NCBI GenBank assembly: GCA_951406725.2
Contig: OX597822.1
Coordinates: 3,906,001-3,970,000, forward strand
DNA from: Octopus vulgaris
Lineage: Eukaryota
DNA length: 64,000 nt
Reading direction: 5' to 3'
The notes beneath the pieces were generated by a model that did not search any database, was not told the DNA's origin, and was given only the letters and a program-made list of their open reading frames with translations. Shown one piece after another: positions 1-64,000 of this stretch; positions within the stretch are counted from its first letter, which is position 1; every line of letters begins with the position of its first letter. Both the position numbers and the translations under genes were made by a program.

Positions 1-59
1 ACTGCTTGGCATTCGAGCCGGAAGCTCCAATACGAACATATTGCGAACACACCGAATAA

Positions 60-676
60 CCGTTGGCTTGCCTTGTCCCCAAAACATGTACTGAGCTTGA
101 TAAATATCAAACATCCAGTGAACATTATGGTGTTTAGTGTGATCATTAGTAATGGCGACGTTATGGCTCCATTCATCATCCCATACGGCCTGAGATTCGA
201 CACGGATTTCTATATCAAGTGCCTGGAGAAGGTAGTTCTGCCCTGGATGACGAGGGTGGCTGCTGGAAGACTATGGTTAGCAACAAGCCTCTGCACCATA
301 CCACACAAGCTGGAGAAACTAGTCATGGCTGTCACACAGTTTCTGCGACCACATCACCCTTAACATGTGGCCACCTAACTTCCCAGACTGCAAACGGCTT
401 GGTTATTATGTGTGGGGCGCCGTTGAGCATAAGGCTAACAAAACTCCTTGTAACATTAGAAATGAACTGAAGGCAAGGATTATGGCAGTACTGACCAACT
501 TGAACAAGAAGACGAGTCGCAGGAGATTCCGATGTCGTCTGGGGGCCATGATTGAAGCCAATGGCGATTTTATTGAATAAATTTACTCTTTAGTATTTCA
601 AGACATTTTTATGTAAATTTGGTATTTGGTAAATATATATGCTAAAATGAGATGCCAATTCATTCACCGCATCCTG
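60..676 (+). mobile_element. Tc1/mariner-superfamily (maT/DD37D-like) transposase remnant with right end
   Basis: Frameshifted ORFs 73-363 and 365-580 give IMVFSVI..GDVMAPF, YIKCLEKVVLPW and MWPPNFPDCKRLGYYVWGAVE (variant of WPPNSPDLNPLDYYVW); ends ...CACCGCATCCTG followed by TA at 677. Confidence 0.8.
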
Positions 677-677
677 T

Positions 678-709
<32 letters not shown>

Positions 710-856
710 TTATCAATGTGAAATCGTGTGTTGAAATATGTTGTTGTATTTCGGATGGTCCTTTTTTTCCAAAATAAAAATGCACTGTGTTATTTTTTCA
801 TTCACTCCTTTATTAATGTTCTTATTTTATAATTGTAACTCATGTCCATTGTCCAG

Positions 857-947
857 AAATCCTTTGTCACACATCTGTGACCTCTTCAGTGACACTTTCC
901 ATCTCTGTGTGTGTTCTTGCTCCACTTGCTCCATTCTGTTCTTCTAG
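857..947 (+). other. Candidate alternative terminal exon (NPLSHICDLFSDTFHLCVCSCSTCSILFF*)
   Basis: Non-repetitive segment after a GTCCAG acceptor; same entry phase as the candidate exon at 1057; no homology recognised. Confidence 0.2.
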
Positions 948-1056
948 CATGTGTATCCTTCTGTGCGCATGCGTTTGTGTCCTTGTTTGCGTGTGTGCGT
1001 GAATGTATATGTGTGTGTGTGTGTGTATGCTTGTCTGTGTGTGTCATAAATTTTAG

Positions 1057-1115
1057 TAGCCCCCATCCTCTCACTCTATTGTGCTGCTGCTGTCCTAAGA
1101 CCCGAAAGAAATATG
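1057..1115 (+). CDS. Candidate host-gene exon encoding Cys-cluster/basic peptide SPHPLTLLCCCCPKTRKKY
   Basis: TTTTAG|TAG acceptor (NAGNAG) and consensus G|GTAAGT donor at 1116; open frame; CCCC plus polybasic motif resembles a palmitoylation/membrane anchor. Confidence 0.4.
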
Positions 1116-1419
1116 GTAAGTTCTTTATTCTTCTGTGTATGAGTGTTCGCGCCCAGTGTTTCCATCGTGGAAGTTGTTATTGCCATCGTTGGCACCGTTG
1201 CTGCTGCTGCTGGCCGTGTTAGATGTGTTGTGGACATCCTTATGGCCATTCAGGAAATTTCATGTGTGTACGGGTTTGGTTCATTTGTATCCATACCCTT
1301 TATACGGTTGCATTTGTTCATTTTATCTGTCTTACAATTTTCACAAATATGTAGCAGATATATTTATATATATATTCATTTATCTATTCATATCTTTATT
1401 TACTTATTTTTTATACATA

Positions 1420-1448
1420 TATCTCTATTTCTCGTGTCACAGGTAAGT
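1420..1448 (+). promoter_or_regulatory. Juxtaposed 3'/5' splice signal (candidate recursive splice site)
   Basis: TCTCTATTTCTCGTGTCACAG immediately followed by GTAAGT. Confidence 0.4.
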
Positions 1449-1635
1449 GCATATTTGTCTATTATGTGTGTACCATCCTGTATGTTTCTGTGTATTATTT
1501 ACGGTTTTTTCTCTGCTTTTTTCTTTCACTTTTCCTCTCTCTTCACACACACACACATATCCATATATATATGTATACATATATCGAGAGACAGACACAC
1601 AGACAGACAAAGACAGACACACAGACATACGGATA

Positions 1636-1720
1636 TGTTTCTTTATTAGCCACACAGGGCTAAACACAGAGGGGACAAATTACAGAGTAGAGCTTTTCTT
1701 TTAGGGGAGAAAAAAAGGAA
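1636..1720 (-). mobile_element. Tx1-clade LINE extreme 3' end in GACA/GATA repeat
   Basis: TGTTTCTTTATTAGCCACACAGGGCT... matches the 3' termini at 13763 and 49217. Confidence 0.75.
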
Positions 1721-1813
1721 GAGACAGACAGACAGACAAACAGACAGACAAACAGACACGCAGGCAGACATACACACAGACACACAGACAGACACACAGA
1801 CAGACAGACAGAC

Positions 1814-1891
<78 letters not shown>

Positions 1892-1989
1892 CATGTGCAT
1901 GTATGTATATATTTATGCATATATGCATACACGCACGTAGAAACCTGTACACTCGTACACATACATGTGCACATATGTATATGCATACA

Positions 1990-2307
1990 TGTGGTAAGAT
2001 ACTTGCTTCCCAATATCATGTCTTCGGATTCAGTCTCATTGTGGAATGCCTTGGACAATTTTTTTCTCCTATAGCCACGGGAAGATCGAAGTCTTATGAG
2101 TGGATTTAGTAGGCTGAAACTGAAAGAACCCTGTCGTATATGCATTCGTTCGCCTTTGCATTAGTGGTTTGTCTTCCATCACCGTTTGGCAACTTAGCGG
2201 ATTGTCTAAAATAACTGATAAAATAAGTCTTGAGGTTGATTTATTCGACTAAATCTTTCAGTCTAGTACCCCAGCATGGCCGCATTCGAATAACTGAAAC
2301 AAGAAGA
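1990..2307 (+). mobile_element. tRNA-derived SINE family A (degenerate)
   Basis: Similar to the 4105-4526 copy (TGTGGTAAG..CTTGCTTCCC, GAAACTGAAAG, CCAGCATGGCCGC). Confidence 0.7.
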
Positions 2308-2395
2308 TGATAACTATTCACACGATTTGTGAACAAATCTATAAGATTTGTTAATATCTCTTGAATCACGATCACGTAAGCATATTAAGATACAC

Positions 2396-2466
<71 letters not shown>

Positions 2467-2471
<5 letters not shown>

Positions 2472-2702
2472 TAAATATTAGGGAATAAATCCAAATTTAC
2501 AAGGAAAAATCAGATTTAAGATTGAATCCAATTTTATAGTAAAATATTATATTATATCAAATTAGAGACAAAACCACTATTATGCAAATCAAACAAAGAA
2601 AGACTTAAGCCAATACATAAAATAATTTATATAAATTATTTTATGTATTGGCTAAGTCTTTCTTTGTTTGATTTGCATAATAGTGGTTTTGTCTCTAATT
2701 TG

Positions 2703-2710
<8 letters not shown>
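2467..2710. mobile_element. Fold-back element in (TA)n, Penelope-like terminal fragment
   Basis: Near-perfect loopless palindrome 2550-2630/2631-2710 plus ~85-nt one-sided extension; same family as 25913-26179. Confidence 0.65.
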
Positions 2711-2745
<35 letters not shown>

Positions 2746-2935
2746 TAGGGTGAGTTTACGAAAAAAAACAAAAGACGAAGACAGGTGGTGTACAAAACAA
2801 ACAGATGTATTAGTATAACGCCCAGGAATAGAAAGTCTTTTACGTTTCGAGCCTACACTCTTCTACAGAAAGGAACACAGAAAAAACAAGGAGAGAAAAC
2901 AATGTGTGTAGTGGCTAATGATCTATCATGGCGAC
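2746..2935 (-). mobile_element. ~190-bp TA-inserted element carrying a minimal hammerhead-like motif
   Basis: Second copy at 23130-23335; contains the motif at 2837-2872. Confidence 0.7.
2837..2872 (-). ncRNA. Minimal type I hammerhead-like motif, variant core
   Basis: Minus strand CUUU-CUGUAGA-A-GAGU GUAG GCUC-GAAAC-GUA-AAAG; stems I and II pair. Confidence 0.55.
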
Positions 2936-3227
2936 TATATATATACCTATCTGCGAGTTTTTCTGTGTAAGTTTAATCGTGTGTGTCTGTGTGTATGTGT
3001 GTATGTGTGTATGTGTGTATGTGTGTGTGAATGGAAAAAGCTAAATGCTTCATTCAATTCACTTCAATTTTTCCATAATTTGTTAATAATTCTAAAACAA
3101 AAAAATACAAATTGATACTTTCAAAATTTTGATATCGACGATATATATTTTATTGTCTGCCCATGCCGTAAAAAAAAATCAGTTTCAGTGCAGTAATGCT
3201 AAAGTTTTTGGGGGGTTTTTTGTAATA

Positions 3228-3419
3228 GTAGTAGTAATAGCACTAGCAGCACTGGTAGCAACAGCAGCACTAGCAGCAACAGCAGCACTAGCAGCAACAG
3301 CAGCACTAGCAGCAACAGCAGCACTAGCAGCAACAGCAGCAGCACTACCTGTGCCAGCAACAGGAGCAGCACTAGCAGAGGCAACAGCAGCACCAGTAGT
3401 AGTGGTAGTAATAGTAGTT

Positions 3420-3487
<68 letters not shown>

Positions 3488-3515
3488 TACTGTTATTGTT
3501 GCTGTTGTTGTTTTC
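3228..3515 (+). repeat. 18-bp minisatellite (CTAGCAGCAACAGCAGCA)n merging into (GTA)n/(GTT)n
   Basis: Direct reading; explains the Ala/Val-rich ORF 3129-3599. Confidence 0.9.
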
Positions 3516-3817
3516 TTGCACCTGTCTAACTCTGGCTCTGGTTATGAAAATTTATTATTAAAGACGCTCCAGCAATGCAGAGACTGTCTCCCATCTTAAG
3601 ATGATACAATGTGCCGTAAGCTTAGTTACGGAGACGTAAACACACCAACACCGGCTCTCAAGTGGTGGCGGTGCATGCACGCATGCAAACACACACACAT
3701 GCACACACACACACACGTACAATGCGCGCGCACACACACACACGTTCCAGCAAACTAGCATAAATTATATATGGCACACATGTAGGTAGATATATATATA
3801 TATATATATATATATAG

Positions 3818-3970
3818 GTTTCAGATTTTGGCACAAGGCCAACAATTTTAAAGAATGGTAGTAAGTCGATTACATCAACCCCATTGCTCAACTGCTACTT
3901 ATTTTATCTATCCCTAAAACATTAAAGGCTAAAGTCAACCATAGCTGAATTTGAACTTAGAACATGTAGT
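3818..3970 (-). mobile_element. SINE family B fragment
   Basis: GGTTTCAGATTTTGGCACAAGGCC...GTCGATTACATC, reverse of the 10586-10797 family. Confidence 0.7.
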
Positions 3971-4064
3971 CAGAGGAAAATGTACAATTTAAATATATTG
4001 AACGATATCTCTCACCGGATGGAGGACTTTTGTTGTTGATCCTACCTATCACAGAAAGTAAAGC

Positions 4065-4102
<38 letters not shown>

Positions 4103-4104
4103 GA

Positions 4105-4526
4105 GGCGTAGGAGTGACTGTGTGGTAAGTAGCTTGCTTACCAAGCACATAGTTCCGGTTTCAGTCCCACTTCGAGGCACCTTGCGCAAGTGTCTTCTAC
4201 TATAGCCTCGGACCAACCAAGGACTTCTGAGTGGATTTGGTAGACGAAACTGAAAGAAGCCCGCCGTATATATATGTATCTATATATATATGTATGTGTG
4301 TGTGTATATGTTTGCATGTCTGTATTTGCCCCCCCCCCCCCAACGTCGCTTGACAATCGATGCTGGTATGTTTATGTCCCCGTAACTTAGCGGTTCGGCA
4401 AAAGAGACCGATGGAATAAGTACTAGATTTACGAAGAATAAGTCCTGGGGTCGATTTGCTCGAGTAAAGGCGGTGCTCCAGCATGGCCACAGTCAAATGA
4501 CTGAAACAAGTAGGAAAAAAAGAGTA
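4105..4526 (+). mobile_element. tRNA-derived SINE family A, full length
   Basis: Pol III A-box-like GTGACTGTGTGG and B-box-like GTTTCAGTCCC, internal (TA/TG)n, AAAAGAG tail; more than 10 copies in window. Confidence 0.85.
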
Positions 4527-4567
4527 ATATAGATACGTGTGTGTGTATTTATGTATGTATGTATGTC

Positions 4568-4979
4568 TACTCTTTCTCTCTTTTACTCTTTTACTTGTTT
4601 CAGTCATTTGACTGCGGCCATGCTGGTGCACCGCCTTTAATCGAGCAACTCAACCCCAGAACTTATTCTTTGTAAGCCCAGTACTTATTCTATCGGTCTC
4701 TATTGCCGAACCGCTAAGTTACGGGGACATAAACACACCAGCATTGGTTGTCAAGCAATGCTAGGGGAACAAGCACAGACACACAAACATACACGCACAC
4801 ACACTTATCTATACATATATACGACGGGCTTCTTTCTTTTTCCGTCTACCAAATCCACTCACAAGGCTTTGGTTGGCCCGAGGCTATAGTAGAAGACATT
4901 TGCCAACGGTACCACGCAGTAGGACTGAACCCGGAACCATGTGGCTTGTAAGCAAGCTATTTACCACACAGCCATTCCT
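4568..4979 (-). mobile_element. tRNA-derived SINE family A, full length, inverted relative to 4105-4526
   Basis: Reverse complement of the same family, tail-to-tail. Confidence 0.85.
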
Positions 4980-5394
4980 ACACACACACACACATACACA
5001 CACATACACACACACACGCACACACACATACATTGAAAGAAAATACCAGCCAAAGCGAAAAAACAATATATGCCACAAATCGTCTGAATATGTTGAAATG
5101 TCAGAGCAGTATCGGTGACAGATTTAAGAGACCAGCTGATTGGTGGGATAATAAACAAAAATTATAGATGGCGCTTTCATAATGTAAAGGTTAGTGGGTA
5201 ACATCAACAATCGATTTTATTTTCGTTTGTTACAGATTATTATCATTAGTCAAACTAGTATTATCATTATTACTAGCATTGTTATCGTTGATGTTGTTTG
5301 TACTTGTAGTTGGTGTTCCTGCGGTCGTTGTTTTTGTTTCTCTTCTCCGATAATTGTTGATGTGTCGGTATGCGCTCCACTGTTCTTGATTGTA

Positions 5395-5463
5395 CATATA
5401 CATATATATAAATATATATATATATGGGTGTGTATATAGATAGATAGATATGTATTTAGGTAT

Positions 5464-5509
<46 letters not shown>

Positions 5510-5627
5510 ATACCTAAATACATATCTATTTATCTATATACATATGTATATATATATATATGTATATATATGTAGATAGATATGTATTTAAGTATCTTTA
5601 TATATATATATATACATATATATATAC

Positions 5628-5677
<50 letters not shown>

Positions 5678-5754
5678 AGACATACACGTATGTATATATG
5701 TGTATGTATGTATATAAATAAATATATATATGTATATATATATGTATGTATATA

Positions 5755-5813
<59 letters not shown>

Positions 5814-5970
5814 AATGAATTATCTTATTAAGATACGGATATATATATATATATATCTTCTCTGAGTATTTATTTGTTGATATAAAGAACACACATACAA
5901 ATATGCGGTGCACGCCATATTTAAATACACAAACTTCCTGATACTAATTAGTAGACGTTTTAATGCATCA

Positions 5971-6029
<59 letters not shown>

Positions 6030-6205
6030 ATGTATGTATGTATGTATGTATATATATATATATATATATATGAATATATGTATGTATATATAGAGATAGA
6101 TAGATAGATAGTTATACATATACGCGCACACTCACACACACATATTCACACAAACACATGCATACAGACACACACACATTTTTATATATAAATATATATA
6201 TATAA
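5395..6205. repeat. Compound (TA)n/(CA)n/(GATA)n microsatellite block
   Basis: Direct reading; source of the poly-YI ORFs. Confidence 0.9.
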
Positions 6206-6751
6206 ACGTGTGTATATGCGCATCTTTCTCGATGCACCATATATATTTACTATGAACAGAGTATCCTCTTGAAAGACATTGGTCACTAGGAATATGTTTG
6301 TCTTCTCATGGGAGGTCGTCAAACATTAAAATAACATTGCCAGTTATTCCTGTACATTGACCTATCAGGAATATCCAGTAGTATGAAAACAATAGCAGGC
6401 CATGTAGGAATCTAGAAGGCGGCGGGGATGTATTTGTAAAGAAATAGAATAACAATGGAAATGACTGTGAAGTGGTAATATGTAAATTTTGAAAAAATAT
6501 ATTTCTCCGTTATTTTTATTGTATCAGTAGTACATTGTACGCTACAAAATTCTATTTTTGAAGACAAATGAATTTAATAGAAGCATCCGGTTGTGAGTTT
6601 ATCTTCTGACAAACGTTGCAACATTCCAAATAATAATTTCGAATTTCGATAGGAAAGTAGCACTTTTACAGAACAGGAATTAGTCGATTCTATTATTCTT
6701 AGTACTTAAGTCGTACATTATTTTTATCGATCTCGAATCCATACAGTTTCG

Positions 6752-7216
6752 GGATCTTTTCGGTTTCAACGGCAGTTTTTTTCTAGCGGTGTCATATGAA
6801 ATTGTCACCCATAATTATGACCCTAGTATCGATCTATTGCATTCCAATCTATTTTAGGGTTAGGGTTAGAGTTAGGGTTATTTAGGATTAGTTAGGTTTA
6901 GTTAGGGTTAGGGTTAGGGGTGGGGGAAAGGGTATCATTGTTTTCTTCAGAAACGTAAATAAACCCAATCTGTTTCTTAAACGAGGGACATTTTCATACG
7001 GCACAGAATGTTTTTACCTCAATAGACGTCATTGATTGGTTGAAATTGCAGAAATTGAAGAAAAAACAACAAATATCTTACAAACCTTAGAATTTTCTCA
7101 ATAAAGCCAAGAGAAAAAGGTGTTTTATAAACACATTCTACCGGTATACGAAGTTTAAAAGTGTTTAGTTACGTGGACATTATTTTTTAAAGCTGCCGTT
7201 CAAACCGAAAGGATCT
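6752..7216. mobile_element. MITE with ~24-bp TIRs, ~8-bp TSD and internal TTAGGG repeats (Merlin/MULE-like)
   Basis: TIRs GGATCTTTTCGGTTTCAACGGCAG / CTGCCGTTCAAACCGAAAGGATCT; flanks CAGTTTCG / CAGTTCTG; second copy at 45503-45910. Confidence 0.85.
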
Positions 7217-7902
7217 CAGTTCTGTGTTGACTTCTGTAGATTCTGAACTCAGAAGTGGTGGAACAAATAATGCAAAGCATTTCTTCTTGGTGTTTGTGTT
7301 CTGGGTTCAAATACCGCCAAGTTTAACTTTGACTTTCATCCTTTTGAGGTCGATAAATTACGTGAGGGGTATTAAACAAATACCAGTAAATCACCTGGGA
7401 TCGATGTGATCGGCAATCCTCTTTTCCCAAAAGCCGATGGTCTAAACTTTGAAATTATTTATCTTATAATATTTGGATGGTGGGGTAAGTCGATTACATC
7501 GACCCCAGTCCTCAACTGGTGCTTATTTTATGGACCCCGGCAGAATCTGATCTCAAACCTTCCATCGAGAGCAACTTTGCCTTTCATCCTTTCGAGGTCG
7601 GCAACGCTTATCATCATTTCCAGGTCAATAATACAAATAGCAGTTGAAAACTGGGGTGATCGACTTACCCCCTCTACCGAAGTTGCTGGCTTTGTGTCAT
7701 AATTTGAAATCAATATTATTTTAATTTTATATTCAAGAAAAAGAAATGGCGATATGCTGAAGGAATTGAACACCAAAATGCGGGACATAAAAAAATTTGA
7801 AACTAAATATTCATTTATTATGACAAAACTAAAAACAATTATGTAAAATAGACGAGTCTATACGAATGCCATATTTTTAATTGTATTGCAAATGAGTAAA
7901 CT

Positions 7903-8201
7903 TAAGCGTAAACGTCGCCCTTTTCAAGCCTAGCCAGGCTCATGGGCCCGGTTTCCCGGTTTCTGTGGCGTATGTGTTCCCCCCAGCTGGACGAGACGCC
8001 AGTCCATCGCAGCGTTACGCAAGAAACAGGAAGAAAGGGTGAAAGAAAGCTGGGGCGAAAGAGTACAACAAGAGTCACCACCACCTCTGCCGAAGCTTCG
8101 TGGAGCTTTTAGGCGTTTTCGCTCAATAAACGCACACAACGGCCGGTCTGGGAATCGAAACCGCGAGTCCGCTGCCCTAACCACTGCACCATTGCGCCTC
8201 C
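7903..8201 (-). mobile_element. tRNA-derived SINE family C
   Basis: Minus strand GGAGGCGCAATGGTGCAGTGGTTAGGGCAGCGGACTCGCGG-TTTCGATTCCC; head shared with 51755-52128. Confidence 0.8.
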
Positions 8202-8840
8202 CAAAGTAAAGTGTAATGGAATATATCAAATGAATTACACAATTGAAGTCCAAAAACTTTCACTAAAACATATCCATCATCGAAGGTATTATCTTTCTAA
8301 CTGTTATTAATCTAATTTCATATAGAAGCCATCATAAAGACCTCAGCAAACCGGTTTATCAGTAAAATTTAGAATTAGTAAAAGCATATTATTCGATTTG
8401 GAAATTGAAACGATATCACCACTATATCACACGGACACACACATACACATACATAGACAAATACACACATACATACACACATGCATACATACATACATAT
8501 ATACATGCACACCACACACACACATGCACACACAACCGCAAACGCCCACCTTCAGCCACACACACATACACACACGTACATATATGATATAACGGTCTAA
8601 ACCCAAGTCTGTGGTAACGCATTCAAAATTTTCTGTTTAAAACTACACGCACGCGTGCGCACAAACACACACATATACAACACACACACATATACATATA
8701 CTGTACATATATATGTATATATATAAAGTTAATCCAAACAAGAAAACACAAAAAAACACAACAACGCGAGGACGTGGAACAAATATAGTATTATTGGACG
8801 CTCAGGAAAGAAGGAAATTTATGTATATTTATGTATATGT

Positions 8841-9069
8841 GTCTTTTGCCGAACCGCTTAGTTTCGGAGACTTAAAACCGCACCGCATCGGTTGTCAAGC
8901 GATGGCGGTGAGACACAAATATACACAAATATATACATATACGTGTATGCATATATATTTGCTCGACCCGCGGCTATAGTGGAAGGCACGTGCCTACGGT
9001 GCCACGCAGTGACACTGAAACCGGAATCATGTAGTTGGGAAGCAAGCGTCTTGCCACACAGCAACGCCT
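8841..9069 (-). mobile_element. SINE family A (internally deleted), head-to-head with the next copy
   Basis: Reverse similarity to 4105-4526. Confidence 0.7.
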
Positions 9070-9075
9070 ATATAA

Positions 9076-9343
9076 GCGCAGATGTGGTTGTGTGGTAGAG
9101 GCTTGCTCCCCAACCGCATAATTCCGGGTTCAGTCTCACTGTGTGACACCTTGGTCAAGTTTCTCCTCCTATCGCCTCGGACCGACCAAAGCTTTGTGAG
9201 TAGATTCAGCAGGAGACCGATAGAATAATTACTATGCTTTAAAAAAATAAGTTTTGGGATCGATTTCTTAGACTAAAACTCTTTAAGGAGGTATTCCAGC
9301 ATGGTTGCAGTTACATATCTGAAACAAGTAAAAGAATAAAAGA
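9076..9343 (+). mobile_element. SINE family A (internally deleted)
   Basis: GCGCAGATGTGGTTGTGTGG...CCGGGTTCAGTC...GAAACAAGTAAAAGAATAAAAG. Confidence 0.75.
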
Positions 9344-9390
9344 AGATATATGTGTGCGCGTGTGTTTGTGTGTGTGTATATATATGCATT

Positions 9391-9436
<46 letters not shown>

Positions 9437-9497
9437 ATTTATTTTTGTATATATATATAAAGTATTTATGTTTGTATATATATATATATAAAGTATT

Positions 9498-9529
<32 letters not shown>

Positions 9530-9536
<7 letters not shown>

Positions 9537-9641
9537 ATAAACGGTGGGGTTGTGTTGACCGCACGTGAAGAAATGATAGGAGAGGAGAAATTATAATAAG
9601 GCAGACAATTTAGCATTCTGCCCTATAATTTTTCCTCTCCT

Positions 9642-9643
<2 letters not shown>
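9530..9643. mobile_element. Miniature fold-back element in (TA)n
   Basis: IR 9576-9605/9617-9643 with ~45-nt one-sided extension. Confidence 0.5.
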
Positions 9644-9694
<51 letters not shown>

Positions 9695-10118
9695 CTATAG
9701 TTACATTACCATCAATCTAATGAATTTACTTGTAGACGCATTGATGTTTGGTCTATTGTTTACATAATTGAGAAGCAAGAAAGAAAAAAATATGATTCTT
9801 GCATGACATACAATACTCAACTCCATATGGATTTTATCATCATCAACAATCTCTTTTAATGTCAGTATGGAAGCTCACGACTCTACTGAGATCAGACACT
9901 AACGGATGAGTGATTTCCTATGAAATTTCAAGAAATGGACGCACACTTTTTTCGCGACGACGGTCATTTTATTGTGAACATCCTAAAGCTAAAACTAATT
10001 AGCAGAACAGGAAAAACAATTAAACATGTTTTATCTTTTAAAGTATGTATTCGAAATAACTACTACAGCCGCCAATTTCTTAAATTAAAACAAATAAATA
10101 TCTAAGTTATCCATATAT

Positions 10119-10505
10119 AGGCATGGCTGTGTTGCTACGAAATCTGTTTTGAAACACTGTAGTTTCGCGGTCAGTTCATCTGCGTGGCAACTAAGGCAAA
10201 ATTCTTCTATTGTAACCCTCGGCCGTACAATGCCCTATGAGTGAATTTGGTAGATGGAAACTATATGGAAGCTCATTCTATATGCATATATATTTGTGTA
10301 TTTATGTATATGTGTCTTCTGCCCAGGGCTTCTCAGCCGGTGTTGTTCGTTTACGTCCCCGTAAATTAACATTTCGGTAAAAGAGACAAATAGAATAAAT
10401 ACCAGACTTTAAAAAAATTATTAGGGTCGATTTGTTCAAATAATCCTTCAAGGCGGCGCTCCAGCATGGTCGTAGTCCTATGACTGAAATAAGTAAGAGA
10501 TGAAA
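10119..10505 (+). mobile_element. SINE family A (diverged)
   Basis: GGCATGGCTGTG head, GTTTACGTCCCCGTAA, GCTCCAGCATGG. Confidence 0.75.
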
Positions 10506-10585
10506 GTTTAAAAAGTTTCTTCTTGGATGGTGTATCATGCAATTATTTCTCTTATAATATTATCAATATTTATATACGACTGTAC

Positions 10586-10797
10586 GACGGCGAGCTGGTA
10601 GAGTCGTCAGCACGCCGGACAAAATGCTTAGCAGTATTTCGTCCATTTTTCTGTTGTGAGTTCAAATACCGCCGAGAATTACTTTGCCTTTCACCCTTTC
10701 GAGGTCGACAAAATAAACACCAGTTGAGCACTGGGGTTATTATAATTGACTTACTGCCTTTCCCAGAAACTGCTGACCTTGTGTCAAAATTTGAAAC
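10586..10797 (+). mobile_element. SINE family B, full length
   Basis: GGCGAGCTGG..TCGTCAGCACGCCGGAC..GAGTTCAAAT..CTTTGCCTTTCA..AAATTTGAAAC; many copies in window. Confidence 0.8.
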
Positions 10798-12362
10798 GAA
10801 TATTTATATATGACTCGCATCAAATGCACTCAGAATCCGCGATTGCCAACACATGAGTACATTCCGAAAAAGACAATAGAAATAAAAACACTTCCCTATC
10901 GTATTTCATTAGGGAGATAAAAAACAAAAGTCAATGACGTAGTATAAAATGCTCCATATTCAAGAGCTAACTCATGAAATGTACATATAAAATGAAATCA
11001 TTGAAATTTATTCACCACTGACACTTTCAAAATACTTTTGCAAAAAACACCTCAGAAAGAATTTCTTGATGCAAACTTGAAGTTTACAAAATTAAGAATT
11101 TCCAAACAAATTAACCTATAATATACCCTAGAAATATAGTAGCGATATGAAAGCACTCCCTGCTATCTTTGCTACTCTTAAGCAATTTTTAAATCTTAAA
11201 AACTAAAACTACACCACAAAGAATTCCTCTATATCCATTCCGCTGACGCCTTGGGTATATTCCAGTCTTTGGAAAACACCCTAAGGTATACCCACGTTAT
11301 AATCACTCTGGGGAAATTTGTAGAAAAGCTGTGCTTTTGCTCCGCATATCAGCAAAATGCTCAACTATATCCGAGAAAAATGCCTTGCCCTTTAGACATA
11401 ATCAGTTTCTCATTTCTGAATTTGGTAGTTTCCTGCTTGGTGCACTATCACTTGCACCTCCAACCCATACTCTATAAATGGTTGTATTCCTGCGGGTTTG
11501 GTTCGAGCGGTTAACTTCCCCACATACACACACCTAACCGTTAACTTCGCTAACGTTCACTTATTTACAGAGGTTACGGTCTTTCATCCCTTCCTAAATA
11601 AGTACGCAAGCATTAAACACATGAAACAAACACATTTCACAGCAAACATGCATTCACTCCATAAGTAGGGCCCTGGAAAATATTCTCCAATGCGATCAAG
11701 TCAATCATTCTTCCTCAATAGCAAAGAATACACATTTGCACAGTAGAATAAAATCTTTGGTACTTAATCTTTCTTAAACATGAACAGCAGGCAACTGGTG
11801 CTAGCTCACTCAATTGTTTCACATACTAGAGATTATTATAACTAAAGATTTCTCTTGCCAAAAGTATATCTTCAACATAGTAATGACTACAAGTAGTGTA
11901 GTCCTCATCTCAGAACCAGAAAACACTTCATCACTCAACAACCACTGTTTCTCTACAAAGCTCAGGTGAGCCAAATAACGACGTACTACACATAAATCTG
12001 GTTTGGTACTGTGGCTACACACAGATTTTATCTTAGACCGCATTCAGGAAGAGTCCACTCAATTCTTTGGCATAATTTTAGTCCCACAAATACTGTCTCC
12101 TCTCTCCGTCTTGTCAATTGTTACTACAGTGGCATCATTTCCTCGAGGCTGGCTACTCTCAATCAACCGCTATTCAGGCTTTCAAACCACATCACGTGTA
12201 TTTCTGTCTGTATGCATTTTGTGTCCAAAATTTCCAGTTTCTACACTATACACAACGCCCAATCATCTGCCCCTTAGAGTTCCCTCTTTGCACAGGCCTA
12301 ATAGGCATTCCACTAATAGGCATCTTAAAACAGTTTCACAGAATATTTAACAACATTCTAGG

Positions 12363-12906
12363 GGTTCTACGGAACCCCTATCTTGCCCAGGACATCAATC
12401 GTCTGGAAGCTGTTCAGCGACGTGCAACCAAAAGAATACCCTCCATCAGGCATTTGCCATATCCTGAACGCCTTACTTCCCTGGGCAAGGACACATTGAA
12501 ACTCCGACGTCTGGCAGCTGACTTGGCAGACACCCATAAAATTATCAACCATCGCACAAACAATAACTCTGAGCACCACTTCAAACTCCACCCATCTAAC
12601 ACCCGTGGACATATTTACAAAGTAAGAAAACAGCACAGCTCCCATGACTTCAGGAAACATTTTTTCACGCTGAGAGTTGCTGAAGCGTGGAACAAACTGC
12701 CGGCATCGGTTGTTAGTTGTCGGAGCACACTGCATCCTTCAAAACTTCCATGCTTCCTGAGATTCGCCAACACTACACTTGATACACACACAAGCATGTT
12801 CACTTTCCAGACATTTCTACACTACTGCATGTACTTTATATGCACTTTCTGACAAGTTGTGGTGCACCTGAGCACTGTATACAATAATTTCATTATTATT
12901 ATTATT
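12363..12906 (+). mobile_element. CR1-clade LINE 3' fragment (ORF2 C-terminus, 3' UTR, (ATT)n tail)
   Basis: NPYLAQDINRLEAVQRRATK..YPERL..LKLRRL.ADL..TRGH.YK..RKHFFTLRVAEAWNKLP. Confidence 0.9.
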
Positions 12907-13245
12907 CTCATCGGTCAGAAGGGAGCCTGGGAAGACCACCGGGAGAGCGCCCTCATTCATAACAGCACAATACGAAAAGAATAACAAATACACCCATTCA
13001 ATGATATTTTATTAGACACTAATATTCATTACACGGTAGCTTTCATCATTCTTAACTGGGCTAAGAAAACTTATTGCCATAACAAAAACTGAGCCCATTG
13101 TTAAAAAAGAAGTAAAATTGTTGTTGAGGATAATGAGATAATGTTTTGTAATTTACGTATTATCATTCCATTGGTGTTCAACAGGAAATAACACTTCTAA
13201 ATCCACAAATATATATCCTCTTAAGTATTTACGCTTTTACTTCAG

Positions 13246-13272
13246 TTGCGTTCTCAGGATTACTTAACCCTG
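13246..13272 (+). CDS. Candidate 27-nt symmetric micro-exon
   Basis: CTTTTACTTCAG acceptor and G|GTAGGT donor; phase 1-1 reading (V)AFSGLLNP. Confidence 0.35.
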
Positions 13273-13503
13273 GTAGGTCTGTGGGTGTTTGTGTGAGTGT
13301 GCGCGGACGTGTGCGCGCGCGTCTGTGTGTGCGTGTGTATGTGTGTATGTGCGTGCGTGTGTGCACGCTTGTGGGTAGGCATAATTGACAATTATATTTT
13401 AAATGATTGCAACTTCCCTGTCATCAGGACGAAAACAATTAGATAAAAGACAGACAGACAGATAGCTAGACAGACAGACAGATAGCTAGACAGGCAGACA
13501 GAC

Positions 13504-13631
<128 letters not shown>

Positions 13632-13647
13632 ATAAATAAATAAATAA

Positions 13648-13762
<115 letters not shown>

Positions 13763-14716
13763 TGTTTCTTTATTAGCCACACAGGGCTGCACACAGATAG
13801 AACAAATTACAAGGTAGAGCTTTTCTTTTGAAGGTTTAAAAAAAAAGGGGGGAAGGGGGAGTTTCGATCAAAAGGGATCGTAAAAGGAGAGAAAGAGGAC
13901 AAAAAAAGGGGGGGTTAAAAAAAAGGGGGAGAGGAAAAAAAAATTGATCAATAGGGATCGTTATCACAGAAATGTCAATATGAAGTGTAAAGGGGAGGAC
14001 AGGTGAGGTTTACCCGTGGAAAGAGAAGCCTACGGAAAAGACCACGGTAACCTCGGTCAATGAAGTCACATGTTATATTTCTTTTTTTTTTTTTTTGCGA
14101 ATAAGCAACTCTCTTTTTTTTCTGCATAGAATAAGCAACTCTCTGTTTTCAATTTCATGGGTTCATAGGATCATGAGAGATTGACCAGAGAGGAAAGTGT
14201 TTGCCTCCAATCCTTTCAGACGCGTCCACCAGATACATTCTTTCGCCATAGCCACAAGGATGATGAAAATAGCTCTTCCTTCCCGTTTGAAAGGAAGGAG
14301 GCGTGACAATATTGACGATAGACTCAGCTGATAAACCGACTCGTCCCACACGTGACAGCAGTTGTTCGACATAAGCCCACAGGTCGGAAATTGTTGGACA
14401 CTGCACGAGTGCGTGCAGAACGGTTTCGTCGCTCTGACCGCATCTCGGGCAGGTCGGCCCCGTGTTTCTCGAGCCGTGTCTGTAGAGCTTATCCCGAACG
14501 GGTAGCGCTTCTCGGTAGCACTGCCAGGCCAGTGATCTCTGGAAGTTGTCCATGGGCCCTGGCCCGAAAGTCGTCCTGAACAGGCGGGTCAGGTACTCCT
14601 CGTCGACGTCCAGGTTCGCCCCGAGCTCGTCGTCGTACCTCCCCTCCACTAAACCCCTATAGAATGCTTTGGTTGTGTTGAAGTCACTCAAGGTCGACCC
14701 AGGACGGCAGAGTTGC
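13763..14716 (-). mobile_element. Tx1-clade LINE, 5'-truncated, inserted in (GATA)n
   Basis: ORF2 C-terminus with CCHC finger CPRCGQSDETVLHALVQC; close to 49217-50987 but with an internal deletion of ~130 bp near 14175. Confidence 0.9.
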
Positions 14717-14748
14717 ACATTGACTTGGCTTTGTTGTCTCATTCTATT

Positions 14749-14796
<48 letters not shown>

Positions 14797-14952
14797 CACA
14801 CACACATATAAGTGGATTTGGTAGACGGAAACGGAAAGGAACATGTCGTATATATGTGTGTGTGCGTGTGTGTGTGTGTGTGTGTGTGCGTGTGTATTTA
14901 TGTGTTTGTGTTTGTCTCTTATTACAGCTTGACAACCGAGGTAGGTGTGTTC

Positions 14953-14953
<1 letters not shown>
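14717..14953 (-). repeat. Inverted duplicate of 15810-16086 at the Tx1 5' junction
   Basis: ACATTGACTTGGCTTTGTTGTCTCATTCTATTTAAC + (CA)n + SINE piece is the reverse complement of 15810-16086. Confidence 0.85.
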
Positions 14954-15049
<96 letters not shown>

Positions 15050-15270
15050 GCAAATATATGCATATATATGAAATAAATAAATATATGGATAATATATGTG
15101 TATGCGTTCGTCTGTCTTTATGTTCTGAGTTCAAATTCCGCCGAGGTCGAGTTGCGTACTGGGGTCGATCTAATTGACTGGTCCCCTCCTCAAAAATTTC
15201 GGGCCTTGTGCCTAGAATAGAAAAGAATGAGTGTTTGTGTGTTTGTGTGCGTGTGTGTGTGTGTATACGT

Positions 15271-15609
15271 GAGGGTGCATGGTTGAGTGGTTAGAGCGCC
15301 GGGCTCACAATCATGGGGTAGCGAGTTCGATTCCCGTACCGGGCTGTGTATTGTATCCTTGAGCAAGACATTTATTTCACGTTGCTCCAGGTCACTCAGC
15401 TGTAGAAATGAGTTGCGATGTCACTGGTACCAAAATTTATCAGCCTTTGCCTTCCCCTTGGATAACTTCGGTGGGATGGAAAGGGGGGAGGCTGGTATGC
15501 ATGAGCGACTGCTAGTCTTCCATAAACAAACTTGCTCGGACTTTTGCCTCGGAGGTGAATTTTCAAGGTGCAATCCCATGGTCATTCATGACGAAAGGGA
15601 GTCTTTACC
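15271..15609 (+). mobile_element. tRNA-derived SINE family D
   Basis: TGGTTGAGTGGTTAGAGCG A box, GAGTTCGATTCCC B box, CCTTGAGCAAGACA core; related copies near 24560 and 63102. Confidence 0.8.
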
Positions 15610-15634
15610 TTTTTTTTTATAGATATGTATAAAA

Positions 15635-15685
<51 letters not shown>

Positions 15686-15955
15686 TATTCTTTTCATTGG
15701 TTCAATCATTAGACAGCGGCCATGCTGGAGGACCGCCTTGAAGGATTTCAGTCGAATGCATCGATTCTTATTTTGTTTTCAAGCGTGGTATATATTCTAT
15801 CGGTCACGTGAACACACCTACGTCGGTTGTCAAGCTGTAATAAGAGACAAACACAAACACATAAACACACACGCACACACACACACACACAAACACACAA
15901 ACACACATATATATATACGACATGTTCCTTTCTGTGTCCGTCTATAAAATCCATT

Positions 15956-15957
<2 letters not shown>
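15686..15957 (-). mobile_element. SINE family A fragment
   Basis: GCGGCCATGCTGGAG..TATTCTATCGGTC..GGTTGTCAAGC. Confidence 0.7.
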
Positions 15958-16001
<44 letters not shown>

Positions 16002-16018
16002 CGTGTATGTGTGTGTGT

Positions 16019-16050
<32 letters not shown>

Positions 16051-16054
<4 letters not shown>

Positions 16055-16870
16055 AATAGAATGAGACAACAAAGCCAAGTCAATGTGAAATTTCTAGGAC
16101 CAATTCCTTAGATAATGGAACTGCAACTGTAGCAACATCTAGCATATATGTTTATTCTCATCTTTCCCTTTATACTTCCGATCTCTCTTCCTTTTCAAAA
16201 TAACTTCTTACATTGAACTCTACAGTTTCCCTCTGTTTAACTTTCTCATATCGTCTCTGATGAAGGGATGTTCATCATATCCTTGGAACAGCTGTAAGAC
16301 TACCTTTCTCTTTATAAATGTCCTAGAAATTTCGCACTGCCTTGGCTTTGTTGTCTCATTATAATTAACATATACATGCTTACACGGGACCCGCATTAGA
16401 CTCGTCATTCATACTGTATCGAAACGGGAATCTAACTACGACCCTTCCGTAGCATTTATATACTCCCAGAACCATCAGCTGGGAACTCAATATGCATTAC
16501 CGGTGGAACACGTTCTAATCTCTGCATACCATTCGGTCTTTTCATTGGTTTACTCTTCGCCCCACATTGATGTTTTTCTCATTGGAGAAACCTAAAAACA
16601 TTTCAGCTTCTCGATGTTGTAACTAGTTTAGCAAGTGCTTTGAACGAATCGAACGATTTTCTCTTCTCCCATCCAACATAAACTGAGCCCTCCGCTTCAC
16701 AGATGACTGGTACCGGATGTCTTCATGCACAACACTTCTGAGAGTACATTCTTAAACCGTGAAGTATATACAATGGTTGTGACTGACAATCCGGGGTCCC
16801 CTTTATCGATTATTTCTAAGATTTTTTGTACAAAATTATGTGTAATGATGGTATTACGAATCTATATGAA
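16051..16870 (+). mobile_element. Penelope-like terminal fragment with inverted end copy and hammerhead
   Basis: IR 16051-16100/16320-16369; hammerhead motif 16253-16300; extension to the (TA)n near 16870. Confidence 0.6.
16253..16300 (+). ncRNA. Type I hammerhead motif (one core mutation)
   Basis: GUCU-CUGAUGA-AGGGAUG..CAUAUCCUU-GGAAC-AGCU-GUA-AGAC; palindromic ACAGCUGU stem III; GAAA changed to GGAA. Confidence 0.7.
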
Positions 16871-16901
16871 TATATATATATGAACATATATATATATATA
16901 C

Positions 16902-16992
<91 letters not shown>

Positions 16993-17271
16993 TATACACG
17001 TCTTGCGTTTAGTTGTTGATGTTCGATCTCAGGGAGTAGATTATAATTTCAATATTATGGTAGCAGAAAAGGAATTTTAACTCCTATTTCTAAATTCGGT
17101 ATGTGGTGAAGCAATTAGCTGACCCCTAATTATAATTATGCTTATAATTATAGAATATTTGTATAATTTTACCTAAAATGGTTATTTTAACGTGCCGATC
17201 TGCTTGGTAAGATTATGAATTATTAATTAATTTATTTATTTTACCCTTTTATTATTAATACTGAAATTATA

Positions 17272-17310
<39 letters not shown>

Positions 17311-17445
17311 TGATGATCATAATGACACCACATTATAAAATACTCTCGAGATGTAAAGAGCTTAATGCTATTTTGTAGTTTAGCTTATAAATTTCATTTT
17401 ATCATTTTACGAGGTAATGATGTAAACCGTGACTGTTTGTTTCAG

Positions 17446-17527
17446 GTAATAGTAGTGATGTTCAAGCTGTCAGTGTTGAAAGTGACAAAATTTAGGTTAC
17501 ATATAGGACATGAATAACTAAAATAAA
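17446..17527 (+). CDS. Candidate terminal exon ((G)NSSDVQAVSVESDKI*) with AATAAA
   Basis: GTGACTGTTTGTTTCAG acceptor; phase 1 frame ends at TAG 17493-17495; AATAAA at 17522. Confidence 0.3.
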
Positions 17528-17939
17528 ATAAAACGTAGAATAAGGACCTTGAATATATAAAACGCTTTGATATAGTCTCAAAATTTTTGTATCGGGCTAT
17601 TGGCTTGTCTTTTTGATATATGATGTCAAAAGCAACGTATGTTTATATTCACACACACTAAAGAAACCCTTTTTTGTATTTTTTCGTGTTTGTATGATTG
17701 TCTTTCGTGTCTATTCGCTTTTCTGTAGTTATGTGATTCAAAATATTTTGACAGATATTTTGAATTGTGACGACATAAAGACATGAATACTGAACCTGTT
17801 TTTTTTTGTTGTTTTTTCACAGTGTGAAAGGTTTCTGAAGCACCAAGCTTTCCTGATAGAACATACTTTACTAAAGATTCTCTTTTTCAATCTTCAGCTG
17901 TTTGCATTATCCTTTTTGTACATTGTCTCCACTACGTAG

Positions 17940-18293
17940 CACGTTAGGCAAGTACCTTCTACTATAGCCCCGGGCCAACCAAAGACTTGTGAGGGAGTTC
18001 GGTAGACAGAAACTGAAAGAAGCCCGTCGTAAATAAGCGTATGTGTGTGTGTGTGCGTGTCCGCGTATCCATGTGCGTATATCTTTGTGCCTGTGTTTGT
18101 CCCGCGCCATCGTTTGACAACCGTTGTTGGTGTGTCTACATACTGCAACTTAGCGGTTCGGCAAAAGGGTCGACAGAGTAAGTACCAGACTTTAAAAATG
18201 AAGTACTGGGGTCGATTCATTCGACTCAGAATCCAAGGCGATGCCGCAGCATGGCAGCAGTTTAATGGCTGAAACTAGTAAAAAGATAAAAGA
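17940..18293 (+). mobile_element. SINE family A (5'-degenerate)
   Basis: CTTCTACTATAGCC..GAAACTGAAAGAAGCCCGTCG..TTAGCGGTTCGGCAAAAG. Confidence 0.8.
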
Positions 18294-18508
18294 TATTTGC
18301 AGGAAAATCCAGCGAACGGTGATCCATACTCAGCTGATTATTTCCTGATTTGAGGACTCAGTAATTTAGCTATAATACAGAAAAGAGAAATGCAAAATAG
18401 GATAAAATTCGGGACGGTTTAAGTAACAGAATGCTCATACGTTACACGTATTCCTCGAAAATCAACAAAAACACACACACACACACATATATATGTATAT
18501 ATATATGT

Positions 18509-18711
18509 GTAATTCTGAAACTAAAGGAGAAATAATTTAATTAAATTCGATTACGTAAAAATGTTGAAACTATGCATGGTACAAAGTTGAAGGGGATAAA
18601 TGTTTTTATTTCTCCTTTAGTTTCAGAATTACTACTATTTTGCGGTTTGAGTTTAGCTGCTCTTTCAAGTGAGTTGAACGGCCTGTCAGGGTCATTCCTT
18701 AATACTATTGT

Positions 18712-18749
<38 letters not shown>

Positions 18750-18953
18750 TCAAAATTAATGCTCGGATTTAATTTAATTTTATTAAATTCGATTACGTAA
18801 AAATGTTGAAACTATGCATGGTACAAAGTTGAAGGGGATAAATGTTTTTATTTCTCCTTTAGTTTCAGAATTACTACTATTTTGCGATTTGAGTTTAGCT
18901 GCTCTTTCAAGTGAGTTGAACGGCCTCTCAGGGTCATTCCTTAATACTATTGT

Positions 18954-19010
<57 letters not shown>

Positions 19011-19030
19011 CAAGTCAAAATTAATGCTCG
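18509..19030. repeat. Fold-back TA-inserted element, tandemly duplicated (~230-250 bp unit)
   Basis: IR 18509-18535/18606-18632; direct repeat 18540-18765 / 18782-19030. Confidence 0.85.
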
Positions 19031-19473
19031 TTACATATTTTCTCTTTATTTGAGCAAATTCGGCTTACAGCTGTTTCCTGTAGTCATTATAGGTCCTTTA
19101 CAAATGGGTTTACTCAATTGGTGTATTGATCAACTAAGCAAAGCTGAACGACCTAAAGAATTAATGCTAATTTCGGCAAAGCCATTTCTGGGAAGATATG
19201 TGATGACTATTATGTTAACTTGTTTTATATATCACTCTGTTTAAAACCTGGTTTGCCCGGATCCCACTGACGGATTTACAATATAGAATTGTGATCAACC
19301 ATAACATTGGACCCGATCATAAGAATACCTGGATATTTTCACTAATCTAAGTAATATTGTTAGCTTGGTGTGAAGTATTTTCCCCGGATTAATAATCCCT
19401 CGCTATTAGGTATATATATATATATATAAATGAAAGGATGGAGTCGAACGACGATTTTAACAAAATCCCTTTA

Positions 19474-19556
19474 CTCTCGACTCATGTTTCGAAGGCTGCA
19501 TATTCCTAATTCCGAAGGAATAAAGGGTGCATTATGCCGCCATCTCATCAGGAAAG
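19474..19556 (-). ncRNA. Type I hammerhead ribozyme, intact catalytic core
   Basis: Minus strand CUUUC-CUGAUGA-GAUGGC..extended stem II..GCCUUC-GAAAC-AUGA-GUC|GAGAG; stem I CUUUC/GAGAG. Confidence 0.8.
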
Positions 19557-19735
19557 ACAAGGAACTTATGTCAGCACCTGAAGAGCAAAAACGTTTAGAT
19601 GACTGCCCACATGATGTCCACAGTAATAATGATGTCCACAGTAATAATAAGGAAACACTCATTATCACTGTGGACATCATGTGGGCAGTCATCTAAACGT
19701 TTTTGCTCTTCATGGTGCTGACATAAGTTCCTTGT

Positions 19736-19818
19736 CTTTCCTGATGAGATGGCGGCATAATGCACCCTTTATTCCTCCGGAATTAGGAATATGCAGCCTT
19801 CGAAACATGTGCCGAGAG
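19736..19818 (+). ncRNA. Type I hammerhead motif, cleavage triplet mutated (GCC)
   Basis: Mirror copy CUUUC-CUGAUGA..GAAAC-AUGU-GCC-GAGAG; keeps the palindromic ACAUGU. Confidence 0.7.
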
Positions 19819-19993
19819 TAAAGGAATTTTGATAAAATCGTCGTTCGACTCCATTCTTTCATTTATTCATAGTTAAAAAAACACACAAATTTACACACGA
19901 GAACATATAGCTTCAACCGTGTTTTCTGACGTGAATTTGCTACCCAGGTATCGGTTAACCGAATTATCCATACTAGGATAATTCATTCACCTT

Positions 19994-20055
<62 letters not shown>

Positions 20056-20334
20056 AGTAAAGAGCATGACGGGGAGGACGAGAGACCAAAAGGCCCGAAT
20101 CTTTGCCATCCTGCACAGTTATCGGCAACGCCAAACACTTTTGTCCAATGAGTCCACAACTATACTAGCTTTGTCCTAGTATTTATTCCTTCCTCTAATG
20201 CCACTCTGAATCTCACTGCAGATTGAAGTGGTCAACAAATTCGACATTGTCACCCGTAACAGAGAGAGACGAGGTGGAGTCCTTCATGAAGTCAATAAAA
20301 GACTGTATCTTTGTCACGACCCAAAAGGCCAAGT

Positions 20335-20785
20335 GGTTCTGCTTCCTTACACAATGTCTTATGAAGAAAGGCTGAAGACGCTCGACCTTTTTTCTCTCGA
20401 AAAACGACGACGCCGTGGTGATCTCATTCTCTCTTACAACATCATAAGTTGAAAGTGTAACCCCTCGAAAGAGCTGTTCTTCACTCCTGCTCCAGAGCGT
20501 GGGCAGCGGGGTCACTCCGAAAAGCTCTATCTACGACGATTTCATCTCAATCGAAGGAGAGGGGCTTTCTCCGTCGGGTTGCGGATCCGTGGAATAAGCT
20601 GCCGGACTAGATAGTGAAGATGCCGACGAACGCTCGGTTCAAAGTCTCTCTTGAACGGAAATGACCTGAACTCTTTGTATGACCATCCTCCCTGTACATA
20701 ACTCCCTGCACTCTCCTACAAGGCCTTGCTTTTGCTTTTTGAGCCAATAAAAATTGATTGTTTGATTGATTGAGTGATTGATTGA
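20335..20785 (+). mobile_element. CR1-group LINE 3' fragment with (TTGA)n tail
   Basis: MSYEERLKTLDLFSLEKRRRRGDLI..RGHSEKL..PWNKLP; AATAAA then TTGA repeats. Confidence 0.85.
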
Positions 20786-21215
20786 AAGGAGAGTACTTGT
20801 TAAGACATCAAAAGACTCAGCTAGAATAACTTCGTCTTCAGCAAAACCTAGGTATGTAATACTAGTTTCACCATTCGACCTAGTGTCCAATCTATCCAAG
20901 TGTTGGACAGAGTAGAAGGAAAAACACAACACCCACAGACCCCAGATCTAACTGGGAAAAAGTCAGACGTTGAGCTCCCAATCCGAACTGGAATGACTGT
21001 TCCGGTGTACAAGGCCACCATCAGCCCAGTCAGTTGAGGCAGTATACCTCGCATCTCCAGAACCTCCCAAAGCACATACCTGTCAAACGCCTTGTTGAGA
21101 TCGAATAGGCTGCAAGCAGCCCCTGCCGAAAGTTCCCCTTGTATTCCCTTAGTACCCGAAGAGCTAGGATTTTATCAGTGGTTGACCTCTCTGGCGCGAA
21201 ATCTGACTGCACCGG
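20786..21215 (-). mobile_element. RTE-clade LINE reverse transcriptase remnant
   Basis: QSDFAPERSTTDKILALRVL, DLNKAFD, LWEVLEMRGI..LMVALYTGT..VRIG..SDFFPVRSGV, LGFAEDEVILAES. Confidence 0.85.
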
Positions 21216-21241
21216 TCGATGAGGCATAAACAAATGATTTT

Positions 21242-21855
21242 GCTGGCAGAGTCGTTAGCACGCCGGACGAAATGCTTAGAGGCATTTCGTCCGTTTTTAC
21301 TTTCTGAGTTCAAATGCTACTGAGGCCGACTTTGCCATTTATCATTTCCGGGTCGATAAAACAAGCACTAGTTGAGCAATGGGATTGATGTAATCGATTT
21401 ATATCCCCCCGCCAAATTTCATGTCTTGTACCTGTATTAGAAAGAGGGATTTAATATTGTATTATGTAGTGAGATAGCGGTATCATTACCGCGATAGTCA
21501 AAATATTTTACAGCTATTTCCTCCGGTTCTTCATGTCCTGAGTTCAAATGTTACCGAGGTCGACTTCGAAGTTATTAAGATAAGTACCAGTTTAACACTA
21601 GGCTCAATGTAATTGACTTGTCTCAAAAGTTTCAGGGTGTTTTTTTGCCTATATTGGTTTCAAATTTTGGCACAATGCCAGAAATTTCGTAGTTGAGGGC
21701 TAGTCAATTACATCGAGCCTAGTGCTCAACTGGTACTTAGTTTATCGACCTCGCAAAGATAAAAGACAAAGTTGACCTTGGCGGAATTTGAACACAGGAC
21801 GCAAAGATGGGAAAAAAGCCGCTAAGCATTTTCCTCCGCCACCTTACGAGCTTTT
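21242..21855. mobile_element. Cluster of three SINE family B copies (+,+,-)
   Basis: 21242-21445 (+), ~21470-21640 (+), 21656-21855 (-). Confidence 0.8.
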
Positions 21856-22552
21856 GCCTATATTTAAAAAGGATTAATTATTGTCGTTTTCGCTTCGAGA
21901 TTCATCCGTATTTTTTTTTATATTTTACATATTCTCAAAGTATCTACATTTTTATAATTATTTCTTTCAATGCAAGCACATACTTCGGTAAACGTTGCTT
22001 TTATTTATTAGATATACAAAATTGGAAGAAAAAATATATTCTATAATAATATCTAATGGAAAAAATGTTTAATACATCTTCAGCTTTTCAGAAACAGAGT
22101 AACGGCGATTGTGACCTTTGTTTTCTAACTGTTCCATCTTGAAACCAAAAAAACCTTCAAAATTGATGCCTATTTGTCGTCACATATCAAAATATTAGTT
22201 TAATTATTTTGATTTATTTGAAAACCAAGACCTGGCATAATACAGCCATGTTATAGAAATATTAAGGGTTTTTGTTTTGTTTTTTTCCACTTAAGATGAT
22301 TAAAATTTCGGTGTTTTGGTCATTATATATTAAACGAGTGACTGGCTGATACACAAATATTTCAACATCGTCAAAACGTTTTGTATGCTTAATATCTTTC
22401 TGCAACTGTTTTCGTAATTGAACGTATCGCTCATAGAAACAGAAAATAGGTCAGAGTTGGTAAAATGGGAAACACTGAGAGTTGCAATGTTCATCACTGC
22501 AGCTTGAAATCTTTTATATCTATAGACGTACAAATATCGCTTACACTCTCTC

Positions 22553-22609
<57 letters not shown>

Positions 22610-22640
22610 GTGTGTGTGTTTGTAGATATATATGCATATA

Positions 22641-22691
<51 letters not shown>

Positions 22692-22694
<3 letters not shown>

Positions 22695-23128
22695 GTAAAG
22701 TATAATAGCCATCTCAATATGGCTAACCACAAAGGGGGGGGGTTACTGTAGCTTTTAGCCCCAGGAGATCATCGTCTCCAGCTGGCTTTAGGCACACTAT
22801 CTGTGCCCTTATGGTATTTGCAAAGTGAGGCCATCCCTTTCTCGTAAGCCTAAGTGATACGCATCGGACTGCAGTTTCGAGGTTGTTGCCTCTTATCAAC
22901 AGGTGGTAATCACCGGATCACGATGAAAGAGAAAGCCTGTATGCAAATATATAAGAGTTTTTCTAGTAACTTCCGTCACTGATTTCGAAAAACTGTCTGC
23001 AAGCATTATTAAATCTCAGAACGAGATGTAAACAGTAACCGCTCGACAATGTAAAGTATTATAGCTATCTCATAGTGTGCCTAAAGCCAGCTGGAGACGA
23101 TGATCTCCTGGGGCTAAAAGCTACAGTA
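22692..23128. mobile_element. Fold-back element with perfect 57-bp inverted repeat and 25-bp direct repeat
   Basis: IR 22744-22800/23072-23128; DR AATGTAAAGTAT(A/T)ATAGC(C/T)ATCTCA at 22692 and 23048. Confidence 0.75.
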
Positions 23129-23222
23129 TATAGGGAGAGTTTACGAAAAAAACAAAAGACGAAGACAGCTGGTGTACAAAACGAACAGATGTATTAGTAT
23201 AACGCTCAGGAATAGAAAAAGT

Positions 23223-23258
23223 CTTTTACGTTTCGAGCCTACGCTCTTCTACAGAAAG
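23223..23258 (-). ncRNA. Minimal type I hammerhead-like motif, variant core (in element 23130-23335)
   Basis: CUUU-CUGUAGA-A-GAGC GUAG GCUC-GAAAC-GUA-AAAG. Confidence 0.55.
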
Positions 23259-24430
23259 GGACACAGAAAAAACAAGGAGAGAAACAAGGAGAGAAAAATA
23301 TGTGTGTAGTGGCTAACGATCTATCATGGTGACCCATATATAATTCAAGATTTTTTTCACATACTGTCTAGGATATTTCGTCGAGAAAGCGAATTGAACT
23401 TACAATCTGATTACTATATACATACATATATAAATACACACACGTGGTTGTGTGTGTGTGTGTGTGTGTGTTTGTGTGCGTGTGTGTGTGTGTGTGCGTG
23501 TGTGTGTGGGTGTGACGACTCCGGCACTCGGGCTGGCCGGCTTAGCTCGAGTATAAATTGAGTAAAGTGAACGTGCATTTGCAAACCGATTTAATTCCTA
23601 CCAACACTGACTTCAAGTATGTAATTGAAGCTAATATATCTTGCTCCTTTATTGAGCCTGGTCGCAGTTCATTTATTTTCGTTCAACGTTTGGCGGTCGT
23701 CCTCGAGGTATCTTATGTCAAAAACATCATTCGTATCAGGTGTTCTCTCCACATCGTTCACACTCTCGCCTGCCTCGAAAGTTACTGCCCGAATTGTTAT
23801 CTATAATCGTAAGAATTAAAAGCAATTTAAATTCAATATTTTCTTGAAACAATAAATTTCTAAAGAGATTAGGAATTAAATGACAATCTATGGAAAGTTT
23901 CCTTTCTGCAATATTTTTAAAGGAACGAAAAATTATCCAGCTACTCGGGCAAACACGAACGAACCTGGTAGGTGTAAAAGACCAACGGGCATCTCTTATC
24001 AAAAGCACAGGCGATAGTTGGATCGCTGATGTTTGTTGCACACTCCGCTATCGTTATTTGACTACTGTTATTCTATGCGTCTGTGTGTAAGGATCAGTTG
24101 TGTTTTGCAGGGTTACTTTATTTTAACTCTTAACTTAGAAATGGAGAAAAACATAGTGCTAGATATAAAAATATAAGCTAGAAAGATTACGGGGAAACGT
24201 GAAATTCTTGGAGCAGGCATGTGTCTGATGCGAAATCTATGATAAACCCGAGTGACGCTCATGATTTGGTGTCGCATCCGGTATATATATATATATATAT
24301 ATATAAGTTCAGCAAAATTTAGATTCAAATGAATATGGTACATAAGTTAGATGCACCAGAATTTTCTATGGTGCTATCCATATAAATCCATGGGGTGATT
24401 ATAATCAAAATAATCTTGTTGCTTATTTTG

Positions 24431-24518
<88 letters not shown>

Positions 24519-25765
24519 TATACATATACATATATACATATACATATAATATAGTATAGTACTTACAGGTTATGAGATCGATTCTTGAACCGGGCTGTGT
24601 GCTGTGGTGTTAAGCAAGATACTTCATTTCATGTTGTTTCATTTCACTCAGCTGTAGAAATGAACTGCGACGTCACTGGTCGCAAGTTGTATCGGCTTTT
24701 ACGTTTCCCTTGGTCAACGTAGGTGGCATGGGGAGAGGGAACTGGTAGGTATAGGCGACTGCTGTTAAAGTGATCGGAAACGCACACCGCGATCCGTGAA
24801 TGAACCCACGAACTCATAATCGTGAGTACAACGTCCTAAGTACTAACTAATCACTTGGGTAGAAAATAATACATGTCAAAACAATATTTTCTTTTCAAAC
24901 TGTGAGGAAGTTATACAATTAATTGGTTATGAAAACTGAAATCACTTAACACGATTAAACCGTTAAAATTAAAATCAATATAATTTAGAGTCGTTTAGCA
25001 TATTCAATATACAATACAATGTGCAAACCTTTCAAATGAGAGAAAGAGCCGATATGCGAGTGGGCATGACAAGAGTAAAGGAGAGAGGAGAAAGTGAGAG
25101 CGAGGACAGAAATTGGAGGTAATTGTAAAAGCAGTGTAGGTTGAAAGGGACAGATGAGAAGGATGGCGTGTAAGGATACGGCACAAACGCGCACGCTAAA
25201 CGCATATCTGTAAAAATTGATGTCCACAGAGAATATTTTAGGAGAAATACAACAGTTATAAAAATAAGGCTAGTTAAGGCGGTATAATAATTAGAATGAA
25301 TTAATAATTGATAATTATTAAGAATAATTAACCTAAGGTTATTCAACTTAAAATAGAATATATTAGAAACGTTTACAAAAATTCGTTAAAAATCTTTTAT
25401 ATGTAGTTAATGTGTTAAAATAATGAAATGCAATAGAGGAAAAGAAAACAGCTGTTTAGGGAAATGATAGCTATAAAAGTTAGGAAATTAGGCAATAATG
25501 AGGCCAGTGGAGATATAATTATGGTTGGTGAGAAAAAAATCCTTTGTACGAAGAAAATCGTAATAGAGATAGGTTATAGAGCAGATTGCTGGTCATTAAG
25601 CTATAGATTATATGGAATGGGAGGAAAATTGAAGTTGAGATGGCTCGGGAGCTCCAACCGAAGTAATTTAATCCCAAATATGTGTGTTTATGTGTGAGTG
25701 TCTGTGTTTACGATTATCTCATAACATTACTAGAACGAGCAGAGACAAAATTAAGTTGCATATAT

Positions 25766-25841
<76 letters not shown>

Positions 25842-25912
25842 ATATATATATATGCATACGTTTATATATATGCATTTATATATATACATGTATAGGTTTA
25901 TATATATATATA

Positions 25913-26168
25913 TAATAAATATTAGGGAATGAATCCAAAATTACAGGGAAAAATCAGATTTAGGGTTAAATCCAATTTTATAGTAAAATATTATATAATA
26001 TAATTCGAGACAAAACCACTATTTTAAAACCAAACAAGAAAATACTTAATCAATACATAAAATCTTAATATAAATTAAATAAAATAATTTATTTAATTTA
26101 TATTAAAATTTTATGTATTGATTAAGTCTTTTCTTGTTTGGTTTTAAAATAGTGGTTTTGTCTCGAAT

Positions 26169-26179
<11 letters not shown>
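25913..26179. mobile_element. Fold-back element in (TA)n, same family as 2467-2710
   Basis: IR 25992-26083/26088-26179 with the same one-sided extension. Confidence 0.65.
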
Positions 26180-26253
<74 letters not shown>

Positions 26254-26286
26254 GTACATGTATATATATATATGTATATATACATA

Positions 26287-26340
<54 letters not shown>

Positions 26341-26342
<2 letters not shown>

Positions 26343-26690
26343 GTCGTCAAGTATGAAATTTTATAAATACAGGGAATAGTTTTATTCATCAAAGTATACA
26401 CCCATATTGTCAATACAATTTTGCCATTTCAGCAGTAACTTGTCCAGCCCGGAACTAGAAAAGCTTGGCAATCTAGAGTCAATAAAATCTTGGAATTCTT
26501 TTCCTATCAAAAAGTTATCTAAATTCTGGAAGAAGTGGTAGTCAGTGGGGGCAAGATCAGGTCAGTGTGATGGAGGATGGCGAACTTCCAACTCCAACTC
26601 CTGTAATTTCGCCAATGTCACTTTTACGTTGTGTGGTCTGACGTTGTCTTGCAATAAAATAGTAGTGGATCTGTTGACTAATCTAGGCTG
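26341..26690 (-). mobile_element. mariner (DD34D) transposase C-terminal remnant
   Basis: ILLQDNVRPH..HPPSH*PDLAPTDYHFFQNLDNFL..KWQNCIDNMGVYFDE*. Confidence 0.85.
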
Positions 26691-26848
26691 GTTACGGTCA
26701 AGCAACTGACAAGCAAATCTGTGGTACTGAGCAGAATATTTGCTGTAGCCCATCTTTTATACAAACACAAAACATCTACATGATAACACTTCAAATTAGC
26801 TAAGTTCAAAAGCCATGAGAGCCAGCGCCTGGTACTGCATCAGGGAAG
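26688..26848. mobile_element. Repeat terminus abutting (TTA)n (same as 39280-39566)
   Basis: GAGCAGAATATTTGCTGTAGCC..GATAACACTT..AGCCATGAGAGCCA..GGTACTGCATCAGGG shared by both loci. Confidence 0.8.
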
Positions 26849-26868
26849 TTATTATTATTATTATTATT

Positions 26869-28236
26869 CTGTTTGACTTTTGCTTTATGTCTGTACAAGT
26901 TGGCTCCAAGTCTCACCCAGAGACCTCAGGAGACAACAGGTTGGAAGTTCATGTTGCTGTTATGCCTAGTGTGCCATATATTTGGGGGTTCTTTTGGTGA
27001 ATGTCTAAAAAAAAAATTTTTGAATGTTTTAAAATATAAAAAAAGCGAAAATTATGTTTGTTTTAAAACTTGAGATTACAGAGAAAGTATGATATGAGCA
27101 CTATCTTTTGAATTTCTGCCATTTTGGGGTTTCCTGGTATCTGAGTTAGGTAGCAATCAGCCCCTTTTGCTATCATTCCCAGGGCACCTATGACAACAGG
27201 TATTGTCTTAGTCTTCAGGTTCCACATTTTGCTGATTTCTATTTCAAGATCTTTATATTTGCTCAGTTTTTGGTAGGTCTTGACAGATACGTTTATATCG
27301 ATTGGGACAGTCATATCAATGAGGAGGCATGTTCTTTGTCTGAAGTCTTTCAATATGATGTCTGGCCTATTTGCATCTATCTTTCTGTCAGTTTGAATGG
27401 TGAAGTTCCAGAGGAGTGAGATGTGATCATTTTCAAGCACTGGAGGTGATTTGTGTTCCCACCAGTTTTTTTCATGGGGCAAATCCAGGTTTTTGCAAAT
27501 TACCCAGTGAATATATTGTGCAGCTCTATGATGCCTGTTGAGATACTCTGTTGGCGCTAGAAGGCTGCACTTGGAGACAACATGATCAATGGTTTCATTT
27601 TGTTGTTGACATACACGACATATTGGGCTACTGCCGTTCTTTAATATGTTGGCCTGGTAGTTTCTTGTTGGTAGGCATTGATCTTGAGCTGCTATGATAA
27701 ATCCTTGTTTCAGATTTTAAGCCAGAAGCCATTAGCCATTGATGGATCAGGGCTTTGTCAACATCTGCATTATTCGCTCTCTTTGGGTATTTGCCATAGA
27801 GAGGTTTTTCTTGCCATTTATCATTCAGAATATCTAAGGCCGCAGTTTTGGCACGGGTTTTCATGCGCTTAGCTTTTTCTGTGCTTGTTTTTTGTATGTC
27901 AATCTCTAATTCCGAAATTTGTTGTATTCGGAATTCACTTAGATATTCCTTTGCCTGTTTTGTTACTGAGTATGATGCTTTCTTGTTTTCATGTTTTGAA
28001 ACAAGTTTTAACATCCAGTCCTCAGAGTTTTTCAGGTAGGTGTCTAGGCCAATTGTAGCAATCTTCATTGTTATTGCCTGTTGTAAAAGTCCACGGCCTC
28101 CCTCTTTTCTTGGCAGATAAAGTCGTTCTGTATCTACCTTAGGGTGGTGCATTCTATGCATTGTCAACAGTTTTCGTATTTTTCTGTCAATTACGTATTT
28201 TTCTGTCAATTACGTATTTTTCTGTCAATTTCGTAT
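26869..28236 (-). mobile_element. R4/Dong-clade RLE LINE, 5'-truncated, in (TTA)n (family 2)
   Basis: RMHHPKVDTERLYLPRKEGGRGL, WQEKPLYG, RPDIILKD..LIDMTVP..KLSKYKDL (PD..D restriction-like endonuclease); (TTA)n on both sides. Confidence 0.9.
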
Positions 28237-28238
28237 AA

Positions 28239-28272
<34 letters not shown>

Positions 28273-28301
28273 ATTATTATTATAAATATTATTATTATTA
28301 A

Positions 28302-28370
<69 letters not shown>

Positions 28371-29533
28371 CATTATTATTTATTTATTTATTTATTTATG
28401 TATTTATTTATTTATTTATTTTAATCCTTCCATCTTGTTCACGCAATCTTGCATGCTCTTTGTGTTATCTCTCAAACCATCGAAACAAGAATTCGTAAAT
28501 GAGTAAACCAGCAGGTGGGTCATGGGTTGTAGTGTCCCGTGCGCATACAAATAGGATTTTGTCTTATGGACCCAATTTGCGTTAGTGTTTCGAGCTAAAC
28601 CAAGCCGAATAAGACATTCCAACCCGGTATGTGTGGACTTTTAGAAGTCTGAAATATTAACCGCTGTTTCTATGTTCATACTGGCATTGGTGGAATATTT
28701 CTTAATCTTCACTGTCGTTGTTGTATGTAGGTAAAATATTGATAAAAAATAATCTAGAACAATAGATATCATGAAGCTCTTAACTTTCATCTTTCCGTAT
28801 TTGCAGTCATATTTTGCAAAGCAGAGATTACATTTCGTTAAAGAAACTACTCTTATTTTTCATCTTTGCCGACATTCCTCTTTATAGGAAATCAAACAAA
28901 ACCAGCCAGCCGTTAAATATTAATTTCAATCCGTTTATGATAATGGGCTGTAAATGAGTCTGTCTAATTGAGAACGTTCACAGTAGAATCCGTGTTAGGG
29001 TCCACCTCATTAGACACACATGTTCTGCATTTAAGTAGCAAAAGCAAATATACTGAGCGTTTCGCGACCTATATACCTACCTGAACGTTGTTAGCTTTTG
29101 TAATATTATTCTATATATTCATTTGGACCATAAATTGCAAGCTTTGAAAAATTATAGTTATTTATTCATTTTTACTATTAGAATGCAGTCTTGAAACATG
29201 CCAAAATATGTAAGATTTTTGGCAATATTCCGTTTCTCTTCCAGACCATACGGTATTCAAATTTTTATATGTTCTGGTTTCTTACATGGAATGCAGATAC
29301 TCGTATTTTCAAAGGATTAGCAACTACATAAAATGTCTTTATAACAGTAACTTAAGCTGTTTAAAGTCGGAACTCAGAGTTGTTTGTAGCTAAGAATTAT
29401 CTTTTGGCACATTGTACATAAATCATCGGTATCGATAAAAACTGTGGCATTATCATTTGTATACATATTGAAAAACAATGCCGTTTAATATTAATTATTA
29501 ATCATAAAGATAATGTAAAATAATGTAATATCG

Positions 29534-29959
29534 TAGCAAGAAGCTTGCTTCCCAATCACATGGTTACGGATTCAGTTCCATTGCGTGGCACCTTGGGCAA
29601 GTGTCTTCTACTATAGTCTCGGGCCGACCACAGCCTTGTCAGTGGATTTGGTAGACGGAAGCTGAAAGAATCCGCCATATATATGTGGGGGGTGGGGGAG
29701 TCTGTGTGTGTGTGTGGGGGGGTCTCTGTGTGTGTATATATTTAAGTTGGTGTGTTTTTGTGTCTGTATTCCCTCCCCCACTATCGCTCGACTACAGATG
29801 TCGGTCTATTTACGTCCCCCGTAACCTAGCCGTTCGGCAAAAAGGACCGATAGAATAAGTCCCGGGGTCGATTTCTTCAACTAAACAAAAGACATTAAGG
29901 CGGTGCTCCAGCATAGCCGCAGTCAAATGACTGCTGAATTAAGTAAAAGAATAAAAGAA
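29534..29959 (+). mobile_element. SINE family A
   Basis: GCTTGCTTCCCAATCAC..CCTTGGGCAAGTGTC..GGCGGTGCTCCAGCAT..AAAAGAATAAAAG. Confidence 0.85.
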
Positions 29960-30675
29960 TATATAATGTTATACTTAATATTATATCAAGTTATATCATT
30001 CATTATATATTAGATTGCCGGACTAAACACATTGCTTTATTTAGTAACGTATTTCTGCTTTCTGTTTTCCACTGAATTTCTGCTGTTGTCCTCATTCAGC
30101 CTCAGCGTTGATATATTATATACCAGTCATACAGTAGGGTAAGTTTTATCGCTTATTCCTTTTGTCTTACGCATTTATCTAATTATATGATATTATCTGA
30201 CGTTGGAAGAATTTTTTATTAAGAAGGTACCAGAAAGAAATGTTCTAGAATTAATCTAAGTCCAAGTTTTTTTTAATTCGCGTACCGGGTATGAGTCTCC
30301 AACCAATATCGCAAGTAGACCAAAGCTTTATGCGTAAACTTTTATTGTGCAGAAAACCGTTGATGCTACTCTTTATGTTGATATCTCGAAGACCTAATCC
30401 AGTTCAATATTATCATCGGTCCTTGGTTGACTTTAACGTTTACTATGCTGTAAGTATTTCAAACAGATCGCTGCTCTAATGCTAACTTCTCTTCGAGCAA
30501 TAAGTTTCGAAAGCCCGACTAAAATATCATAAGCTAAGCAACAACAATAACAGCAGCATCAGCAACAACAACAATAACAACAGCAATTCCACCGACAACT
30601 GCAACTTCCAACAAGAACTTGAACTGAGACAGGACAGTTGAGAAAATGTAACATGTCAACAACACCTGCACATAC

Positions 30676-30747
30676 CTTCTTTACAATCAACCTCTCCCTG
30701 TCGGACAGTCCAGTGTAATCTTCAACTAAGTTGGAGGCATGGTATAT
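30676..30747 (-). CDS. Candidate 72-nt exon, globin A-helix-like peptide IYHASNLVEDYTGLSDRERLIVKK
   Basis: TGCAG acceptor, AAG|GTATGT donor, phase 0-0; TGLS.RER.IVK resembles the TGLT.RE..LV..SW start of invertebrate globins. Confidence 0.3.
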
Positions 30748-30846
30748 CTGCATCAATAGGGTGAATGGATTTAACTCCGTTGTTCACGTGAATATATATA
30801 TGTTGTAGCCACGATCAGACAAACAAACTTGCATGAATTACCTTAA

Positions 30847-31060
30847 GGCGGCGAGCTGGCACAATCGTTAGGATGCCGAGCAAAATTCTTAGCGGCATTT
30901 CGTTCGTCTTTACATTGGGAGTTCAAATTCCGCAGAGATCAACTTTGCCTTTTTATTCTTTCGGTGTCCATAAAATAAGTACCAGTTGAGCAATGAGGGC
31001 GATGTGATCGATTTACCGTCTTCTTCTAAACCTGCTAGCTTTGTGCCAAAATTTGAAACC
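30847..31060 (+). mobile_element. SINE family B, full length
   Basis: GGCGGCGAGCTGGCA..GAGTTCAAATTCCGC..AAATTTGAAACC. Confidence 0.85.
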
Positions 31061-31524
31061 ATTATTATCAAATATCTTAAACTAGCGATTGTCGATGGCA
31101 CCTTGCTTGTGGAGAGGTAGCGAATTGGCCGAGTCGTTACACCATCAGATACAGGGTCTTGCGCTCTGAATTCAAATCATACCGCGATCAAATCTGCCTT
31201 TCATTATTTCGGGAGGTGATTAACAAAAAAAGGCTGTTCCAGGGAGTTTGATTGATGGAATTGCACAAACATCAGACAGATATCTTACCGTTCTTTAAGT
31301 TCTGAGTTCAAATCCTGCCATGAACTACTTAGATCGTAGACTTAATCCGTTGCGTAACGCGACACCGCCACCTGACGTCCCGGGTGCTTTAGTGGAATCC
31401 ATTTTGATGCAAGGATTCGGGGAACATCTCCAGTTTGAGGATACTTTCCTCTTATCACCAGTCCGAAAGGTTCTGTAAAAGATGATAGGCACTACCTTCT
31501 CTCGTAACTAAAAGACAAAACATA

Positions 31525-31915
31525 TCTTTATATATAAAAGTGAAGTTGTGTGTCTGTCTCCTACAATTTAGATTCCTAACTACTCCCACATTTTGCGATG
31601 CGGTGTAACCAAAACCGGGTATCTTATAGTCGTGATTCATATCAAGCCCTTCTGGGTATTAGCGCGCGTCTACAATGAGTCTACGATTTTAAAAAGAATT
31701 TACCATCAATTTTTCCCATTTTTAATGAATTTTTGGCATATATAAGGGAAGTAACTCTCTAAAGATTTATTAAATCTCAGAACGTAAAAAGCTACAGTAA
31801 CACCCCCCCCCTTGTGGTTAGCCATATTTAGATGGCTATTATAATTTACATCTCTAAAAATGCTTATATAGTTATTTCCCTTACAAACCCGAGCAACGCC
31901 GGGCGATACTGCTAG
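31525..31915 (+). mobile_element. Non-autonomous Helitron, complete
   Basis: A|TC 5' end (TCTTTATATATAAAAG); subterminal hairpin CCCGAGCAACGCCGGG; CTAG|T 3' end. Confidence 0.9.
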
Positions 31916-32920
31916 TCAGTTATATAATTTTACTAAATTTTCTTTAATATTCTATCGAACTTTTATCTAAACCAGTCGGTTTTTCCGCACTGAGAAACCA
32001 CTATGATATTTCAACATTCTAGCTAAATTAATTTCTACCAAATTTATTTCTGACAATATAATTTCAGAGTATTTTAAAAAGCTAAAAGGCAGATATAGGT
32101 AGAGTTTTAATATGTTTAATGGTATATCTCACCATAATTAATTGAATCTAAAAATTAGTTTGAGAAAAAAGTTTTCTAAACTATTTCATTTTTATGTTAA
32201 CAAACTGCTGCAATAAATGTATGTTAATCTGAAAACCAAATTAGCATTACATATATGTTCGCTAAAATTCAAAAGCTTCTTTCATATATTGAAGTATTTA
32301 AGAACACATATACATACACCAATATACAATTTATAAGGACAGCTACATACGAGTAGAAATAGATTTTAACGCACACTTTTACACATACCCCAATACATAT
32401 ACACATGCATACACATTCATATATATATATATATACACACACAAACACTGACATAAGCAAATATAATTTATTAGCTTAATTTGAATTAATTAATATTTTC
32501 TTTAAATAATATTTTGCTAAATTAGTTAAGACCAAATTATACACAAAAGGCTAAATGCGCTGTATTACGGAAGATTAACTAGAATTAATTATAGCCAATA
32601 TCTAATTGGGTGTAAGAGAATATATTCCATCTATCTAAATCTTATTACATTCCTCCATTCAATATAAGCTTTAACCCCGATTCACAACGCAACTGTATTA
32701 AATGCTGCACTAGAGAAAAGCCTAAAATGTTTTATATGCAAAAGCAATCAGGCAGGCGAAAATTACATGAAGTCAAGGCGTGGGAATAATTTAATGATTG
32801 TTAAAAGTTATGTGTTTTATTATACTATTTTTCGCACGTACTAAAATTATTCACCACCAGAATATTTATCAAGACGGAACAAGAGCTGTTTATGTATATA
32901 TATATATATATATATATATT

Positions 32921-33266
32921 TACTCTTTTACTCTTTTACTCTTTTACTTGTTTCAGTCATTTGACTGCGGCCATGCTGGAGCACCGCCTTTAGTCGAGCA
33001 AATCGACCCCGGGACTTATTCTATCGGCCTCTTTTGCCGCACCGCTAAGTAACGGGGACGTAAGCACACCAGCATCGGTTGTCAAGCAATGCTGGGGGGA
33101 CAAACACAGACACACAAACACACATACATATATATATACATATATACGACAGGCTTCTTTCAGTTTCCATAGCAGAAGACACTTGCCCAAGATGCCACGC
33201 AGTGAGACTGAACCTGGAACCATGTGGTTGGTTAGCAAGCTACTTACCACACAGCCACTCCTGCGC

Positions 33267-33268
<2 letters not shown>
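32921..33268 (-). mobile_element. SINE family A with internal deletions
   Basis: Reverse of the 4105-4526 family from tail to GGCGCAGGAGTGGCTGTGTGG head. Confidence 0.85.
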
Positions 33269-33343
<75 letters not shown>

Positions 33344-34479
33344 AAATGGGACAAGAACGCAAAACATTCAAATAGACGATACAAAAAACACGGACGGGTC
33401 ATTCGAAGTCTCTAATCTTCAGTCAAGAACCGGATCATCCTCCCAATTTCGGCTGATTAATCTTGAGATTGCTCCAATCTGGCCAGCCCCAAGGAAAAAC
33501 TAAGCTACGGGCATTAGATTTCTTGGGAAAAGGATCGAATGTATACGAAACAAGGACAGAAAAACGGACGATGTTACACGAATATAAATACAAAAAAAAA
33601 AAACAATAATAATAATAATATATACATATATATATATAAGTACATGCACTGCAATATCAGATTCAACAACCAAACATAAATGTCACGTAGTAATGGAGTA
33701 TGACTTGGCAGCATGTAATCGTGCATTTGCTAATTGTTAAATGGAGCCCAGAGAATCACAAGCAGACATGGACAGGCTCTTTTCTGTTTTCCCTCCCTTG
33801 ATCAAGCAGAAGATCGTGGATGGGACAGCAGTAGGCTGGTGTTCATGTCAATGTTGTGCTGGAACACGGAAAACAAAGTGCCTTGCTCAAAGATCCATTG
33901 TATCGGCAAGTTTGGGACACGAACACACAACTTTCTTCTCATGAAAATAAATATAAAAAAAACACACGATAACCACTAGGCCAAGTCCGTTCATGCAACA
34001 TCATATACAATGTTATAATTGTCAGAACCTATGGAGCGTCGAGCAAAATGTCGCTTGGTACCTAGGTCCAGTTCTTTATGCCTTTAAACCTGCTTTGCTG
34101 TTTTTTGGTAAAATGCAGTGCGGTCACCTATATGTGCGGACTGAATCTACAAGACCATCTTCTTTTAATTTCTGTCCTTTTGTCGAATATAAATCCTTTT
34201 TATTCTTTATCGATGATGACAATAGAATATGATCTGCACGCAATTTTAATTAGAAGAGAAGCAAGAAAACCGTGAATTGTAATTTAAAGTTAAGACTTTA
34301 AGGATAAGAGACCCACAAAGTCTGCGAAGAGGAGTCACCCATCAACACTTGGAATCAAAGTTATTTTCAAAGACTGTATGTGTGACATTTTTTAATCATT
34401 TTAATTAGGAACGAAGATAGTGTCCAAGACCCTTTACCAAGCCTTTGAAACTTTTTGTGAATGCGGAAGATAGGCATCT

Positions 34480-34760
34480 TCAGACTGGTGGATTTGCTTG
34501 AATGCTTTCAATAAAATGGACTCTGCTAGAGGGAGCGGACGTCGAATCCAGATTACCATCCAAGGAGGCCATACAGCAACTATAACTCAGAACGCAAAGA
34601 GCCAACACAGATGCGCAAGACAACAGGGCCGACCTTCTTACACTTGTGCTAATCCATCGACTTGGTTTGGTACTGAAGGGACAAAATGCAAAGTTGAAGT
34701 ACAGGGCGTCGGAGCGAATGCTGCGATGCATTCGTTCTGCCGCTTTAGTGACTCCACCAG
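34480..34760 (+). pseudogene. Highly degenerate non-LTR RT fragment
   Basis: VDL/LNAFNKMD and ARQQGRPSY resemble the D..KAFD and GVRQG.PLS RT motifs. Confidence 0.35.
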
Positions 34761-34994
34761 TGTTCAGCCTAAGGAGAAATTAAAAATAGGAATTATGCTA
34801 AGTCAAATTAAGACACCACAGCTTATTATCGAGTTATCTGTAGTAAATCGTTCATACTCCTATGCTAATGCGTTTTGGAGCAATTAACTTCAGCCAATTT
34901 TGTGCCAAAACATTGTCTCCCAATATATTTTTTAACTTCTACTGAATCTAGTTATAGATTCATGAATGTCTTAGCAGCCAATGAACATTACTAC

Positions 34995-35055
<61 letters not shown>

Positions 35056-35085
35056 CCATTTTCTCTCTTTTTATCTCTCTCTCCC

Positions 35086-35116
<31 letters not shown>

Positions 35117-35689
35117 CTATCTCTATCTCTCTCTCTTTCTCTCACTCACCTGTGCCCTTCTCAGTACAGTCGAGGAACAAACTCAAGTTCAATGAACGAA
35201 CGCTACACTATATATGGCTATCTAAAACGCAACAGACATCGACGTATTTAACTTTTGGCTGTTTGGTCACCATTTATCTAATTTTGTCCACGTTTTCCCA
35301 ACGTTGGCGGGAAGATACATCATACCACTCGGATGATCATCGCTACCTGAGATAAAAGTGTCTTCAACAGAGTTTTAGCTAACGCAAGTATTCATGCCAG
35401 GCCCCTAACAGAGACTTTTATAACAGCTCAACACATTGACACCCTTTACACTCTCTCAGGATGCCGCAAACTAAAATTTAATCCTCTGACAAATTTTAAC
35501 TCCTCTTCAGAGTTTCTGATCCAACCTTTACCTTACACATCGCCTCTTACTCATATGCAAACCCCACAGTCTATTTACTTTCAATCCACAGTATATTAGT
35601 CTATCTCTGATGGTCAGATAACCCTTTCATTCGAACTAAATACTGAAGAGTAGGACTTGTGCATACGTAGATTACGCACTTCCTCCTAC

Positions 35690-37302
35690 TCACCTCACTC
35701 ACTTGGATATCAGCAACGAAGATGGAAGTGAATAATAGAAGAAAAAAAGAGTTACGCGGATGCTACTGAAAGTCGAGATACCATAGACCAACGTGTGCTG
35801 AAGCCGAAGAGGATGGAGTGGAATGAGGAGAAAATAGCAAAATATAATGGATAAAAAAAGGGTCAAACATAAAAATGACCCTGCCAGCGGAGGAAAAACA
35901 AAATTGGAAAGCAGGCTGGTGATATTCAGTACATTTTCGAATGAAAATAGGAGAATAGAGCAGGCGCCGCAGGAAGAGATTGAGGAAATACTGACGGAAC
36001 GAATGAGTGAAAGGATAACCTTCTTTACAAGAGTAAGGGGATACGCGACTATAATAGTCACCTTTGCATCGGAAGAGGAGACTGATACTGGGAGAGAAAT
36101 GGACGTTAATGCCAAACCGTCTAGGCAAAAGAATCGTCAGGGTCAGGGTGGGAAGAATCCCACAATCGATAGACCCAGAATGGGTAATAGTGGCAATTTT
36201 TAATTCAGAGCTAGTGAAGGGACGTGCAAACCTGGAGATTTGCATAATAGGCAGAACTCAACAATTGAATTACTGGGGATATAGTGTTGAAGTAATTTGC
36301 GCCGTAAGCCCAGAATATTATGATGAAATGGCAGAAACTGTGGAATTACCAAATGGTGAAAACTGGAAGTAACCTTGGAGGGGAGACCCCCAAAATCTTA
36401 CGGATGCAGTGAAAGAGGGAACCTGAGAAAGAAATGCCCTAGAGCACCAGTAGGAGTGGTGGAAGAGATTGTACAGGAAGAGTTAGTGGTGGAAAAAAGT
36501 AGAAGTAGAGAACAGAATATGATGGCAATTAGGTGGAGGTAAAACCCAGTAAAAGAGAGGGAAGAATGTCACCGACGACAGTGGGAATGAAGAAGTGCAA
36601 AGGAATGGAAGAAAAAACTCAACCTACGACGAGAAACGGAGAAAATTTACCAGTGAAAGTAACAGCAATGGAATTAAAAGTACAGAGTAATTCAGACCAG
36701 AAACGAGACAACCCAGAATTACGGACACCTAAAGACATAGATACACAGATGGAACACGTAGAGTTGCAGTCAAACGAACACACAGACACACACGTACATG
36801 AACACACAGACTTAGAGACAGAAATACAAGAACCCATAAAACAGCAAGAAAATAGGAGCAAAAAGAGACATGAAAAGCACAAACGAAAAGAAAAGCTATA
36901 GTGAGATAAGACACAACAACTTAGGAAAGAAAGAAAAATAATGTAAAATTTGAAACTTAAATGAACAGGTTTCCTAAAGGTTTTTGAACACTATCATAAA
37001 CATTCGGTTTTCTTTTAGTTTAAAAAAAAAGGAAAAGAAATAAGTAAGGACTGTATGGACATTGGTTTAAAAGGGTTATTATGGTAGGGCAACAGTGAAG
37101 AGGGAAGTTGCGGTTTCGCCTCGGACCGAGGCTAAAGGTTGTATTAAAGGAATACACGGTTTCATCTCGCAACGGGAGTGAGATGGCCGACTCATTTGCA
37201 TTGTAAATATATTCATTTCACATCCATCCTTCATATGTTTTATGTTTCCACATGTCTTTGTATGTTCCCTCTGTAATTAGGCCTTGTGCCTGTAATAAAG
37301 AA
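35690..37302 (+). mobile_element. ORF1-only (HAL1-like) Tx1/L1-group retroelement, degenerate
   Basis: ATG at 35722; N-terminal KSYADA motif; RRM-like ATIIVTFASEE and VRVRVGRIP; decayed zinc knuckle EGRPPK(S)YGCSERG(N)LRKKCP at 36369-36440; K/E-rich tail; then a UTR ending GCCTTGTGCCTGTAATAAAGAA; no EN/RT. Confidence 0.7.
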
Positions 37303-37326
37303 TTAATTTCTAACAGCCGGGTGTTC

Positions 37327-37372
37327 ACTACTGACGATGAGCATAAATAGCTTAAAACCGTTCTGTCTGATG
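37327..37372 (+). ncRNA. Decayed type I hammerhead motif
   Basis: CUGACGA-U-GAGC AUAAAUA GCUU-AAAAC-CGUUCU-GUC; GAAA changed to AAAA; weak stem I. Confidence 0.4.
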
Positions 37373-38999
37373 ACCCCATCGTCTGCTAGAAGATGCTACG
37401 GGTTCGCTCTCCAGTTCGCAATATATACCGGTTGCACACTGCATCGATAACCACCTGGAGGATGCTCTTCCTTGGGTTTAAAACGGTCGTAACATCGATT
37501 GCTATGGAATAGGCATATTGATATAACGATAAACATTACTTGTCAATAGAATAATATGATATTTAGCAAGAAAAACGAAATTGTAACAAGTCAGTCAACT
37601 TCCTACTTTACAGTAAATATTTAAAGTGATTTTCATACGAATCAGAGTAACAAGCAAGAAGAAAAGTTAGCTTTAACTGATGATGGACAGCTCCTTCAAA
37701 ATTCATTATCAATAATTCACCAATATTTGGATGTTGAACACACCAATACGTCTACGTGAAATGATCAGTTATAGAATGTTCACTACAACAGCAGAGTGGG
37801 AGCCGTAACATGTCTGAAGAAGTAATAGATACTATCTAATGATTTGTGATATATTAAAGCCAGCTTGAGAAAAATCTAACAGTTGCTGCAGCAATTCACA
37901 TGCTACACGTGCAACGATGCCAGAAAGTAACATGCATGCGAAGAAGAGCAACAACGACAAAAAAAACACGTGAAATGCAAAAGCCTATTGAAGATTCAAA
38001 GACCGAAAATATTTTATTTGAAAATTGTTCATTGTTGGCATGGAACCTCAATAATAAAACAGAAAGTTTGAATTTTATATATGTGTGTATGTGTGCGTGC
38101 TGATACACAAACGTGTCTGTGTATTATGTATTTCTGTATATGTATTTGCATAGGCTATGTGCTGAGATCATCTTGTATACAGAGATGAAATATTGCATGA
38201 GGAATGTTAGACAATATGCCAAATGCATATGTGTATTCAGTATAAATTAAGACAGCTGACAATGTTGGTAAGAAGAAATTAATACTTAATATACGTTGAC
38301 AATTTATGTTAGAAATACACAGATGAGAAGTATTCAGTAAATATAATATATTTTATAATATATTTCTTTCACAGATGTCAGCTGAAGCCTCTTACTATAT
38401 AACTTACGATCAAACTTCCTGAGAAGTTATCACATAAACAACAATAATGGGAAAATGGACAAAACATTTTGCCAAAATTCCATATTTTAGTGTTGTTCTG
38501 CCAAAAATATCTGCAAAGTCTAAGTTGCAGTTTCTACATAGTCGCTTGAACTGTCTAGTATTTAGTGTGATATGACAGCGGAGAACTGTCTACGTGGTAA
38601 ATATGCCTGCTAAATATAGCAGTGGAACCTCCTTAAATCATACCATACTATGTTAAAAAAATGAAACAAAATATCGGATATTTTAGTCTGTGGTAGGCAA
38701 TGACTGAAATGAAAAGACGGGTGATTGATAGCTTAAATGCCTTTCATCACATGACTGGTGGATGAGAGTGGACCTGGAGTTAGAAAACAGCTATCTATAC
38801 AATATAACAGTGGGGAAAAGACTGCAAGAAGTAACACATGCAATATTTGAAATCAAATAAATACGCATTGTCAACTGTTATGTTTCGTGCTGCATCGATC
38901 CTACATTCACTGCTCTTTCTTTTTTCTGGTGATAACTAGGAAAGGAAGAATCGTTAGACCCTCGAACAAAATCATTTATAATATTTAAATACAGTGCGC

Positions 39000-39202
39000 A
39001 AGGACAATCGTTAGTACGCCGGGCATAATACTTATCGGCATTTTGTCCGTCTATAAGTCCAGAGTTCAAATTCCGCCGAGGTCGGCTTTGCTTTTCATCC
39101 TTTCGGGTTCGGAAAAATATGTACCAGTTGAATACAGAAGTTGATGTAATTGTCTTGGCCCCTTCTGTGGAAATTGCCTGCCTTGTGTCAAAATTTGAAG
39201 CC
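39000..39202 (+). mobile_element. SINE family B
   Basis: AATCGTTAGTACGCCGGGC..GAGTTCAAATTCCGCCGAGGTCG..AAATTTGAAG. Confidence 0.8.
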
Positions 39203-39279
39203 AATATTAAACAGACAAATATGCGTTGCCAACTATTATGTCACACGTTATATCGATTCTACATTCGCTGATATTCCAA

Positions 39280-39566
39280 TTATCCAAACCTCCAAGAATT
39301 CCTTTCAACACACGGCTATGATGCCCCCCCCCCCCCCACTACTTCTGCTCATAATAGAAGATGCACATATCGTCAGCCACTAAGGGACATGCTCAACTGG
39401 TTAAGGTCAAATAACTGACAAGTAAATCTGTGGTATTGAGCAGAATATTTGCTGTAGCCATCTTTTATACCAAGACAAAAAAAAATTTATGTGATAACAC
39501 TTCCAATCAGTTAAGATCAGAAGCCATGAGAGCCACTGTCTGGTACTGCATCAGGGCATTTATTAA
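39280..39566. mobile_element. Repeat terminus abutting (TTA)n (same as 26688-26848)
   Basis: Shared ~160-bp sequence ending GGTACTGCATCAGGG then (ATT)n. Confidence 0.8.
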
Positions 39567-43499
<3,933 letters not shown>

Positions 43500-44040
43500 G
43501 ACGTCGCATAGTATTCAACATAGTGATGTTACTAATTGAAGATATTTTGTCTACCGGGGGTTTGTACTGTTTGTCAAGTCACAGCAAGGATCTCAGACCT
43601 CAGACACACAATATTCTAATAATATGTGTGCAGTTCCAAGTAATGCCGACTTTCGCAATACAACTAGATTGTAGGGTATTTCTAAAGATTTCAGGTGGTT
43701 TTTCAGATTTGGTGCTATTGAACCCAATGCTCTGATGACAATAGGAATAACCTTTATCTTTGACTCTCGTAGCTGCCACATCTTAGCAATTTCAATTCTC
43801 GGGTTTCCATATTTATCAACCTTTTCTCTTTCTTTCATGATGACATGTTGATCCCTGGTACTGCCACGTCAATTATTATGCACTCTTGTTTTTCCCTCCT
43901 AAAGGTTACTATATCCGGCCATCGGTGCTCTTATACTTTATCTGGAAATCAAAGTCCCAGATGATTTTTGCCTTCCCCTTTTTGTCAATTACCTTTTCCC
44001 ATGTATGTTGATACCAAGCACCCGTAAACTCTGTTGTTCT
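43500..44040 (-). mobile_element. R4/Dong-clade 3' fragment (family 3, older)
   Basis: IIWDFDF, RPDIV, KEREKVDKY..EIAKMWQL..VIPIVIRALGSI..SALLGTAHIL; (TTA)n on both sides. Confidence 0.85.
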
Positions 44041-44322
44041 TATTATTATTATTATCGAAACAGCAAAGAGCACTATAGTTTCTATTTAAGCCAAGCCATT
44101 ATGATTAATTGGCTGTTTTACCCAGTAAGCTATGCGAACTTTCTATCTACATAAACTAATTGCAATTTCTCATAGTTTATTTAGCTAATATATTAAAATT
44201 GGCATTATGTTTATGAGTTCCGTCATATAATTTCAAGAACAGATTTTTTTTTCCCTCAGGAGAGACAGCTGATTCATTTATTTTCGAAAGTAAATTAATA
44301 TAAACAAAACACACACACACAT

Positions 44323-44379
<57 letters not shown>

Positions 44380-44731
44380 TACATATATATATATAATGTA
44401 AATAAAATATATCTTATATATATTGCATTGAGAGATGGATGTATGAGTACATAAGTATTCATGTCTGTGCACCCATATACAAAGGCAGGGAGGAAAGCAA
44501 TGTATGTATGCATGTGCATGCATTTATGTATACCCGCATATGTGTGTGTGTGTGTGTGCATTTATATACTCACCTATACCGATGTAAGCAGTTTTACGCT
44601 TATGTCTACACTTTATGTATTTTACATGTATGCATATATACATAGGTATACATGCATACATTCGTTCGTATATAAACACACGCACGCACGGATGCACTTG
44701 CACGTATACATATCTACATGCATATAAATTT

Positions 44732-44865
44732 ACTGCTTACCAACCACATGGTTCCGGGTTTATTCCCACTGCGTGGAACCTTGGGCAAGTGTCTTCTAAT
44801 ATAGCATCGGGCCGACCAAAGCCCTGTGAATGGATTTGGTAGACGGAAACTGAAAGAAGCCCACC

Positions 44866-44926
<61 letters not shown>

Positions 44927-45125
44927 ATATATGTGTGTGTGTGTGTGTGTGTTTGTTTGTCTGTGGTGGTATGTAACTTGGCGGTTCGACAAAAGGGACT
45001 AATAAAATAAGTACTAGGCTTCCAGAGAATAAAGCCTGGGTTTTATTTGCTCGACTAAAGGCACTGCTCCAGCATGGCCGCAGTCAAATGACTGCCACAA
45101 ATAAAAGAGTAAAAGAATAAAAGAA
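44732..45125 (+). mobile_element. SINE family A
   Basis: GCTTACCAACCACATGGTTCCGGG..CTCCAGCATGGCCGCAGTCAAATGAC. Confidence 0.85.
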
Positions 45126-45502
45126 AGTAAGAGTATATTCTGTATCTTTTAGCTCTGTTGGTTATCGGCCGGTAGCCATGCTTGTGGGCGACGCCGAACT
45201 GTTTTTGTCCAGTATTATTCTCATTGTACTTAAATTTAAGGCCCGTGCTTTTTGTATTGAAAAGTACGTATCGAACCACTTAGTCATGGGAAATAAACAA
45301 TTATCGGAAGATACGCAGATGCACCGTGAGACAGCAAACACAGCGCATACACACATATATGTACATACACTCACATAAAATCGCTAATCTTTTCAAGGAA
45401 AACGGTGACTGTGAGTTGGTTTCTCGTCGTGATTAGACTTGTAACGGCAAGCAAGTCGAAACTTTTAAATCACTATCAACTTTCTCTTAGTAAAAATTGA
45501 TA

Positions 45503-45910
45503 GGATCTTTTCGGTTTGAACGGCAGTTTTTCTAGCGGTGTCATATGAAATTGTCACCCATAATTATGACCCTAGAATCGATCTATTGCATTTCAATCTG
45601 TTTTAGGGTTAGGGTTAGAGGTGGGGGAAGGGTATCTTTTTTTTCTTCACAAATGTAAATAAACCCAATCTGTTTCTTAAACATTCATACGGCACAGAAT
45701 GTTTTTTTTACCTCAATGGACGTCAGTGATTGGTTGAAATTGCAGAAATTGAAGAAAAAAACAACAAATATCTTACAAACTATAGAATTTTCTCAATAAA
45801 GCCAAGAGAAAAAGATGTTTTATAAACATATTCTACCAGTATACGAAGTTGAAAATTTTTTAGTTACCTAGAAATTATGTTAAAAACTGCCGTTCAAACC
45901 GAAAAGATGC
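45503..45910. mobile_element. MITE, second copy (TTAGGG-containing)
   Basis: TIR GGATCTTTTCGGTTTGAACGGCAG; flanks AATTGATA / AATTAATA. Confidence 0.85.
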
Positions 45911-46794
45911 AATTAATATTCTATGAAAACGTGTTGGCTAACCTTTAAGTTAAATCTTAAATTGTTTTCACTTAATGAAAACATAAAAAATACAAGGAGA
46001 AAGACCAACTTTACCAGTTTATGTAATTCCCCTGATAGCTAAATTTCCATTGCATCCTTTATTCGTCTAATTCTACTCACTCAGTAAATATTTATTTCGG
46101 TATTTTAATGCAATCTTAATAGTTCTCTTTTAAACGAACTCATAGATACCCCCATCCTTTACGTAGTTATTTATTATCATTGAAATAGCGGGAATCACGC
46201 AGATATATTCTAAGGCGTATTGCATACCAAACGGCCATATCAATTCCAAGGGTAATTTCAAATCTATTTCATCCTACCCTCTCAAATTTCCGATTACCTC
46301 TTCGAAACCTGACCTTAAATGTTCGTCGCCTTTCTAACAAATATGGTTTCTGTGTGTGTAAGTGTTAAGTATATGTGTGTAAACCACAAAGTAGAACTTC
46401 TTAGTGACGACTTTGTTGGTTAAAGATGAAAAAGTTGCATTTAACAAATACAAATATATTTTTATATAATAATTGTGTATGGATATAATTTGTTTTCTAT
46501 ATAGACATATTTCGTTGGCATTTCATGCGTATATGTATTAATATATTTTGTTTTGTATAATAGATATTTCGATCGCTAGTTTGTTATATAAAACACGTAT
46601 TTTTTTTATTTTTTAAAAATTGCAGAATTAGAACTTCTGATGTTCAAAGTGTTTTTTACGGGTATTATAAAAATGTTTGAGGTTGTACTTGAAGAAACAT
46701 CGTATTGAAAAATTTAGCGCTAGATCTAACCCGGAAATGTACAGTTTATTTTGTTTTCTGTCGACATATAGTACATTTTAATACTAATAGCCTA

Positions 46795-48160
46795 CATTGA
46801 ACCGCAAAAGAAACGCGAGACGTGTGAAATATGTTTTAATTTCATTATGTCAAAGATAAATTTTGATAAATCTGATAAAGTCAATTTCTTGGATGCTTTT
46901 GACGACAGTCTATGGGTCGTTGTCATGTGTTCTGGTAGTGGGTGGATCCAGCATTCGAGATTGTAGGGCATGACATGTTCAATACTGTGTTTGCTCTCAC
47001 TGGGTGTTCAAAACGACCATACACCATTGGTACATGGAGCGCATGAGGCAGTTCACAAAGGCCATTGGCACTTGTGCCCACACCCTGAGGAAAGCTGCCA
47101 ACTCGTGTGGAACTGGAGGCAGCTTTCCCCAGGGTGTGGGCACAGGTGCTAATGGCCTTTCTGAACTGCCTCATGCACTCCATGTACCGATGGTGTATGG
47201 CCTTGGAACCACCTGATTCAGCTGTCTCTCGATTTCATCACACAGGTGCTCGATTGGGTTCAAATCCGGGATGTGAGCCGGCCACAGCATGGTTCTGATG
47301 TTGTGCTGACGCAGGAAGTCCATGGTGACCCTAGCTGTGTGGAAGGGTGCATTATCCTGCTGGAACACGTGGCTATGGTGACGCGCGAAGAAGAGCACGA
47401 TGTGAGGTCTTTGGATCTAGTCGACGTAGTGTTGCGCAGTGATGCCATTCTCTCTGCCTGCACCAACATTGTGGAACACAGGAGGCCCAGTTCTCTCATT
47501 CAGGCCTATGGCATCCCAAATCATGATGTTTTGGTCACCCCACGCATCTCTCTCCATGACATATGCGTCTCTGTAGTGTTCACCCCTCCTACGCCACACC
47601 CTCACTCTGCCATCCGAGCTGTCACGCTGCCGCTCTGAAGAGATCACAGAGGTGTTGCAGGTAGATGAAGTGGTCCTGCCTGGGCGTGGTCACCCGGGGA
47701 CGCCCTCTGCAGGCACGGTCTGAAGTGCTGTTGATGTTGTGCGTGTCGCTGGTGCTGACATGGACATTGTAAGCTTTCGCAACAACCAGGGCACGCTGCC
47801 CTGCTAGTAATCGGCGGGTAGCTTGTTCTCTCTGCCCTGCTGACAATCGGGTCATACTTGAAGCGTCCAAATTACAAATCTTTGCTTTATTGTCGACAAG
47901 GGGCCAGATATAGACTGGACAGTTCAAAGACAAACAAGACAATACAAGCAAAATGCAAAACGTGGGGTAAAACGCGAATGTAAAAATGGATGTTTTGTTG
48001 CTTTGTTAGCGACTTGAACTCTCTCAAGAAGAACTTAAAATTCCAAGAAAAATCGTACATGCATAACAAGCAACATATTGTTGTTTGGGACACACAAGGA
48101 AAATTATGAACGGTCACAGAGACCAGTTGTCTCACTGATGTGAATATGTCTTTGCGAATC
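46795..48160 (-). mobile_element. Tc1 (DD34E) transposon, degenerate
   Basis: MTRLSAGQRE..VAKAYNVHVST..GRPRVTTPRQD, SDGRVRVWRRRGE, FQQDNAPFH, WPAHIPDLNPIEHL; one TIR-like end TA-CATTGAACCGCAAAAGAAACGC; other end uncertain. Confidence 0.85.
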
Positions 48161-48641
48161 AAAGAGAAGGAAGATAACTAAGGACAACTGCATCGAAAGA
48201 TCCAGATTCTATATCCGGGTTACAAATTTGCATTTATACCAATAATAATTAATGCATTTAGTTTTGTAAGGAAATATCCAAATGTCAGTCTGGAAAAGCT
48301 TGGGTTTTCAGATAAAGAAAATCGACCCACTAACACTTGTCATGGGAATTTACCACCTCCGAGGTTCCGCTCGCTATGAAACGGGTGTAGACCGGATTTT
48401 ATCTACTCCATTCCTTAACTCCTGGATGTTTATTCGCATACCTGGCAACCCTGGCTTCCTACCGTGATTATATAAAACAGTTTTTTTTCAGCTTATTGTA
48501 CTTCGCTACGAGAGTATTTCGCAACCTTATGCCCCAATAAACCAGTATTGTTCCTGAAAGTTGTTCTTTTATATTTTTTTACGTATTGTTTGATGTCCAC
48601 TCTCTTCCTACACATTGATCCTCGCATGTTACATTTATATA

Positions 48642-48690
<49 letters not shown>

Positions 48691-49054
48691 CCGTGCGTGC
48701 ACGTATACATATGATATATAAACGTTATGTGAAGCGATATTTTGAAACAAAGGCGTTTAATATTTCATATGGGTATATATGTGTGTGTGTATGTGCATAT
48801 GTGTAAGTGTGTGTGAACTTGATAAACTTAATTTAATTTCGATTTTGTTTAAAGCACAAAATACTTCAAAGACAAATCTCTTATTACAATCTCTGATTGC
48901 GTTTAGCATTTCTGACTCTCACCCCACCCCCCCTCCGCTTGTTATTCTTTGTTTCTTTCTAGCATCGCGACCGCAGTGGGGAACACATTGCTTTTCATTA
49001 TATGTGATATAGATAAATATATATACAGATAGAAAGATTGATAGATAGATAGAT

Positions 49055-49121
<67 letters not shown>

Positions 49122-49216
49122 CAGACAGAGAGACAAGACATACAGACGGACACACGGACGGATGGACGGACGGACACATGGATGGACAGACGACCGGACT
49201 GACAGGTGGATAGATA

Positions 49217-50987
49217 TGTTTCTTTATTAGCCACACAGGGCTGCACACAGATAGAACAAATTACAAGGTAGAGCTTTTCTTTTGAAGGGTTAAAAAAAAA
49301 AAAAAAAAAAAAAAAATAAAAATGGGGGAGTTTCGATCAAAAGGGATCGTAAAAGGAGAGAAAGAGGACAAAAAAAGGGGGGTTAAAAAAAAAGGGGGAG
49401 AGGAAAAAAATTGATCAATAGGGATCGTTATCACAGAAATGTCAATATGAAGTGTAAAGGGGAGGACAGGTGAGGTTTACCCGTGGAAAGAAAAGCCTAC
49501 GGAAAAGTCCACGGTAACCTCGGTCAATGAAGTCACATGTTATATTTCTTTTTTTTTTTTTTTTTTTTTTGCAAATAAGCAACTCTTCTGTATTAATTTT
49601 TACGGTTCATAGAATCATAGTCAAGGTGGCTTCGTCATTCATACGTGCCATCCTTGCTACATTCACCCATCTTTTTTTAAAACATTCACTAGACAAAACT
49701 TGCCTCTCTACTCTCACTTTTTCTTCAAGTGATACTTGAAGAAGTTGATGTGAGATTGACCAGAGAGGAAAGTGTTTGTCTCTAATCCTTTCAGACGCGT
49801 CCACCAGATACATTCTTTCGCCATAGCCACAAGTATGATAAAAATAGCACTTCCTTCCCGTTTGAAGGAAGGAGGCGTGACGATATTAACGATAGACTCG
49901 GCTGATAAACCGACACGTCCCACACGTGACAGCAGTCGTTCGACATATGTCCACAGGTGGGAAATTGCTGGACACTGCACGATTGCGTGCAGAGCGGTTT
50001 CGTCGCTCTGCCCGCATTTCGGGCAGGTCGGCCCCGTGTTTCTCGAGCCATGCCTATAGAGCTTATCCCGAACGGGTAGCGCTTCTCGGTAGCACCGCCA
50101 GGCCAGGGATCTCTGGAAGTTGTCCATAGGTCACGGGCCGAAAGTCGTTTGAAACGGGCGGGTCAGGTATTCCTCGTCGACGCCCAGGTTTGCCCCGAGC
50201 TCGTCGTCGTACCTCCCCTCCACTAATCCCCTATAGAATGCTTTGGTTGTGTTGAAGTCACTCAAGGTCGACCCGGGACGGCAGAGTTGCTTGAGAGCAA
50301 CGCGACACTCGCGGTGCCATTCGCCCTTCTTCGGCCTCTTTTTGATCCACGACTGTAGTTCGGTCATGGAGACGAGTTGCGGGAATGCGTGCCTCACAAA
50401 CGGCGACCACACCTGTTCACCGTCGTCTACATAGAGCCGGAGATGTCGCAGTCTCAGCGCGTGTCTGCGCATCATCAACCACGGCATGCCCAGCCCTCCT
50501 TTTAACGGGTGTTGACAGCAAATGGATCGCCTGACCATCGGGACGCATCCTTTCCACTAGAAGCGGAAGAGGATGCGTTCTAGTTTGGTGATGGTAGGGT
50601 CGGGACAAGGTACGACGGTCAGGCGGTAGTAGATGATGGACGCGATGTACGCGTTCACCACCTCCGCCCGACCTTTTAGGGACAGTTTCCTCTCGGCCCA
50701 TTGCTGGGCGAGAGTGACCACCCTACTCGTTATCTCGTTCCAGTTCTTCTCCATTTGGAGGTCCCGGACCGAACCAGACCCCGAGCAACTCAACCGGGCC
50801 GTCTGTCCAGCGTCCCACGACGGAGGTACTGGTGGACGGCATGGGCTTGCTTCTCCAGGTGCCGAGCTGCAAGCCCACTGACTTTTCCCGGTTGATTTTT
50901 GCTCCTGTCACCGCTTCGTAGACTTTCAGTGTCTCGCCGACCCGCTCGATGTGCTCGTGGCTTGACACTATGACGGTGACGTCGTCC
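49217..50987 (-). mobile_element. Tx1-clade LINE, 5'-truncated at the RT (Y)ADD motif, 16-bp TSD, in (GATA)n
   Basis: DDVTVIVSS..GAKINREKS, LLGVWFG, WAERKLSLKGRA, GGLGMP, CPKCGQSDETALHAIVQC; TSD GACAGGTGGATAGATA at 49201-49216 and 50988-51003. Confidence 0.95.
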
Positions 50988-51014
50988 GACAGGTGGATAG
51001 ATAGATAGATAGAC

Positions 51015-51089
<75 letters not shown>

Positions 51090-51561
51090 AAGGCATGATA
51101 GATTTCGTGTTTTGTTGTTTCAAAGTGAGATTTGGTTGGAAACTTACTGCTCTAAATATCGTTTAACGCAATAAACCACGGATTTCACCAATCAATTACC
51201 ATCAAGCGGAGGGTTATTAAGATCAGCAGAGTTGCAAGGATTTGCAGCATTTGAATTTCTGTCGTTGTTGCTATCGATGCTGCTGCTATTGTTATCGCTG
51301 TTGCTTATATTAGCAATATATTGTGTGTATGCTGATAAACTTTGCATGCAGCACAGGTACGTTTATCGAGGAGTTTTATGGCATGCTGAGAAACGGTGAG
51401 CGATTGGCTGGAGGAATTTTGCAATGTTGCATTGGAAAGTTAAAATTAGAGTGACGCCAAAATGGAGCTTTCTGTTTCTAGTCAATGAATTAAATGTCTA
51501 TCTATGTACCTATGTATCCATCTATCTAACTATCCATATCCAATGTGTGTCTGCGCGCGCA

Positions 51562-51611
<50 letters not shown>

Positions 51612-51660
51612 GTATGTATGTATGTATGTATGTATGTATGTATGTATGTATGTATGTATG

Positions 51661-51754
<94 letters not shown>

Positions 51755-51755
<1 letters not shown>

Positions 51756-52127
51756 GAGGCGCAATGGCCCAGTGGTTAGAGCAGCGGACTTGCGGTCATA
51801 GGATCACGGTTTCGATTCCCAGACCGGGTGTTGTGAGTGTTTATTGAGCGAAAACACCTTAAGCTCCACGAGGGGATGGTGGTGATCCCTGCTGTACTCT
51901 TTCACCACAACTTTCTCTCGCTCTTACTTCCTGTTTCTGTTGTACCTGTATTTCAAAGGGCCGGCCTTGTCACTCTCTGTGTCACGCTGAATATCCCCGA
52001 GAACTACGTTAAGGGTACACGTGTCTGTGGAGTGCTCAGCCACTTACACGTTAATTTCACGAGCAGGCTGTTCCGTTGATAGGATCAACCGGAACCCTCG
52101 TCGTCGTAACCGACGGAGTGCTTCCAT

Positions 52128-52128
<1 letters not shown>
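51755..52128 (+). mobile_element. tRNA-derived SINE family C, full length, in (TA)n
   Basis: GGAGGCGCAATGGCCCAGTGGTTAGAGC A box; GGTTTCGATTCCC B box. Confidence 0.85.
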
Positions 52129-52198
<70 letters not shown>

Positions 52199-52203
<5 letters not shown>

Positions 52204-52800
52204 ATAAGAAATTTTTGCGTAATAAGATAAAATCCCAAGGCTGTATAGATATTAGAGCATTTATAGATAGGAGGTCTTACGGCTGTTTCTAGGATATTAA
52301 TTGATAATATGCCTTCATCGGAGATGGTGTGAGAGGAAAATTAAGTCATAGTTAGTTTCGATGGGATACAAAATAGAGAGTGAGGTGGAGGAATGAAAAT
52401 AGATGCAAGATATGTATGGGTATTGAAGTTGTAAATCCGTTTTATAGGCATAATGGTATACATGCACTATTCCAATATCCTATGAGTAAAGTCCAAAAGT
52501 CCAACAGAGTTTAAAATGAGTCCCTCCAAATATAGAGTTTATAAGCAATGTAAGATTCCCTTAGGAGTGAGATCCAGTAGATTTTTAAGCTTGGTTATTC
52601 CCAGTAGAGAATTTATTTAAACTGTTGCAGAGTTTTTATCTTATTACGCAAAAAATTCTTATATACACACGCTGACATAGAACCAACGTTGAATACTTTA
52701 TACGCAATATTACCGAATCTGGAACTTAACTATGGTCTGTCTATAGCACTTATTCAGCATTTCCTGACACATTTGTGTCTCAATGACACCATTATCTCTT
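52199..52800. mobile_element. Penelope-like fold-back element in (TA)n with hammerhead
   Basis: IR 52199-52232/52634-52667; ~130-nt extension; motif at 52274-52325. Confidence 0.65.
52274..52325 (-). ncRNA. Type I hammerhead motif (CCGAUGA variant)
   Basis: AUCU-CCGAUGA-AGG CAUAUUAUCAAUUAAUAU CCU-A-GAAAC-AGCC-GUA-AGAC; similar to 16253-16300. Confidence 0.65.
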
Positions 52801-52803
52801 ATA

Positions 52804-52835
<32 letters not shown>

Positions 52836-54062
52836 ACTATAAAAGAGAGTTTGTATATGTGTGTGCGCGCGTATGTTCCTTATGCATTACAAAACCGAGT
52901 TGCAGATTTAGACATAAGGGGTATCAAAAGATTCGGTAAGCTTTTGGCTACCAACTAAACTATATTTTCATTCACATATTTGCATTTACAAATATTCAAC
53001 ATTATAATTTTTCTTTTAGTCACCTATCGTAAATGACATTTTATATCACCACCATAATGACAATGACGTCACATTTTCTATATGAGTGTGTTCGCACATT
53101 TGTTCGTTACCTACGTTAGGCCGATGACTGACAAGTATATGTGCGTGACGGTGTATGTGTCTGTCAGTATACATACATTATTGTGACGACTCATACACAC
53201 ACACACACACGTCTACAAAGAGACGGACACAGGGAGAGAGATAGGCTTCACGTCTGCGTTAATGTACGTGTGTGTGTGTCTCTCTCTTAGTTTATGTATG
53301 TAACTCCCTCCCACCCCCAACAGTGAAACTCGCTGATATCGAAAGTTTACTTGAAGCCTGGATCTCAAACAAACAAACACGTTCACTTTCAAGTACTAAC
53401 AACATGAATATTTGGCTGACTTAACACCACTCACAATACTCACAAATATATCTGAAACAAAATATTGTTCTGGTTATTAAAACAAATTCGGAAACTTGGC
53501 AAAGTAGAAAGCCTCAGCGGCTCTTTCAATATAATTAAAGAAATGTTATTCCACTCTTTCTAACCAGTTTCAAGATAATGCTTTTTAACCGTCCTTGTAT
53601 TCTTCATCAACGTCGCACAAACTTTTTACTGCATTACTCAATATTTAATCTACAACCTATAATCTTACACAGTTCAAAAACAGCATCTTCTTTTTTATAC
53701 ACTCGATTCAGTGTTCGTTTCAGTATTGTAAAATATATTATTTTTCTATGAAAAATTTACTAATATTTTCTGACTTTTCTTGGACTTTCACCTTCTTCAC
53801 AGTGACGTTCAATCGTGAATTTTATAACATTTAGTACATGTTCCAAATAAATGTTGACTTTTTGTACTTTCTTACTAAATTACTTCTGCTAAATTGGTGA
53901 CTTACCATTGTTTTATAGCATAACTATGTTACAGAAAGTATGTTTTGCACCTATATTGACTACATTTCGTTTCGCTTGAACTCCATGTGTGTACGTTTTG
54001 GTGTTTTCAATATTATGGGGGGGGGGTCTGCGTTCGTGACGTCTCTGGTAAACTATAGTAAA

Positions 54063-54367
54063 GAACATTTTACGCTGTTTTAATGAGCCCACATCTAATG
54101 AAGTAGCCATCCTTATTGTTGGTGGTCCCTTTGAAAATCATGATATTCTCATTCGTGCTCAAGATTTTACAACCTTAAACGTGTTTCACAGACTCATCCC
54201 TCTTATGATGCTCTCCAGCATAATTATATTCTGTGGAATGGACAAGATGGGTATGAATTCAATATTCATCAGATTGAACCTGCAACAGGAGAGTCAATTA
54301 CAAACAAAAGGGTGTCGTCAAATGACTTCTATTCTTACCAACTGATATTAAGAACAGAACGATCAAA
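54063..54367 (+). mobile_element. Helitron Rep/Hel coding fragment (element probably starts near 52830)
   Basis: RCFNEPTSNEVAILIVGG..DILIR..LKRVSQTHPSYDALQ..LWNGQDGY..KRVSSNDFYSYQLILR; TATAAAAGAGAGTTTGT 5'-end-like sequence near 52838. Confidence 0.85.
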
Positions 54368-54568
54368 TCCTTTCTACTATAGGTACAAGGACTGAAATTT
54401 TCGGTGGAGGAGACCAGTCGGTTACATCGACACCAGTGTCTGACTGGTACTTAATTTATCGACACCGAAAGGATGAAAGGTAAAGTTGACCCCCGGTGGC
54501 ATTTGAACAGGCGAAATACCGCTCAAGCACTTTGCCCGGCATGTTAACGATTCTGCCAGCTCGCCGCC
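54368..54568 (-). mobile_element. SINE family B
   Basis: Ends TTCTGCCAGCTCGCCGCC (reverse of head). Confidence 0.8.
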
Positions 54569-54748
54569 TTCCAGAACAATCAAATCAATTACACATGTCA
54601 AATAAACGTTATTTCCACCTACGTATTTTCTACGTTATCTCAATATCCAGCTATAGTTATCTCAAATACACTTCTCTACAACGATCAGGTTACATCACAA
54701 AATGAAAAGAGTTACACAATTTAAATTTGAACCAAAATTAGAAAGTAT

Positions 54749-54808
<60 letters not shown>

Positions 54809-54875
54809 CATACCGCGTATGTATCGTTGGCGATTTTTTCCTCCGTCTTCCCTTCCTTGGATCTTTCTTTTTCCT

Positions 54876-54910
54876 GTTTCTGACGAAGAGCTTCTCTCGA
54901 AACGTTGAAT
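54876..54910 (+). ncRNA. Minimal type I hammerhead motif in TA-inserted element 54813-55013
   Basis: GUUU-CUGACGA-A-GAG CUUCU CUC-GAAAC-GUU-GAAU; a terminal piece of the same element lies at 8722-8817. Confidence 0.6.
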
Positions 54911-55012
54911 CCTCCTCCTTTCGTTCCTTTCCTGAGCGTCCAATAACACTATACTTGTTCCACGTCCTCGCATTGTTGAGTTTTCTCCTGTTGCTTTCAT
55001 ATTTGGATTAAC

Positions 55013-55084
<72 letters not shown>

Positions 55085-55420
55085 CATGCATGTATGTATG
55101 TATACAGTCTTTGTAGGAACGGTACTGATACTGTTATCTACCACCTTAGCAACAATGACAATAATAAACAATGATGAAAACAATCACAGATAGCAATAAT
55201 GACAATGACAACAACAAAAGCAACGACAGAAGCAGCAAAAACGATGAAAAGTAGTCGCAATGACAACAACAAATACTAACGCCATTACAACTAACTCGGT
55301 TGTTATTGGACAGTTAAGACAGCCATTATTGATAAGAGAAAGTGAAGAAATGCTGTCTCTGCAGTGATAAGAAAACCAATCTCAGATCTACACCATTACA
55401 TATATGAAAAAAAGAAACGA

Positions 55421-55476
<56 letters not shown>

Positions 55477-55480
55477 ATAC

Positions 55481-55526
<46 letters not shown>

Positions 55527-55832
55527 AAAAGCTAAAAATCATAAACGAATATAAAAAAGCAAATAAACAGTCAAACAAATAATTATTTTTTTCTATTTTT
55601 GATATCAAGAAAGCAGAGTTTAGTTCTATAGTGACACTTTAGATAGCAATCATATATTTACAATCGTAACGGGTGCGCATTTAAATCAGGATTATATTTT
55701 GGGAGGGTTTCTGTTTTTTTTTTCTTGTTTTTTTGCTTCTTTGGTATTTTTCTTTATTTGGTAGGGGTAGGGATGTGTTTCCCAATTCTCTATTACGAAA
55801 GTCACGTTGATATCGATTTAAAGACAAAATAT

Positions 55833-55892
<60 letters not shown>

Positions 55893-56163
55893 CATATACA
55901 CACATATATATTTATTTATTTTTTACTTATTTATTTATTTATGTGTTTCTTTGAGTCTAGTTTTGTCTACCCACCCCACTATCGCTTGACAACCGATGGT
56001 GGGGTGTTTAGGTCCCCGAAACTTAGTGGTTCGGCAAAAGAAACCGATAGAATAAGTACTAGGCTTATAAAGAATAAGTCCTGTGGTAGACTTCTTCGAC
56101 TAAAGGCTGTATTCCAGCATGGCTGCAGTCAGATGCCTGAAGCGTGTAAAATAGTATAGACAT

Positions 56164-56249
<86 letters not shown>

Positions 56250-56561
56250 TGATTGATTGATAAATTTATATGCATATATAGTTTAGCTGAGTTAGAGTTT
56301 AGAATAACCGTCTAAGGGATAAAAGTATTCATTATACTACCAGTAAATTACCTATAATTAAACATGGGCAAACATATTATGCTCATAATATATAGGTAAA
56401 GACACAGATAAAAAGGAGCTTATCAGGAATCAAAATTTAAAGAATGCAGAAAACTGAGATAATATTGATGAACAACAACTGATTTTCATCAATTCGCGGC
56501 CTTCGGGCTAAAACACTTTTAAGGATTTTAAGGATTAATTATTTACAAAAGAAAACCTGCA

Positions 56562-56675
56562 TCCTTACAGCTGTTTCTGCTGCTAATGGTCTTTGGTATC
56601 ACCATTGTTATGCTATGAATATACATTATATTTGGTAATCAAACCGATTTGAATCATGGAGCTTCATCAGAGTGG
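56562..56675 (-). ncRNA. Type I hammerhead motif with long stem II insert
   Basis: ACU-CUGAUGA-A-GCU..~80 nt..AGC-A-GAAAC-AGCU-GUA-AGG; core intact, stem I short. Confidence 0.55.
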
Positions 56676-56853
56676 AAAATAAATAATTAAATAAATAAAT
56701 AAAAAGGAGAGACAAGAAAAGAAAAAGGAAAAGTCGAATATGGTGAGAATCAAGTCATATTATATGCGTATCTCCCTGAGACTTTAAGTAAATGACTAAA
56801 CATATAAATGGGTATTTGGTTGGATAGTTCTATATACGGGGCATAGGTTGAAT

Positions 56854-57245
<392 letters not shown>

Positions 57246-57315
57246 GCTGTTTACACAAATAGGATAGGTCAAGGAAGGAGTTAAGATACAATAAAGAGTT
57301 AAAGTAATGGTTATT

Positions 57316-57521
57316 ATAATTAATACTAATTATGTTTGTAGTACTAAATAATAGTACTTATCATAATAAAGTGTTTATCAATGAATGCAATTTTTACTAA
57401 TTGGTAGGCATTTCAGTCAATCCACCAATTATCCAAAAGTAAGTAAAAATTACATTACTCGATAAACACTTTATTATGATGAATACTATTACTTAGTACT
57501 ACAAACATAATTATTAATTAT
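57316..57521. repeat. ~80-bp imperfect inverted repeat
   Basis: 57316-57398 / 57442-57521. Confidence 0.8.
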
Positions 57522-58836
57522 TCTCACACTTATTGCAGCGGTCCTTCAGTTTTTCTAAACCCTGTAAAGTTTGGGCCTTCAACTAGGCCTTTTGCGTCAC
57601 CTTAAAACCAGGATGTTCTCAGCAGCCCTCGTAAATTCATGTTGTAAATCTTTAAAAATAGGAAACGAACACAAAATATCAGATGGAATTTGATGTTGTG
57701 GTGGTCAACTTCTGGAAGCACGAGTAGCTTTATGTCCCTACTCTGAATGATGTGTTCCATCACTACATGTAATAAGTGAATTATTTTTAGAGACGCAATA
57801 ACTCTACTGCTTTGACCGTTGTCACCTTCTTAGAAATTGATATTTGCTTATCGCAGCTTCGATGTGGAAATGATATACGCTCGTCCATTTCACGTAATTC
57901 CTTTCTCAGGAATTTTCTGTAATTAAAGCCTTTGACACCTTTCAAGAACATGACTTTATCCTCAATAATGCTTAATGCTCGCATTAAGGAAATCAATAAA
58001 CCTTCATTATTTTTTTTTTGCTAGCTTCATTATATGATGAGAATTTTAAATAAATTTTAACTAAAGAGACACCCTGGAATACGAACCCTATGAACACGAC
58101 TTTGTTTCTTGCTGTAGGAGTAACACCACATCACTCTATATGCTTATACATGCAGGTATTATAGGGAATAATATATCTCAAATAATAATTATCATCTTTA
58201 AAAATTAGACATACATTTTGGATCACGTCGTCTTTGCTACACAAAACGAAAGAAAAGATGGGATAGTCAGATCGGGAACGCCTTTGATCAGACTTCTCGA
58301 TCGAAGCTAATTTCGAGATAAAATAGAACAACAATAAGGAAATCAACTTTGTTTCATTTCCAGTCGAAAATTAATAAACGACACCTCATCCACTTTCTTT
58401 ATATTAATATATAGAAAGAAAGGCGGTAAGCTGGCGGAATCGTTCGCGCTCGGGGAAAAGGTCGATTTCGCCTTTCATCATTTCGATAAAGCAAGTACCA
58501 GTGTATCACTGTGTCCGATGTACCCATCCATCACCCCGCCCTCCAAATTGCTGGCCTTGTGTCAAGATTTGAAACCATTATACAGGAAGAAATAAACAGC
58601 CAGGCAAACATAAATTTCAAGGTAGAATCGAATATATTGTGTATTAAAACATTCATAGAACAAAAGAGAACAATGTTCAGTTGGCATTCTAGATTAAATA
58701 CCTTCTCTTTTTCGAAAAGATAAATAATGTTTCTAAAAGTATTTTAAAGAAAAGCAATAATAAAAAAAATCATTCGCTAGCTTACTCGTTTAGTGAATTT
58801 GTCTTCAATAGGAATAAATTATGTACGTGTGTGTGC

Positions 58837-58907
<71 letters not shown>

Positions 58908-59478
58908 TGTGTGTGTGCATCTATGTGAGTGTATGCAATATGCATATATATATACTCAAATATGTGTGTGTATGTGTGGGGAGGTTGCGCGCCTGTGCTT
59001 GATGATCTATGAATATAGCAGGCTATTAAATCATGTCTAGACATACAAAGAGATATATGAGTTTAGAAGATGAAGTTTTTATTAATTATATTTTTATAAG
59101 TTTATAGTACATTTGTGCATATATATGATATATAATAAAATGAAGAGGTATGAGAAGTGAATATTTATTTACTTAACCACGTGACTTCCATTGGGTTACG
59201 GCCGTTTCACAACCTTCTTCATGCCGCACGATTCTCTGAATCCCCATTTTATACAACTGATTTATATATATATCTATATATCAAAACGTTCCCAGTCTAC
59301 TTCTGTAGTGTGCCAAAAGATAGCAGCACACAGTGGTGTTAGTTTTACATCTCCTAATATAGCGGTTCGTCTAAAGAGACCAATAGAATAAATAGCAGGC
59401 TTATAGAATAAGTGCTGGCATCGATTTGTTCGACTAACCCATTCAAGGCGCTGCCGCAACATAGCCTCCATCCAAATC

Positions 59479-59603
<125 letters not shown>

Positions 59604-60667
59604 ATGTGTGTGTGCATTATGTATGTATGTATATACATAGGGAGAGAGGGAGAGAGAGAGAGAGAGAAAGATAGAGACAGACAAACAGACAGAGGCAGAG
59701 AGACAGAAGTACTCAATGGAGATATACATGTACAACGTAAAATATTTTCGTTTTATGCCCAGCATAACGCCCACTGAGTGTCTGAAATATAATGGAAAAC
59801 TTGAAGATACATCCATTATTTTCTGAACCATGTAGTTAATTGCCGAAGTAATATTTTATTTTGAAGGGCATATTTTATCTTTTTGTCATGGGTGTAAAAG
59901 TCAATGCCCCTGATAAGAGAGAAGAGAAGGAAATATACCTGATCGTTTACTACCGTTGGAAGTATAACATTTATACATCGAATTACCTGGCGTCAGAATA
60001 GACATTTGCATAGAAAGCTTACTGCGTGCTAGAATCCAATATAGGCACCTAAAAGTGAATTATAGGTGTTAAAATGTGCGACGGGTCGAGCCACAAACTC
60101 AGTAAATGGGAAGGGTACTCATACAGTATCCCATTACCCACTTTCACTAAATATTTTGGTAGAGGACACTTGTCTCTGTGCTGAGCAGTTTTACTGAGCT
60201 CTGTCTCATCTACCATTTTAATCATGCCAATTCGGCACTGCGTTATTTGAGAATTGTTTCTGCATATCAAGTCTAATTGATAATTTTATCCTACGACCAT
60301 ATTGAGTACGTTCCACTAGAGACAAATAACATAGCTTTGAATTCTAAATATATCTTGTATTTAGAATTACTCTCCTGTGTAAGTCTATTTAATGCAGTGC
60401 TGTGGCAAAACCTCAAGCCGTGTCTCTTCTCACGGCGTACCAACCTTTTAAATTTAACAGTGTTGGACTGCAGAATCAGTAGGGTGTCGAACAAAAATCA
60501 TTTGGTTTCGGATATGTAATTACACCGCGCCTTCATTCTTTGGTTGACTTTACCTTTCATAGGAGTAGTAGCGATCAAGTAAGGATGTCGACTGCATCGA
60601 TTATAACCTTTAACATAATCGATAGCCTTGTGCCAAAATTTGAAACCAATATTACGTATAAATAAAA

Positions 60668-60840
60668 GCTGGCAGAATCGTTAGCACGTTGGACGAAATG
60701 CTAGGCGGGATTTCATCTGTCTATACATTCTAAATTCAAATTCTCCCGAGGTCGACTTGGTCTTTTTTCCTTTCGGGGTCGATGTAATCGTCTTCCCCCA
60801 ACCCTCGAAATTTCTGGCCTTGTAACAAAATTTGAAATCA
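60668..60840 (+). mobile_element. SINE family B
   Basis: GCTGGCAGAATCGTTAGCACG..CCGAGGTCGAC..AAATTTGAAATC. Confidence 0.8.
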
Positions 60841-60874
60841 ATATTATGCTAGAGCTATCGGATTTTTCAATGTA

Positions 60875-61400
60875 TAGCATAAATATACTCGGGTCTATTC
60901 CATTGCTTCTTCTTCTAAAAAAACTTCTCCGTATGTCTAATCAAAAGAAATTGTTATTGCTAATTCTCCAGATATCAAAAATATCCTTGGGTATTATATC
61001 ACTGTCGCTTGACAAAATTCGTTTTTAGAAAGCTAAGAGCATGTCTCTTTTAGCTGAATCGCAGATATCATTTGAATCTCCTATTGAGAAATTGCGCGAA
61101 GAATTTAGAATATATAGGTTTCCCGAGATGTTTGCAAGATTTGAATGATGTTTTAATACGTTGATACTTTGATGGACTTATCGGATGTAATCATATATCA
61201 CTGTCATGTTTTTCCAACTTTACATCCATCCAACAAAATTCATGACTGAGGGTGGAATCTGATTAGTATTGATATTTGTCACTTCTTCCCCCACTAATGC
61301 ATTGCTGTTTCGAGACGTCAACGTTTGTTTTAATTTTGCTCTGATATACCACATATTCTAATTATTTGACTTTAATGAAATTGGACTCTTGCATAACTTC
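60875..61400 (-). pseudogene. Degenerate L1/Tx1 APE-type endonuclease fragment
   Basis: Minus strand IGDSNDICDSAKRD (GDFN-like), IFDIWRISN, and an ID(R)VYL motif across a frameshift. Confidence 0.5.
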
Positions 61401-61681
61401 TCAGGGAATAATGCCAATACCTCTTACTGAACTGGAGCGACTTTTGTGTATTTTAGCATACTGAATTCTATTTAACTAAAAGCTTAGTTTAATCACTTGT
61501 ATAATATTGGATAATTGTTTAAATAGCCTAACATCGTTCATATAATTTGCCTGAGTCCAGATATAAGCTTATTCACATAAACATATGCAGTTAAGTCAGT
61601 TGAATGTCGTCTTCAAAATACTTTGGTTTGATTTCGAGACCTTAAAATTTGAAAGACATTTGATAATAATTATGTGAAGAT

Positions 61682-61841
61682 AGGTGCTGGAGTGGTTGTG
61701 TTGTAAGTAGCTTGCTTACCAACCACATGGCTCCGGGTTCAGTCCTACTGCGTGGTACCTTGGGCAAGTGTCTTCTACTATAGTCTCGGGCTGGCCAAAG
61801 CCTTGTGATAGAGTTTGGTAGACGGAAACTGAAAGAAGCCT
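61682..61841 (+). mobile_element. SINE family A, 5' half
   Basis: GGAGTGGTTGTG..CCGGGTTCAGTCC..GAAACTGAAAGAAGCC. Confidence 0.85.
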
Positions 61842-62311
61842 GTTTCCTAAATGTCGAAACTCCAACAGCGAGATGTGGATATAACTTTTACACACAAGCA
61901 TATAAATGTATACAATGCATGCAGAGATACGATAAACTAATCATTATTGCTTTCTTTTACTTGCGAATCTCGGAATATCAATAATTTCTTAGTTGTTTCA
62001 CATTTCATCTGATACACATTGATTAGGGAGGCGGTTGAGTGTTATTAATCGGGAAAAGCCGTAGCGGTGCAAAGAACTAGCTCCATGCGTCAAGGTACTC
62101 GATAACTTTCTTAACCCATGCTGAGCTGAATAGCGAATGTTACTATAAAGATACATGACGATAGGAGCATGGACAATAAGATATATGTGATAATATTGTA
62201 TACATAAACACACACACACAAATGTTTATATTATGAAAATGTGAAGTCCTCGAGAAAAGGTGATGTAAATAAATTTAAGGCTGAATCTCGAAGTGGAAAC
62301 ACCAATAAATA

Positions 62312-62527
62312 ATCCGTTTTACTATAGGCGCACAAAGCCTGAAATTTGTGTTGAAGGGGTTAAGTCGATGTCAACGACTCCAGCACTAGACTGGTCCTTA
62401 TCTAATCGACAGCGAAAGGATGAAAGGCAAAGTCGGCTGCGGCGGAATTTTAACTCAGAATATAAAAGACGGACCAAATACCGCTAAGGATTTTGTCCGG
62501 TCTGCTATCGGTTCTGTCAGCTTGCCG
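62312..62527 (-). mobile_element. SINE family B
   Basis: GAAAGGATGAAAGGCAAAGTCG..GCGGAATTT.. Confidence 0.75.
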
Positions 62528-63058
62528 TGTAATGCACCTATAAATAATGTCATGAAGTATAATGGGTTATAAACACATTTCAGAGAAAAAGGGTTGAAGA
62601 CTGCCTGCAGGATATTACTTTTTTTCCATTCTAGAGATTGTACCCGATATATTACATACTCCTATTTTTAGCTCCACACTGGTAGATGACTTCTATTGTA
62701 ATACCCGTATTTCTTGGTTGGAATCATCAGTTGGATATGTCGAGGGTAGATATAAACTACAAAACAGGATTCATTGTTTATAAAATATTTAATTACATCA
62801 TCTTACGTGTGCTGCATTCAAAAAGGAATGAATTTAGTTATGTAATGTAAATTATATCATCAAATTGTATTGTCAGTCTCCAGAGATGCGTAACTTTAAT
62901 TCGTAATATTACTGGACAAGTGACAAGATTGCCACCACTGTATACGTAAACAACTGATGCAATTTCATTATATAAAATGTGCATTATATAATTAATAATT
63001 ATTCTTTATTAATGAAACATGTATATACATATGCATACATAGACTAATGTATGTTAGC

Positions 63059-63089
<31 letters not shown>

Positions 63090-63400
63090 CGTGCGTGTAT
63101 TGTGAAGACGCATAACTTAGTGTCTTCAGCTCGGCTCGTGATCGTAAGTTTATGAGTTCGATACCCGGTGACGTGTTTTGTCCTTGAGCAAAACAACCTC
63201 TTCTCACGTTGCTCCAGTACACTCATCCGGCAAAAATTACTTGTGCCTGTCGTTCACTCACCTACACTTGTCACACTCTGTATCACACTGTTTCCTCCCT
63301 GAGAACCACGTTAAGGGTGCGCATGTCTGTGAACATTTAGTTCACGGACAAACCAACTGGAACACTCGTCACCATAACCGATGAAGTGGCCAGCATATAC

Positions 63401-63780
<380 letters not shown>

Positions 63781-63790
63781 AAGACAGACT

Positions 63791-63832
<42 letters not shown>

Positions 63833-64000
63833 CAGACAGATATACATGCTTTATATGCGTAGTTATGTTTGGATATTTTTGTGTAATTGTGAGCATGCGC
63901 ATTACTATGGTAGTATCTAGCGAAAATAAATTCATGAATATGTGTTGTATATGTTATACAAAAAAATAGCATAAGTACTAGTATTAATAAACATACACAT

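What the first reader, a model, noticed from the sequence alone, without database searches (positions are those of the whole stretch)
19426..19996. Intact hammerhead ribozyme paired with its own antisense mirror copy in a 200-bp fold-back element
Seen: the minus strand at 19474-19556 has all core nucleotides (CUGAUGA, GAAA, GUC triplet), a 5-bp stem I and a long extended stem II. The plus-strand mirror at 19736-19818 has GCC at the triplet but keeps the palindromic ACAUGU in stem III. Known: Penelope-like elements (PLEs) and retrozymes carry type I hammerheads whose tiny palindromic stem III works through dimers, and PLE insertions often carry an inverted end copy. Inference: a transcript from either strand contains both a ribozyme motif and its complement, so cleavage would compete with forming a long dsRNA, which is a likely ADAR substrate in a cephalopod.
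Basis: partly seen in the sequence, partly recalled or inferred. Interest (0 to 1): 0.75.

Follow-up and report, generated by a model that had tools for sequence, protein, structure and literature searches.

The report
Penelope retroelement stub with mirrored hammerheads
The two mirror-image self-cutting RNA motifs are really in the sequence, but they are the end piece of a common jumping gene plus its usual flipped copy, each copy has picked up a mutation likely to weaken it, and a read-through RNA is predicted to zip into one long double strand before either could fold.

Summary
In detail: two opposite-strand type I hammerhead motifs lie in 207-bp arms (96% identical) between (TA)n runs. The element is a 5'-truncated Penelope-like retroelement (PLE) end with an inverted pLTR copy. 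Longer copies run into an RT + GIY-YIG frame closest to the Hydra clade. The layout is routine: 22 of 30 close copies carry an opposite-strand arm, and it is in print (PMC4209133, PMC8557442). This scan noted it before on other DNA. Across 38 copies picked by their RT, the core is conserved and the stems covary, so the family ribozyme is under selection. 'Intact' is overstated here: the minus copy has a private change breaking the dimer palindrome, the plus copy lost U16.1. Read-through makes the antisense arm first, and predicted hammerhead helices fall to zero. No locus-specific RNA or editing evidence was found. Side findings in the family: a post-ribozyme strand predicted to pair with the ORF start codon, two 3' ends about 150 nt apart, and loss of the linker zinc finger with (TA)n insertion kept.

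The parts
19411..19427 (.). (TA)n left flank (insertion target; no target-site duplication can be read)
19426..19634 (-). Inverted partial pLTR copy; outer end at the family's inner fixed end (site B)
   Evidence: 16 of 22 inverted arms end at query 204-212
19474..19556 (-). Type I hammerhead motif, 11 core bases present, GUC, long helix II; private U>A in the helix III palindrome at 19482
19437..19446 (-). Anti-start strand of the inverted arm (one private change)
19611..19648 (.). Inversion junction with an 18-bp tandem duplication, likely a template jump
19650..19866 (+). Sense pLTR, 5'-truncated, up to end site B
19736..19818 (+). Hammerhead motif with private U16.1>C at 19812 (GCC), predicted inactive
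   Evidence: U in 38 of 38 family copies
19846..19855 (+). Anti-start strand: in full-length elements predicted to pair with the ORF start codon region; the partner is absent from this stub
19867..19995 (+). Tail between end sites B and A, 129 nt here (about 20 nt deleted near 19904), about 150 nt in the family
19996..20053 (.). (TA)n right flank

Best explanation
This is a decaying, protein-less insertion of a Penelope-like retroelement: the 3' pLTR with its hammerhead plus an inverted partial copy, likely made in one event when the element's enzyme cut both strands of a TA repeat and copied the RNA from its two fixed start sites. Shown: the anatomy, the parent RT + GIY-YIG frame, two fixed ends, and selection on the family's hammerhead. 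Inferred: two-sided priming. The family ribozyme most likely cleaves as a dimer through an 8-nt palindrome in tandem transcripts. At this locus the mirror pair is a by-product; a read-through RNA would form a 207-bp hairpin and not cleave.
For: 3051 candidate places. Upstream extension into RT (DKT, YRDD) and GIY-YIG; full pLTR-ORF-pLTR copy L051 with pLTR 85% identical to the window; tandem 899-aa elements with one hammerhead per 3.6-kb unit. 22 of 30 close loci have an opposite-strand arm, 18 of 30 two complete opposite hammerheads, with variable spacing (three loci on C14 are near-identical duplicates). 28 of 30 end in (TA)n. Core columns average 0.36 parsimony steps vs 2.12 elsewhere, p=1.3e-4; only N7 and H17 vary freely, G10.1-C11.1 shifts to G-U in 13 of 38. 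12 of 25 pairs show two-sided changes, 0 of 500 shuffles. Each arm has 4 private differences plus one shared. Among close copies private changes hit core and non-core alike (3/469 vs 81/6654, p=0.37, low power). PMC4209133 reports opposite-strand min-HHR pairs 100-700 bp apart; PMC8557442 describes the inverted 5'-truncated copy; PMC11167929 shows cleavage and extension on both strands and two internal RT starts.
Against: No cleavage was measured. Rfam does not detect the motif. The tail is about 150 nt, not the published 30-40 bp. The shuffle control ignores relatedness. Folding is equilibrium only. The minus copy keeps all 11 core bases and could still cleave weakly with a wild-type partner in trans.
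Confidence: 0.9

Rival explanations
1. The locus is a working switch in which ribozyme cleavage competes with duplex formation and ADAR editing.
For: A 207-bp, 96% duplex is predicted at about -400 kcal/mol. Editing correlates with dsRNA abundance across metazoans (PMC5625713, listing and abstract start only). The minus copy keeps the core; helices I and II form at 0.7-0.99 when the motif is folded alone.
Against: Antisense arm is made first in both directions; helix probabilities are 0.0 for starts at 19995 or 19760. Only one sense copy per strand, so no dimer partner in cis. Both copies carry private helix III lesions. The layout recurs with random spacing.
Confidence: 0.05
2. The element is a non-autonomous fold-back unit (retrozyme- or MITE-like) that spreads as such.
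For: Short, ORF-less, high copy; animal retrozymes derive from PLE pLTRs (10.64898/2026.07.22.740005, part 1 of 5).
Against: Inversion points differ between loci (1 to 3055 nt apart), arms run on into the ORF, no head-to-tail short units among the 30 loci, and the junction is unique to this locus.
Confidence: 0.04
3. The hammerhead-like motif is conserved for a non-catalytic role (protein binding) and never cleaves.
For: In PAc, hammerhead mutants did not affect insertion in vitro and no RNA-seq ends mapped to the cut site (PMC11167929); min-HHR activity is low (PMC4209133).
Against: Variation follows catalytic rules: N7 free, H17 is C or A and never G, palindrome kept in 36 of 38.
Confidence: 0.15

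Closest known systems
5'-truncated EN+ PLE insertions with inverted pLTR and tail (PMC8557442 Fig. 2 legend; PMC4209133)
   Same: Truncated 3' pLTR, adjacent inverted copy, opposite-strand hammerhead pair 100-700 bp apart, one-sided tail, microsatellite target.
   Different: Tail about 150 nt instead of 30-40 bp; helix II extended by a 55-nt insert.
Hydra clade of C-terminal EN+ PLEs (PMC8557442 section 11; Hydra-1_Obim in its supplement)
   Same: DKT motif, C-terminal GIY-YIG without CCHH, CxxC and CxH round the conserved E/N, hammerhead, (TA)n insertion; RT motifs match Hydra-1_Obim by eye.
   Different: RWL for RWK, unit 3.6 kb, and no CxCX5C linker in this lineage. Its hammerhead and leader differ from Hydra-1_Obim.
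Dimeric PLE hammerheads with palindromic helix III (PMC4209133; Lunse et al. as cited in PMC6765202)
   Same: Type I, 2-bp helix III, palindromic loop, short helix I, long helix II.
   Different: 8-nt palindrome kept through A-U, G-U and G-C versions; both window copies have lost 2 of 8 pairs.
Poseidon_Ac internal RT initiation (PMC11167929)
   Same: Two fixed 3' ends, AT-rich target.
   Different: Hammerhead and both ends lie upstream of the start codon here (cut to AUG about 260 nt); in PAc they lie inside the ORF.
Metazoan non-LTR retrozymes (PMC7229834, listing only; 10.64898/2026.07.22.740005)
   Same: Non-coding, type I hammerhead, PLE-derived.
   Different: No short tandem units; copies are truncations of a coding element.

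Membership tests
EN+ Penelope-like element | Single ORF with RT and C-terminal GIY-YIG | tested here: met
   In family members by motif; absent from the window stub. Pfam gave no significant hit for L031.
EN+ Penelope-like element | pLTRs from tandem or partial tandem arrangement | tested here: met
   L049/L050/L054 tandems, L051
EN+ Penelope-like element | Hammerhead in the pLTR | tested here: met
   38 of 47 RT-selected loci; 9 had no 3' copy in the stretch fetched
EN+ Penelope-like element | 5' truncation and inverted 5' copy | tested here: met
   22 of 30
EN+ Penelope-like element | One-sided tail of 30-40 bp | tested here: inconclusive
   One-sided tail present but about 150 nt
Hydra clade | DKT motif; EN without CCHH, with CxxC and CxH | tested here: met
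Hydra clade | RWK motif | tested here: inconclusive
   RWL in this lineage; RWK, RWR, RWA in sister groups
Hydra clade | CxCX5C linker | tested here: not met
   Absent in L050, L051, L052, L103; present in L097, L099, L101 and 38 of 53 database homologues. Filed as Hydra-like, not as a canonical member.
Hydra clade | (TA)n insertion | tested here: met
   28 of 30
Hydra clade | RT phylogeny groups with reference Hydra families | not tested
   Reference sequences were read by eye only
Type I hammerhead ribozyme | Core CUGANGA, GAAA, NUH with three helices | tested here: met
   Minus copy and family; plus copy fails at U16.1
Type I hammerhead ribozyme | Match to Rfam hammerhead models | tested here: not met
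   likely due to the long helix II (inference)
Type I hammerhead ribozyme | Self-cleavage | not testable with these tools
   needs an in vitro assay
Non-LTR retrozyme | Short head-to-tail units, each with a hammerhead, no ORF | tested here: not met

The most novel reading that the evidence does not exclude
In Hydra-like PLEs the hammerhead cut releases a 200-265 nt leader that closes on itself: a strand just behind the cut pairs with the ORF's start codon and encloses both reverse-transcription start sites, coupling ribozyme cleavage, translation of the RT and template choice. The helix appears with different sequences in two lineages of about 44% protein identity (10 bp on the coding side; 13 bp on the 5' side). 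This is a family property; the window stub holds only the 5' strand.
Probability: 0.3. Interest if true: 0.6.

Novelty: new member of a known kind. Interest (0 to 1): 0.22.

Why it matters
The locus itself matters little: it is one of thousands of PLE stubs, and it warns that mirror ribozyme pairs in such genomes are insertion by-products. The family is of more use. The role of PLE hammerheads is still open (PMC8557442, PMC11167929). This genome holds young tandem elements with intact 899-aa frames, a perfect dimer palindrome and a conserved leader helix over the start codon, which makes a cleavage-translation link testable. The lineage also inserts in (TA)n without the linker zinc finger proposed to direct that bias.

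Tried and rejected
Rfam: no hammerhead hit; miRNA hits at the junction come from the fold-back and are below gathering scores. Pfam did not recognise the L031 RT or EN. Sequencing runs: no RNA holder listed. Four guessed-RNA contig sets hold family pieces, but the two alleles checked (19482, 19542) read as other letters in all covering contigs, and A>G/T>C differences were not in excess; unique flanks had no cover in the one guessed-RNA run laid. These are contigs from other individuals and count neither way. No empty-site joint was listed. No host exon was recognised among 119 frames of 90 aa or more (by eye; short exons would be missed). Script errors: the intact-copy counts were off by one and redone; the pairing strings were out of register and replaced; five leaders missed by a pattern were run with a simpler doublet shuffle. 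Anti-start helix, results against: p=0.065-0.09 for L104 and L076, p=0.12-0.20 for the third lineage; by eye it is not seen in Hydra-1_Obim or Hydra-1_Crog, 7 bp in Hydra-1_Ajap. Paper searches listed no paper on a PLE start-codon helix; subscription papers are missing from that library.

Full report
Observation. The minus strand carries stem I, CUGAUGA, a long helix II, GAAA and GUC at the stated places, with the cut predicted at 19479/19478; the plus strand carries the mirror with GCC. The arms are 207 nt and 96.1% identical, joined by an 18-bp duplication, and flanked by (TA)n. The plus arm runs on for 129 nt. Rfam does not detect the motif. The window is repeat-rich with no host exon recognised by eye.

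What it is. The plus arm has 3051 candidate places, of which 40 were scored and 30 fetched. Copies share the 3' end and differ at the 5' end. Longer ones run into a GIY-YIG and an RT frame. An RT search gave 116 scored places, many with intact 899-aa frames. L051 is a full element whose pLTR is 85% identical to the window; L049, L050 and L054 are 3.6-kb tandems with one hammerhead per unit. Of the 30 close loci, 22 carry an opposite-strand arm, 18 carry two complete opposite hammerheads, and in 9 both copies are better preserved than here. Inversion points vary from 1 to 3055 nt, 16 of 22 inverted arms end at one site, and 28 of 30 sense ends abut (TA)n. The set was chosen by likeness to the window, and three C14 loci are duplicates.

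The ribozyme. Of 47 loci chosen by their RT, 38 had a 3' hammerhead region in the stretch fetched. The 11 core columns average 0.36 changes on the tree against 2.12 for 89 others (p=1.3e-4); none has a shared variant, against 57 of 89. N7 and H17 vary as hammerhead rules allow (rule recalled). The 8-nt helix III palindrome pairs fully in 36 of 38. Twelve of 25 pairs show two-sided changes, above all 500 shuffles and all slid controls; that control ignores relatedness. So the parent lineages kept a dimer-type hammerhead. The window copies did not: the minus copy has A at 19482 where 38 of 38 have U (37 if a 2-nt deletion copy is set aside), giving two A-A mismatches in a self-dimer; the plus copy has C at U16.1, also 0 of 38. 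Each arm has four private differences. Among close copies private changes are not significantly rarer in the core (p=0.37, low power), which fits decay after insertion.

How it works. Inferred from PMC11167929 (parts 1-2 of 4 read): the protein cuts both strands of AT-rich DNA and starts reverse transcription at two internal sites. Here copies end at two sites about 150 nt apart; the sense arm ends at the outer site and the inverted arm at the inner one. Both sense motifs point outward, so read-through from either side makes the complement first. Helix probabilities are 0.7-0.99 for the motif alone and 0.0 in the whole element or for starts at 19995 and 19760; they return only for starts near the junction. 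Helix III never forms in the monomer, and no second sense copy lies in cis. A duplex, if transcribed, could be edited like any inverted repeat, but no transcript of this locus was shown.

Known systems. PMC4209133 (parts 1-2 of 4 read) reports min-HHR pairs 100-700 bp apart on opposite strands, no monomer cleavage and low dimer activity. PMC8557442 (passages, section 11, supplement rows and parts 52-53 of 59) describes the inverted copy, the tail and the Hydra clade, with Hydra-1_Obim from an octopus. This lineage meets DKT, the EN cysteine pattern, hammerhead and (TA)n, has RWL for RWK, and lacks the CxCX5C linker that two sister groups and 38 of 53 database homologues keep. It is filed as an EN+ PLE, Hydra-like. 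PMC6765202 and PMC13725137 were seen as passages, the retrozyme preprint as part 1 of 5 (its supplements were not seen). Earlier notes of this scan reached the same reading on other DNA.

Family-level lead. Folding eight full leaders predicts a 10-bp helix between a strand behind the hammerhead and the start codon region (79 of 80 cells paired, one two-sided change) and a 12-bp helix round the outer end site with four two-sided pairs. Against shuffles, 7 of 9 leaders of this lineage reach p<0.05. A lineage of 38-47% protein identity has a different 13-bp helix over its AUG in 8 of 8 leaders (p<=0.005). A third lineage is not significant in 2 of 2. Leaders within a lineage are not independent. 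In all three lineages the inner end site lies 10-30 nt behind this strand. Ribozyme cleavage can drive cap-independent translation in viruses (PMC13725137). Function is untested; a relic inversion or a pure RT-binding role remains possible.

Verdict. Real, ordinary, decaying PLE stub; new member of a known kind; interest 0.22, carried mostly by the family-level leads.

Noticed in passing
L050, L051, L052, L103 vs L097, L099, L101: The window's lineage lacks the CxCX5C linker zinc finger yet inserts in (TA)n (28 of 30), which argues against that finger being required for the bias.
   Followed up: partly
L051:3142-3431, L099-L102, L109, L113, L115, L116: Predicted helix pairing a post-hammerhead strand with the ORF start codon, with different sequences in two lineages.
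   Followed up: partly
G000:C1:119.51-119.53 Mb (L049, L050); C24:21.62-21.63 Mb (L054): Tandem 3.6-kb elements 99.9% identical with intact 899-aa frames and a perfect helix III palindrome: a young, possibly active family.
   Followed up: partly
window 54874-54911 +: A second, minimal hammerhead motif (CUGACGA, short helix II) of another TA-flanked repeat; a related piece lies at 8728-8817 on the minus strand.
   Followed up: partly
L050:6689-9091: A different GIY-YIG element fragment as a 1037-bp, 99.6% inverted pair next to the tandem.
   Followed up: no
L032 (G000:C12:45.13 Mb): A 3.5-kb near-perfect palindrome (98.7%) made by the same family.
   Followed up: no
window 18533-18989: 242-bp tandem duplication, 98-99% identical, 440 nt left of the element.
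   Followed up: no
window 40018-41800 -: Long open non-LTR RT frame beside a 1.7-kb (ATT)n/(ATTATC)n array.
   Followed up: no
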